From Setoptus koraiensis (Eukaryota; Animalia; Arthropoda): a DNA stretch of 64,000 bases. A model generated the notes under the pieces. It was not told the origin of the DNA and did no database searches. It saw only the letters and a program-made list of their open reading frames with translations. The DNA lies in contig CM106585.1 of NCBI GenBank assembly GCA_048013815.1, positions 1,550,001 to 1,614,000 on the forward strand, in the 5' to 3' direction. Every line of letters begins with the position of its first letter. Position 1 is the first letter of the stretch. The position numbers and the translations under genes were made by a program. Positions 1 through 64,000 of the stretch are shown here, piece by piece.

Positions 1-339
1 TCAGTCGTTTCGGGATCACATCAGTGCCGTATCTCTGGGATATATCTGGGACAGTGCCTCTTGCAGTTGGTTGCAGTGGCAGTGATTTTGACAATAGACT
101 CGAGAGAGCAGATAGTATTAATAAACAAACGAATAAACAAACAAATAAACAGAAACAGAAACATTACACCATTACACTAAACAAATATTTGCTTGACTAT
201 CATTGCTGTTTTCTATTCATTCATGCGCATCTATTTCACGAACGAACTTGGTATCACAATGGCTAGCCTAATGAAATTGTTGCCTAGGTGAGAGTTTATC
301 ATTTGATGTGGTTGTTATTGATGCTGTTGAAACACTTAC

Positions 340-2371
340 AAGAAGCGACCGTCCCTGTAGCCTCCTGTTTCTATTCGGAATTCGGCCTCGTCGCGGGATA
401 TTTTCCCATGGAACCTGATGAGTGAATAGACAAACAAACAATCATTATGACAAGTGAATCATTATCATTATTATATAATACTAATTTGTTCTTTATACAC
501 ACAAAAATATACACATCAACACAACCTTTGCATAAGAGTTTGCCTAGTGTAAGTATTAACAGACAAAGACTCTTTGATTGTTGTGGATTAATCGTGCCAA
601 TCAACTTACCATGGCTGAAACTCGTGCAAACTTTTGTATATCAGTGTACGGATGGTCTCATTGTTGAGCGTTGTAGCTATCGCCGTTCCGCCCAGACTGG
701 TGCTGCCACAACCATCGGATTGCGGACCCATTGATAGTGGCAGTCCATTGTTTGAAACTGAATTGGGGCCGTTTCCATTACAAATACCATTATTATTATT
801 ATTATTATTATTTGCACTGCTAACTAAACAACCATTATTTGAAACAGCTACTCCTGACACCGCTAATGATGCTTGACCATCAGAGAGGCCTAATTGATTG
901 TTGTTGATTCCAATGGCGGAATCACCATTAGTAGTTTGTACGCCCAATTGCGAGGCAAAACCCCATTGTTTAGCTTTAATTATTATGGCTAAACGTATCT
1001 GGTCAACGCTCAATCCCCAAAATGTTGGCGGCAAAATAAGTGAATCCAGATTTTGTCTATTAATGGCATAGTTGGGCTTAATAGCTAAACCTTCGGCTTT
1101 GTCAATTAATTCATCTATGGTAAGATATTTCTCATCGCTTAATTGGGATCCATGCAATGTGACAAAGCCATCGTCTGTTTTTAAGATTTTATAATGTAAC
1201 ACAGTTTGTTGGTGGCACAAAGACAAAACAAAATCATCATTCAATCCACTGCTCCTCAATAGATATGAACCGTCTAGGCAACCACGTGATTTTAATATCC
1301 ACTCTGCAGTCTCGCGAGCTATATTGCCAAAATAGTATCCTATTAATTGATTGCTATTGTTTAAAACAGTTAAATTATCTGCGTGAATGTTATTGTTGTT
1401 GTTTGAGTTGCAAGTGACAATAATTTCATCATTATTGTTGTTGCTATTTGTAATACTATTTACTAAAGCCACTGTATTATCAACTGATCGTTGCTGATTA
1501 CATGTATTATCCGATTTCCTATTGGCCAATTCATCGAGATACTCTTTGTTAGGCGCTATACCATTCAAATTTATATTATCCGTTGATGGGTCAATCTGGT
1601 CAGTTAACTCATTGAAGGGACTCAGTATTGAATTAGCATTAGTATGGCCAGCGAGATCAGTGTCAAACGAATCAATATCTAATAATGTCTGTTCCAATTG
1701 ATCCGTTTTAGCTGTGCAATCCGATTTTTGTTGTTGATTGCAATTATTGTAGCCGTTGGCTGAACTCAATTTCAAACTTTGCTGCTGTTGACTACTTGGC
1801 GGCATAGATTTTGTGCTTCTTATAAGAGGCATTCCGCCTGCAAACAATTGCTGAAATTGTCGCTGCGAAGGTGGCGGTGGTGGGGGCATATTGATGGCTG
1901 ATTGTTGCATCGACTGACTATGGCTGGGCTGTTGGAAGTTGCTACAACTACCTGACTGATTTGTTTGTTGATAATATTTGGCATTATTGTGTAATGTAGA
2001 TAAATCGTCGGATATACCGGTATTATTATTTTGATCTATCAATGATGACGACAACTGCTGGTCAGCTTGCGAATGGATATTCTTATTGAATTTTGGAGCT
2101 GCGACATTATTATTACTATTAGTATTGTTATTATTGTTAGTGTGATTGTTTAGATTGTGTAGTGTGTTGTTGAGATTGAACAGGTGCCGTTGTTGTTGCT
2201 CGAATGTGCTTGTCATGGAGCGCGTGGATGCCGTGGATAAACAAGAGGATAGACATCTGTTATCAACCAAGGATGAATTAATGGCTGACGAACCGGAAGA
2301 GGCCGATGATACTGTGGAAATAGATGAGGCTTCTGATGCGGCCGATGAAGACGAAGAAGAAGTGGATGACG
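340..2371 (-). CDS. SYK: SYK/ZAP70-family tandem-SH2 protein (probable tyrosine kinase), partial at both ends
   Basis: Exon 610..>=2371 is open up to the N-gap. It encodes an SH2 (YYFGNIARETAEWILKSRGCLDGSYLLRSS...VLSLCHQQTVLHYKI) and a SYK-like interdomain A (QIRLAIIIKAKQWG...IRTLIYKSLHEFQPW). Donor TG|GTAAGT at 610/609 and acceptor CAG|G at 415/414 give exon 340-414, WFHGKISRDEAEFRIETGGYRDGRFL, the start of the second SH2, ending in TT|GTAAGT. No ankyrin repeats lie between the SH2s, unlike Shark. The kinase domain is not in the window. Confidence 0.8.
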
Positions 2372-2871
2372 NNNNNNNNNNNNNNNNNNNNNNNNNNNNN
2401 NNNNNNNNNNNNNNNNNNNNNNNNNNNNNNNNNNNNNNNNNNNNNNNNNNNNNNNNNNNNNNNNNNNNNNNNNNNNNNNNNNNNNNNNNNNNNNNNNNNN
2501 NNNNNNNNNNNNNNNNNNNNNNNNNNNNNNNNNNNNNNNNNNNNNNNNNNNNNNNNNNNNNNNNNNNNNNNNNNNNNNNNNNNNNNNNNNNNNNNNNNNN
2601 NNNNNNNNNNNNNNNNNNNNNNNNNNNNNNNNNNNNNNNNNNNNNNNNNNNNNNNNNNNNNNNNNNNNNNNNNNNNNNNNNNNNNNNNNNNNNNNNNNNN
2701 NNNNNNNNNNNNNNNNNNNNNNNNNNNNNNNNNNNNNNNNNNNNNNNNNNNNNNNNNNNNNNNNNNNNNNNNNNNNNNNNNNNNNNNNNNNNNNNNNNNN
2801 NNNNNNNNNNNNNNNNNNNNNNNNNNNNNNNNNNNNNNNNNNNNNNNNNNNNNNNNNNNNNNNNNNNNNNN
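2372..2871. other. Scaffold gap (500 N, nominal length)
   Basis: Run of N with the same length as the second gap, so it is a placeholder. Confidence 0.99.
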
Positions 2872-2939
2872 GACTGACAAGGTAAACCCTTTTACGGATG
2901 ACGGCGATTCCAACGGTAGGAATCCAACCTGACTCTGGC

Positions 2940-3503
2940 CTAACTGAACTTGTCCTTAAGGGATGGCGAAGGTTTGTTCATGTGATAACAATACACTGTA
3001 TTCCACACGAGCGCTGCTCCTGATCCGAACAAAACTCTGTATTTTAGAGATATGAAGTAAAAGTTAATAACGGAAACAAATGGCCAGAAACAATAATTTA
3101 ACTTCAATATTTTGAAATATGATCTTCTGAGTTCCTCCTTTGCTCCTTGTATTTCATGTGTTCTCAGTAAGCTCAAAGTGGTAATGTTGCCGCCCACTAA
3201 TAGGGGAGATCCTATCATTTGGTCAACTAAGAACTTCTTTGCTACTACTCTTACAGAATGAGTTGATCCAAACAGCTTATCGAGAAGAACTAACCAAGAT
3301 CTCACTGCCGGCCCAACAAACAATAAACCAGACAAACTGAATGTGAGAGTTCTCCTTGCATCGAATTTGTTATTCTTTTGTATTAGTTTCTGTGTTATAA
3401 TATCACTCGTGGTCATGAATGTACAGGTGGTAAAGACGTTTGTAACAAATGGTCGCTTATGTAGAAGCTCAATATAAATTTTGAATATATTGTATGATGC
3501 CAT
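2940..3503 (-). CDS. MPV17: Mpv17/PMP22-family membrane protein, intronless, ~187 aa
   Basis: LHKRPFVTNVFTTCTFMTTSDIITQ, DARRTLTF..GLLFVGP, KKFLVDQMIGSP, LNYCFWPFVSVINFYFISLKYRV..ALVWNTVY match the Mpv17 family pattern. ATG at 3503. Confidence 0.85.
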   Translation of the reverse strand: MASYNIFKIYIELLHKRPFVTNVFTTCTFMTTSDIITQKLIQKNNKFDARRTLTFSLSGLLFVGPAVRSWLVLLDKLFGSTHSVRVVAKKFLVDQMIGSPLLVGGNITTLSLLRTHEIQGAKEELRRSYFKILKLNYCFWPFVSVINFYFISLKYRVLFGSGAALVWNTVYCYHMNKPSPSLKDKFS

Positions 3504-4069
3504 CTTATAGTTGTTTATATAATGTAATTTATATTTAATGTATTTGATGATCAATCGACCGGTGGAATTGCCGCTTGATCTCCCTATATCCTAGCACATG
3601 GATTCCTGTAGATCACCCAATTCAATCTTTGAGCCATGATATCTAGATTGTAAAAAATTGATATACTGTTGACCTAATACTATCGTACATATTTGGTGTA
3701 AGGTATCATAAGAAAATGCCGATAGATGGACTGGAAAAAAATATCCATGATTTTAGTATCTCTCCATCATATGCACATGAAGGTACACAGGCTACATCTG
3801 TCTGCTGTGCTATTTTCAAGAACATGGCAATATACTGACATTGGTATACTACGATATGTAAACAAAACTGTATAAATGAACACGTGATTGAGTGTAGTGT
3901 AGTGCATTTGTCTGATATGCTGGTAATATTGTTGTTATTTTATTAGTTAAAATTCTTTCATGGACACATTGACAAACTTTGGAGAATCAGCTCGAATGTG
4001 CAAAACATAAAGTCCGAGACTATTTCGCTCTTATCAAATGTTTTCATTTGTGATGATCTCACGCGATCA

Positions 4070-4696
4070 TCAGTACAGATTTACGAAATCAAAGAATTTA
4101 AATAGTCCATAACCAATCATGATGGTATTTGGGAATAAAGTTAGCGCCATTCCAAAGGATCTATATTTCGGATATCCAAAATAGAAGGCAACTCTTCCTA
4201 TAAACTGGACAACATTAATTGCGGGTATCATCGTCAATGCTATCGAATTGCTTGTGTATGACAAAACCACGATTTGAGCAAACAACGAGATAAAGATTTG
4301 TTCAACACTGTTGGTTAGTACTCTATTCACTATCTCGACATTTTTGTTCGGTGGTGTTGCAATTGGATTTGAGGCATTATTGGTAACACGGGCATATATA
4401 ACCAAATAAACATTGATTGTGAGCCATAAAATAAGAAGATACTGATATCTAGCAGCATAACAAACTCTCCTCATGAAAGTATCCACTTTTTCTTCGTTCA
4501 TTTCGTCGGGATATAGTTTCAGGATTTTGTTGTATGCCAGCACGAAAATTATCGACATGAAAACAAAACCAGTTGCTATAGACGCGGCTACTAATTTGAA
4601 GAATTTCTTCCAGATGTCTTCTGGCTGCGAAGAGGCCTGGGGGCAACGTAGTTCGGCCTGCTGGCATGGTTGGCATGGATCTACCTGGCAATTCAT
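4070..4696 (-). CDS. TMEM79: TMEM79-like (MAPEG-fold) membrane protein, intronless, 208 aa
   Basis: Several hydrophobic helices. NRVLTNSVEQIFISLFAQIVVLSY...IPAINVVQFIGRVAFYFGY.KYRSFGMALTLFP resembles the TMEM79 C-terminal half. Confidence 0.65.
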   Translation of the reverse strand: MNCQVDPCQPCQQAELRCPQASSQPEDIWKKFFKLVAASIATGFVFMSIIFVLAYNKILKLYPDEMNEEKVDTFMRRVCYAARYQYLLILWLTINVYLVIYARVTNNASNPIATPPNKNVEIVNRVLTNSVEQIFISLFAQIVVLSYTSNSIALTMIPAINVVQFIGRVAFYFGYPKYRSFGMALTLFPNTIMIGYGLFKFFDFVNLY

Positions 4697-5219
4697 GAGG
4701 CTTTTCTTGAGATTGGGTTCACTGTAAGATTTTTCGATATTTGTTTTGTGTACCTTGTGTAGTTGTTACAAAATTATGAAGGTATCTCTGACTTTTTTGA
4801 TGGATAGTCGCTCATAAGTCCGATCGCAGATACGAATTGAGGACTGAGTTGATGCTGTCTTCAAATAAATACTATGATTCCAAGGCTACTTCTTGAATTT
4901 TGGCGTATAAGGTGAACCGTTCAAAAGTTATTAGCCACACGAAGATGCTAAGGCGAACAATTACAGTGGGAAAAAGTTGTGAATTTTTGTTGCAAGACCA
5001 CTAGAGTCGTGTCGATTTGATTCATAGAAGTTATCTCGGGCAAAATACGGTATGAATGGGCCGGTCTTAGATTTGAATTATGATTTTTGCTTTTTTAGAA
5101 TTCTGACGTGTTCATTTTAAGAATATGCATTGTTGTTGTTTCATGACAAAAAGCATTAAACAAATGGTTATTATTGGTAAAAACAAAGAACTCGTTTCTT
5201 CAATAAATGAACCCTCCAT

Positions 5220-5417
5220 TCATTTAGTATCGATATTTTTAATAACGTGCCAAAGTTTCGGATTGAATAACACCGTAGATTGTGCCAACATTTTTACCCC
5301 TTCATCGAATCGTTGTCCTCTTCGCGGCGATTCAACCTCTTTCAATCTCGACTGTATTCTGTTGCTGACTTGATATCTGGATGCGAAAAATAACAATTTG
5401 TGTGCGAAGTTACTCAT
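5220..5417 (-). CDS. Possible 65-aa microprotein of unknown function
   Basis: AAAATG start context after an AT-rich leader. The ORF is MSNFAHKLLFFASRYQVSNRIQSRLKEVESPRRGQRFDEGVKMLAQSTVLFNPKLWHVIKNIDTK. No family recognised. Confidence 0.3.
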   Translation of the reverse strand: MSNFAHKLLFFASRYQVSNRIQSRLKEVESPRRGQRFDEGVKMLAQSTVLFNPKLWHVIKNIDTK

Positions 5418-7952
5418 TTTATAGCTAAATACTATATAATAATTATATAATAATGATATAATAATAGTCAATAGAAACTAGTAATCATAACCAATTTAAT
5501 AATTAAATACACGGAACGGCGTTGTTTGTGATCGATTCAATGTACTGTTGCGTGTAGTGCATTCAAACGGTCGTGCTGATTATTGGAAAAAACCGTTAAA
5601 AGCCAACAGAAGAGCAGCGAATGTATGGCGCGAAAGTAACTACTGAAACATTGGTGCAACACTGGCGCACAAGTTTCACCGTAAAACTTCCATACTAGCG
5701 TACAGTTTTAAGCACTTAATTCCGTGTCTCGATATTTCAACAGTTTCATTGGACGTTATCTAAAATGTTTCAAGACTTTTCGTGTTGAGTCATTAGGTAA
5801 ATTGCTCAAATGATTACCCAATATTCAAAAGAATGCGATTAAATGGACGTGGATTATGAGCATGGAATATGGGGGCAATAACGAATAATTCCTAATGCTT
5901 GACCATTGAGGAAGACCTTGGGCTCTTTCATTTTTGCACGACAATTTCAGCATTGTTAATGGAGAAACTGTGGGTGAATGCTGCGAAAACAGATAGCTAG
6001 GGGAGAGGAAAGGCCAATCCGGGTTTGGAACATGGCAAAGTTTGTTTGTGAGAATCAAACATTGTCAGGCACAGAAAGGTAAGCGCTGATTCGGCGAACA
6101 GCTTGACAATACTGTTACAAGGAGCACGTAAGAAGCTTTTATCTAATCTCTTGACGCCTTCGAATGGCTAGATTCCTGCGAATGCGTTAATCAGTTTATC
6201 GGGATAGTGTCCGCTAGTTGTTCGCAACTTTTAGCGCTAGCAGTCTAGTTACTAGTAAAGTCGACGGGGCGCCTATGTTGGATAGCGCCCAAATGGTAGT
6301 TGACGAAAAGAGGCGGTAGATGTCACTTTAAACAAGTTCATTGTTGCAATTCATTCTTTCCGTCGTTTTTCTCTGGTCCATGTAGCCCGCTAGCTATCTA
6401 ATCTATTATTCAATTGTTACTACTTAATAGTGCGCAACCCGTTTCGACAAGCTAACATTATTACAACAACTAACAACTAACAGCAACAATATATACACAT
6501 GGAGAAACTTCTTCAACCTCTGATGAAGCCAATCACAAACATTCGCCCGTTTTACTGTTGCAAAATACAAACAGACGGACGGACGCAGAGAGAGGGAGAG
6601 AGCGAGATTTGTGCGAACAATGAATATAACAGACATTTTATTTATCTTCATGTGTATATCTTATTAAAACGCCCTTGCCCTGTACTATTAGTGTTTACTT
6701 GTACGCTTGTTCGCTGTGCACTACTACCACTTTGTGTGCCTACCACCACCACCACCACCACCACCACCGCCACCATTACCATTGCCAGTACCACTACAAC
6801 CATCGTAACCACCTCCACATACAGTTTCCATGGTGTGTATCGCTGTGAATGTGAGTGTGTGCACCCCCTCCAATGGAATAGAGGGGTTAGCATTGGTTGT
6901 ACCTTAACAACAGTACAGCTCTGTTCAGTGGTGGCAAGTCGAACTTTACCCTAACACAAGCTTTCGGAACAATGTGGGGGTGGGCACACACACACACACA
7001 CACACACTCGCAGCATAGTATATGCTGAGCATGGAGCGGTGAATGCGCGACTTTAGCTAAAGCGCACTATTCTGCTACACAACATGTAATGCATTAGAAG
7101 CATATAATGCCCAGCATAATGGTAGATTTTGTTGAAGCAGTGGCAGCAGCAGCGGCGGTAGCAGTAGCATAGGCATGAGTGGAAAGAATCGAATTTATTG
7201 GTGGATGGACTCGAGAAAACGCGCATATAAAATTTTGCTCTCACTCTTGTTCTTTCCCCCTTTCCCTTAAACAATTGTTTTAAAAACCACTGTAATTGTA
7301 TTGACCTGATCTTTCGCCCCCCCCCTGCCCCCTGATAAATCCCCTTTTTTGATCATCGTCGTCATCGTCTGATTGGATCATATCACTCTCGCTTCTGCAC
7401 TGGATGCTACCGCCACCAACTTGTCTCGATCATTCGATATTTCAAGCACACACACAAGCAAGCGACACAGACACGCACACACAGACACACGTACAAGCAA
7501 GCGAACTTTAGCTAGTGGTGGTTAGATAGAGTTGAGCACAACACAGATACATTCAATGTCGCCAAATATGTAAACACATCGTGCTACTGTACGCATTGTG
7601 GAACAATTATATAAACGCCATTACTATTGCTACTATTATTATTATCATTATCATCATTATTACTATTATCATTATATTATTACTATTATATCATCGTAAT
7701 CACGACCATTATTATCGTCGTTAAAAATTCCATCATTGTTATTATGACCAGCGTCTTTATTTGAAATTTTCGTAAACAATTATCATTACCATGAGTAACC
7801 ATTGTCACCATCAGCCAAACACATGAAGTCTCAAACGAATCCATGGCCAGATAGATCACATTAGATAATATGTATTTGATACCACTATTTTGTTATCACT
7901 AACTGAGGGACAAGCAAGAAAAACAGAGGCCAACAGGGCCCACAGTCTAATC

Positions 7953-10398
7953 ATGTCAACTGCACAACCAGCAAGTGCGCAACAACCACAACAACAATTA
8001 TCAGCAACCACAACAGCAGCAGCAACAACCAATCATAGCGATAATAGTAGGAGGATTCTCATGAAGAATCAACTGTATCTCATAGAACAACTGCAAGTGG
8101 AGAATGCAAATCTTAGGTGCGAACGGGATTCGTTGCAATTGGAAAACGAAGAGCTCAAATTTCAGTTACAAATGATCAAACAATGCAGGTAAGTCCGTGC
8201 ACTATGGCACACACATATCACAATCATTCATAAACGCACAAATTCATATAATTATATTCGCCAAATTTGCTGCTCGAGTGCCATTGTTGTTCATATCTAG
8301 CCAACTGTCTCATCGATGAAAAATTGATCATTGACCATAAGTGGACCAATGACTTTTACGCAACGTTTCAACGTATGCCAGTATGAAATGAGCGCGCGCT
8401 TTGCGCGTCCACTCACCAAATACATATCGCACGTATACTCGTAATGATAGTACACTATTCACATGTGTACATCACAACTATAGTTGATTATATTGCGAAC
8501 AACAGTGATAAGTGCTACAAATAATAATAGCCCTTGCAAACAATACTTCGGCCAACATTTCGGCCAGTTGTATATGGTCAATTTGTGTTGCTTGGTCAAG
8601 CTGAGCTGACATGAACAGAAATCAAGAGAGCGTAGCAAGCATTGCCATTGGTTACCACAATTGATATTGACACAGCTGTCGATTTTCGACGCAACTACTA
8701 GTATTCTTGTTTATCACACTAATACACACACATGCACACACCAAAACACATCAGAGGATATATCATCGGTTACATTCGAATTACAATCATGATTCGGCGT
8801 CCATCAATCATGTGGTAAGGGGCGCGTATTCATTATTGAACGACATAATGGTCATTTTTGCATTCTCGGATGATTTTAGTTTTAGAAGCAGGCTAGCCCT
8901 GCAAACATTTGCATTTATTAGATCAGCCTAATAGTTTCCTCCCTTTTACCATTTCAACCCAGCACAATCATCCATGATGATGTCACGGTGGTGCAATTGT
9001 CAGTTACCATACTTGGGTGCCACTGCTGGTGGTATATTTAATGTATACTGGGCGCATGTGGTGTCCAATATGAACTATGTTCATGGTAATTAGCCACTAG
9101 TTTACTCAATATGGTCCATTCATCATCAATCAATTTCACTTTTAAACCATTATGACCGTTGACTTATTAGACTTAAATATAATCCAAACAAACAAGTTGA
9201 GTATAGAATCCAGTTGACATCTACCACATAGCGGCCACTTTCTTAATATGTGCATGAACTCCACAATATTCAAATTAAATTCAAATACATGAGGGCTAAC
9301 TCAACATGCTCATTATTATTCCTAATTCCCTAACCCATGTCATTCACATTGAAACATTAGCGCCTACACACCGCAGTCACCTTTGCAACCAATGCAGGCC
9401 TAACGCCAGGTGGCTCTTGCAACAGGTCAGCGACATATGTTCATTGTTAAGCCCTTTCAAGTAGATCCTTAGTTTGACTATCAATCATAATCATTTCCAA
9501 CATCTGCTAGAGCAACCATGTCAATGCAATTCAATTGACATTTATGTCACGAATCCCTCGCAAGAATTTGCTATGCATGAGATATTCAAAATTTCGATTG
9601 GGAAAGTTACGATTGCTTTTCTTTTCATACTGAATCGCAACGAGTTGCCAATTGTGTTCATCATCGAAACTATTACAAAATACTAATCGACTATTGATTA
9701 ACTTACATGTCAGTTGTAAGTTTCACCAGGTGACCACAATGGGCGGTTGTAGCGAGCTGATATCCAAAGCTGAAAAATTCAACATCTTTAGTGATTGCAG
9801 TGGATTAGAAATGTATGGGTTATAACTTATAAGCCAGCATTCTAAATAATCTATCAATCGCGATAGAAAGTCTTCCATAACTGGACTCTCTCTTCCTCTC
9901 TGCCGAAGCTACTTTCTATTTCCTTTGGAAACGATAAACTAGCGATTTGGCAGGTGATTCCAGCCACAGACCAGACGAGCCTTTGTATGAGTATCCTTTT
10001 CTCTTCCTCGATTCAAGCTGAATTTCTGATTCTCGCATGAAACAATTTAAAAATTAATAATAGCTTGGAGCCAGATTTCATATGAAATTCGATAAAAAAC
10101 TTGAATCACTTTTTCCCTTTAGCCATATAGGGTGTTTCTCGTCGAGTGATCACTCAATTTTAGCCGTGATACTGTGATAATTCCAAGATTTTATCCGCAG
10201 AAACTCCTCAATGCCAGATGTTTTTCTTTCTGACTTTACACCAGTCAGAGGAGAGAACTGTCAAATGCATGCCAGAAATGATGTCACATCACGTCACCCA
10301 AGTAGGATTAACTCTTTAGAAAAGATTTTGATCTCGACAGGTGATATCAACATGAAGATATTAATCTTTTCTTTATTATCTTTCTTCACGATGCAGGC

Positions 10399-10440
<42 letters not shown>

Positions 10441-13400
10441 AAAGAAAGAAAGGAAAAAAAGAACAATCAAGTTATTGTTGTTGTTTCTGTTTTATTTTTT
10501 GTTCATTCCAGGCCGATCAACTTTGTTCATACTTCATACGGTTGAACGAACAATAAGTAGTTATCGGTTAAACTAGAAAAAAAACAGACAATTTTGTTTT
10601 CATATTGTCTATTTATCTAGGTTAGTGTGGACCCACACCAAACAAAAGTATTTTTATTGCTATCTAATTGATTATTATCATGCAGTCTATTTGCGATGTA
10701 GCATGGATATTAAGCGATACATTAGTGGCGAGTGGAAGTTACCTAATACTATTCAGCATGGGGCCATATTGAATCCTTGATTGTTTTCAGTCTCTACGGG
10801 GAGTTCGGGAGACGTTTGAGACTTTTGATCAAATAACAATAGTATCTTTGAGTTTCGGTGTGTGTAGAGATATGAGATTGAGCTGATTACTCTATCGTCA
10901 CATCAGCAGCCTTTCCTTCATTGAGGTGTATATTTTGTAAAAGGGCGCCGGAACTGAAGACTTAAGTCTAGATGGAAGGAAAGAATTTCTGAGATCACAA
11001 TCTTATTGTAAACTTAGAAATAACTTTATGAGAGGTGTAATAAAGATGAATGAGTGAACGCAACATGCTCCTTAACATACGTTCCCACACTTCGTGAACC
11101 TGAATCTCGGTGAATATTGAACTTGCTCAAGTTAACTAATCTCATTATATCGATTGATATGTTCCTGTATTTTATATTTTTATCAACTTATTCACTATCA
11201 AGTTCTTCGTTTATTATCAAGCAAGAACAACGACGCCAAGAACTAGAAATATATAACAACACTCAGCAACAACAACAACAGCAACTGCATTTGATACAAC
11301 AACAAGACTCATGCCCAAATCATGATAGTAATGCAGTTCTTGTTGTTGAGGACGGACAATCAACAGCTACAACAACTCCAATGCAGACAACAGCAATCAT
11401 TCAACAGAGACAGCAACAAAGGCTGGACAACAAAATTAGCGATTGTATTGATACAGTAGTATCAAGTACGGATGTTAGTTGTGGAATGATCAGTAACAAC
11501 AACAACAGCTCAGTTACAAATCATTATGACGATCATGATTTTAACAAGTTATTACATCACAACACTGTTGTAACAACTTCTTCTAGCAAGCAACAGCAAC
11601 AGTCTATCTCGCAACAGGTACAAGCCCCACAATCAAGGAGATTGGTCAATCATCACCATAGTGCGTATCCGCAAATAGTGGATCAGGATACTTTGGAACG
11701 TCGTGGCGGAGCGACCAATTATGAACTGTCACAATATCTTTTAGACAAGAGAATAGCCCTAGTGGAACGTCAGTGAGTATCTCTCTTCTAATCTCTATTC
11801 ATTCTCTCACTCACTTTTTAATGGCCCTCCTGTCAAGTTGTTCTGTTTGCCTTTGCACAATCATCTCTGCTTCGTTGCTGTCTATCTCCTTAGGGGAATA
11901 CCTCGGCTTCGTTAGAGTACATTGCCTTCTCTATTGTGCCTGATAACATTGACATGTATGCCTTATGTGAGTGTGTAAATAGTATAAAGCTTGAAAAGTA
12001 TAGTGTAATTCGTTTAGTTGTTACTTTTGACAGAGCCTTCGGTTTTGCCATGAGATTTTGTATGCGACTTACACACCAACACCAAGGTAGGACAGCCATT
12101 GTCATAATGCTGCCATTGTTGCTTTTGCTAGACCGAATCGAAAGCGATTGCACATCATCGTCGTCACAGTGCCAAGAAACTTGCCAAACTTCACCTGTGT
12201 ATTAATAATATAACAGGTGGTTGGATAAAGGTTTTAGCAACAACAGTGGTAGTAATAACAAATGGAGTTATTGCCGTTGAACTAAAGGCGAAAGTTAATA
12301 ATAGACCAACTATACTGTAGTTATAGTTTGCAATAGTTATGCAACATTTTTTTGTTTGCTCTAGTTGCACTCACATATGAGCACAAGTGATGTCAAGCCT
12401 CATTGAATGTGAGCTTTTGAATGTGCAACACTCTGGGCAAATCGCAAATCCTCTTTGAATGCTCCATAATCACTCACATGCACAGCCAAAACTGCATCAG
12501 TCGCTTATTATCGATACAGACACATGAGATCTTACTCTTTTTAAAGGGATTGACAGCACATAGAATAGAGACACTAACTCTTGTAGAGACAAAGATGAAT
12601 AGAGGCGAACTTGAATCGTGGCGTCGTTGTCTTTTTTTCAGAGAAATAGACAGACAGAGAGAGTATGAGAGGGAAAGAGAGACAGAGAGAGAGAGAGAGG
12701 GAGAAAATAACGGTAAGTACCGTGTGGAAATCTGCCGATGGCTTTGGCTGTAGTTCAAGAAAAAGACGCGAGGGGCGCTCGCATCAGCCAGAAAATGCAT
12801 TGAAAAGCTTGAGGTGTCTCGATAAATGTTGCGTTTTTTCTTGTTTCTTGTTGATTTGTTTTTCGATTGCTCATTCTATCTCACGCATGAAAAATGCGTG
12901 TACAAAAAGCGACCTCGAGAGGTTTTTCCCTGAACTACAGCCAAAGCCATTGGCAGATCTCCACACGGTACATGTTGCGTCGCCTTTTCTTTGGTGTCTC
13001 ACAAGAGCTTCAGTTGTTGTGTAGTAATTGATTACTACTTCAACTTCATAGTTGTTCCATACTGTTGCTCTGTTGCGTAATGGGTCTTCATGATGGACTT
13101 TATCCATCTTCTAGAATGACAAGCTGTTTCGTAATGAAGAACAGTTATAGATTAGAAGGCGCATGAGAAGGAACTAGTCCAACTCTGCCAGTAAATCGCC
13201 ACTCCTAGTTTGATGATGATGTTTCCATTTATCTGAGTGGTTCATCTCTTTCTCAAATTGTCTCATGATTGATGCGATGCCCATGAATCTTCCTGCTCAC
13301 TGTGCTTTTTTTTTCTCTCTGTAATTACACCATATTTACTAATCTGTCCTATCTCTCTTTATTCCTGAAATTTTTCTTTTTGCTAATACAATATTGTGCA

Positions 13401-16400
13401 ATCTAATATGTGCACAACTAAATGCAATCGATTCTATCATATTTTTAACACAGTTATGGGGGCAGTGGACGTGCCCAGCATGCTGCCATCATCATTCAAA
13501 GAGCATTCAGAAAATATCAAATCGGCAAGAGATTTCGTATGATCACTGAGCAATTGCGCCAAGCTTCTCAGAGCACTAATCACACAGATAGTAAATTTTT
13601 GCCCGATACAATTACAGCAAGACAAGATGAGAGCAAATTAAATAAAGAGATAGGTATTACAGATATTTTCAAGTCAATGGCAATTCAAAATAGGAAATCA
13701 GCACCTGTTGCAAATGTGAGATCATCAAGTGTTTGTCATGATAGAGATAAAGTGATGTTAGAATCCAAACAAAAGATTCAAGAACAAGTGTTTGGCAATA
13801 GTCATCTTGGAGGTCTTAAAAGCATAATTGAGTGTCTAGGAAGTGGTACTACGAGCAGCGTTACCTTGAGCTCAAATAATTCTAGCGAGGCCATTGTTTT
13901 GTCTTTGTCAAACAAATCAACTTCCGATGACAATCTCATACAGGTGACATCGCAATCCAGTGATAGTGCAAGCTCATCGAGTGTTTCTTCTGTTTCAGTT
14001 GGAGGGGCCATCATAAACGACCATCAAGGTATTAATTTCACAGCGTCATCTTCACTGGCAATTATTTCGGATTTGCCTACTGAATCATGCCAAAGATCAT
14101 CCGAATTGAACGAGAGCTTTCAGCAACAAAAAGTAGAATCTCAACAGCATCAATCATCCGCATCCTCGTCTTCATATTTTTGTTCATCACCATCGTCATC
14201 ATCGTCATTCATGAACAATGAGCAAACAACTGTGATACATCTAACTGATAGTGAAACAATATTACCAAAAAATTCTAATAGTCCATTAGAGAATGCAAGA
14301 GACAATGGAAGAAATGAAGAGCCAACGACAACGACGTCGCTGACAACTGATCAATTGGCTGGAACCAATAATAATGATCAACAACAACATAAACAATTGC
14401 AAACATCACCACCACCGCCTGTCATTTTAAAACACCAACCACCGATTGAGAATTGTAGTCAATTGATTAAGCAAGCAACTACTCAAGCAAGTCATCCAAA
14501 ACAAATGAACCATCAAATTCCTAATCAGCATGTTGTAACTACAGCGATCAATTTTCAACAATTGGAATCTCTCAGGAAAAGACAATACCGTGTTGGACTG
14601 AACATTTTCAATAAGAATCCAGAACGTGGAATTAGCTTTTTGATAGCATATTCATTTATAGATTCTACACCACCAAATTCGAATAGTAAACTATCGACGA
14701 ATTCGTCCACCTACAGGCCACCGCAAACAATTGTTGGTGGTGGTGACAAATCAGGGCAGCAATGTCAGCGTTGTGTCGATGACGAATACCTCAAAAGAAA
14801 TGTAGCCCATTTCCTATTACACCGCAAAGGTCTTGCCAAAGAAAAAATTGGTGATTATTTAGGCAACTTGCAATCTCCATTTAATCAACAAGTGTTGGTC
14901 TATTATTTAGAAGAGTTTGATTTTCAAAATTTGGGCTGCGATATTGCATTGCGTACATTTCTATCTACTTATAGATTGCCCGGCGAGGCGCAAAAGATTG
15001 AAAAAATTGTCGATTGTTTTGCGCAACGTTACGTGCAATGCCAACAAACTAACCAAAACCCGCCTCTAACTAGCTCACCCACAGCATCACATCCCACAAA
15101 TTCACAATCATTTACAGCCAACTGTAATAACGGTCAACAAACAACTCAAATGACCTCTAATGTCCAAGAATTGGACAATAATAGTCAACAACAGTTAGCC
15201 GGCTACAATTGTTCTTGGTTACTTTCTAAAGATGAGATATTCATACTAACTTTTGCCATTATTATGCTCAACACTGATTTGCATTCGCCATCTTTAAAGT
15301 CAACATCACGAATGTCGCCACAACAGTTCGTTCAAAATCTACGCGGTGTCTTTAAATCTCAATTAATAGATCAGCAATACCTGTTGGATATTTATGATCG
15401 TGTCAAAACAAATCAAATCAATACCACCCCTGATCACGTCACACATGTCATGAAGGTTCAACAAGCTTTGGTGCCCTCGTACAACAAAAAAGAAGTGCCC
15501 GTAAGTTTTTTAATTTTTCCTCAACATTCAGCCATACCACTATTCTTTTTTGCAATTACTGCGCCTTAACTACCATGAGACATTTTAGCTCAGTACTCCT
15601 GTTAAACCGGATCTCGCGAATGAACTTGATCCCTCTCCCCCTCTCTCTCTCTCTCTCTCCGCTAGCCCTTAACTTACTTTTCGTGAGTTAACATGAATGA
15701 ATTGAGAAGCGAAATGAAGTTGAGACCAATACAGAGGAAAAGTGTGCGGTTTATCGCAGACTTCAATGATTTTCTCTCCATCATGACTCCTCTTTGATTG
15801 AACGCATGATCTTTCCCTACAACAAGCCGCCGGTTGTAGTCAAGTATCAGCTGAAAACAACTTTTGTAGTTGTACAGAGAGGAATTTGAAGTTTCTATTA
15901 TTTGTTTTGTCACCGCAAAGCTAAAATTTTTCTTCATTTTCTTTGTCATGTAGCTCAACAAGATAGATTTACTTACCTATGCACTATAACTTGGTAACTT
16001 GTTTATCTTTCACAGTCGGCTTGTATGAGATTATTTCTCTGGTTTAAAACGAGAAAATGAGATACAAGGAGAGACTGCGGTTTAGCTAACAAGTTTTCTT
16101 TTAGCACGTGGTTGCAAAGAATACTTAAAACTTTCATTCATTGTGAATGAAAAGAGTCAGTTGTGGTCAGTCGACTGACAAGCATGCATTTTTGATCGCA
16201 AACCACGACCACACTTGTGCTGAATAGATTGCAATCGGTCAAGCGTTACGCAACCATGTTAGGTCATTGTATATAAACAAGAAGCAAGGTTCTCTTTTTT
16301 TTCTCTCTCGCCAGCTTACTGCTACCACCAATCACTTCACTTGATCTCTAAATTGCTCGCAAATATACTCGCGCAAACCTGATTCATCGACTGTGAATAT

Positions 16401-18479
16401 CAACTAACAAGCCTGGATTGCTCGCCAATGAGATCGCTTACCGATTGATTAAAGCAAGACATTCAAACAGAATCGCATGGTACGGTGTCATGACGATGGA
16501 CAATCTCTCTTGTATCTTTTCCTTTGCTTTCCGTCTTACTATACCGTTTTCGTTCACGCGAACTTTACTCACGATACATTCGAACAGATGTTCAAAATTA
16601 ACAAATACATCACATCAACGGTTCACACAATCGCAATGAGACGATGATAGCATGAGGCTCCATACCATTCGTTGTTGCTAGTTGTGTAACGAGTTATAAT
16701 TGAATGGAATTAATTATAGTAATTGCTGGCAAAGTCCAATATTGATTAATGAGATGCTGATTATTATGTTATTCAGATTAATTACACACCGAATCAAGTA
16801 CTACGGGGCGTTGTCTCAATCATCATGACCAGCTTATTAATCTATGTGTTAGTGAGTTGAGATATCAATTTAACTTGGTCATTACTGGTCTAATGAGTTG
16901 TGATCACGGTATTGGGCTTGTTTTACCATCAATGACATGAGTTATGCAAGAAGTTCTCTTTATCCTATCGCATGCACACACTCTCAGCATTCACGTGATC
17001 GGTATATTGAATATCACTTTACTGGCCAGCCGGCCAGTCGTTTTTATCGAGCTTACAGCAATTATCATTGCCTTTTAAAGGTTACTAATTTGCGAGACAA
17101 TCAGCTACTAATAATCATAATTTACTTGTTCCATTTTTCGCCCTCTGTTGCCCTCTAAAACACAGAACGTATGCATTCCTTTTAGGCGACTTGTTTGCTT
17201 CTGTCGCCTCTACGAAGTATACGATATCAATAAAAAAGAACGCGTTGGCCAGCATCAGAGAGAAGTGTTCTTATTCAATGATCTACTATTGGTCACCAAA
17301 TTGGTCAAGTAAGTTACAATTATCACGACGATTGTATTATCTCTATATATTTATATATAAATGGGTGTATATCACTAAACGTAACATTCTTGCTTTGCAT
17401 ATTCCATCTATTGTTTAGGCGTGTCAGATCTAACACAAGTCAGCAATATTCTTACAGGCAATCATATCCGTTGCAAGGGTTGATAGTTTCCTTATATCAA
17501 TCTCAGCGTAAGTATTCCATTAAACTGATGAAATGCATACAATTTATGCAGTTAAGTATACAGATTACAATGTATTGTGGTTATGTTGGTATATTCATTA
17601 TCAATCTTTATTCTCTTGTATGACTATCATCAATATATCTTTCTCTCACTAGATTACAACTTTGGAATTAGATTGTCTCGTCGGGTGGACAATAGTAATG
17701 TGATTTTGTTTAATGCGAGGAACGAACTGGACCAAAGTCGCTTCGTTGATGATCTCAATGAAAGTATAGCCGAAATGGATGAAATGGAAACAATTCGTAT
17801 CAAGAATATAGTGGAAAAATTACATCAACAACAACTACTATTGCAACAACAGCAACAACATCACCATCAACATCACCATCATCATTCCTCTTCTCATTCA
17901 TCACACAATCCTCATCACCTTTACAACTATCATAATCATCACCACCATAATAATAATAACAATGATAATAATCACCATCAAAACCATGACTTAATGATGA
18001 CTAATGGCAATAGCATGGGCTTTGCTAATAACAACAACAACAGCAGCAACCATAACAATATAACCCCTACTATTGCCACTACTAGTACCACTACCACTAT
18101 AAATAGATCAAACTCTTTGTTGGATCTGAAAAGCAGCTCATCTTCCAGCAACAATAATAACAACAGCAACACCAACAACAAAGATCATCTGAAGGCAACG
18201 ATCATTAAATCAAATTGTCTGGATAGTTGTAGAGCAGGTCGAAACTGTAATGTTGCAGTGATGACAGCATCAACATCAGCATCAACAGCAATAGGAGTGT
18301 CTTCACTTATCGGTGTCACTGGATCAGCAACTACAAAGAGTCTGATACTAACCAATAATAATAATAATAGCAGCAGCAACAACAACAACAACGGTAGACG
18401 CTGCTCATCTAGTTCAATTCATTCATTGGATTCAGGTTTATTCCTATCACGAGATGCCTCACCAAATCAATCAACATAA
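7953..18479 (+). CDS. IQSEC: IQSEC/BRAG (schizo/loner-type) Arf guanine-nucleotide exchange factor, ~1303 aa
   Basis: Exons 7953-8188, 11203-11772, 13454-15500, 17166-17308, 17419-17507, 17653-18479 have GT-AG boundaries with consistent phases (sum 3912 nt). They encode an N-terminal coiled coil, [21 protein letters not shown] plus the IQ motif [14 protein letters not shown], a Sec7 domain ([32 protein letters not shown] with the catalytic Glu, [13 protein letters not shown]) and a PH domain ([12 protein letters not shown]...[16 protein letters not shown]...[12 protein letters not shown]). The joining of the first two exons is the least certain part. Confidence 0.9.
10399..10436. repeat. (GA)n microsatellite in IQSEC intron 1
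   Basis: Direct reading of the GA dinucleotide run. Confidence 0.95.
12718..12970. mobile_element. Tc1/mariner-like MITE (~249 bp) in IQSEC intron 2
   Basis: TA|CCGTGTGGAAATCTGCCGATGGCTTTGGCTGTAGTTCA (12720-12757) is an inverted repeat of TGAACTACAGCCAAAGCCATTGGCAGATCTCCACACGG|TA (12931-12968) with 2 mismatches. It is flanked by TA and has no coding capacity. Confidence 0.7.
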
Positions 18480-21240
18480 AAACTTCACACATACACATAT
18501 GTACACCTGCTTTAGACATTTATATATGTATATGGGTGTACTATTGCAAGTTCCATTATTGATGGTGAAACATTGATAGTGCCGAAAGTACAGAAACAGA
18601 AATCAACCGATTCGAAACAACCAACACCATCACAAAACATACACAAACTAATTGGATATCACATTATATAACTTGTTTTTGCTGTTGTTGTTATTAGGTA
18701 ATAGTTACTTAAATACTCTTTGTCATTGTTTATAATTTTCACATACACATACACATACACATAAACGCTCATCATCTCATAGAGAATAACAACAAATGAA
18801 GAAGAATAAAACAATTTATCATCATCAAGACTGATATTTATATATATATATATACAATTGTTGAGAGCAGCTTTAAACTCGCTTCTATTTTATACCTTTA
18901 TCTAACATGATCTCTCCTATAGGTACACAGAAAAAAACAAATAAATTCTACTTCTGTAATCGTGTTGCACACACATCCGCTACATGTGTGATATCATTCT
19001 ATTTGATAATGAGCGAACACTTTCCTCAATGAGTGTCATGACTCAATGGCGGGCTAAATTGACTTTCTCTCGTCGACTTCGGTAAACTTGTAAGTACGTT
19101 CCAGGAACATTGATGAAAATACTTTAATTACTTGCAGTAGCTGGGATTTGTCAGACGCAGAGCACGTGCATTGTACTGATGTTGTGAGCTCAGAGAGAGA
19201 TTAAGCACGGATTAACTCTATTCTGATGTAATCTCGACTATATTAATCAGTGTTTTCCCTTAATGTCACAAATTATCAGCTGCTATTATGCGAAACCCTA
19301 TATTAGTTGGCGTTGCAGGTTAGTTGAATGGTGAAAGCAGCTGAATTTCTTCTATACATGTTGCATCTTCTTTTTGTCATCTGCCTCCAGTTTGGCCACA
19401 ATTGCATGCCACAAAATAGATTACTGAATGATAATCTCCTGCTGAATTGTTGCTAACGATCATGCCACGTAAATGAAAGAACGTGCACTAGTTTCACTTT
19501 GGGCCGGCGCGACAATTGTAATTGTTTGCAAGCTGCTGTAACAACGACAAACATGTAAAACATGTTGTTTTGTTCGGATTTGATTTATTTTCATCGGTTG
19601 AAGAATTCAGATCGCAGATGAGGCAACAAACACGAAGGTCAAGCAGATGGTGTGTGTCTGTGTGCAGGGTCATCCATTGAGCCATCTAATGATCAATTAT
19701 GGCTATTGTGTGTCGCATTTAGAAGTCCGACAAGAGGTACAGGGACAGAAACATCTCTAATAATATCTGCTAATGTGTCGTGCAACAACACTTCTGCATT
19801 AGAGAGCAGGATTTTGCTTGCTTGTTCAATCCATTTCTAAATGGAACTAAGATTCGAACGATGATCATTTTACTTGACGATGTGTAAGGGCAACTCTCAA
19901 GAAGAGTCCTCTCGATTAGTTTCGGTAATTTATTATCGCCAATAGGTTAATTAAGTTACCTTGATTTACACAAACTGAATTAACTTGAAACCGGTGCAAA
20001 CATTTCAGGTCTTCTTTTCCGATCAATCATCAGCATTAGCTTTTACAATTTTGCTTTTGGTACATTCAACATGTTGAACTGTTGTTGCCGAAATTTTATT
20101 AATTAACGCTACAAGTTAATCTGTTGGAGGGTATAGATAAATGGAAAATCGTTAATCAGCATTATGTTAATTCGTCAACTTAACCATCGTCAACTATTTT
20201 AACATATCTGTCTAGCGGCCTGGTAATTGTATCGTCAACTAAATGTGTCAGGAGTAGTTATCACTTTCTAATGATAATTACTCGCTGACTAAATTAAACT
20301 CTTTAAGAGAAGATCATTGAGCACATACACAACACCTAGATAAAAGGTGTCTGTAGTGATGTAATGTTAGTTGGTCTTGTTCCAGTTATGCGATCTCCGT
20401 CTATCTTGTTTGAATGATTAGTGTATGTGATTTACATCACCAAATGAAAAAGTGTACATGGATGGACGAAAGTTTGTAAGTGCTATCATGATAAATGCAA
20501 GACACCGTCAACACATTCCCTTAGACACCGTGTTAACAGTACTTCATGCTCACTAATGAATATGTATTTGAACTCTACTTGATGTATATATTAGAGTAGT
20601 CGGATCGAGAATACAGTTTGAGACGACTTGTATCCGATAACTTATCTAGATACTAGGAATGTATGCATTTTTCCACTTCAAATACATAAATTATTAATCA
20701 TCCGTAGAATTATTTTTAGATTGTTCCTATCCAGGAGTGGACATTCTTGTTGTATTTGTACACTTTGTTGCATTGTATTTCTGGTATTGTGTGGATATCC
20801 ACATGCATCCCGAATGGCATGCAACGACTATCAGCTGATATTAGTTGCAAAGTGCTTTCAACAGGTCCCACCACCAAACCTCAATAAAACCTCAGATGTT
20901 GTGGTAAGGATTTATTTTTGGGACGGGACTTGCTACCGTGCTTATTTAAGATTGTAATAGACCTTCTGATCAGCTATTATTATTCACAAGCTTATGGACT
21001 CACAACCGATTGGAAGGTAAAATAAAGCGCTAATAGCAGCTGATTTTGTGGAGATTTATCGAAAAAAAAACTCGCTTTGGAATATCGACAATTCGAACAA
21101 ATGGAAATCAGGCAAAACTGATGAAAATGGTCTGAACATTTATCTTTTCATAACTTGTCTAGAAATATCAGCACATTGCGTAACCGATCGAATCAACTGT
21201 CCGAATACATGCTATGTAATCACGACATAACGCAAGGCGC

Positions 21241-23532
21241 TTAAGTGTGCTTCTTACTCAAGAAAAGTTTGTAAAACTCGAAAGATTCTTTTGGTTTGTC
21301 TTCGGGAACCTGAAAAGGAAATTAGAATCGATTACAAAAGATAGCTTATTAGTTGATAGATAAAGGAATATGTACCTTTGATTGATTCTAAGTAATGCTG
21401 TACGTACCATATGTCCTGATCCTTTAACTGTCATGTAGACAATACCTTCAAAATGTTTGACATAACCTGCTACTTGATTGTCAACAAACCACGGCTCGTA
21501 CTCCTTAATAACCTTCTGTCCTAGATCATCAACGAACCATTCATCCCCAAAGAAGTTACACACCTAATCGAGGAGCAGTATACAAATGGGAGCAATGTTG
21601 AATCGAATAACTTTTACATAATTCATCTACAAGGAATATTTAGCTGCACTCTTACCATATCGACATCTCCATTATATACCAATAGACGTAACTTTCTCGG
21701 TGAGTTGAGTAGCTTTTTCACTTGTGGAGCCAATCCATCCGGTCTTCCTGGGTACTGCTGTGTGTAAGAAATGACAGAACATATATCCCAATCTTGAACG
21801 AAGTCGGGAATATGGATGGCCTTCCTTACGGATTTTTGATTCACGTACGAGACGGTTAATGATTCGTCAATACAAGGAAGTGGCTCTTTCATATGATGTG
21901 AGGCATTCAAATGTGTTGACTTCAATTTCGTGCTGCCATTCTCATAATCCAAATTCAGCGAATGCAACATCAATTGACGATCTAATTTTTCTCTGACATT
22001 GGCCTTTTTAGATTGTAGGACAGGCAATTCTTCGTTTGTCTCATATCTGTAGAGCGAATCAGCTGCGACTTGATCGAACTGATCAGATTGGACACATTTG
22101 TCGTAGAGATTGTAAGGATTGATACCTGATTGTAGAATGGATTCGACTAGTTGGACAATGACTTTTAAACAACTAGACGAACGCTGGCCACTTAAGTTGC
22201 ATTTACCCCTTGCTGGTGGCGAGCCGTTGCAACAGTGATGAGATAGTTTGTCCCATAGATTTTTACCATACAAACCATGATAGTAGCTGAAGAAAATGAG
22301 TGATTCACCCAATTTGTTGGCATTCAAATAACCATTTCCTATACCAACGCCGGCCAAATTCATTTCTTTGTCGTCGTCAACAAGTACACCTAACGTAGGC
22401 AGATAGACTCCGCCATATGATTCACCCATAAGATAGAGTTCGTTATTTTTGAATTGTGGAAACTTCCTGAAGAAATCCTTTAACGCTTGGTGATTTGATT
22501 TCGCTGTGTCATCATCATTGGTCGTGTAATCTTGGTCTTTTTTGTAGGAGAAACCAACACCGCCTGGGCTGCTCAAAAACAAAACATTGGCAATTTTATT
22601 CCATGCGTAACTATTCAAACTGAGTGACCTGCCATCCTGGTTCACTTTGAACGGACCAAGCTCTGCGAAGAATCCCTCGAGCGAGCTACAACCTAAATGA
22701 CGACAAACGATCAGGTTATCAGTTATCAGGATCAAACCGTCACTTCTCTGGTATGTTTGAATACGTTTCAGAATGTTTACATGAGTGCTAAAGTTATAGA
22801 TAGAGAGAACAAAATCGATTGTTAAAACTACTCAAAATCGGTTCTTATGAGATTCAGATGTCGGAGTTGTCCAGTTTTTAAGTTTTTGCCACTCAATATT
22901 AGTGATCGCGGGAAAGGTAGGCGGGAGGAAGACGTTAAAGGTCCGAGACGGGGAGGGAGAGCTGGCAGTTCCTGTGGGAGAAAATCTCCCCAACTCTCAA
23001 AAATTCATGAATTGACCTTCTAATTCCACATCTCGTTGGAACATGTTATGGTAGAATTCATAGAAAATACTTCATTTTTCGGCTCTCACGACAGAAAAGG
23101 TCGAAATTTGACGTTTTCGGTCGATTCAAATAAAGGTTACAAAACTTATCTAGGTAGGTCTGACCCAAATACGAATTTTCAGAGTTTTGCAATCATCGCA
23201 AAAATTTCGGCGGATAACCGATTTTGTTCTCCCTAGTGACACCCGATCAACTCACCTGGTCCTCCGTTGAGCCAAAGTACCAAAGGATCTTTGCTAGGAT
23301 TAGATTGACTTTCGACGAACCAGTAATGAAAGAAACTATTTGTTTCCTTGCTATCGTCGGCTTTCAAGTATCCTGAATATTGTTTGAAGTTGACTTGATC
23401 GTTTAAACCTGGTAAGTTGGTAATTAGATCATCCTCAGCACTTTTTCGCAGTGATGGCATCGGCTGGATCGCTAGTGCCAATGAAGACACCAGACTGATC
23501 ACAGCCAAAGTTTTTAGCTGCTGAAAAAACAT
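21241..23532 (-). CDS. CTSA: Serine carboxypeptidase S10 (cathepsin A/lysosomal protective protein-like), copy 1, 512 aa
   Basis: Exons 23532-23256, 22692-21656, 21563-21408, 21309-21241. It has a signal peptide, [30 protein letters not shown], catalytic GESYGG (Ser), NGDVDM (Asp) and KGSGHMVP (His). Confidence 0.93.
22801..23235. mobile_element. hAT-like MITE (435 bp) in intron 1 of carboxypeptidase copy 1
   Basis: TIRs TAGAGAGAACAAAATCGATT...AACCGATTTTGTTCTCCCTA. The insert is absent from the homologous intron of copy 2 (AAGTGATAGACACCCG). The degenerate 8-bp target is GTTATAGA on the left and GTGA on the right. Confidence 0.75.
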
Positions 23533-24296
23533 TCGGTTGCTGCTTATCCTGAACTCTTAATTGGATGAAATGTTTCTAGTTTTTATACGGAAGCCGAGCT
23601 ATTCGCGATTTGCTAGAAAGGATACCGTGATCAAAAGGGCGTTTTATAATAATCCGAATCTCTTATCTGATAATTTTCTACAAAACATATGCACCACATA
23701 TGGACTAGCCAATCTAGTGATATATGGGTGTTGTCACCTAAAATATTTTCGATATTGAGATAATGCATTTTTTCCATCATTTTGACAGCATTACAAAAAG
23801 ATGAATTGAATTTTATCTCTGCTGAGATGACGAGAAATATCATCTTACTAGCATGCATGTATTTATTTGTCACTTCAACCACAAACAAGTAGAGCGATCC
23901 GAACTGAATAAAAAGCCACAATTAGTGGCTGAGTGTTAATCATGCTGTTATTGATTATCTTTATGGAAGTCGATGATTAATCAATAAATTTCAATCAATC
24001 AATTACTTCACGAAATTTGTCCACATCTACAGTATTAACAATAACTATCATATCTATCCAGTCACGGTTTGAATCTGACTTATCAATATTCCAGAGCGAA
24101 TTTCGGGGGGCCTTGTCGAAATCAAATTCGCTTTGGAAAGTCGAAGGTTTAAACAAATAGTAATAGGGCAAAACTAACGAAAATGGTCTAAACATGTGCA
24201 TCATAGGTTTTATTCATTCGTGACTCTTGTAGTGCGTAACCGATCGAATTAACTGATCTAAGACATGTGGTGTAATCACGACATAACGCAAGGCGC

Positions 24297-26144
24297 TTAA
24301 GTGTGCTTCTTACTCAAGAAAAGTTTGTAAAACTCGAAAGATTCTTTTGGTTTGTCTTCGGGAACCTGAAAAGGAAATTAGAATCGATGATCGAAGATTG
24401 CTTATTAGTTGATAGATAAAGGAATATGTACCTTTGATTGATTCTAAGTAATGCTGTACGTACCATGTGTCCTGATCCTTTAACTGTCATGTAGACAATA
24501 CCTTCAAAATGTTTGACATAACCTGCTACTTGATTGTCAACAAACCACGGCTCGTACTCCTTAATAACCTTCTGTCCTAGGTCATCAACGAACCATTCGT
24601 CTCCAAAGAAGTTACACATCTTTTTATGTAGAACAAATGAAAGAAATGTTAAATCGAATAACTTTTACATAATTAATCTACAAGGAATATTTAGCTGCAC
24701 TCTTACCATATCGACATCTCCATTATATACCAATAGACGTAACTTTCTCGGTGAGTTAAGTAGCTTTTTCACTTGTGGAGCCAATCCATCCGGTCTTCCT
24801 GGGTACTGTTGTGTGTAAGAAATGATAGAACATATATCCCAATCTTGAACGAAGTCGGGAATATGGATGGCCTTCCTTACGGATTTTTGATTCACGTACG
24901 AGACAGTTGGTGATTCATCAACGCATGGTGGTGTCTCTTTCAAATGATGTGTGGCATTCAAGTGGGTTGACTTCAATTTCGTGCTGCCATTCTCATAATC
25001 CAAATTCAGCGAATGCAACATCAATTGACGATCTAATTTTTCTCTGACATTGGCCTTTCTAGATTGTAAGACAGGCGATTCTTCGTTTGTCTCATATCTG
25101 TAGAGCGAATCGGCATCGATTTGATCGACCTGATCAGCTTGGACACATTTGTCATAAAGATTGTAAGGATTGATGCCTGATGACAGGATGGACTCTGTCA
25201 CTTGAACAATGACTTTTGAACATCCTTGTGAACGCTGGCCATCAAAGTTGCATTTGCCCCTTGCTGGTGGCGAGCCGTTGCAACAGTGATGAGATAGTTT
25301 GTCCCATAGATTTTTACCATACAAACCATGATAGTAGCTGAAGAAAATGAGTGATTCACCCAATTTGTTGGCATTCAAATAACCATTTCCTATACCAACG
25401 CCGGCCAAATTCATTTCTTTGTCGTCGTCAACAAGTACACCTAACGTAGGCAGATAGACTCCGCCATATGATTCACCCATAAGATAGAGTTCGTTATTTT
25501 TGAATTGTGGAAACTTCCTGAAGAAATCCTTTAACGCTTGGTGATTTGATTTCGCTGTGTCATCATCATTGGTCGTGTAATCTTGGTCTTTTTTGTAGGA
25601 GAAACCAACACCGCCTGGGCTGCTCAAAAACAAAACATTGGCAATTTTATTCCATGCGTAACTATTCAAACTGAGTGACCTGCCATCCTGGTTCACTTTG
25701 AACGGACCAAGCTCTGCGAAGAATCCCTCGAGCGAGCTACAACCTAAATGACGACAAACGATCAGGTTATCAGTTATCAGGATCAAACCGTCACTTCTCT
25801 GGTATGTTTGGATACGTTTCAGAATGTTTACACGAGTGCTTAAGTGATAGACACCCGATCAACTCACCTGGTCCTCCGTTGAGCCAAAGTACCAAAGGAT
25901 CTTCGCTAGGATTAGATTGACTTTCGACGAACCAGTAATGAAAGAAACTATTTGTTTCCTTGCTATCGTCGGCTTTCAAGTATCCTGAATATTGTTTGAA
26001 GTTGACTTGATCGTTTAAACCTGGTAAGTTGGTAATTAGATCATCCTCAGCACTTTTTCGCAGTGATGGCATCGGCTGGATCGCTAGTGCCAATGAAGAC
26101 ACCAGACTGATCACAGCCAAAGTTTTTAGCTGCTGAAAAAACAT
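24297..26144 (-). CDS. CTSA: Serine carboxypeptidase S10 (cathepsin A-like), copy 2, 512 aa
   Basis: Exons 26144-25868, 25743-24707, 24619-24464, 24365-24297 have the same lengths as in copy 1, and the triad motifs are intact. Confidence 0.93.
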
Positions 26145-28562
26145 TCGATTGCTGCTTATCTAAAACTCTCTATTGAGCAAAATGTTTCTGGTTCTTTCAG
26201 TAGGGTGACTATGTAATTGGGTTCACTATTCGCTCTAGACTGACAAGAATAGTGTGATCTGAATGACGTTTTATAATAATCCGAATCTCTTATCTGATTT
26301 TCCGCAGAACATATGCTCCACATATGGACTAGCCAATCTAATGATATATGGGTGTAGTCATCTAGAATATTATCGATATTGAGATAATGCATTTGTTCCA
26401 TTTGGCGGCGTACTATAAAACGATGAATGTATTACCATGCACCATCATGCTTGCATTTATTTGTCGCTTCGACCACAAACATGTAGAACATCACATGCAG
26501 TAGCCAATTGTTAATCATCGTGTCACTCATTATCTTTATGGATATCGATGGTAAATCAAGTCAAATAATCAATGATTTCACGAAATTTGTACATATCTAC
26601 AAACAATGACTATCATATCAATCCAATCTCGGTTCTTGAGAGTCGTCATCTAAATTGGATGACAGCTTCCAGATAATATATATTGTTTCGCATGCAATAC
26701 AATATAAATATAAAATGTAGACGATCTTAAATCAATAATAATAATGAACTAAATTGACAAAGTCAATCAACTTATCTAGTTCGTATCTATTCATCCGTCG
26801 CTATCCAGCCATCTCAAATCACAACATTTCGATGAGGGACTCCTACTTTTGACTTTGGCTACAAATGTTTGCAGCGTGCTATTTTCGATGATACATCAAT
26901 TTAATATCCAGTGTGTTACTCGATCTGCCCCATTTACATGTCCAATTTCTTGCCATAACTTTCTTTTTGTTTAATTGGGGCTGGATCAATACCTGGCAAT
27001 CTCTTGTTCTTTTGTAAAACAAACTGTACAGCCGGAGTTATCAAAATCAAACAATGAGACCAACAATAAGATACAAACATGTTCGCATCATTGTTTGATC
27101 CTAACAACAGATATAGCTAGTGACTTTGGTTTATAACCATAGATGGAAGAATGTCCCCCACGAATCTATATTTTACCACTAATGATCTTGAGGTTTCAAA
27201 AACTCTCTTTCGTTAATCTTCTACGATAACAGTTCTTCTGATGAAAACTCTTGGATCTTATTGATCTTTCTCCATTCATCGATTGAATGAAGATCGTCTT
27301 TACAAATTTGATATTGTAAGAATTTTTTTGGTGGTTTCGCTCTAAGGGAGAGTTAAGGAAGTCAAGGAAGTTTTATTATTTTTATTGTATTTATGGGGTA
27401 TCGGCACGAAGAATTAATAATCTACTCCTCATGCATGGTATTGTAGCTTTTCCATGTTTATCATGGCGCCACGACATCAATCATGACGTACAATTGAGAG
27501 CCGCCAGGATATAAGGCCAGTTATATTAAATGTTTTAATAATGACTGGTGGTCCAATATTAAGTGTGTATACTCCGCTCTGGTGATAAAAGGCTTCGCCG
27601 AAAGCAATTATCTGACCAGTTGCACTTTGGCACATAGTTGAGAAAAGTGCGCAAGTGACTAGTGATGAATATGTAAGTAATAGATTATCCAATATGAACA
27701 CCAAAACACTAGATTACTTAGAGTAGAAATAATTTTCTTACTATTGATCGATCTTTTATAGCCTATAATTTTAATGATGACTCCAACTAAGGACCAGCTT
27801 GACGACGATCCTGAACCTCTGGTGCCTTCGAATAAGACAAAGACAAATTGTGCGAAAGATATTATCAAGTGGTTGTTCATAGTCTAAAGCTTACTAACTA
27901 AATAGCAATGGCGAACCGAATGGCTCACCATTGGTAAAAAAGTTTATAAATTCCTTAGGCTACTAGAAGTTTCGTTGTTGCGCACTTTGTCCCTTTGGCC
28001 CAGCCATCCCAACAAAACAATTCATTGTATTGGAACGGGCAATAACAATTGTGTGTTTAAGGATAACTATAGATATTGTCTCAAATTCTCATTGTGAGGC
28101 CTTGCTAATTGTATAGCTACCATGTTATAGTTGTTATTTTGTCCACCACTGAGTAACGAAAAGTGCGAGTTTCTTCCATCACTTACCGCGTAAGTCTACC
28201 AATCTTCAGGACCAAGCTTTGCGTACAAGCAGATGTGAATTTACGTATTCCTGTTGTCATTGAATGGTTTTCTGATAAAGTTTAATTTTTGCTAATGTTT
28301 TGTCCTGGCAATTGTCTGTCAATTCGATGGCCTATGTGTGATTGTGCTGAATTTGCGGCAGTCTAGCGACTACCAAATAAATTGAAAGTTTGCGAAATGC
28401 CGGAATATAATTAAAAACAAGTATAATATCTTAGCTAGACAATGTTGCTTTTGTCGAACGAACAAGGTTGAATCCATAGATGGAATATATAAAGTGTTGG
28501 CGAATTTTCGCCAATGCAGAATCGTTGAGAGTATCAACGAATACTTTAGGGTTGCAAATATT

Positions 28563-29354
28563 ATGACATACAATATAATTAAAATGCAAACTCGTAAAGT
28601 ATCAAACAATTCGGTAAAACTAGAGAGATTAGCTGTCCGATCCCAGTTGAGACAATCGGTGAGCAAGCAAAAGCTATCGTTCAATAGTAAGCATAGCTGT
28701 ATAAAACCAGAAGCAAGAATTGAGAAACACAATGACCTATGTCCTCAACAGCAAATAGCTGAGCTGGAGCGAGAAATGGACGGAGAAAAAGAATCGCGAA
28801 TATATTATGAGGTCCGTTGCAAGCGTCTTGAACAAAATTTTGTAACATTAAAAGATAAATTATATGAGATCTTAGCTAATCTCGATAATCCAAAGAAAAA
28901 GCAACAAGTGAACTATTGCGAAGTTATCATGGCAGATTTGGGGATTGAGGATGTCAAAACCAATGTGGATGATGAGGATTGTGAAAATCCAGAATTAAGT
29001 GATGTCGAAAAGAGTGAGTGTATACTCAGAGAGACGAAACGACTCAAACAGTTAGTGATCGAACAAAAGAAGCAAATAGAATTATCAGAAATAAGCTTAC
29101 AAAAACTTGAAAAGGAGAAGCAAGAATTGGAATTTAGTTTGCGAATATCAAAAAATCAACAAGATCGAGATTCAAGACTGGCTGATCTTAAATCAAGAGA
29201 ACAACAACGCCAGATTAGAGACCTTGAGAGGCAGCTTGAGGAAGAACAGTTGCAGAGACGAGCTATGATATGCGCAAATGAATCACTGGAGAGGAATTTG
29301 CGGTCCCTCGTAGAACAAGTTCGAGAATTAAGGATGTTCGCCAGGTATAGATAA
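28563..29354 (+). CDS. Intronless coiled-coil protein of unknown function (~263 aa)
   Basis: A long open frame from ATG 28563 with E/K/Q/L-rich heptad segments (QIAELEREMDGEKE..., LQKLEKEKQELEFSLR..., LERNLRSLVEQVRELR). No family recognised. Confidence 0.7.
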   Translation: MTYNIIKMQTRKVSNNSVKLERLAVRSQLRQSVSKQKLSFNSKHSCIKPEARIEKHNDLCPQQQIAELEREMDGEKESRIYYEVRCKRLEQNFVTLKDKLYEILANLDNPKKKQQVNYCEVIMADLGIEDVKTNVDDEDCENPELSDVEKSECILRETKRLKQLVIEQKKQIELSEISLQKLEKEKQELEFSLRISKNQQDRDSRLADLKSREQQRQIRDLERQLEEEQLQRRAMICANESLERNLRSLVEQVRELRMFARYR

Positions 29355-29553
29355 TGATAGTTAAGGTTTTGGTACATCAAAATAATTATTAAATGAAACA
29401 TTTATTTTTTCATTTATTAATCAATGTGAAGTGAGTTTTTTTTACAATTGTTAACTGTTTCTTTTATAAAGATAACATTAATTTTACAATAATGCTCGAT
29501 TAATACGACGTCTCGTCCAAAGCTTGCTCCGTCATTTACATTATGAACTCATG

Positions 29554-32418
29554 TTAATATCCATCAAGAACGCGCATGTTAATATTCGAGGTATTCATGT
29601 ACCTTTCTTGCAAGCGTCTGAATAGCTTCCATCGAGGTTTTTTCTCCTTGATAACGCGTTCGAACATGTATTCGCTATCCAAACACGACAATTCCGTCCT
29701 GTTGTCAACATGGCAAACACAACATGACCAATTGTATGTTGATGGATCAAATTCAAACATGTCAAAGTATCTGTTGTGTTTCAACTCATTTTTTAAAATT
29801 TCTTGCTCTTTAGTTGTTGGGAATGATGATGTTACCACCATTTGGAATGCCTTGTTGTCCGAGGCTATAGCGCCCCAATTCGATTTCAACTCAGCGACTT
29901 CGGGTGACGAGCATGACAGAGCTGTGTCGGAGTCAGCTTGCATCGCTAGAAACATGAGATGAACCCAAGTACGGGTGTGCTTCGTACGAATACTGTGACA
30001 ATTACTTCTTGACGATAAACAATGCTGACTTCTTCTAGCGCCGCAAACAAAGTGTAGTACAAGATGTTTCTTATTTTTGCGGTCTTCTAAACTGCATCTG
30101 CTAGGAAGAGGTATGTTGTTTTTTACCTTGTTCATAAATACTTTGATCTGGCTGAGATGCTTATCACAAAAGCGTTGAACGACATCCGGGCTAGCATGCA
30201 TTGAGTCATTATATACTGGGGCACCAACTAAAGATTCTTCAACCGGATTTATCTCTGATTTTGTTTGGTATCGCGAGGATTGATTATCCAAAGAGCTCAG
30301 GTTTCTCTTGTATAGGTCTGGTCGAGCATAATATTGCGACGATACACTATTCTTTGATGAGACCTCTGAGTAACCTTGTTCAAGGTTGTTATTACAACTT
30401 TGATAGTTTGTTGTTAATCTGTTGTCATTAAATGTATGACTCTTCGAAACTGAACCCCTCATGCTCAAGTCGGATACTTCTTTTATAGAATAAATATGAC
30501 AGTTAGAAGCAGCACTAGTGTAAGGATTGCTGGGGCATTGTGACATATTACTTGGAGTTGGATCTTGAACATATGGACATCCCAAGCTGTAACAATCGGG
30601 TAAATATGAAGGTGCTTGTAGTCTCTGTATGACGAAATTTGTTGATGAACTAGGGTTTCTGCCAAATGTTAAATTCTGTAATTTAGGTATCCGAACTCGT
30701 CTGTCACTTATTGTTTTTGATTTGCAACATGCTTGACAAGGATGTTTTCGGTTTGTTGCAAAAAAGTTATTGCTTCCAATATTTTTGGAACTTGTACTCT
30801 CAGATTCTTTACCAATTGATAATACTCCATGGCCACTAAGAGGTTGATAAATCGCTGAATCTAATCTAGGAATGTGATTGTAACATTGATTGAATTTTGT
30901 ATAACTACCATTTGAAGAAGTTGTATTCACAGATGGAGCTATGCCAGAGTCGGAGAAATAACTCTGACCGCATCTTGACTCTATTGACGTCGGGCTGGTA
31001 GGAGAGGGCAGTGGTTTGAATCTATCTGGAATAGCATAATTATTTATAAAGTCTATCCTTGAGGGGACCTTCCTTGTGAAATTATAATTAGAGCAAACGC
31101 TACTATGATTTGATGAGTTTTGATTTGAAGGGAAGAAATTCTTGTCTGTCTGAGTTACTCCATTTTCATCAGATATCCTTTCATCAATAATCGAAAGTTG
31201 AGTAATATATGTCTTAACCGATGGGAGCATAGCCAGATTTCTTTTTGAGTTTATGATATCGATTATTAGCTTGAGCTCTTTCTGTAGAGTATACGGCGAT
31301 GTTCGAACTATTGAGTTCATTTCTCTCAATAGCATGATAATGTTTGTTTGATCCGCCGAACCTACCAAGCGAGATAGACAATTCAAACACTCTGAAGATT
31401 TCTCTTTGACGTTTCGGCCAATAATTCCAAAGAATTGAGCACATGGTGGTAATACGTTTGGCCTTCCAAGACAGACGTCAGTAATTTTATCAAGATAACT
31501 CGAGAGTAACTTCGGGTTGGATTGTGCCATGTCCAACAGAATTTGTAACGTTGGATAAACTGTCTGGTGATGAGATAAGCATCGAATAAAGACTGGTAAA
31601 TTCATTTCTAACAGAGAGGGATTGGTTTTAGACATCAAACTGAATAAATTCAATAGTGGCAGCCTTTCAGGTATTTCACAATGGGGCAACAGGCACGTTA
31701 GCGCCATTACATGCTCGTGGAATTGCTTTCGGTCCGATATAATAGCATAAATTTTAGGCAAGACCCTAATGAGGCAGTGGTTTCCTCCAATGACTGAGTC
31801 TATGATAATTTGAGTATAGGGAATCAATATGTCGGAATTATGTATGACCGTCAATGAGAGATATGAAGCCAAATTTTTCGAAAGTTCTTTGTTGCCTCGA
31901 TGCAAGAACTTGACAGCAACCGGCACCACCTTGGTCATGATATTTTTTGAATTGTGATTCAGAAAGATAAAAGACACGAGATCGCTGGCTATTTTGGCAT
32001 GTGGTGGATCTTGTCTATCAGTGGACGGTCCGAGATCATGATGCAGACACGATTCAAGCAGGTCGACCAGTGGATCAATGTGGATTTCCAATGTGCCTGT
32101 ATCCCTACAGTGTAACAAAGACAAAGTAATGTAATTAGATTAGATATATTAGCGCTGTCTCTAAGGATCAAGTTAGTTGAAACCTATGTAGTATACTTAC
32201 TTAATGGCGGACAAGACGCGAGCGAGACAAATCTCTACGACGCTTTGGTCGTTGTTATCTAGAAGAAAAGAGTTTGAATTGCTAATTTGTTTCACATAAT
32301 TAATTAGATGTCGCATGTCGGAGACAATGTCGTTGTCATTTATTTGCCTGTCATCAAACAGGTTGAAGGCCTTGCTGAGATCGCGTCTCTCCAACACATC
32401 TACAATTGTCGGATGCAT
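29554..32418 (-). CDS. VEPH1: Melted/VEPH1 ortholog, ~922 aa, PH domain truncated
   Basis: Exons 32418-32201 and 32104-29554 (AA|GTAAGT...TAG|G). The Melted N-terminal motifs are NNDQSVVEICL, DPPHAKIASD and AVKFLHRGNKELSKNLASYLSL. The C-terminal conserved block (WVHLMFL, YFDMFEF...WSCCVC) is followed by IKEKKPRWKLFRR and a stop ~20 aa later. Confidence 0.9.
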
Positions 32419-33147
32419 GTCAGAATGAATCACTTATATCTAACACCTATATAAATTAATAAATTAATAATATGATTATTTTGAGGTTTTATATACAATT
32501 TCTATTGGATTGTTTCTTATCCGATTGTCCAGTTATCTGTTTATCGTCCGTGTAATGCTGTTGTCATTGTTTAACATAATATAAGAAGATTCTGATCATA
32601 TAAGCACTTGTTGCACTTCTGTTATAGTGTCTCGATAATAAGTCTATATTCTAAATGATACACTTAAGAAGAATCAAAAACAATCAGGATAATACAGTAT
32701 TTATGTCAGTTGTATTTTTTTCTTTTTGACAATGAGATCTCATTAGAACTGGTAGTGTTTTAATATAATATTAAATGTGAGTATTCCCAGGGCATTGTTA
32801 TAACAGTAGCCAATGGTCAGTCGCCGATCAAGTTCACATGATAACCTCCACTTCTACACAGTATTACTGTGTGTGGTGTATTGGATTGCTTTTTCTCTCC
32901 GCCAGGGGCGCATCTGGCAAAATAAGATTCACCATTGCCAAGCACAGAGTGTATCGAAAAATGTTCCAGAGCCGGGAGATATATGAGAGAAACGGGAGAT
33001 ATTGGATCTCCCAGGGAGAAATCTCCTGGGACAGTTTTTATTTGTGATCTGATGTTTTCTTTTCTCACTCATTTTGTTTTCTCCAGTTATTAATACTATT
33101 TAAATAAGTATTTGTATTATTATTATTCCCCACTTATTAGTAGCAAA

Positions 33148-33696
33148 ATGGTGCTCACTGATGACATTCATTTGCCCGATGAGAAGGAGCTCAATCACCA
33201 GGAGCTACCCGTTAATGCGTACATCCTGAAGGCCAGCGCTATGCATCTGGGAAAATACTGCGACTTTCAATGTAAGGAGTACATGCTTTGTAGAAAAGAA
33301 GAGAGAGATCCAAGGACATGTCTAAAATACGGACAGGACGTTACAGAATGTGGTATGGATTTCTACAAAAAAGTCAAAAAGAGTTGTAGAGGCGAATTAG
33401 AATGGTACTCATCGTGTTTGGAATTCACCAACAGCGAGACAGCCTATCTAAAATGTCGTAACGAGCAAGCCATTTACGATACATGCATGGATCAGGCTGG
33501 TTTTGAGCGTGCACCTTTTGGTCACTTCTTAAGAGTGAGAGTCCATGAATCGGAACGACCGAAACCCAAACCATTTGTACCTATCTTCCCAGATGCTGTT
33601 GAAGGATTTGACTTTGAAAACAAGGATGTGCCAGAAGTGTCGGTTGGTGGTAAGAGACCATTATTATGGTTGTGGAGCATGATACCAGGTATGTGA
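33148..33696 (+). CDS. NDUFA8: NADH dehydrogenase 1 alpha subcomplex subunit 8, copy A, 182 aa
   Basis: LPDEKELNHQELPV...LKASAMHLGKYC and four CX9C motifs (CDFQCKEYMLC, CLKYGQDVTEC, CRGELEWYSSC, CRNEQAIYDTC). Intronless. Confidence 0.92.
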   Translation: MVLTDDIHLPDEKELNHQELPVNAYILKASAMHLGKYCDFQCKEYMLCRKEERDPRTCLKYGQDVTECGMDFYKKVKKSCRGELEWYSSCLEFTNSETAYLKCRNEQAIYDTCMDQAGFERAPFGHFLRVRVHESERPKPKPFVPIFPDAVEGFDFENKDVPEVSVGGKRPLLWLWSMIPGM

Positions 33697-33758
33697 GCAG
33701 GCCTCGGATGAACAACGTTCTTCCAGTTCCACCAATGATTGTTGCCACCTCCATAATC

Positions 33759-34283
<525 letters not shown>

Positions 34284-34756
34284 TAATACTCATGAGAGCT
34301 AGGCCTCATGCCTAACGAGGTTCAAGCAGTTTATGAAATAATTCAATCGATCGGCGAACGGTGCGGATTGGGATCATCAACATTCGCAGCTTCAACATTT
34401 ACGATGGGAGCTATTTAAATTAGTAATATACATCAGATATAATTTGTAAGAAATATCTTCAACAATGCAAAATCCCAATAATGATTGAAGCAGTCGATTG
34501 ATTGATTATAATGATTTTATTAGGTCAAACAACGCTTTCGCAGATTCCTTACTTCACTATTTGTAAATAAAGCAAACATCCTGCAAGAACCACATGTGCT
34601 CCACACATATGCTTGCAATTTATTTTTCGTATCCGCGCAAGACGCGCATTTTTTTTTTTTTTTTCATTCGATTTCTCCGATGTTATCATAAATATAGACA
34701 GAATATAATAATTAATTGTTAACTGTTACAAATTAGGTTAATTTAATCAGATCAAA

Positions 34757-37700
34757 ATGGAATATCTTCAAAATACGAAAAATATCAGGAACATATTGAT
34801 ACTTGCTCATGTGGATCATGGAAAAACCACCATAGCCGACTCACTAATTGCTAGTAATGGTATTATTTCCAAGAGAATGGCTGGAAAAGCCAGATATATG
34901 GACGATAGGACAGATGAGCAAGAACGTGGTATTACAATGAAAAGTAGTAGTATAGCCTTAAAGCATTCCATCGACGATCAAAGATATTTGATCAATTTAA
35001 TAGATTCTCCAGGCCACGTTGATTTCTGTGGCGAGGTATCGGCAGCTGTACGTCTCTGTGACGGGGCTCTCATAGTGATCGATGTCGTCGAGGGAGTTTG
35101 CCCACAAACCAAGACCGCCCTGGAACAAGCCTGGAACGAGGGTATCGAGCCGATTCTTGTTTTCAACAAGATCGACAGGTTGATCATAGAGCAAAAGTTG
35201 GATGAAACTGCCGCCCATCTCAGGCTCAATCAATTATTAGAACAAGTCAATGCAATTGTAGCAACTTTACTGACAACTCAACTGTTTACAGATCAGGAAG
35301 AACAAGAATCCAAAGTAGAGCCAACCGTTGAAACAACATCAAAGCTCACAGTATCAGATAGCCATGTCTATGATTGGGCTAGTGCCATCGAGGACATCGA
35401 CGACGATAAGTATTATTTCATGCCAGAAAAAGGAAATGTCGTTTTTGCCAGTGCTATCGATGACTGGGCTTTCACTATAAGTACATTTGTCGAAATTATA
35501 AATTCAAAGCTCAATATAAACAAGAACGCTCTTCAAAAGACATTATTTGGCGATTATTACATTGATGCCAAGCAAAAGAGAATCGTCAAGAATGCGCAAG
35601 CTAAACTTCGTAAAACTTTGTTTGTTTCCCTTATACTCAGATATATCTGGAAAATTTACGGCAGTGTCATGGCTCAGACCAACACCGTTTTCCTCGGCGA
35701 AGACAAGGAAAGTCTTGCAGATATAAGCAAAAAGTTAAATATTACCGTCAATCCAAGAGATATTAATCATAGCGACAACAGGCATAAGCTAAGACATGTG
35801 ATGAGCAACTGGCTACCTTTATCTAGGCATGTCTTGGATTGTGTAGTTAAATTGGTGCCAAACCCACAGCAGCTAAGTGAGAAACGTGTTGAAAGATTAT
35901 TGAGTTCTAATTTTAAGAAATTTCACCAATTATCAAGTGAGACACAATCGTTGAAGAAGGATTTCATGCAATGCTCATCCTCTGACGGCATTCCAAAGGT
36001 TGCTTATATATCTAAAATCTCACCTTTCGAAAAGAAGACTAAAGGAGGGACGGAATCAGAAATTATTTTGATAGCCTTCGCTCGAATATTCAGTGGCAAA
36101 CTATCTGTAGGCGATAAGCTATTTGTTCTTGGACCTAAACATGATCCTAGTAAGTTTATAGATGTGACAACTATAGATCCCAACAAGAGGCTAGAAGACC
36201 TGGACGTCGATGAGCATGTCACCGTGGCAGAGATCAAAAAATTGTACATTCTCATGGGTAGAGATATTGAAGAAATAGTACACGCTAATGCCGGTAATGT
36301 TATTGGCATTGGTGGGCTGGAATCTCACCTTTTAAGAACAGCCACAATATCAGATAGGATCTACTGTCATCCATTTAACGATCTTCATTTGCCTGCAAGT
36401 CCGATATTAAGGGTCGCCATTGAACCTCAGGATCCTAGAGAGATGCAGCATTTGATCAACGGTTTGAAGTTACTGAATCAAGCAGACCCTTGTGTAGAGG
36501 TTAAATTGCAACAAACTGGAGAGCATGTAATCATAGCCACTGGAGAGGTGCATCTGCAAAAATGTGTTGAGGATTTGGAACAACGATATGCCAAGATTGG
36601 TTTGAATGTGTCTTCTCCGATCGTGCCATTCCGTGAAACAATTGTCCTTCCACCGAAGACCGATATGGTAAATGAAACTATCGACGATACAAACCTAGAA
36701 ACAAGTGCCTTAAGAAAATTAACTCTCAAGACTCCCATAGAATTATTCACGCCCAATAGAAAATGCTGTGTTAAAATAAAAGCCTCACCATTACCTGATG
36801 AGGTCTCGAAACTACTACTCGATAGTGTTGAGTTACTGAGGTTCATCGCACGTATATTAACCTCTCACCATAGGTCTACAGTCTACGAACAGATGACTGA
36901 TATCAACATGAAGAAAGTTGACGAATTTAAGAGTAAATTAACGGAGGCCTTCAAAAACTCTGTGATCGACAATGCAGAATTGTCAAATCTATATCCAACC
37001 GATATAGTGAATCGTATTTGGTCCTTCGGTCCAAAATATTCTGGATCTAATTTGCTAGTGATAGATTCTAGTTTAGATTTGCAATTCAATATATGGAATA
37101 AACTTAAAAAAGATCCTACAAGTGGTAGTCTAGAGCTAGAGGTTGACGATCTCAAATCATATGAGGATAGTTTTGTGAGTGGCTTCCAACTGGCTACTCA
37201 ATCTGGACCCCTATGTGAGGAGCCTATGATGGGCGTTTGTTTTACTGTGCACGAATGGGCTAGTACAATGAAAGATAACTCATCGCATCACGTTAATCTA
37301 GAGCAACATGAGGACGAGGATAGTTGCGGCGATGACAACAGTTCCTCTAGATCAGAAGATCAACAGAAAATCGGGAATCACAACAGTAGAGACTACTTTG
37401 GACCAATGAGTGGACAAATCATTTCAACAGTTAAGGATTGCTGTCGCAGGGCTTTCCAGGATGAACCGCAACGTCTGATGTCACCCATGTACTCTTGTAC
37501 CATTCATGTTACTACAGAGATGCTTGGTAAAATGTATGCCGTTCTGGGTAGACGTCACGGTAGGATATTGTCTAGTGATATGAAAGAAGGTAGTCAGACG
37601 TTTGAGATTATAGCCGTACTACCTGTCATAGAGAGTTTAGATTTTGTGAATGAAATACGCAAGCAGACAAGCGGTATGGCCAATCCACAATTGTTATTCA

Positions 37701-37900
37701 GTCATTGGGAGGTGATTGATGTGGATCCATTCTGGACACCCTCCACAGAGGAGGAGTATTCGCTGTTTGGCGAGAAAGCCGATACAGAGAATCAGGCGAA
37801 AAAATATATGAACTTGGTGCGAAAAAGAAAAGGTTTAGCCCTGCAGGAGAAAATTGTCGAGCATGCCGAAAAACAGCGAACAATTAAGAAGAATAAATGA
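34757..37900 (+). CDS. EFL1: Elongation factor-like GTPase 1 (EFL1/Ria1, 60S maturation), intronless, 1047 aa
   Basis: IRNILILAHVDHGKTTIADSL, RYMDDRTDEQERGITMKSS, INLIDSPGHVDF, NKIDRLI, and the C-terminal KQTSGMANPQLLFSHWEVIDVDPFW...RKRKGL...KIVEHAEKQRT. Confidence 0.96.
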   Translation: MEYLQNTKNIRNILILAHVDHGKTTIADSLIASNGIISKRMAGKARYMDDRTDEQERGITMKSSSIALKHSIDDQRYLINLIDSPGHVDFCGEVSAAVRLCDGALIVIDVVEGVCPQTKTALEQAWNEGIEPILVFNKIDRLIIEQKLDETAAHLRLNQLLEQVNAIVATLLTTQLFTDQEEQESKVEPTVETTSKLTVSDSHVYDWASAIEDIDDDKYYFMPEKGNVVFASAIDDWAFTISTFVEIINSKLNINKNALQKTLFGDYYIDAKQKRIVKNAQAKLRKTLFVSLILRYIWKIYGSVMAQTNTVFLGEDKESLADISKKLNITVNPRDINHSDNRHKLRHVMSNWLPLSRHVLDCVVKLVPNPQQLSEKRVERLLSSNFKKFHQLSSETQSLKKDFMQCSSSDGIPKVAYISKISPFEKKTKGGTESEIILIAFARIFSGKLSVGDKLFVLGPKHDPSKFIDVTTIDPNKRLEDLDVDEHVTVAEIKKLYILMGRDIEEIVHANAGNVIGIGGLESHLLRTATISDRIYCHPFNDLHLPASPILRVAIEPQDPREMQHLINGLKLLNQADPCVEVKLQQTGEHVIIATGEVHLQKCVEDLEQRYAKIGLNVSSPIVPFRETIVLPPKTDMVNETIDDTNLETSALRKLTLKTPIELFTPNRKCCVKIKASPLPDEVSKLLLDSVELLRFIARILTSHHRSTVYEQMTDINMKKVDEFKSKLTEAFKNSVIDNAELSNLYPTDIVNRIWSFGPKYSGSNLLVIDSSLDLQFNIWNKLKKDPTSGSLELEVDDLKSYEDSFVSGFQLATQSGPLCEEPMMGVCFTVHEWASTMKDNSSHHVNLEQHEDEDSCGDDNSSSRSEDQQKIGNHNSRDYFGPMSGQIISTVKDCCRRAFQDEPQRLMSPMYSCTIHVTTEMLGKMYAVLGRRHGRILSSDMKEGSQTFEIIAVLPVIESLDFVNEIRKQTSGMANPQLLFSHWEVIDVDPFWTPSTEEEYSLFGEKADTENQAKKYMNLVRKRKGLALQEKIVEHAEKQRTIKKNK

Positions 37901-38570
37901 TAGGCCAGCTCAAAGAAGATTAAAAAAGGAGAGATAAAAGGTTATTCTGTCTATTCTAATTGGAGTTGTAACAGCCTTGTGGCCTTTATTTATTTTGCTG
38001 ATGATCTCTTAATAGGGAAAAAGAGAAAGGAAAAAAAGTAAACAACTTGGATCGGTACTTACAAACTTGAGAGCAAACATAGGACGCAGTTGTGCAATTG
38101 TAGGCCCGACTATGGGATGAGAGTAGCTAGAGAAGAAGCGCCATATTATGTGGTATGAAGCGCCCGTTAATGGATATGTGCCAACAACCTGAAGGTAAAC
38201 TGATTGGGCCTGAGGGATAAAACAGACAAACTCGACATGAGAATGAAAAAAAAAACGGGAACAATGTTGCGCGAATGCGTAATGGTTTCGTAACGCACCA
38301 TACACAATCAATAATCATAGAACGGTTTGGGCAACTTAGGTGAGGCAACAACGGATAAAAGATTCTTCTTTAATGTTGCCTTAATACGACTGTGCCTTTG
38401 ACTTGTCTAGTCTATATATTATGCGTATGTGTTCCAGTTTAGGTAGTTGCGTTTGAAAGCTTATGTTTGGGGCCAGCCCAATTGTAACTCGCAACAGAAT
38501 GGATTGCAAATAAAACGAGCGCACACTATTTTTGAATGCATTCCCAACAATATACCACATTTATATATAT

Positions 38571-39070
38571 NNNNNNNNNNNNNNNNNNNNNNNNNNNNNN
38601 NNNNNNNNNNNNNNNNNNNNNNNNNNNNNNNNNNNNNNNNNNNNNNNNNNNNNNNNNNNNNNNNNNNNNNNNNNNNNNNNNNNNNNNNNNNNNNNNNNNN
38701 NNNNNNNNNNNNNNNNNNNNNNNNNNNNNNNNNNNNNNNNNNNNNNNNNNNNNNNNNNNNNNNNNNNNNNNNNNNNNNNNNNNNNNNNNNNNNNNNNNNN
38801 NNNNNNNNNNNNNNNNNNNNNNNNNNNNNNNNNNNNNNNNNNNNNNNNNNNNNNNNNNNNNNNNNNNNNNNNNNNNNNNNNNNNNNNNNNNNNNNNNNNN
38901 NNNNNNNNNNNNNNNNNNNNNNNNNNNNNNNNNNNNNNNNNNNNNNNNNNNNNNNNNNNNNNNNNNNNNNNNNNNNNNNNNNNNNNNNNNNNNNNNNNNN
39001 NNNNNNNNNNNNNNNNNNNNNNNNNNNNNNNNNNNNNNNNNNNNNNNNNNNNNNNNNNNNNNNNNNNNNN
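38571..39070. other. Scaffold gap (500 N, nominal length)
   Basis: Run of N. Confidence 0.99.
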
Positions 39071-39798
39071 TCGCAGCTTCAACATTTACGATGGGAGCTA
39101 TTTAAATTAGTAATATACATCAGATATAATGTGTAAGAAATATCTTCAACAATGCAAAATCTCAGTAATAATTGAAGCAGTCGATTGATTGATTATAATT
39201 ATTTTATTAGGTCAAACAACGCTTTCACAGATTCCTCACTTCACTACATGTATAGGGTGGAGCAAGCAAGCCAGCATAGTCCAAAAGCTCCTGTGCAGCG
39301 CACAAGCACAGAGAGTGCAAAGTAGTATTATGTGCTTGTGTTGTACCGTGGCGCTAAACACGCTCAAAGTCTTGCTTACGCAGAAACTGTGCGATTTGAG
39401 TAAGCACGGGTTTTTCTGATGCACCTATATTAGTTTAAAAAAGGTCCGCGAGGGCGGCGCTGCAGTGCATTCTTCGTTGAACAAAGTGTGAGCAGCGCCT
39501 CTGTTGGATATTTCTTAAAACATCGGTGCACATTGGAAGCAGCGCGCAGTGTGTGTGTGCAGAAAATGCACTGTGGAAGGCAGCGTAGCATAAACAGTAG
39601 AAACTTGGGCAGTTGCTTGCTCCACCCTATATTTGTAAATAAAGCAAACATCCTGCAAGAACCACATGTGCTCCACACATATGCTTGCAATTTATTTTTC
39701 GTATTCGCGCAAGACGCGCTTTTTTTTTTCATTCAATTTCTCCGATGTTATCATAAATATAGACAGAATATAATAATTAATTGTTAACTGTTACAAAT
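39071..39798 (+). repeat. Duplicate of the EFL1 upstream region (34384-34733) carrying a MITE insertion
   Basis: TCGCAGCTTCAACATTTACGATGGGAGC...GTTAACTGTTACAAAT is nearly identical in both places apart from the 39247-39631 insert. Confidence 0.92.
39251..39631. mobile_element. Tc1/mariner-like MITE (377 bp core, 17-bp perfect TIR, TA TSD)
   Basis: TA|TAGGGTGGAGCAAGCAA...TTGCTTGCTCCACCCTA|TA. The empty site in the paralogous region reads CACTATTTGTA (34555-34565). Confidence 0.85.
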
Positions 39799-40063
39799 AA
39801 GGATTTCATGCAATGATCATCCTCAGACGGCGTTCTAAAGGTTGCTTACATATCTAAAATCTCACCTTTCGAAAAGAAGACTAAAAGAGGGACAGAATCG
39901 GGAATTATTTTGGTAGCATTCGCTCGAACATTCTGTAGCAAACTATCTGTAGGCGATGGGCTATTTGTTCTTGGACCTAAAAATGATCCTAGTAAGTTCA
40001 TAGATGTGATAACTATAGATCTCAACGAAAGGCTAGAAGAACTGGACGTCGATATGGTAAATG
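39799..40063 (+). pseudogene. EFL1: EFL1 pseudogene fragment 1
   Basis: Matches 35957-36211 plus 36665-36674. It carries a TGC>TGA stop and an internal deletion of ~450 bp with CGAT microhomology. Confidence 0.9.
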
Positions 40064-41220
40064 TCGACTGCCACAGAGCTCAATTCTGTAACGTGTAAAT
40101 AAGGACACTTGACACATCTCACACTGGATCATATCGAGCTAGACGATCTAAATGAGTTGAACGAAGTGATTCCGAGTCTTGCCGAACATCTGTTGCATCT
40201 CAGCATGATTGGAATTAAACGAAAACTCTTCATAGATCTTCACAACCTCAACGAACACAGAGTAGTGTATGTGTTGCGTTCCCTCGATATCAGGAGGAAC
40301 ATCATTGATGATGGTTAGGGACAACAAAATCGGCGGTTAAGAATCGAGAAATTCGGTTTTTAAATGAGCAAACCCTACGGTTTTTCGGTTTTTTCGGTTT
40401 TAATGAAAATTTTTATATTGAATTCCTACAACAATATCTAGTTGCAAGTTGCAACTGTCAAAAAAGAGAGCCACTGTTCAGCAGACAGACTGACGCCGAG
40501 TGGCGCAGTTTGAACAACAACGCAATCAAACACTGTGTGCTAATCGCTTCAACTGACCGTCTGTCATAGCAACAACAGCACACGTTTTTAAGCATAAAAT
40601 AGATGAAAATCGGCGTTTTCGGTGTTAACAAATGCGTCTCAAACGACGTATCTAGTTGTACTATGTCGCCCTACAAATTTTCAGGACTGTATCTCCACTC
40701 GTTGTGGATCGGTTTTTAACCTATTTTGTTGTCTCTAATGATGGTACTGAACCCGAGCTAGAGGATTTAGGCGATTTAGGCGATACAGGATCTTTTATCG
40801 AGGCATGTCAGCAATTGGACAGCCTATGTTGAAAGACGAAGAACTGGTGCCTGAATCGACACATTATCTTTCCAATATCCAATTGAGAACTCTTGTTCTT
40901 GATCAATATTACGGCTCGTTGGCAGGTATTAACGTACCAACAATAATAAGCGGCGAACAAGCTCAATCACATTATGAAAGAAGCACTAACCGTGCGAAAA
41001 AACCTACAAAGATTTCCCCTCAAAAAGAGATACGTGATTTGGAGGATACCGTGTCTTCAATATACAATAAATACTGGCTACCAGATTGCCGACAAAAAAT
41101 ATCCACTATACGATGGAAGCAAGAATCTCGAAAAGGTAAACATTTTCTATTTGCGAAGATAGATCGCCAAACTCTGAATGAGTCATTTAAAAGGAAAATT
41201 CATCCTTCCAACAAGTTGAG
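40064..41220 (+). pseudogene. Degraded LRR-like gene fragment inserted into the EFL1 pseudogene
   Basis: LTHLTLDHIELDDL and LRSLDIRRNIIDDG resemble LxxLxLxxNxIxDxG repeats. The frame continues across the hAT insert (DDG|TEPELED...ACQQLDSLC*), followed by a shifted 146-aa ORF at 40805-41245. Confidence 0.4.
40316..40737. mobile_element. hAT-like MITE (422 bp) with a perfect 8-bp TSD
   Basis: ATGATGGT|TAGGGACAACAAAATCGG...TTAACCTATTTTGTTGTCTCTA|ATGATGGT, with subterminal CGGTTTT repeats. An 8-bp TSD with TAG-start TIRs is characteristic of hAT elements. Confidence 0.88.
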
Positions 41221-41395
41221 AAACTGTCGACGATTCAAACCTTGAAACAAGTGCCTTAAGAAAATTAACTCTCCAGACTCCCATAGAATTATTCACGCCC
41301 AACAGAAGATGCTGTGTCAGAATAAAAGCCTCACCATTACCTGATGAGGTCTCGAAACTACTACTCGATAGTGTTGAGTTACTGGGGTTCATCGC
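41221..41395 (+). pseudogene. EFL1: EFL1 pseudogene fragment 2
   Basis: Matches 36675-36849 and continues directly from where fragment 1 stops. Confidence 0.9.
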
Positions 41396-41610
41396 GAATA
41401 TTTAATGAAACAGTCTGCGCTCGGCTGCACGTTTTTTGGGCGACAGTTGCGCCTCTGCCGGATTTTTAGTATACAGAGTAAACAGCTGTCGTTACATAAC
41501 TGTGTCTTTGTGATTTGATGTTTTCCTTTCTTCATTGATTTTGTTTTCTCGACATTATTTATTCAAATCAATATTTGTATTACTATTTTTCCCTACTTAT
41601 TAGTAGCAAA

Positions 41611-42159
41611 ATGGTGCTCACTGACGACATTCATTTGCCCGATGAGAAGGAGCTCAATCACCAGGAGCTACCCGTTAATGCGTACATCCTGAAGGCCAGC
41701 GCTATGCATCTGGGAAAATACTGCGACTTTCAATGTAAGGAGTACATGCTTTGTAGAAAAGAAGAGAGAGATCCAAGGACATGTCTAAAATACGGACAGG
41801 ACGTTACAGAATGTGGTATGGATTTCTACAAAAAAGTCAAAAAGAGTTGTAGAGGCGAATTAGAATGGTACTCATCGTGTTTGGAATTCACCAACAGCGA
41901 GACAGCCTATCTAAAATGTCGTAACGAGCAAGCCATTTACGATACATGCATGGATCAGGCTGGTTTTGAGCGTGCACCTTTTGGTCACTTCTTAAGAGTG
42001 AGAGTCCATGAATCGGAACGACCGAAACCCAAACCATTTGTACCTATCTTCCCAGATGCTGTTGAAGGATTTGACTTTGAAAACAAGGATGTGCCAGAAG
42101 TGTCGGTTGGTGGTAAGAGACCATTATTATGGTTGTGGAGCATGATACCAGGTATGTGA
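41611..42159 (+). CDS. NDUFA8: NDUFA8, copy B, 182 aa
   Basis: The protein is identical to copy A. I saw only one synonymous change (GAT/GAC, codon 5) when comparing by eye. Confidence 0.92.
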   Translation: MVLTDDIHLPDEKELNHQELPVNAYILKASAMHLGKYCDFQCKEYMLCRKEERDPRTCLKYGQDVTECGMDFYKKVKKSCRGELEWYSSCLEFTNSETAYLKCRNEQAIYDTCMDQAGFERAPFGHFLRVRVHESERPKPKPFVPIFPDAVEGFDFENKDVPEVSVGGKRPLLWLWSMIPGM

Positions 42160-42588
42160 GCAGGCCTCGGATGGACAACGTTCTTCCAGTTCCACCAATG
42201 ATTGTTGCCACCTCCATAATCTTGGCGTGCCTTTGATCCACCTTTGGTGCCATAAGACGATTGGAAAATCGGCGTTTGCGATACTGGAACGTTATTAATT
42301 GGATAGCCTTCTTGGGTGATGCTTTATGGATGCACAATATGAGCTCAGATAGAGAGCAAAGTTAGCAAATTGATTGATATCAGATCCATGGAAATAGAAA
42401 CTTTTTTCAGATTGGATAGCTTACCCAGGGTAATAGCCGCCATATTCTAATCCATCATCATTGTAAGGTCCTTGTAGATTATATGCAGAGTCAGTCAACT
42501 CTACCACATCTAGTAGCTGAAAAAAATAACCCATAGCAATAAACGCAATACACGATTTGAGGTTGGATTTACTCCGTTGCTTTGACAT
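41985..42588 (-). CDS. Predicted spliced 166-aa Gly/Tyr/Ser-rich secreted protein overlapping NDUFA8 copy B in antisense
   Basis: Exon 42588-42425 (MSKQRSKSNLKSCIAFIAMGYFFQLLDVVELTDSAYNLQGPYNDDGLEYGGYYPG) is followed by a 103-nt intron GTAAGC...GCTAAC...ATAAAG. Exon 42321-41985 is in phase and open for 111 codons. Confidence 0.45.
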
Positions 42589-43561
42589 TTCAGCAGTCTT
42601 CTTCCAGTTGAAACTATCTGTCGTGTTGGTTATTGGTACTTTGGTGGTAGCGAATCTATTATTTATTTGCCTGTATCTTGTTTACTTGATTGAATAATTC
42701 GAGACAATGTTTCTTCTATGTTAACTTGTCAACAACTGAGCTCTATTTTCTTAATCTTGAACTTTTTATCAATTTCCAATCCCTAGCAAATCAAGTAGAA
42801 CCGGTGAAGCACATCAATTTCGCAATAGAAAGACTCTCTTGAAGAAATTTCGGAGATTCGACAACTAGAAAAGTGCACGGCTCATTTGAGCGACTGCAAG
42901 TTGTAATTGGTAGTTCAAACCGAAATAAGTCTATTGTTAATCTTGATTCAATGTGATGTGTGATTACAATTTCACACATCAGAATCACAAGAAGCAATCA
43001 GATCAGCTAGAGGCATCTAAGTAAACACGAACTATTACAAATGTTGACTTAATAGTAATTAGAAAGAAGTTGCTGTCTCTATAGCTTTGATTTTTTTTCT
43101 CAAGTTTTTCTCTGAAATTTTAAAATGACTACTTATTATGGTTTGAGAATTCCATTGATGACAAATAATCATCTTTAACGACGAGAGCAAGGCAAACAAA
43201 ATGATAAGACAATCCAACAGGTTTGTTTAATTTAGTATAAACAATTGAACACTATGAACTATGACGACCGCACCGATGTTGCTATGAAATCAGAACATCA
43301 TAGTCTATTGCATTTTTTCGCTTGATATATCTTGATGATGTTGCACGATTTCTTCAAAATCTCAACAGCACCATGCAATCGTCTCTTTTACTCTCTGCTG
43401 CGATTAAATATCCAATACGATGGTGAATACCTTGAGCAATTTGTGCAGAATTGAAGATGTCGAGCGAATATAATAACTCATTGAACACCCTCCAGTTTAT
43501 CCATTTGCAGTCGTGCATAACTTAATGGATGTGTCGACAATCGCAGTAGAATGAATGGATA

Positions 43562-44707
43562 TTATTCATTCCTAGAGAGAGCATTAATGGTTGCCTCCAG
43601 TGTTGTTGCGAGTAAGTCGGTGCAATTATTGTAACTACAAATGTTCAATTTGTCAGAAAAATCATTTGTCAATTGACTTCCACCACTGCAAAAGCAAACA
43701 AACTTTTTGAGTTTTTGCAATGTCGGATTCCTTCTTACACTATCTAATAAGCTCTCGTCGAATTTGTCAAAGTCGTCGTGATATACATTCTCTTTCGTCG
43801 TTGCTGAAGGAATTTTCCGTTCCAAAGTTAGGCCAACTTTCAATTTTGTTTCCAGTGATCTCTCATTAGCTTCTGTCCGTTTGATAGTAATATGTGTTAT
43901 TTTATTTATTATTTGACATGTTGCTGTAGCCTTCAGCCATCTCTTAATGATGGATGCACCGTCTTGTAACTTTGAATCAATTCTCTTATCTTTAACATCG
44001 TACCCTAGAGAGGCCAGTCTAGCCACAGGCAATATCGTGTATGTGTAATGAGGTTGCAATAATAAACAATCTGCTCTCAGTTGATCTAATTTCTCCATAG
44101 TCTTTTCAGATAATTCGATTTCTTTAAAATGATAACTGTCTCTATCCATTATATCATCTAAGTAAATGATACTTTCTAAATTAGAAGCAACATAGTGTTG
44201 ACCTCGATGGTGTCCATCGTACATCGGGCTTGATACATCTAGCTCGATCAGTCTATTCAAGGCCCCAACAATACTTTCTTCCTCTGTGTCCTGCTGAGCA
44301 ACACTTAGTCGGACCAGAATGAGTTTTTTGCAGGTGAGCGTCACCTGTTTTGCATATAGCACAAAAAATTTCTCTAATTTATTAGACGGAAGTGCCGCAT
44401 TTCTGTTGGCGATACGTTCATTATGATATGTGATCAAACTATCTATATATTGAGGCGAACACACATTATTATTTTTCGCTTTTATTAAATCTTCCAATTG
44501 GTCTAAATCATTTTTAGCCTCCTCATCCATAGATTTTTTTGCCGATTCAGATGCGTATACGGACGCAACAAAATTTGTGAATTCTTCAAATATTTCATGT
44601 TCTGTGTCACTCTTGGCGACAGCATGATGAACCTGGAACAGTGATGTCACTAGAATGAGACATATCGAGGCCAATCCAGGTACCGCTATTTGCTTCAGCG
44701 AAAACAT
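43562..44707 (-). CDS. Intronless secreted protein of unknown function (~381 aa)
   Basis: Signal peptide-like MFSLKQIAVPGLASICLILVTSLFQVHHAVA, followed by a long helical-looking ORF with spaced Cys residues. No family recognised. Confidence 0.75.
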   Translation of the reverse strand: MFSLKQIAVPGLASICLILVTSLFQVHHAVAKSDTEHEIFEEFTNFVASVYASESAKKSMDEEAKNDLDQLEDLIKAKNNNVCSPQYIDSLITYHNERIANRNAALPSNKLEKFFVLYAKQVTLTCKKLILVRLSVAQQDTEEESIVGALNRLIELDVSSPMYDGHHRGQHYVASNLESIIYLDDIMDRDSYHFKEIELSEKTMEKLDQLRADCLLLQPHYTYTILPVARLASLGYDVKDKRIDSKLQDGASIIKRWLKATATCQIINKITHITIKRTEANERSLETKLKVGLTLERKIPSATTKENVYHDDFDKFDESLLDSVRRNPTLQKLKKFVCFCSGGSQLTNDFSDKLNICSYNNCTDLLATTLEATINALSRNE

Positions 44708-45303
44708 TACCACCAAAACTTATTGAAGAAAACACTCGTGAAAATATGAGGAAATATCAGACTTTTATTTTCATTTCACAATGGATATTTTGTTTGCAAT
44801 CAAGAAAATGAAACAATATTAACATTTTTCTGTCAGCGACATTGTGATCTATTTTTGACGCAAATAAATAATTCAGCTCTCTATAAATAATTCAGTCTGA
44901 GAGAGACAAATGTCGGCTATTTTTGAAAGTCGTTCTTATGAAAATTCATCCTTATCAACTTTAACTTGGCCACACAGGGATAGATGAAACAAGATATTTC
45001 GTTTTGTTTTGTACGTTTGTCAAATTACATTTATTTCTATTCTAATCAACATCTATTAGCTGATTGTGGTTGGTTCTGTGCGCGTCGTACATGATAGACG
45101 CAATTCCAAATGACGGCCACACCAATCTTATGGTAATGAGCTCATCTAGTCCACTCTTGAGACAAAGTACGACGGCTTTCTCTCTACTCGGGCGTATATT
45201 TCCGTTTGGCAGAGATTACGTTGGTTAGTTGAATTGAATATAAGTGCAATGTATTAAATTTATAGCATCGGAATCATGTGGATATCAACAAATGAATGAA
45301 TTT

Positions 45304-47887
45304 TCATAATGATGTCAAACATTGGCTATTTTCACTATTGTTGTCAGACGATCCGTCATTGTTTGGATCGCGTCTATTTGGTTGAAATTGTGGCGGTGGC
45401 GGCGGCGGGGGCAGCGGCGGCGTTGGTGGTGAGGATGGTGGCGACGAGGGTGACGATGACGCCGGCTTTTGCTGCTGCTGCTGACCACTATTAACGCCAG
45501 ATAACATTCGTTGTGCATGATGTAATTGTGATGGATGGTCTCCTTGATGTGATTGAGCTAAATGGATGGGATGATTTGTAATTAGCCGATGAGCGCCGCC
45601 ACGATTTGTCAGCTCTATCAGAGCTGTTCCATTTTTTGATCTAGACGCAGATATATCAGCATTGTTGATAGCGGTGCCCTTGCAACCGGACTCATTTCGC
45701 ATCTGGTGACCGGAAGAGCTAGCAGTGGCTAGCGGTGTGTCATCAGCGGTTGCTGTTGCTGGCTCGGCGCGTCTTCTATCAATCGTGACACTGGCCGGCT
45801 GTTGCTGTTTGTTTGTCTGCAAATCAGACACAATTGTTGCTGTTTGTGGTTGGTGTTGTTGTTGTGGAATTTGATTTCGGAATGATGCGTCACTTTGGAT
45901 TATTTTCTTTTGTTTAACTATATTGTTACTCTTATTTCTTTTATTATTTACATGTTTTGTCCACTGAGGTTTGCCAACGGCACTCTGAGCTGCCGACTTT
46001 GACTGGACCATCACTATTCTGCCATCGTGAGTGAAATCGTCGGTATCCTGATCGTCGTCTTCATCACGGTCATCACGGTCATCATCGTGGTTGTCGTCAG
46101 CGCCGTTATTATCACCTCCTCTGTTAGAGTGCGACCTATTGGCACTGTTACCGTACCTGTCCCCTCTTGAGCGTCTGTCATGTTGTTGTTCTTCTTCGTC
46201 GAGATCGTCTCCGTCTCCCTGCTCATCGTCGTCGTCGTCATCGTCGTCGTCGTCGGCATCATCCAACTGTTCGTAACCGTCTTCATCGTCGTCGTCATTA
46301 TCATAACTGTCATTATCCATTTCGTTGGCTCGTCGTTTGCTGCCACTAGCGGCTTGTCGATGTTTTGCCGCTGCTCCCATTTGTTTATTCATCATCAACG
46401 TTTGGCTATTATCGTCATCATTATTAATATTTGCCAAAACAGACACGCCACCGGATGTGCCATCAACTGTCTTCATGTCCAAACTGGCGCTTGTAATCAA
46501 TGATGAATTGTTGCTACCGCTGTTCCATCTCGATTGTTCATCTAGAACTTTGTGCTGGTGACAAGATTTCATTGCCACCGATTGATTTGGATAATGACTG
46601 TGACGGCGATGTTTTGATTGTTGTTGTTGCTGTTGTTGTTGCTGCTGCTGCTGCTGAACGGACCCCACTTGGTCAATCGAGGCCAGATGCTTTAAGTTGG
46701 CCTTGTTGTGGTGGGTCATTGTCATGGCAACTTGAGCCGACAAACAGGTGCCAAGCGTCGAGTTGGCGGCCGCCTGAAGAGCGTGCATAGCGATCGAAGT
46801 GTCAGAGCAAGTGTTTTGCTGTTGTTGTTGATGTTGTTGTTGAGCAATATTGACATGTTGAGAACAGCAATCAGCTGCCGATTGGTTTTCCGGCGTCGAT
46901 ACAGCGTCTTGATTTGGTTGCATTTCCATCATAACATTTGCATTTTTGCTTTGTTTTTTGCTGCCCTGTTGTTGCCTTGAGCTATTGTCAGTGTTGCTTC
47001 TATAGGCGCTATTTGCGGATCTATTACCGGCGACATTCTGGTGATGATGATACTGTTGTTGAGTGTCTACCAGCGATTGTTGATTATGACGAAGTTGTTG
47101 ATTACTATTGCGCAACGTTGCTCTCGGATCATTGTTGGCCGTGTGAACGAGCTGTGCCTGCTGGTGATAGAGGCCTCCCTGAGTGGTCACTGCCACTAGA
47201 TCGGCCCCACAAGAAAACGGACCGGGCCCGCTGGAGGTGGCTCGCACATTTGATGAATGTTGCTCACAAGCATTATTATTATTGTTGTTGTTGTTGTTGT
47301 TGTTGTCCGAGGAATGTTGCTGGTTCAAGCTGCGAACGCTCGCTCCATGGCCCAGACCGTAATTATCGTGTGGTCGTTGATTTGTGTGTGTCAAACTCGA
47401 ATTGGTTGTTGTATCTAGATCGTTGTTGTTTGTGGTTGTTGTGCAACTGTCAAATTCGGTCTCAATGTCATTGCCGGCCAAAGTGTTTTGATTATTCAGA
47501 TCGTCTTCATTGTCGTCGTCGTAGTCGTCATAAATGCACGAACAATGATGACAGCAACTACTACAACATTCGCTGCAATGATCCAAAGAAGAAATGGATT
47601 GACTTCCATGCATAACAGCTGATTGTTGATTGTTGTCAAGCATTTCGCCAGTGGTGTGTCCTTGATGATAGTGGCACGAAGTTGACGTTTTGCCATTGTT
47701 GTTGCCATTGGTGCCAGTGGTGCCGTTATTACAGTTGTAACGATGATGCAACGAGCAAGCGGATCCATTGAATTTGTTTTTATTTAACTGCACTTTATTA
47801 GGTTGCTGTTCCTGATCTTGCTGCTGATATCCACTTGGTGACATCTTGATTTTTGCGCGTATTATCTGAGCGTGTTGCTGCTGTTGT

Positions 47888-47919
<32 letters not shown>

Positions 47920-50900
47920 TTGCTGCTGCTGACTTCCGGTCATAATAGAACGCTGCTGAACGATGGTATAGTTTTGGTTAGTGTTGCCGGTTTGATTGGC
48001 GCATTGGAATTGGCTCTTCTGTTGTTGGTTGCGTTGCTGGTGAACTGCACCAGTGTCGGTGTCGTTGTTGTTGATATCTGTGCCACCACTAATACTTTGC
48101 TGTTGGTTACTAGAGGAAGACAATGACGATCTTGTTTTAATTGTGTGCGTATCAGAGCCATAATTGTGCTTGTGTATCATTGTCAAACAGGTTGTGTTGG
48201 TTGTTGGCGCTATTATGCTAGCGAGAGCACCGCCAACAACACCACATTCGTGCTGACCAGAGACAGACATTTGACTGTTCTGATTGTGACGCTGATGCAA
48301 ATGTTGCTGATAGGCACTCTGCTGATGCGTATGGTGATGCTGATGCAAATGGTGCGAATGATGATGCAAATTATTATGTGTTGTGCCGGCTTGTTGTTGT
48401 TTGTTGTTGGTGACATTTTGGTGATAACTGTTCATTGCCGTGGTAGTGCCACTAGTGGTTGGTGTTCCGCTGTTGTTTGCACCGTCATTGGTCACAAAAC
48501 CAATATTGGTGGCGCCACTGTTACTTCCGCTGTTGTTGCCCAATTGGGAGCCGCTCGGAGTGTGCTCTTGTACACCTTTTGCCATTTGCGAATCTATTTC
48601 GAAGCGTCCACGATTCGATCCAACCAGGTACATTCGGTTACGTGATATATCACAACATTTAGACAGTATCACAACATTTAGACAGTATCACAACATTTAG
48701 ACAGTATTACAATATTTAGAAGCAAACGGTCAGTCACATGAACAGTTTCAATGTAACAACAAGTATCTGTCTTGGCTGCGACAACTCACCTTGATTTATT
48801 ATGGCCGAAGTGGTGCTCATGGCGCCTCCGCTGCCGTCTGGCTGGGTGTTTGTTTGGCCGCAATTGCTTGCGTGTGAAGACACTGTCTTGTAGGGTCGCT
48901 TATATGTGTTGCTGTTCATGGTCAATTTTCGGACATTTTTATCCGGATTAAAGAGAATGATGTGCACCTTGGGCGCAAACAAACAAAACAGGGTGACGTA
49001 AGCGGACAAAGATATCGAGACGCACATTGTCATGGATTGAATCTGTTGCGCCAAGAAAGAATTGGGCAGAGACAGAGAGAAACAGCTTATTAGACAGGTG
49101 AGCAGAGAGGCCAAATTGGGCGAGGCCAATAATTGGGCATGACAAATACCTCTGAGGAGCTCATTGTTCCGTAATATAGTGGCACAAAGGCAAGCCAAAT
49201 GACACAAGTGGTGTACATGGTGAAACCGATAAACTTTGACTCGTTGAAATTTTCCGGTATTTTGCGCGTCTTAATGGCATAATAAGTTGATAATGTAATG
49301 AGTAACATGTTGTAAGCCAGACTCAATATGAAATTTTTTCCTGATGCTTTGCATCGCAAAATAACCTGTGCCTTGTGGTATTCGAACAGTATGCCCGGTT
49401 CCTCGATGAGAAGCCACAGGCCGGTCAATAGTACCTAAAATAACGTAGTACAATTATAAAAGTGTAAGTATATGAGTGAATAAATTGCATAATATTTGAG
49501 CTATGATAATAATATGTTTGCATGACCGTTATCAGTGTACAGCACTGATCGACCACCTCTGCCAGCAACAACCAGTGTCCACCAGAAAAGAATCCAACTA
49601 CAACTAAGTATCTGGACGAATATTTTCACTGCACTAAACTGTACTCACACATCTCAATTCTATCCAATTCAATTTGATTCAAGTACATTAGTGTCAGTGT
49701 TTGCGAAAAAGAATGATTGATTAGTGGCGGCCCTATTAATGGGGCCCGCCGCTGTCCGTCACAACATTGTGCATGATTGATAAGTTCATTTGTTAATGTG
49801 ACTGTTGCACCATGGCCATCAACTCACTGCTCTCTGGTGACCATTATAATATATCGAAATGAGAGATTAGATTAAATCAGTCACTACAACACAGCAACGA
49901 CATTAGTAAATGGGCCACCAGAGTCATGTGGTCATCATCATGATGGTTTGTCTCAATCGCAGTCGCAATTTAGTACCAAGTGATTAGCATATGTCATTTG
50001 CTTCTAACCCGATTACCACGACACAATATTGAAGACATGTTAATACGATTACTCGTGGACTTTGGGACTTATGGTCGCATTGATTGGTCAAAGATCAGCC
50101 TCGGTTCTGGTGACGAAAATGCAACAAACACACAAATTCACTCGAATCATGAATTAATAGAACATGGAATATTGATATTTTCATCACTCAGTTCAATGTC
50201 AAAACTATGTTATCCGGCTACAATCATCATCTTTCAAGACCTGCCCTGTTCTGTTTAGGCAAATATGCATCATACATGATGTGATTGGAATAGAATAATC
50301 AGGCAAAAACTACTGAACTACACACTTGGCCTTTGCTCCATTTGCCACTCATAGAGGTTGCTATTTTCACCTGGGACATTGCCTAAGGAATATTCTATAG
50401 AATGTCTATGTCATCGAAAGCTGGCTCATTATCAGTTGCCCACTTCCGGTCTTATTTGTGTCGCTCGAATGGTCGATTGACCTTGATTGACATCAGCCCG
50501 TGCAAGGTACCTACCTGGAAGCCTACCAAAACGGCAGTGATGACGAACTGTGATCTGGGCGAAGTAAATCTGACCTTTTGAGCGGATCTGGTTGCGCTCA
50601 TAAATATACGCGCTATCCTGTTTGTTTTAACCAAAAGCGAGCCATACATTAGCGAGAAACCAAAATTAACCTACGCCCACGCACATTGAATTGCATATGT
50701 TGATTTGATTAGATTAGTAGGTTTGTTTAATGTCATCATCATGATGCAGGGGCGGCATGAGATGATTTGCATAAAATAAAAAGATATGTATGTTGGTGTG
50801 ACTGGCAAATGACGTAACGACTCAAGTCTCAGGTTCAGTGCCTGCTGAATAGCCTCATGTGTACTTACCATAAAACGCTGACAGCCACACACTAAACCGG

Positions 50901-53528
50901 AAGGTTTAGCCAATAATATAAACGTGCACACATGACAGCAGCCCATACCGGCCAACAAAATAAATGACAACTCAATTCCGCTGGCCTTCACAAGTGGCGT
51001 ATCTCTAAAACGGAAGAAGGTATAAGTAACAAAAGTGGTCAACATCAGGCCCACGCTGGCCACCACTGTTGGCACAATGGCGTGTATTGAGGGCCATCTA
51101 ATATATTCCTCTGGCAATTTGCGGCACTTCATTTTGGAATCCTCGGGCCACCAGCCCGCCTTGCAAGCCTCGCAACTTGTTTCGTTTGCTTTAATCTCAT
51201 TTTCGGCACAAGCGCGACACATCCAGCAGCATATATCACCGGCGGTTATTTTCACTTCAAACATTTGGCATGGCTTTGAGCAAAACGATTCAGGTGGACC
51301 GCCTAGAATGCATTCGCCAAATTCTAGCTCGTCCAATTCTAAATTGTACTCCTTCTCGGACCATTTACCCGCCAGACTGTACTCGTAACTGACACCCACT
51401 CCGGCAAATGCGGGCGCCGCCGGATAACCACCGGGCACGGGCAATATGGGTATTCCGCCCGCGTGGTGCCGGTGCCCGCCGGCTGCCATTGAGCTGTCGT
51501 CTGGAGGGGGCAGACCCTCCTCTAATTGATCTAAACGGATACGGCCGTCCTCTTGTTGATTGTGGTGCTGCTGAAGTTGGGGCGCTAGTGCCTCGTTGTT
51601 GTGAACGATTTTATTTTGGGACGACTGTTGCTGTTGTTGCAACCATGGTTTTAACAAGTGTAAATTGCTGTTTTCTTGGACGGAATCTGCGTTGAGTGAC
51701 GCTCTCATTGACGGACTAATGCCTGCCGGGCCGGAATTTGTGTTTGTAAAATTAACTAAATCCTCATAACCGGCCTGTTGTCCGTTATATTCACCTGTTG
51801 AGCTGTCTGATTGGTCAATCATCATGGGCGGGCTAGTTTGTTCGCTTGGTTGTTGTGATGCCTGTTGATTGGCTTGATAAATAAAAAATGGTTGCTCTGA
51901 GCCATATTTGTTGTTGTTGTTGTTGCTGTTGCTATTGTTGAGCTGACTATTTACATTGAATTGTTCGCTGTTCGACGGCTCCTCGTTATTTGCTGCCGAC
52001 TTAATTCCATTGCTGGCCATGTTACTACTAGCACCAGTTGGTTCGCCTGCCGGAAGTTGAGTTCTACCAGCAATTACACCACTTCCGGCATAGATATTAC
52101 CCTGGCCACTTGCGCCAATTGCAGGCTCAAATTGACCACTGCTACTCTGTGGACCGCAAGTATCCATCGATTGAAAGCTGGCACCATTCGCGTACGATCG
52201 ACGATAGTTGTATATGTTGTATCTGCCCATTCCGTCGCCACGTTCATCGAACTTGACCTCACTTCCGGCCAAATCTGTTTTATCGATGCAGCAAAGAGAA
52301 TTGAATTAGAATGAGCATGTCGAATAAATAAATAATTAATTTTAATTCAGCACAATAATCACGGGCGCAGTTGCCGATAATGAGAGTAAATGAGAATAAA
52401 TCGGCCAATCATCTGTGATTTAATCGCAAGGTTTATTTTAGTTTAATTGAACACCATTTGGCCGCTTTCTGGCTCTTCAGTGGGCCCACGGGCCTCAGGC
52501 AAATTGTCGAATCCATGAGGACCAATTGAATACGCGTACCGTACGGGTACGTGACACGAATAAACTATTGTGTTATTCATGGACGATATAATTTGTTCGT
52601 GCCCAGATAATTCGACCGGAATATTATATATGTAAATAGATCCCGGTCACCTATGACTCATAGGCTATGACTATTACGAACCGGTGAAAGAATCGATCTT
52701 TTTGCATTATCATATATTATATATCTCATAATAGACTGCCAGCCCCATGCTTCACTAACTCAATCACGTCAGAGTGGAATAACAAACTGATCGTTGTTAC
52801 CTGATGGCAAACAAAGGCTGAATGAATGAATACAGTTGCAATACTATGCAATAGAAATAATCGGAATGTTTCAATTGACAGTTGTGAGTGACCGTAAGAT
52901 GCTCGATCTATCAATAGTTACAAACAGTTTACGATTCTAATGCAACACGACACTTTTAGCTGTCAATAAATACAAGGAAAAGCTACTATGGTCGTTTATC
53001 TGTCATCGTTCTGTCCATTTAGCCAATTGGACATAATCAGCTGCGTGTCTCGACATTAACACTGCAATGTAGCCTCGTTTCTGATGTGTGTTCCAAAACA
53101 GAAAAGAGGCCCGAGCTAAACATATTGCAAAAACGATTATGCAGTTGAATGGAACTGAGGGACTCAAAAGAATTTACATTATTTGACTATGCCCGCCTAA
53201 CTGGTTAATGACACTCTTTTTCTTATCATTAGTCAGCGCAATCGGATGACAATTCTCGAACAAAATAATACTATTCTTAGTGCACAAATTTGGGCCGATG
53301 TTCGGGCCAATGGCTTGTTCGGAGAAAAAAAGCTCGTATCTAGACTTGACAGGATGTTGGTGAGCCTCTCATTAGAGCAAGAAGCCACCAAGATGATACA
53401 TGCAGTTATTATTGTCGTTGCTGCTTGTTGGCGGCGGATCATTTGTGAGTCACAGATTGTGAGTGATCATTAGGGACACATCGAGTGGGATCAAAAAGAG
53501 GCCCAACAGCGACCGAACAGCAACTTGA

Positions 53529-53562
<34 letters not shown>

Positions 53563-56500
53563 CATCTCTCTCCATATATGTATATCTGTCTATTCTTCAA
53601 GTTATCGACTTAGTATCACTAAGTTAGTTGATAGTTGCGCCACTGAATGGCTTCTTTTTCGAATGCTTAGTCGAGGCTGTTTTTATTGTTTGTCGCTCGA
53701 TTGTCGGTACACACTAAATACAATCTAGATACGATAACCGGTAAGAGGATTCTTTGTCGCTCATTATTCCGTCGCGAGTCGCGACAAGTGGCCGGCTCAA
53801 GTCACGCTTATACTTATACGGTGCACCTTGTACCTTGGCCGCGCCTCAGCCGCATCTCGGGGCCGTATCATTGATACGGTATCAAGCATCGCATATCAAG
53901 TATCAATAATGAGACATTATTCACCGATACAGTTGAGTGGCCGGTGGCCCAATTGAGCTATCAATTGTATTGCAGCCGGCGGCACAAATTGCGCACCGTG
54001 GCTCGCTATTCTCAACGAAAAAGGCAATAATAATGATATTGATAATCTTGCCATATCAGCAAAATGTTATTAGCCCTTCACTGTGTTAGAAGGCCGTCCA
54101 GCAGGGGGCCCGATACATAGCAAGCCCCATCAAGCAAGATAATAATTATGATAACTCTCTCAATCATCGCTGCATCTTGTCGATTGTGTCAGTTAAGTTG
54201 CACTCGGGCAAATGTGAGCCGGGCAAATGTAGTGACCATTCGCATTTGGTCTGAGCCGCTTATTATTGTCAGCATGCAATCCATAATAATAATAAAACTC
54301 GAGCTAAGATAGTTACAGGATTTGAAATCCATTCGATGGGCCTCAATCGTCAGCTGGAACAACTCGTTAGCGGGAATAAGTCGGCCTCTCGGATCGACTC
54401 TGTTAAGGAGCTTATAATCTTGCATTAGAACAATAATGACACTTTTGCTGGTTTTGCAGCTGACGTTTCTCAGGTTAACTTATCGACAGCAAACAGGTTG
54501 CATCGAGCTGCATCGGCTGAAAACCAATTCACTGACAATGAGCTTTGTCATGACGACGCCAAAAGAGCGAGCTATCAACCAACGGTTACTTAGTGACACA
54601 TTATTGCTACGATCGTTGCTATATTTTCGCGCCGGTAATTGACTTCGAATAGCAGGATACATTTGCTGTACGACTTTGACTTGTCCACGAACTCTTGCCG
54701 TTTGATCACAATTTCGCTGGCGTGCAATTGTTGTGAAACTTAATTGCAATTGGTAGCAATTGTCACAATTCTGATTAGCTAGCTGCGCAAAAGCGTGATT
54801 TTTGGCACCACTTGCTGAGTTTCGATCAAGTGTCGTCATTGTAGACAGTTTACAGCAAATCGACTTTGCATTTGGAAACTCATAACATGAAACATTTATC
54901 ACCTAAGGGATGTTACGTGCTGATAAGATGTTGCTGCTGTTTAAATGAAACAAAAAAGATGCTGCTCTAAAGAAGACGAAACCAGTGCGACAATTCCAAT
55001 GCAGCAACTCGGAAATTAACTTGTCGTCAATAATGACAGACAAAGGCAGACCCTTTTGGCCTCTTTTGCATTCATCTAGCTAGAAGTAGCTGGTTGAATG
55101 CAGCTGCAGCAGCGCCACCTCATCATGTCATTGATAACGATAATCGGACAATCTAATAAGCCGAAAACAATTGCATTGCAAGTTCAGCTAACCATTACGG
55201 TCAGCATTCGCTTACTTTGCACAATCGCCGCTATGCTGTTATACCTGGTATATAAAACACTTGCCACCTACCTTGCTACATCAAATGACGTAACAGAACG
55301 TCAGAACGGGCAACAGAGTATATATATATATTGTAAGGGACAGGGCAGGGTATATATAGCATAATAGTGATTGAGGATGGGGAACCAGTTAGGAGCAATG
55401 ACACCAATGGCACAGTCAGAGATATACGTTGCTACATAGGGATGCTGTCAAGTGGCCCAAGTTGAAATGCCCCCGAGTTAACAATATGATGATGAAGATG
55501 ACAATAATGACTACGACCATGACGTAACAGTATAATAATAGTAAGAGCATGCAAGAAGAGAATTCGCAGAGATCTGCAAATAAGAAAGCGTGACATAGAT
55601 AGATAGATTTAAATCTAATTCAGTAATAAGTGATAAAATTACAGAATTAGATTTAGTGGATGGAGTAGCGAGCAAAAAGCGCGGTTGTAGTTGCAATTGA
55701 CACACAATTGGATCACACACTACACAACTTGCAATAGACCGAGAATAGACCGAGAAAGGGACCGAGAAAGAGACCGAGAAAGGGACCGAGAATTGGCCAC
55801 CGAGATGGCTGACTTTGCAGCGAGCTTTCATGTTGCACAAACGTCTCAAATCGAATGAGTTAAATTTGAAAAAGGAGGCGATAATGAGATGCGTCCTCAA
55901 TGTCACTCAACTCGTATAACTATTATCTAACAAGTTATCTCTTTTGTTGCTCGCCAACTAGATACACAGCTGGCGATATAGGCCAACCACTTTATCAAGT
56001 GCTGCCAGTAATTCCACTGGGGCCTTGTCCAATCCAAGGAGACAATCTTTTTTGTGCTTGCCGGTTGCGACAACACAATTTAACTAGATCTGTCTCTTTC
56101 ACTATGTGCCCAGTTGAATCGATTAAATCTTTTTCCTAGTGCCTATTGCTGGAAATAGTCTACTTGGGGCCCCCTGTCAGACGCATACGCGCGCAGCGAA
56201 AATGTTGAGCGTGTTGACTTGGTCAACTGCTGAATGAATGCCGCTGCTGATAGTGTATTATGGTGAGGCCAAAGAAACAAATCGTCCCTTCTGCTGCTGC
56301 TGCTGCCACTGCCACCATATTGTCGTTGCATCAAATTAATTCTATATTAAATAGATCAGCCAGACAGAGGGACAGAATTGCATTAATTCAATGCATTCTT
56401 CAATCTGATTAACAGCCAAGCAGCAATGCCACAAACGACACAAGCATACTAATGCCCCACTTCCGGTCACATCTAGCTTACCAGATCGAGCTAAACCATA

Positions 56501-59500
56501 ATCGTTCGTTAGTTATTCTCATTGTGTTGCGCAATAGTGACGGTAGGTTAACGGAGTATCAATTGACCGGAATTGGGGTTATTAGTTATGGTCGATTGTG
56601 ATTGACACACAAAAGAAGATCGATTTTTTCTTTGTATAGCAAACAAAAACAGCAATTCAGGGATAGTTTCCCATCTTCGAACCTTCTCGCTTGTCATTTG
56701 GTCGGCAGAAAATGTGCAACATTCGTCAAGTTTCGACCTTCTTAGTGACATATACTATTAGGTCGTTTAATGTTCGAGAAACTCAATTTCTCTGGTTACA
56801 GGTCCATGGTGCAAGAATATTTTCCTTCTTAGAGATGCAAATTACACTGGTACAAAGTTGAAAATTTCAACAATTCCAGTCACACTTCGAAAAAAGTGCT
56901 TACGCGGAAAACCTTATTCACACGAGATCCGAACAAACTGAAGCCTAAATCTTCTCTCCTGTTCGAGCAACGAAAAAGAAAGTCTATCGTAACTTCAACA
57001 AAGGCCTAGTTACTGGAGCAATCGCGATTTTATGAAAATTTTTCATAAATCTATGCGCGCCATATACCGTATAAGTTATACGTCATTTATCACTGGCACG
57101 TTTTTGCAAGAAATTTTCAACTTCTCAATTAGTGCGCTTGCTACCATTAAAAATAGGGGCGATATGCGCCGCAAGAATTTTTCAAATATCCAGGGAATGG
57201 CGAAAAAGTTGAAAAAAAGAATTTCTATACCGACGGTTTCACGATTTATCGGATCAGAGTCGCTGTTTTTTTTTGGTCTGAGTTTTCAGCAAATGAGATT
57301 CCCCTCGTTAGTTCTTTCTCAGTCTCTGATGGCGTTCGTCGGATGTCAGCTTATTGTTTGTGCCAATTAGGGTGACATGCCACATAAAAATGATAATGAT
57401 TATACAATAAGAATATTGTCTAAAAGGCCAACCGATTGATGACTTACCCAAAAAGGACACGTTAAGTAGATACTTGGTGTAAAAGTCGCCCCCTATAATG
57501 ATAATTGACGCCAGCAGAGCCATTATTATTGACAGTGTCGTTGCGAGACAAATGTTTGTTTGTGCGAGGAGGGCAAGATAAATAAAAGACAAATAGTGGT
57601 TATATAGATAGATAGTATATATTAGATGATGCTAATAAAATGAGAGTCTGTGAGTAGTATCAGCTCAATGCAATTTGTCGTTGATTAATGGTATTGCACG
57701 AATCATCGAACGTGCATGAATGCATCATTGAGACGAGCCCCGTTTTCTAGCCACTGTAGCGTGTGCTGCGCATAGTGGCGAGAAAAGAAAAGTTGGGGCC
57801 GTTTTTGGGGCCGTTACTTGGTAGGGGGATATTTACCGCTCAACTCCTTAAGTGCCTCGCAAACCACTCCGGGCCTTGCGTCGCATAAATCCGACCAGGC
57901 GTGATGAAGAGCGTGAGCCATGGCGTATACGGCATCAACAACAAATTGCACTTTCTGCTCTTGACGATAACCATTTGATTCTGAGATATGCAAATTAGGC
58001 GAACAAATCTCACTTATTGTTTGCTGTTGCTGTGGTTGCTGTTGGCCATTGCCGTTGGCATTGTAGCCACCGTTGCTTTGAATGAATGAATGGACGCCAT
58101 GTTGATTTGTTGTTGTTGTTGTTGGCTGATAAAAAGAAGTGAAATCATTATCTCTCTTTCTTCTATTTCTGGCTGTTGTTGCTGGCACTGTTTTGGCTCG
58201 CTCTTTAAAATCTTCTCCTTGTGCCATTGGCTTGCCAGCAATGCCACTTTTAGACTTTTTATCATCATTGCTGTTCCTTTGTTCTTTAGCTTGCCCACTG
58301 TCTAACGGACTCTTATCTGGCGTCTTGGTGGTGCTGGTTGTTGTTGGCGTTGTTGTAGTTGTTGTAGTTGTTGTAGCTGTTGTAGTTGTTGTTGCCGCTG
58401 TTGTTGTTGTGGTTGCCAGCGTGTCCGTTACTAAAGTCGTATACATTTTGTTGGCCTTTTGACGCAAGGAGGCGCCAGCGTTTATTTTATTTGAGCTCAT
58501 TGTTTCGTTGCTGTTAGAATGGGTGCCATTTGCAAATTGATCCAACAAACCGCTCCCATTCAAGGCTTGGCCGGCCCCAGTCTGGCCACTGTTAATTATT
58601 AGCTTATTGTTGTCTAGTTGATTGTGCAAACTATGCCCGCTGCTGTTGTCCATATTGGCATGTTTGTTTTCAATTTGTTGTTGTTGTTTTTCTGCATCTA
58701 TTGAATGCGTGATCACCGTGATACTATTTTTGCCCTCTTTGTCGTCTTTGTGTCGCAAAATAGTCACCTTACTGCTAATGGACCCCATCGATTGTTGATT
58801 ATCTGTGATGTGTAAAAGAGGTGATTTGTTCGCTAGTAGTTTGTTGTTGCTGTTTTGTGTTGCTAGCAATGAGCGCGCCGAACGACCCGCGGGTTCGTCC
58901 GTCATTTCCGGTTGCATTTGGGTTGCCCCATCATTGTTGGGCGTTTGGTCGGTGTCCAATAAAAGACTGTCCAACAGTGGTTGTGTTGTTTGTTGCTGAA
59001 GATCCGATTCTATATCTAAACTATTATCACTTAGGCGGCTAACTCTGACATTTGGCTCTATCAGATAATTTGTTTGGCGTCGTCTATTGGTGTTGCTGTT
59101 GCTGTTGTCGTTGCTGCTTGAGTCAGCTATATACGTTTGCATACTGTTCATTGTGCCCTGATGCAAATGTTGCCGATATTGGTGCTGATGTTGATGCTGT
59201 TGCTGCTGTTGTTGTTGCTGTTGGTCGTCTTCATCTTGGTCCTCTAAATGCAAATAACAATTAAACCATTCTTGCCAATATTCCTCGAACCAGGGATTAC
59301 GTTTATTGTTGTATGGGGTGAGATTTTTCATATAATCATCAAACTCAGGTATGTGCTTATTGGACAGCTCCACTGTTATGGCTCCCCAAGCGGCCTCCTC
59401 AACGCCCTCAACCAATTTTCTGTGAGTGCCCCAACCGTCGGCCGCTACCCAAAAGAAATGATTTGTCTTTTTGGCCTTTTTCACAGCGGCCAATAAATGT

Positions 59501-59841
59501 TGCGTATCCTCGGCACGGGTAAACAAAACAATACCCCTGGCCCGTTTTTTTAACAATTCTCTCACTATGGCATCAAAAACAAATTCGTCAGCTGTGGGCG
59601 GAACTTTCTCATGGGCAGCTATACAAATACTCCTATTGGCCGCTTGTTTCATAAATTCCTTACTGCCAGAATCTCCATACAAGCCCTCGCTACTGACCAG
59701 CGACACATAGGTCCATTTGAGGCTCCGCTGGACAATGTCGGCAATGGCGCGCGCTTGGAATGTGTCAGATGGAACGGTACGCGCGAACAAATCGTATAGT
59801 GTCTTGTCGCTTAATGAGGTGGCAGTGGAGGCATAACTCAC
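45304..59841 (-). CDS. mGluR: Metabotropic glutamate receptor (class C GPCR, Drosophila mGluRA-like), 5'-partial, 2479 aa in window
   Basis: Exons 59841-57837, 57492-57448, 52274-50869, 50670-50515, 49434-49150, 49042-48790, 48593-45304 have consistent phases (7440 nt). VFT motifs: VSYASTATSLSDK..FARTVPSD, WVAADGWG, NPWFEEYW, FVVDAVYAMAHALH, FDERGDGMGRY. Cys-rich domain: ESFCSKPC..CCWMCRAC. 7TM: [73 protein letters not shown]. The N-terminal exons were not found in the window. Confidence 0.93.
48648..48720. repeat. 19-bp tandem repeat (about 3.8 copies) in the last mGluR intron
   Basis: TATCACAACATTTAGACAG x3 followed by TATTACAATATTTAGA. Confidence 0.95.
55737..55793. repeat. Degenerate 12-bp tandem repeat (GACCGAGAAAGG-like, about 5 copies)
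   Basis: GACCGAGAATA GACCGAGAAAGG GACCGAGAAAGA GACCGAGAAAGG GACCGAGAATT, in an mGluR intron. Confidence 0.85.
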
Positions 59842-62800
59842 CTGATTGATTGGATCGGTCGTGTGGGCGTTCGTGTTGGATCAGGTCGGACCGCATTGGG
59901 TTGGAACGGACGGTATCGCGTCGGATTAGATCGAGTGGGCGAGAGAGAGAGAGAGAGAGAGAGAGCGACAGGATTGTTATTGAGCATGTTGACGTGATTG
60001 GATTGTTTACAAAAGACAGTAGTTGTAGTGGCTCATTAGTCAGGTTAGTTAATGAGTTGTATCTGCTCGTGGGCCTCATTTCGCGTCGCTATTTCGTGTT
60101 GTTTTCGGGCCAGAGCCTGACTGTCGACACACACGTTTTCTTATCGGCTACTAGACAAACATTTGGGCGGTGGCACACCGAACAGCCAAGAAAAAATACG
60201 CGCCGATTCTCGCCGTTTAATTAGAGCCAACCATCGTGGCCAATCAGCGCCTAATGAAATTCGTCAAGACCTCTTATTTTGTTGCTGCTTTTGCAACTGG
60301 CCTCTCGGGCGCTCATCCAACAGTGGCCGCCGTTTCGAAGGCAACACATACCCGTTGACGCGAACAAATTCATTTGCCCAACACCAAAATTCCTGCGAAT
60401 GCAACTGGAAATTTATCCCCCGGGGCCAGCTCGCTAATCAAAAGATAGTTGGCTCACTCGTCGAGTCGTGCGCTTTCCGACCGCACAACCGCCGAATTGC
60501 GGGCCGATTTGTGGCTGTTGGCAAGGTCGTTGGCCATTATTGTTTATTTGCCAGCTAATGGCCGCCGTCAGGCTGAGCTAACAAGGCGGCCGCAAACGAC
60601 GCAAGATTTATTTAGACTAAAAGAATTATATAATGATGCGCTGCCAGTTAGCGATCACACAGGGGAGATATCAAATCTGTTGGCTCCATCTATTCGCTGA
60701 TATGAGCTGATATGAGAGGCGGGACATACATTTATCATTCATTATCACCCTTCTTTTCACTAACAAACTATCCATTCTATTCATTCCGTTTGCTGCTTAT
60801 TTTCGTTATTTGTTGGTGCGTTTGCATTTTCGGTTCGCGTACGAGCCAGCAAGCAAGCAGAATATTTATTTCCAGTATTTGCCGTTCAGTATTTTTGCCT
60901 GTATTTCTCGTTGCCATTATATAACCATTTGCACATGTACATGAGCAAATGTTTCAGCAACAACAGCAGCAACAACAAGCGTAAAATAAGCTCACAATAG
61001 CGAGATAGAATGCATACACACATGATCGATCTGTCCATGATACAAACGTACAGTTTGTCATTTGGGCTTATGGCTCAAGCGCTGTTTTCGTATTGTTTTT
61101 GCTGCCGGCATCGACATGGCAACTGGCGGCCAAACATTAGACTAGATTGTTGCTCGTGATGTTTGCGTCAGACGGTCAGATGGACGGCGACAGACAGATA
61201 GCGACAGACAGCGCGAGAGCCAACGGTCAGCAAACGAAAAAACGCAAGTGAAAAAGGAAGTAAAAAAGCAATGACCATCACGAGTCAACTGAACATTGGA
61301 TGATGGCAATATGATACTTATGTTTATAATGGCCACCTAGTGAACTCGTTGCGTTACATAATGCGCGGTCGCAACCGAATTGTCGAGTGAGTTTGTGGCC
61401 ATTGGCGGTGACAATATTGCACGCTTCAGACATTATGGTTGTCGCTGGCCTCAAGTGTTGAGCAACGTCTAACTGTCCGTCTGATGATGATGGTCGCTTG
61501 ATTGTTGTTGCTGGTGCCGTTGCAGTTCATATCGCACGGCCACATTCGCCGGATTTGCTGTCTCTTTCATTGGGTCTCTCCGGCTGGCCAGTTCAGCAAA
61601 AAACAGCAACAAAAAACAGCAACAACAAATGACCAACAACAACTAACACACAAGTTTATGTAGCGACTGATGGGAGGCGCGCGAGGGGAGCGAGCCGGCG
61701 ATCGGGGCAGCCAGGCATTATTAGTGGCACTAGAAATAGAATATTATTCTTTTCTCTCGTGATATAATGAGATAACTTGTTAGTTAGCTGCTGTTGGCCG
61801 TCAACACAAAACAGCTCGGTATCTCGCATAAAACAAAGAACAACAGCAACGGATGGACAGAGCGACAGAGAGAAGCAGCAGCCCAGAGAACAACAATGAG
61901 CCGAATAAACAAAGCACCATAATGATTATATAATATAAGCAAGCACGGTGTTCATTTGTGAATGGGTTGCTGCCGAAATAAAAGAAGCTATTTGCACGAA
62001 CACACTGGCATAGATTGGAGAAGCGTCACACACTCAGATGGATGCAAAATGGAAAATGGGCGACGGGCAACAAACTCGCAAAATACACACACACACACAC
62101 ACTCGAGCGGCCTGATGATGATATAATCATTTTCAAAGTTGAAATCCCAGTTGGCGGGCAAGCTTCGATGCTGTCAGTTGTAGCTAGTGGGGCCACTATT
62201 CAGCAGAATAGTGAATTCGGCGGGGCCCCGATGGCCTGAAAATTGAAATTCTCGAGCCATCGGGGGCCGCAGGTTGATGATGTGATGATGCCTATGGCAG
62301 CGTCATAATAAACGACAGCATGGCGACCAATGATGATCCGTCGGCTCCCATTGGCCAATGATTATTATCTGGCGCATCCTGCAACAACCGGCGCACAACC
62401 ACTGGGCCCGTCGGCCAACAACAATCGTTGTTGCAATCGTTGATCTGTCTAGTTTATGGGTTAGGTCAGGCGCCCAGCTAGGCGACATTGCGTCATACAG
62501 TGACACGACGACATTGTGATAGTACGATAGCGTGACAGCGTGTGTATGTAGGTCTCATTCGGACAACACTTATATCGCCTGGCTAGTAAATAGAAATCCG
62601 TTTGTAATTTTATCTTTTAGTCTCAGGTTTGTTGGCTACTTTAGGCGCAGTCATCATCATTAATCATCGTCATCCTTCGCTACTTAACAGCCAGCCGACT
62701 AGCGACTCACTAGCGGGTGAGCGAGACGACCAGCCGGCCCGACTCAGTGGGGCCCCGTTGAAGTGACTAAAGTGGTACCCAAATTAAAGTTTGCCAAGAG

Positions 62801-64000
62801 TGGCTCGAACAAGTGAAGCGACTTTTGCCAGCACTGAGTGTATGCCGGCCACTTGATCTGGCCACTGGCTAGTCAGTTGTGCCGGTTCAATTCGTTTAAT
62901 TTGTTCAGTTTAGTTGTTTTCGTAGAGTCGCTAGTGGGGCCGCTGGCAGCGCCACTGGTGGCGCCCATCTGTGGAGCCATTGGTGGGACCACCAGTAATG
63001 GCGGCCGCGGGTTCCGCTGGCGGGGGCGCCCCATTTGATGGGAGCTGAACTGATCCTGAAGTGTGATCATGCCGGATGAAAACACACAAACACACAGGCG
63101 CACTCTGTTTTGGTCTTGCCATTACAATGGTTGGCACCCAAAGGCCAGGGGGCGCCAGAGGGCAGGCAAGCGTGAAACTGCAGTTGCAACTTGCAATAAG
63201 CCGGACGCCACCTATCAGATAAGGGCGATTGACTTGCTGATAAGCTGATGAGTTGTTGCTTGCTTAGCTCGAAATGGAGCCAAACAGATTGAGACATTTG
63301 GATGGCGCAAAACAACTGGCGCTGTATGACAGGCAAATTTCGCTTGAAAATTTTGCCAGTAACTGGGCCCATCTTGCAGTTATGACACATGCACACCGAC
63401 TATGGATGCCGAAACCGAATTGAAGCGAACCGGAAAAGCCTAATGCCGTGCCTATTGTTTTGTCCATTGTGTTTGTTGGGCGTTTGCTCAAAAAATAAAT
63501 TCATCTCGTTACAATGCAGTTTACCGTTAGATGGAGCATCTCTACTGAGAACTTGCTAGTCACAACTCGCGAGTCACAACTTGTGACAGTCAGCTGTGAG
63601 TCGGAAGTGCCAATAAGCAATACCATGGCGCCACACGTACACTGTAGATATTGGCGAGCGCGATAAATGCTAATGGAAGGGCGCGATAATGCCGATAATA
63701 ACAATCAAATGAATTTGCAAATTTGTCATCAATTGACGCCATTAGAGGCGCTCATAATGCTCTGTTGGCCTCTATCGAGATAGCGGCTTGTGAATGAGAA
63801 GCAACTCATGTGTAAGAGAGGATAAACAATTCAGTGTCCAGCGACAATTCAGTGTGGACAGTCATTAAATTGTTTAGCAGGGGCCTATATAATGTTGATC
63901 GATGAACATTTACATATCATCATAATCGCAATCGAAATTGCAATCATAATCATTGTCACGGTGCTCGTCATGTTCGCCGTGACTCGGGTGCTGGTCGCAA

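What the first reader, a model, noticed from the sequence alone, without database searches (positions are those of the whole stretch)
57990..59260. mGluR Venus-flytrap domain carries a ~415-aa in-frame insert with a mucin-like Thr tract and a furin-type site
Seen: between NPWFEEYWQEWFNCYL and ICSPNLH...EQKVQFVVDAVYAMAHALH, the single exon encodes ~415 extra residues. These include Q/H runs, a TTTTTAATTTTTATTTTTTTTTPTTTST tract (~58310-58430), RNRRKR|D (58153-58170) and RSAR. Known: in mGluRs these two motifs are separated by only a few tens of residues, and R-x-[K/R]-R is the furin/proprotein-convertase consensus. Inference: this receptor may carry a large O-glycosylated extracellular loop that is cleaved in the secretory pathway, giving a two-chain or 'uncaging' class C GPCR. 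I do not know of such an arrangement for mGluRs.
Basis: partly seen in the sequence, partly recalled or inferred. Interest (0 to 1): 0.72.

Follow-up and report, generated by a model that had tools for sequence, protein, structure and literature searches.

The report
Mite glutamate receptor with cleavable insert
In a probable gall-mite genome, the glutamate-binding domain of a metabotropic glutamate receptor carries a 417-residue disordered insert with two furin-type cutting sites that are conserved across 28 related sequences, so the receptor is probably cut into two disulfide-linked chains, which is not described for this receptor class.

Summary
One minus-strand exon (about 57837-59841) encodes the middle of an mGluR Venus-flytrap domain. 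It has 417 extra residues (58006-59256) between two invariant cysteines. In 75 of 94 loops from the nearest mGluRs those cysteines lie 5-44 residues apart.

The insert is an open frame: 0 stops, against 14-29 in the other five frames. Independent DNA runs carry the same sequence. There is no plausible internal intron. No RNA data exist.

The same loop is expanded (77-214 aa) in 28 unnamed relatives. In a tree built with the window and 17 of them, these form one clade (100/99) among acariform mites, probably Eriophyoidea. Their inserts are almost unalignable: median 30% identity, against 86% in the flanks. Two basic sites nevertheless persist.
- Site A is [R/K]-x-R-R|S (window R-S-A-R|S-L).
- Site B is R-x-[K/R]-R|[S/A] (window R-N-R-R-K-R|D).
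- The P1 arginine is invariant in the 18 aligned sequences and is encoded by varied codons.
- Shuffled controls give no such conserved columns (0 of 60).

A second 270-aa insert in the same receptor has no basic site. The genome encodes furin-family convertases.

Best reading: convertases excise a Ser/Thr/Pro-rich connecting piece and leave a disulfide-linked two-chain flytrap. Cleavage, glycosylation and expression are untested. The scan's notes held no earlier record of this feature.

The parts
57837..59841 (-). Exon encoding the middle of the mGluR Venus-flytrap domain, including the insert. Acceptor tcaatcag|GTGAGT at 59841; donor AGCG|GTAAAT after 57837.
59257..59841 (-). Flytrap part before the insert (aa 1-195), ending in Cys1 (59257-59259). 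By coordinates Cys1 equals mGluR1 Cys378 and CaSR Cys358. It holds the equivalents of ligand residues T188, D208, Y236 and D318.
58006..59256 (-). The insert: 417 aa rich in T, Q, S, N and D, with no Cys. Predicted without secondary structure after aa 230.
59179..59223 (-). Gln/His run at the start of the insert. It takes the place of the conserved QLQANLLQQQxLASG segment of the relatives.
59071..59088 (-). NRRRQT, a dibasic/tribasic motif ('site 0'). It aligns with the RR motif of the relatives (R in 13 and 15 of 18 sequences).
58873..58884 (-). Site A: R-S-A-R|S-L, the minimal furin motif. It aligns with [R/K]-x-R-R|S of the relatives; the P1 Arg is present in 18 of 18.
58327..58413 (-). Mucin-like Thr tract (29 aa: 24 Thr, 1 Ser, 3 Ala, 1 Pro; mixed ACN codons), lying between sites A and B.
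58153..58170 (-). Site B: R-N-R-R-K-R|D, a multibasic furin-type site. It aligns with R-x-[K/R]-R|[S/A] of the relatives; P1 Arg 18 of 18, P4 Arg 17 of 18.
57837..58005 (-). Flytrap part after the insert, starting with Cys2 (58003-58005; CSPNL...QEQKVQFVVDAVYAMAHALH). It holds the K409 equivalent.
57448..57492 (-). Next small exon (GDFYTKYLLNVSF), with acceptor ...tatag and donor GTAAGT.
50848..52275 (-). Exon with the end of the flytrap, a second 270-aa low-complexity insert (51388-52197), the cysteine-rich domain and the first membrane helices.
48851..50670 (-). Three further exons of the seven-helix domain: 50512-50670, 49147-49434 and 48851-49063.

Best explanation
The insert is a real, translated, lineage-specific expansion of a surface loop of the flytrap domain. 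The two cysteines that close this loop align with those that are disulfide-bonded to each other in CaSR, and from memory also in mGluR1. The gene is the only close group II/III-like mGluR in the genome. The insert is intrinsically disordered and evolves very fast, apart from a short conserved start and two furin-type sites. Most likely, convertases of the furin family cut both sites in the late secretory pathway. That would remove the variable Ser/Thr/Pro-rich middle piece, which is probably O-glycosylated. The receptor would be left as two chains held together by the Cys-Cys bridge and by the fold itself. This resembles the insulin receptor insert domain or the TSH receptor C-peptide. Shown here: the insert, its open frame, its restriction to one clade, conservation of the sites at the protein level, and the presence of the enzymes. 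Inferred: translation in vivo, cleavage, glycosylation, and any effect on function.
For: The frame is open, with 0 stops against 14-29 in the other frames, and the only donor-like motif lies 8 nt before Cys2. Independent DNA runs carry the same sequence. All 28 relatives keep an open insert of 77-214 aa at the same site, and no relative with 64% identity or more gave an ORF shorter than 345 aa. The tree of flanking parts, built with the window and 17 of the relatives, places them as one clade at 100/99, with the window as sister to the other 17. Flanks are 86% identical (median), inserts 30%. The P1 Arg of sites A and B is invariant in 18 of 18, and the P4 Arg of site B is present in 17 of 18. 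None of 60 shuffle-and-realign controls gave any column with 17 of 18 identical residues. R-x-[K/R]-R is enriched over shuffles in most inserts. Arg codons differ among species, using both CGN and AGR. By motif scan, 27 of 28 relatives have a basic site within 35 aa of Cys2 and 25 of 28 have an earlier [R/K]-x-x-R (P0002 and P0012 have RRR|S instead). As an internal control, the second 270-aa insert of the same protein has no [R/K]-x-x-R at all, and two of three relatives examined also lack one. Convertase genes with S8 pro-domain, Peptidase_S8 and P-domain are present. Cys1 maps by coordinates to CaSR Cys358, and CaSR Cys358-Cys395 is a disulfide (PMC9581290). AF2 predicts no structure for aa 230-606.
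Against: There is no RNA evidence in any species. No cleavage has been observed. In the window, site A is only the minimal R-x-x-R, and site B lies 52 aa before Cys2 instead of 15-28. A few relatives have non-canonical versions: RITR, RLVR, RPTR, and RRLVSR in P0325. The relatives are kin, so counts of sequences overstate independence. The disulfide is inferred from homology. The AF2 model is poor (mean pLDDT 47).
Confidence: 0.55

Rival explanations
1. The insert is translated but is a neutral low-complexity loop expansion that is never cut. The basic motifs are kept for another reason, for example binding of an anionic partner or matrix component, or folding and export of the loop.
For: The same protein has another 270-aa low-complexity insert, and possibly a 1100-aa tail of the same composition. 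Insert length varies from 77 to 417 aa. The window's site A is degenerate.
Against: The conserved pattern is the furin consensus itself: P1 Arg, P4 Arg, basic P2 and a small P1' residue. It occurs at two places in a disordered luminal loop. The other insert keeps no basic motif.
Confidence: 0.28
2. All or part of the insert is removed from the mRNA as an unrecognised intron, so the mature receptor has a normal short loop.
For: No RNA data exist. Exon-like open frames can persist by chance in repeats.
Against: There are 0 stops in 417 codons against 14-29 in the other frames, and no internal donor-like motif. Twenty-nine sequences keep the frame open. Motifs are conserved at the amino-acid level with differing codons. 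No truncated ORFs were found among close relatives.
Confidence: 0.07
3. The locus is a decaying pseudogene or an assembly artefact built from microsatellite-like repeats.
For: Repeats at 58106-58124, 58337-58410 and 59091-59237 break short-read contigs.
Against: The flanks keep every invariant flytrap residue. The rest of the gene is intact. It is the only close copy in the genome. Independent runs agree on the sequence.
Confidence: 0.03

Closest known systems
Group II/III metabotropic glutamate receptors (mGluR2/3, arthropod mGluR)
   Same: The domain set is the same: ANF_receptor flytrap, NCD3G cysteine-rich domain and 7tm_3. There is 55-64% identity to chelicerate mGluRs in the flanks, ligand-contact residues are conserved, and both loop cysteines are present.
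   Different: The Cys-Cys loop is 417 aa instead of 5-24 and carries two furin-type sites. A second loop is expanded by 270 aa.
Insulin receptor insert domain
   Same: It is a disordered insert within a folded extracellular domain. It holds an R-K-R-R furin site, is heavily glycosylated (with O-glycans) next to the cut, and the two chains stay together (PMC7039211).
   Different: The fold and receptor class are unrelated, and it has one site instead of two. In the mite receptor nothing has been shown experimentally.
TSH receptor C-peptide
   Same: It is a GPCR ectodomain with a lineage-specific insert of about 50 aa. The insert is cut at two sites and excised, leaving disulfide-linked A and B subunits (PMC5401882).
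   Different: It is a class A receptor, the insert is in the hinge region, and the protease is not of the furin type. The function is debated even there.
CaSR and T1R 'loop 3' of lobe 1
   Same: The loop position is the same or equivalent. The CaSR Cys358-Cys395 loop is already longer, at 36 aa (PMC9581290). T1r2a loop 3 lies at the top of lobe 1 beside the partner subunit's loop 2 (PMC5457512).
   Different: These loops are tens of residues long and no processing is described. Equivalence to T1r loop 3 was not tested by alignment here.

Membership tests
Class C GPCR / metabotropic glutamate receptor | Venus-flytrap (ANF_receptor) domain | tested here: met
   PF01094 E 1.3e-41; mGluR3 structures E 1e-68
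Class C GPCR / metabotropic glutamate receptor | Cysteine-rich domain followed by a 7tm_3 domain in the same gene | tested here: met
   NCD3G and 7tm_3 in exon 50671-52272; further helices at 48851-50670. Exons were searched one by one and were not joined.
Class C GPCR / metabotropic glutamate receptor | Amino-acid contact residues (mGluR1 T188, D208, Y236, D318, K409 equivalents; roles from my own knowledge) | tested here: met
   Exon T6, D26, Y55, D135 and K630 are invariant or nearly so
Furin / proprotein convertase substrate | R-x-[K/R]-R or minimal R-x-x-R motif | tested here: met
   RNRRKR|D and RSAR|S in the window; conserved in relatives
Furin / proprotein convertase substrate | Site exposed in the lumen of the secretory pathway, in an accessible segment | tested here: inconclusive
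   The flytrap is extracellular by homology. AF2 gives no structure and low pLDDT for the insert, but the model is poor.
Furin / proprotein convertase substrate | Convertase present in the organism | tested here: met
   Five P-domain loci; S8 pro-domain + Peptidase_S8 + P-domain in L013
Furin / proprotein convertase substrate | Observed cleavage after the P1 Arg | not testable with these tools
   Needs protein work
Mucin-like O-glycosylated segment | Ser/Thr/Pro-rich tract | tested here: met
   Thr tract at 58327-58413. The segment between the sites is 20-57% S+T+P in the relatives, but the long tract is specific to the window.
Mucin-like O-glycosylated segment | Actual O-glycans; GalNAc-transferases in the genome | not tested
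   No search was made

The most novel reading that the evidence does not exclude
The insert acts as a pro-segment. While intact, it holds the flytrap or its dimer top in an inactive or non-binding state during transit through the glutamate-containing secretory pathway. Excision at the two convertase sites then switches the receptor on. This would be a zymogen-like class C GPCR.
Probability: 0.12. Interest if true: 0.8.

Novelty: new variant of a known kind. Interest (0 to 1): 0.55.

Why it matters
Class C receptors are thought to work as uncut chains. A natural flytrap that tolerates, and probably requires, a break in its backbone at one loop would show where the fold can be opened, tagged or fitted with sensors. 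It would also add proteolytic maturation to the ways these receptors can be regulated. The carriers are probably eriophyoid mites, which include crop pests. A receptor form limited to that group is of interest for their neurobiology.

Tried and rejected
- RNA evidence: the run search found only DNA runs, and their contigs cover the introns too.
- Transcript-derived proteins of relatives: I looked for proteins joining the neighbouring exons and found none. All clade members are single-exon ORFs from genomic contigs.
- AF2 on the exon with 18 sequences gave a poor model (pLDDT 47). It was used only to note the absence of predicted structure in the insert. I made no fold search on it.
- ESM Atlas search of the insert gave no usable hit.
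- A paper search for furin-cut mGluR flytraps found nothing relevant. Searches for the mGluR1 Cys378-Cys394 bond found no held paper. That bond is therefore cited from memory and backed only by the CaSR statement.
- The big representative search returned only one member of the clade (P0006). Several very long top hits, of which P0043 was inspected, appear to be tandem-fused vertebrate V2R-like gene models and not relatives with inserts. One apparent 473-aa loop (P0065) is a mis-pairing in such a fusion.
- Joints inside the insert have 20-24 nt sides and come from (GTT)n-like repeats elsewhere, not from splicing.
- I did not build a joined spliced protein. Exons were searched by reference one at a time.

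Full report
**What is there.** The minus-strand ORF 57814..59841 encodes 675 residues. Pfam sees only the ligand-binding region family ANF_receptor. Against solved structures, residues 1-198 match mGluR3 chain positions 145-340 and residues 607-670 match 343-404 (E 1e-68). The stretch between has no counterpart. The edges look like splice sites: tcaatcag|GTGAGT at 59841 and AGCG|GTAAAT after 57837. The insert is bounded by two cysteines, aa 195 (59257-59259) and aa 613 (58003-58005), and is 417 residues long (58006-59256).

**Is it real and coding?** The reading frame has no stop in 417 codons, while the other five frames have 14 to 29. The only donor-like GTRAGW motif lies 8 nt before Cys2. 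The Thr tract uses four different Thr codons, and the Gln run mixes CAA and CAG. Contigs of three DNA runs (two or three studies, two of them probably one data set) cover the exon with 0-3 differences and no frameshift. They break only at short repeats. No RNA run holds the region, so expression is not shown.

**The gene.** Taking exons one by one: the small next exon (GDFYTKYLLNVSF) is at about 57448-57492. A large exon at 50848-52275 holds the end of the flytrap, the NCD3G domain and the first 7tm_3 helices. Three more exons finish the seven-helix domain. The upstream flytrap exon lies outside the window, at G000:C1:1616530-1616880, about 2.5 kb past the window's end. The genome has only one close gene of this type; the next paralogue is 37% identical.

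**How unusual is the loop?** I located the two cysteines with small profiles in all mGluR relatives returned by the word search and by the exhaustive representative search. Of 94 loops, 69 are 5-24 residues, six are 25-44, and one of 473 is a mis-pairing in a fused model. Only the window and its relatives have 91 or more. Named chelicerate receptors all have short loops: Limulus, ticks, spiders, a pseudoscorpion, Tetranychus, Brevipalpus and Blomia.

**The relatives.**
- Seventeen unnamed proteins from Logan, JGI and ENA contigs (P0002-P0018) are single-exon ORFs with an insert at the same place. A second search added eleven more, P0317-P0327.
- Insert lengths run from 77 to 214 residues.
- Their contigs come from different studies and show the same exon layout, with the NCD3G and 7tm_3 exons downstream.
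- In the length range 143-455 aa, no relative with 64% identity or more gave an ORF shorter than 345 aa. The set is therefore not biased by having missed copies with stops in the insert.
- A tree of the flanking 255 columns places the window plus 17 of the relatives as one clade (100/99). The window is sister to the rest, and the clade sits next to Tetranychus, Brevipalpus and Blomia.

**The organism.** An intronless EFL1 gene in the window is 57% identical to that of Aceria tosichella. It is 56-62% identical to about 35 unnamed sequences and 44-50% to other arthropods. The genome has 48.8 Mb in two contigs.

**What is conserved inside the insert?** Flanks are 86% identical (median), inserts 30% even after optimal alignment. 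The aligned inserts keep three things:
- A start, QLQANLLQQQxLASG, followed by an RR motif.
- Site A, [R/K]-x-R-R|S, with P1 Arg in 18 of 18 and P2 Arg in 16 of 18.
- Site B, R-x-[K/R]-R|[S/A], with P1 Arg in 18 of 18 and P4 Arg in 17 of 18. It lies 15-28 residues before Cys2 in the relatives and 52 in the window.

In 60 trials in which each insert was shuffled and the set realigned, no interior column reached 17 of 18 identical residues. The real alignment has eight such columns, three of them these arginines. Strict R-x-[K/R]-R motifs exceed the shuffled expectation of 0.02-0.2 per insert in nearly all members. In five species with DNA in hand, the conserved arginines use both CGN and AGR codons, so the constraint is on the protein. 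Across all 28 relatives, a motif scan finds a basic site within 35 residues of Cys2 in 27. An earlier [R/K]-x-x-R is present in 25; P0002 and P0012 have RRR|S there, and P0326 has only an RR. The segment between the sites is Ser/Thr/Pro-rich (20-57%) and often holds two cysteines in the relatives.

**Internal control.** The same receptor has a second insert of 270 residues in the hairpin between YNYRR and YEYSLAGKW (51388-52197). This insert is also present at 95-145 residues in three relatives. It has no [R/K]-x-x-R in the window, and only one of the three relatives has a basic run there. Conserved basic sites are therefore not a general property of such inserts in this lineage.

**Where the loop sits.** By the coordinates, exon T6 pairs with CaSR position 170 and mGluR1 chain position 156 (native 188). 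It follows that Cys1 corresponds to CaSR Cys358 and mGluR1 Cys378. CaSR Cys358-Cys395 is a disulfide (PMC9581290). From memory, mGluR1 Cys378-Cys394 and mGluR3 Cys361-Cys373 are too. In mGluR3 the two cysteines are 11 residues apart. The likely equivalent 'loop 3' of T1r2a lies on top of lobe 1, beside the partner's loop 2 (PMC5457512); I did not test that equivalence. A cut within this loop would leave the two chains bridged.

**Mechanism.** The pattern has P1 Arg, P4 Arg, a basic P2 and a small P1' residue. It occurs twice in a disordered luminal loop and is conserved while everything around it changes. This is what proprotein convertase substrates look like. The genome has at least five P-domain loci and a complete S8 pro-domain/Peptidase_S8/P-domain gene. 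I therefore think it most likely (about 0.55) that the loop is cut at both sites and the middle piece is lost, giving a two-chain flytrap. The nearest working analogies are the insulin receptor insert domain (PMC7039211) and the TSH receptor C-peptide (PMC5401882). I found no report of such processing in a class C flytrap, though that search is not exhaustive. What the cut achieves is unknown. It could be removal of a bulky piece, or activation.

**Limits.**
- There are no transcript or protein data.
- The relatives are kin, so counts are not independent events.
- The window's site A is only the minimal motif.
- The disulfide is inferred.
- The AF2 model is weak.

**Verdict.** This is a new variant of a known receptor kind, of moderate to good interest.

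Noticed in passing
window 51388-52197 (-): A second low-complexity insert of 270 aa lies in the flytrap hairpin between YNYRR and YEYSLAGKW of the same receptor. It is also present, at 95-145 aa, in three relatives (L001, L015, L016). It has no conserved basic sites.
   Followed up: partly
window 45304-48672 (-): A 1122-aa open frame rich in Q, N, H and D lies just downstream of the last seven-helix exon. It ends in LTSL, the same last four residues as the Blomia mGluR (P0033). It may be a giant cytoplasmic tail exon of this receptor with a PDZ-type end.
   Followed up: no
G000:C1:1616530-1616880 (about 2.5 kb beyond the window's end): The upstream flytrap exon of this gene (90% identical to that of relative L001) lies outside the window, so the gene is cut by the window's edge.
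   Followed up: partly
window 34757-37900 (+): An intronless EFL1 (ribosome assembly GTPase) gene. Its nearest named relative is Aceria tosichella at 57%, which supports an eriophyoid origin of the genome.
   Followed up: yes
relatives P0002, P0003, P0004, P0006, P0008, P0011-P0014, P0016, P0018: The inserts of many relatives hold exactly two extra cysteines, lying between sites A and B in those inspected; the window has none. This may be a small disulfide loop in the piece that would be excised.
   Followed up: no
window 58106-58124, 58337-58410, 59091-59237: Runs of GTT/GCT-type triplets (Gln and Thr codons on the coding strand) break short-read contigs and attract reads from many other loci. 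Depth there rises 10- to 50-fold.
   Followed up: partly
P0001 (Rhipicephalus microplus, 958 aa): A public gene model that fuses two consecutive mGluR flytrap pieces. It scored high for that reason, not because it has an insert.
   Followed up: yes
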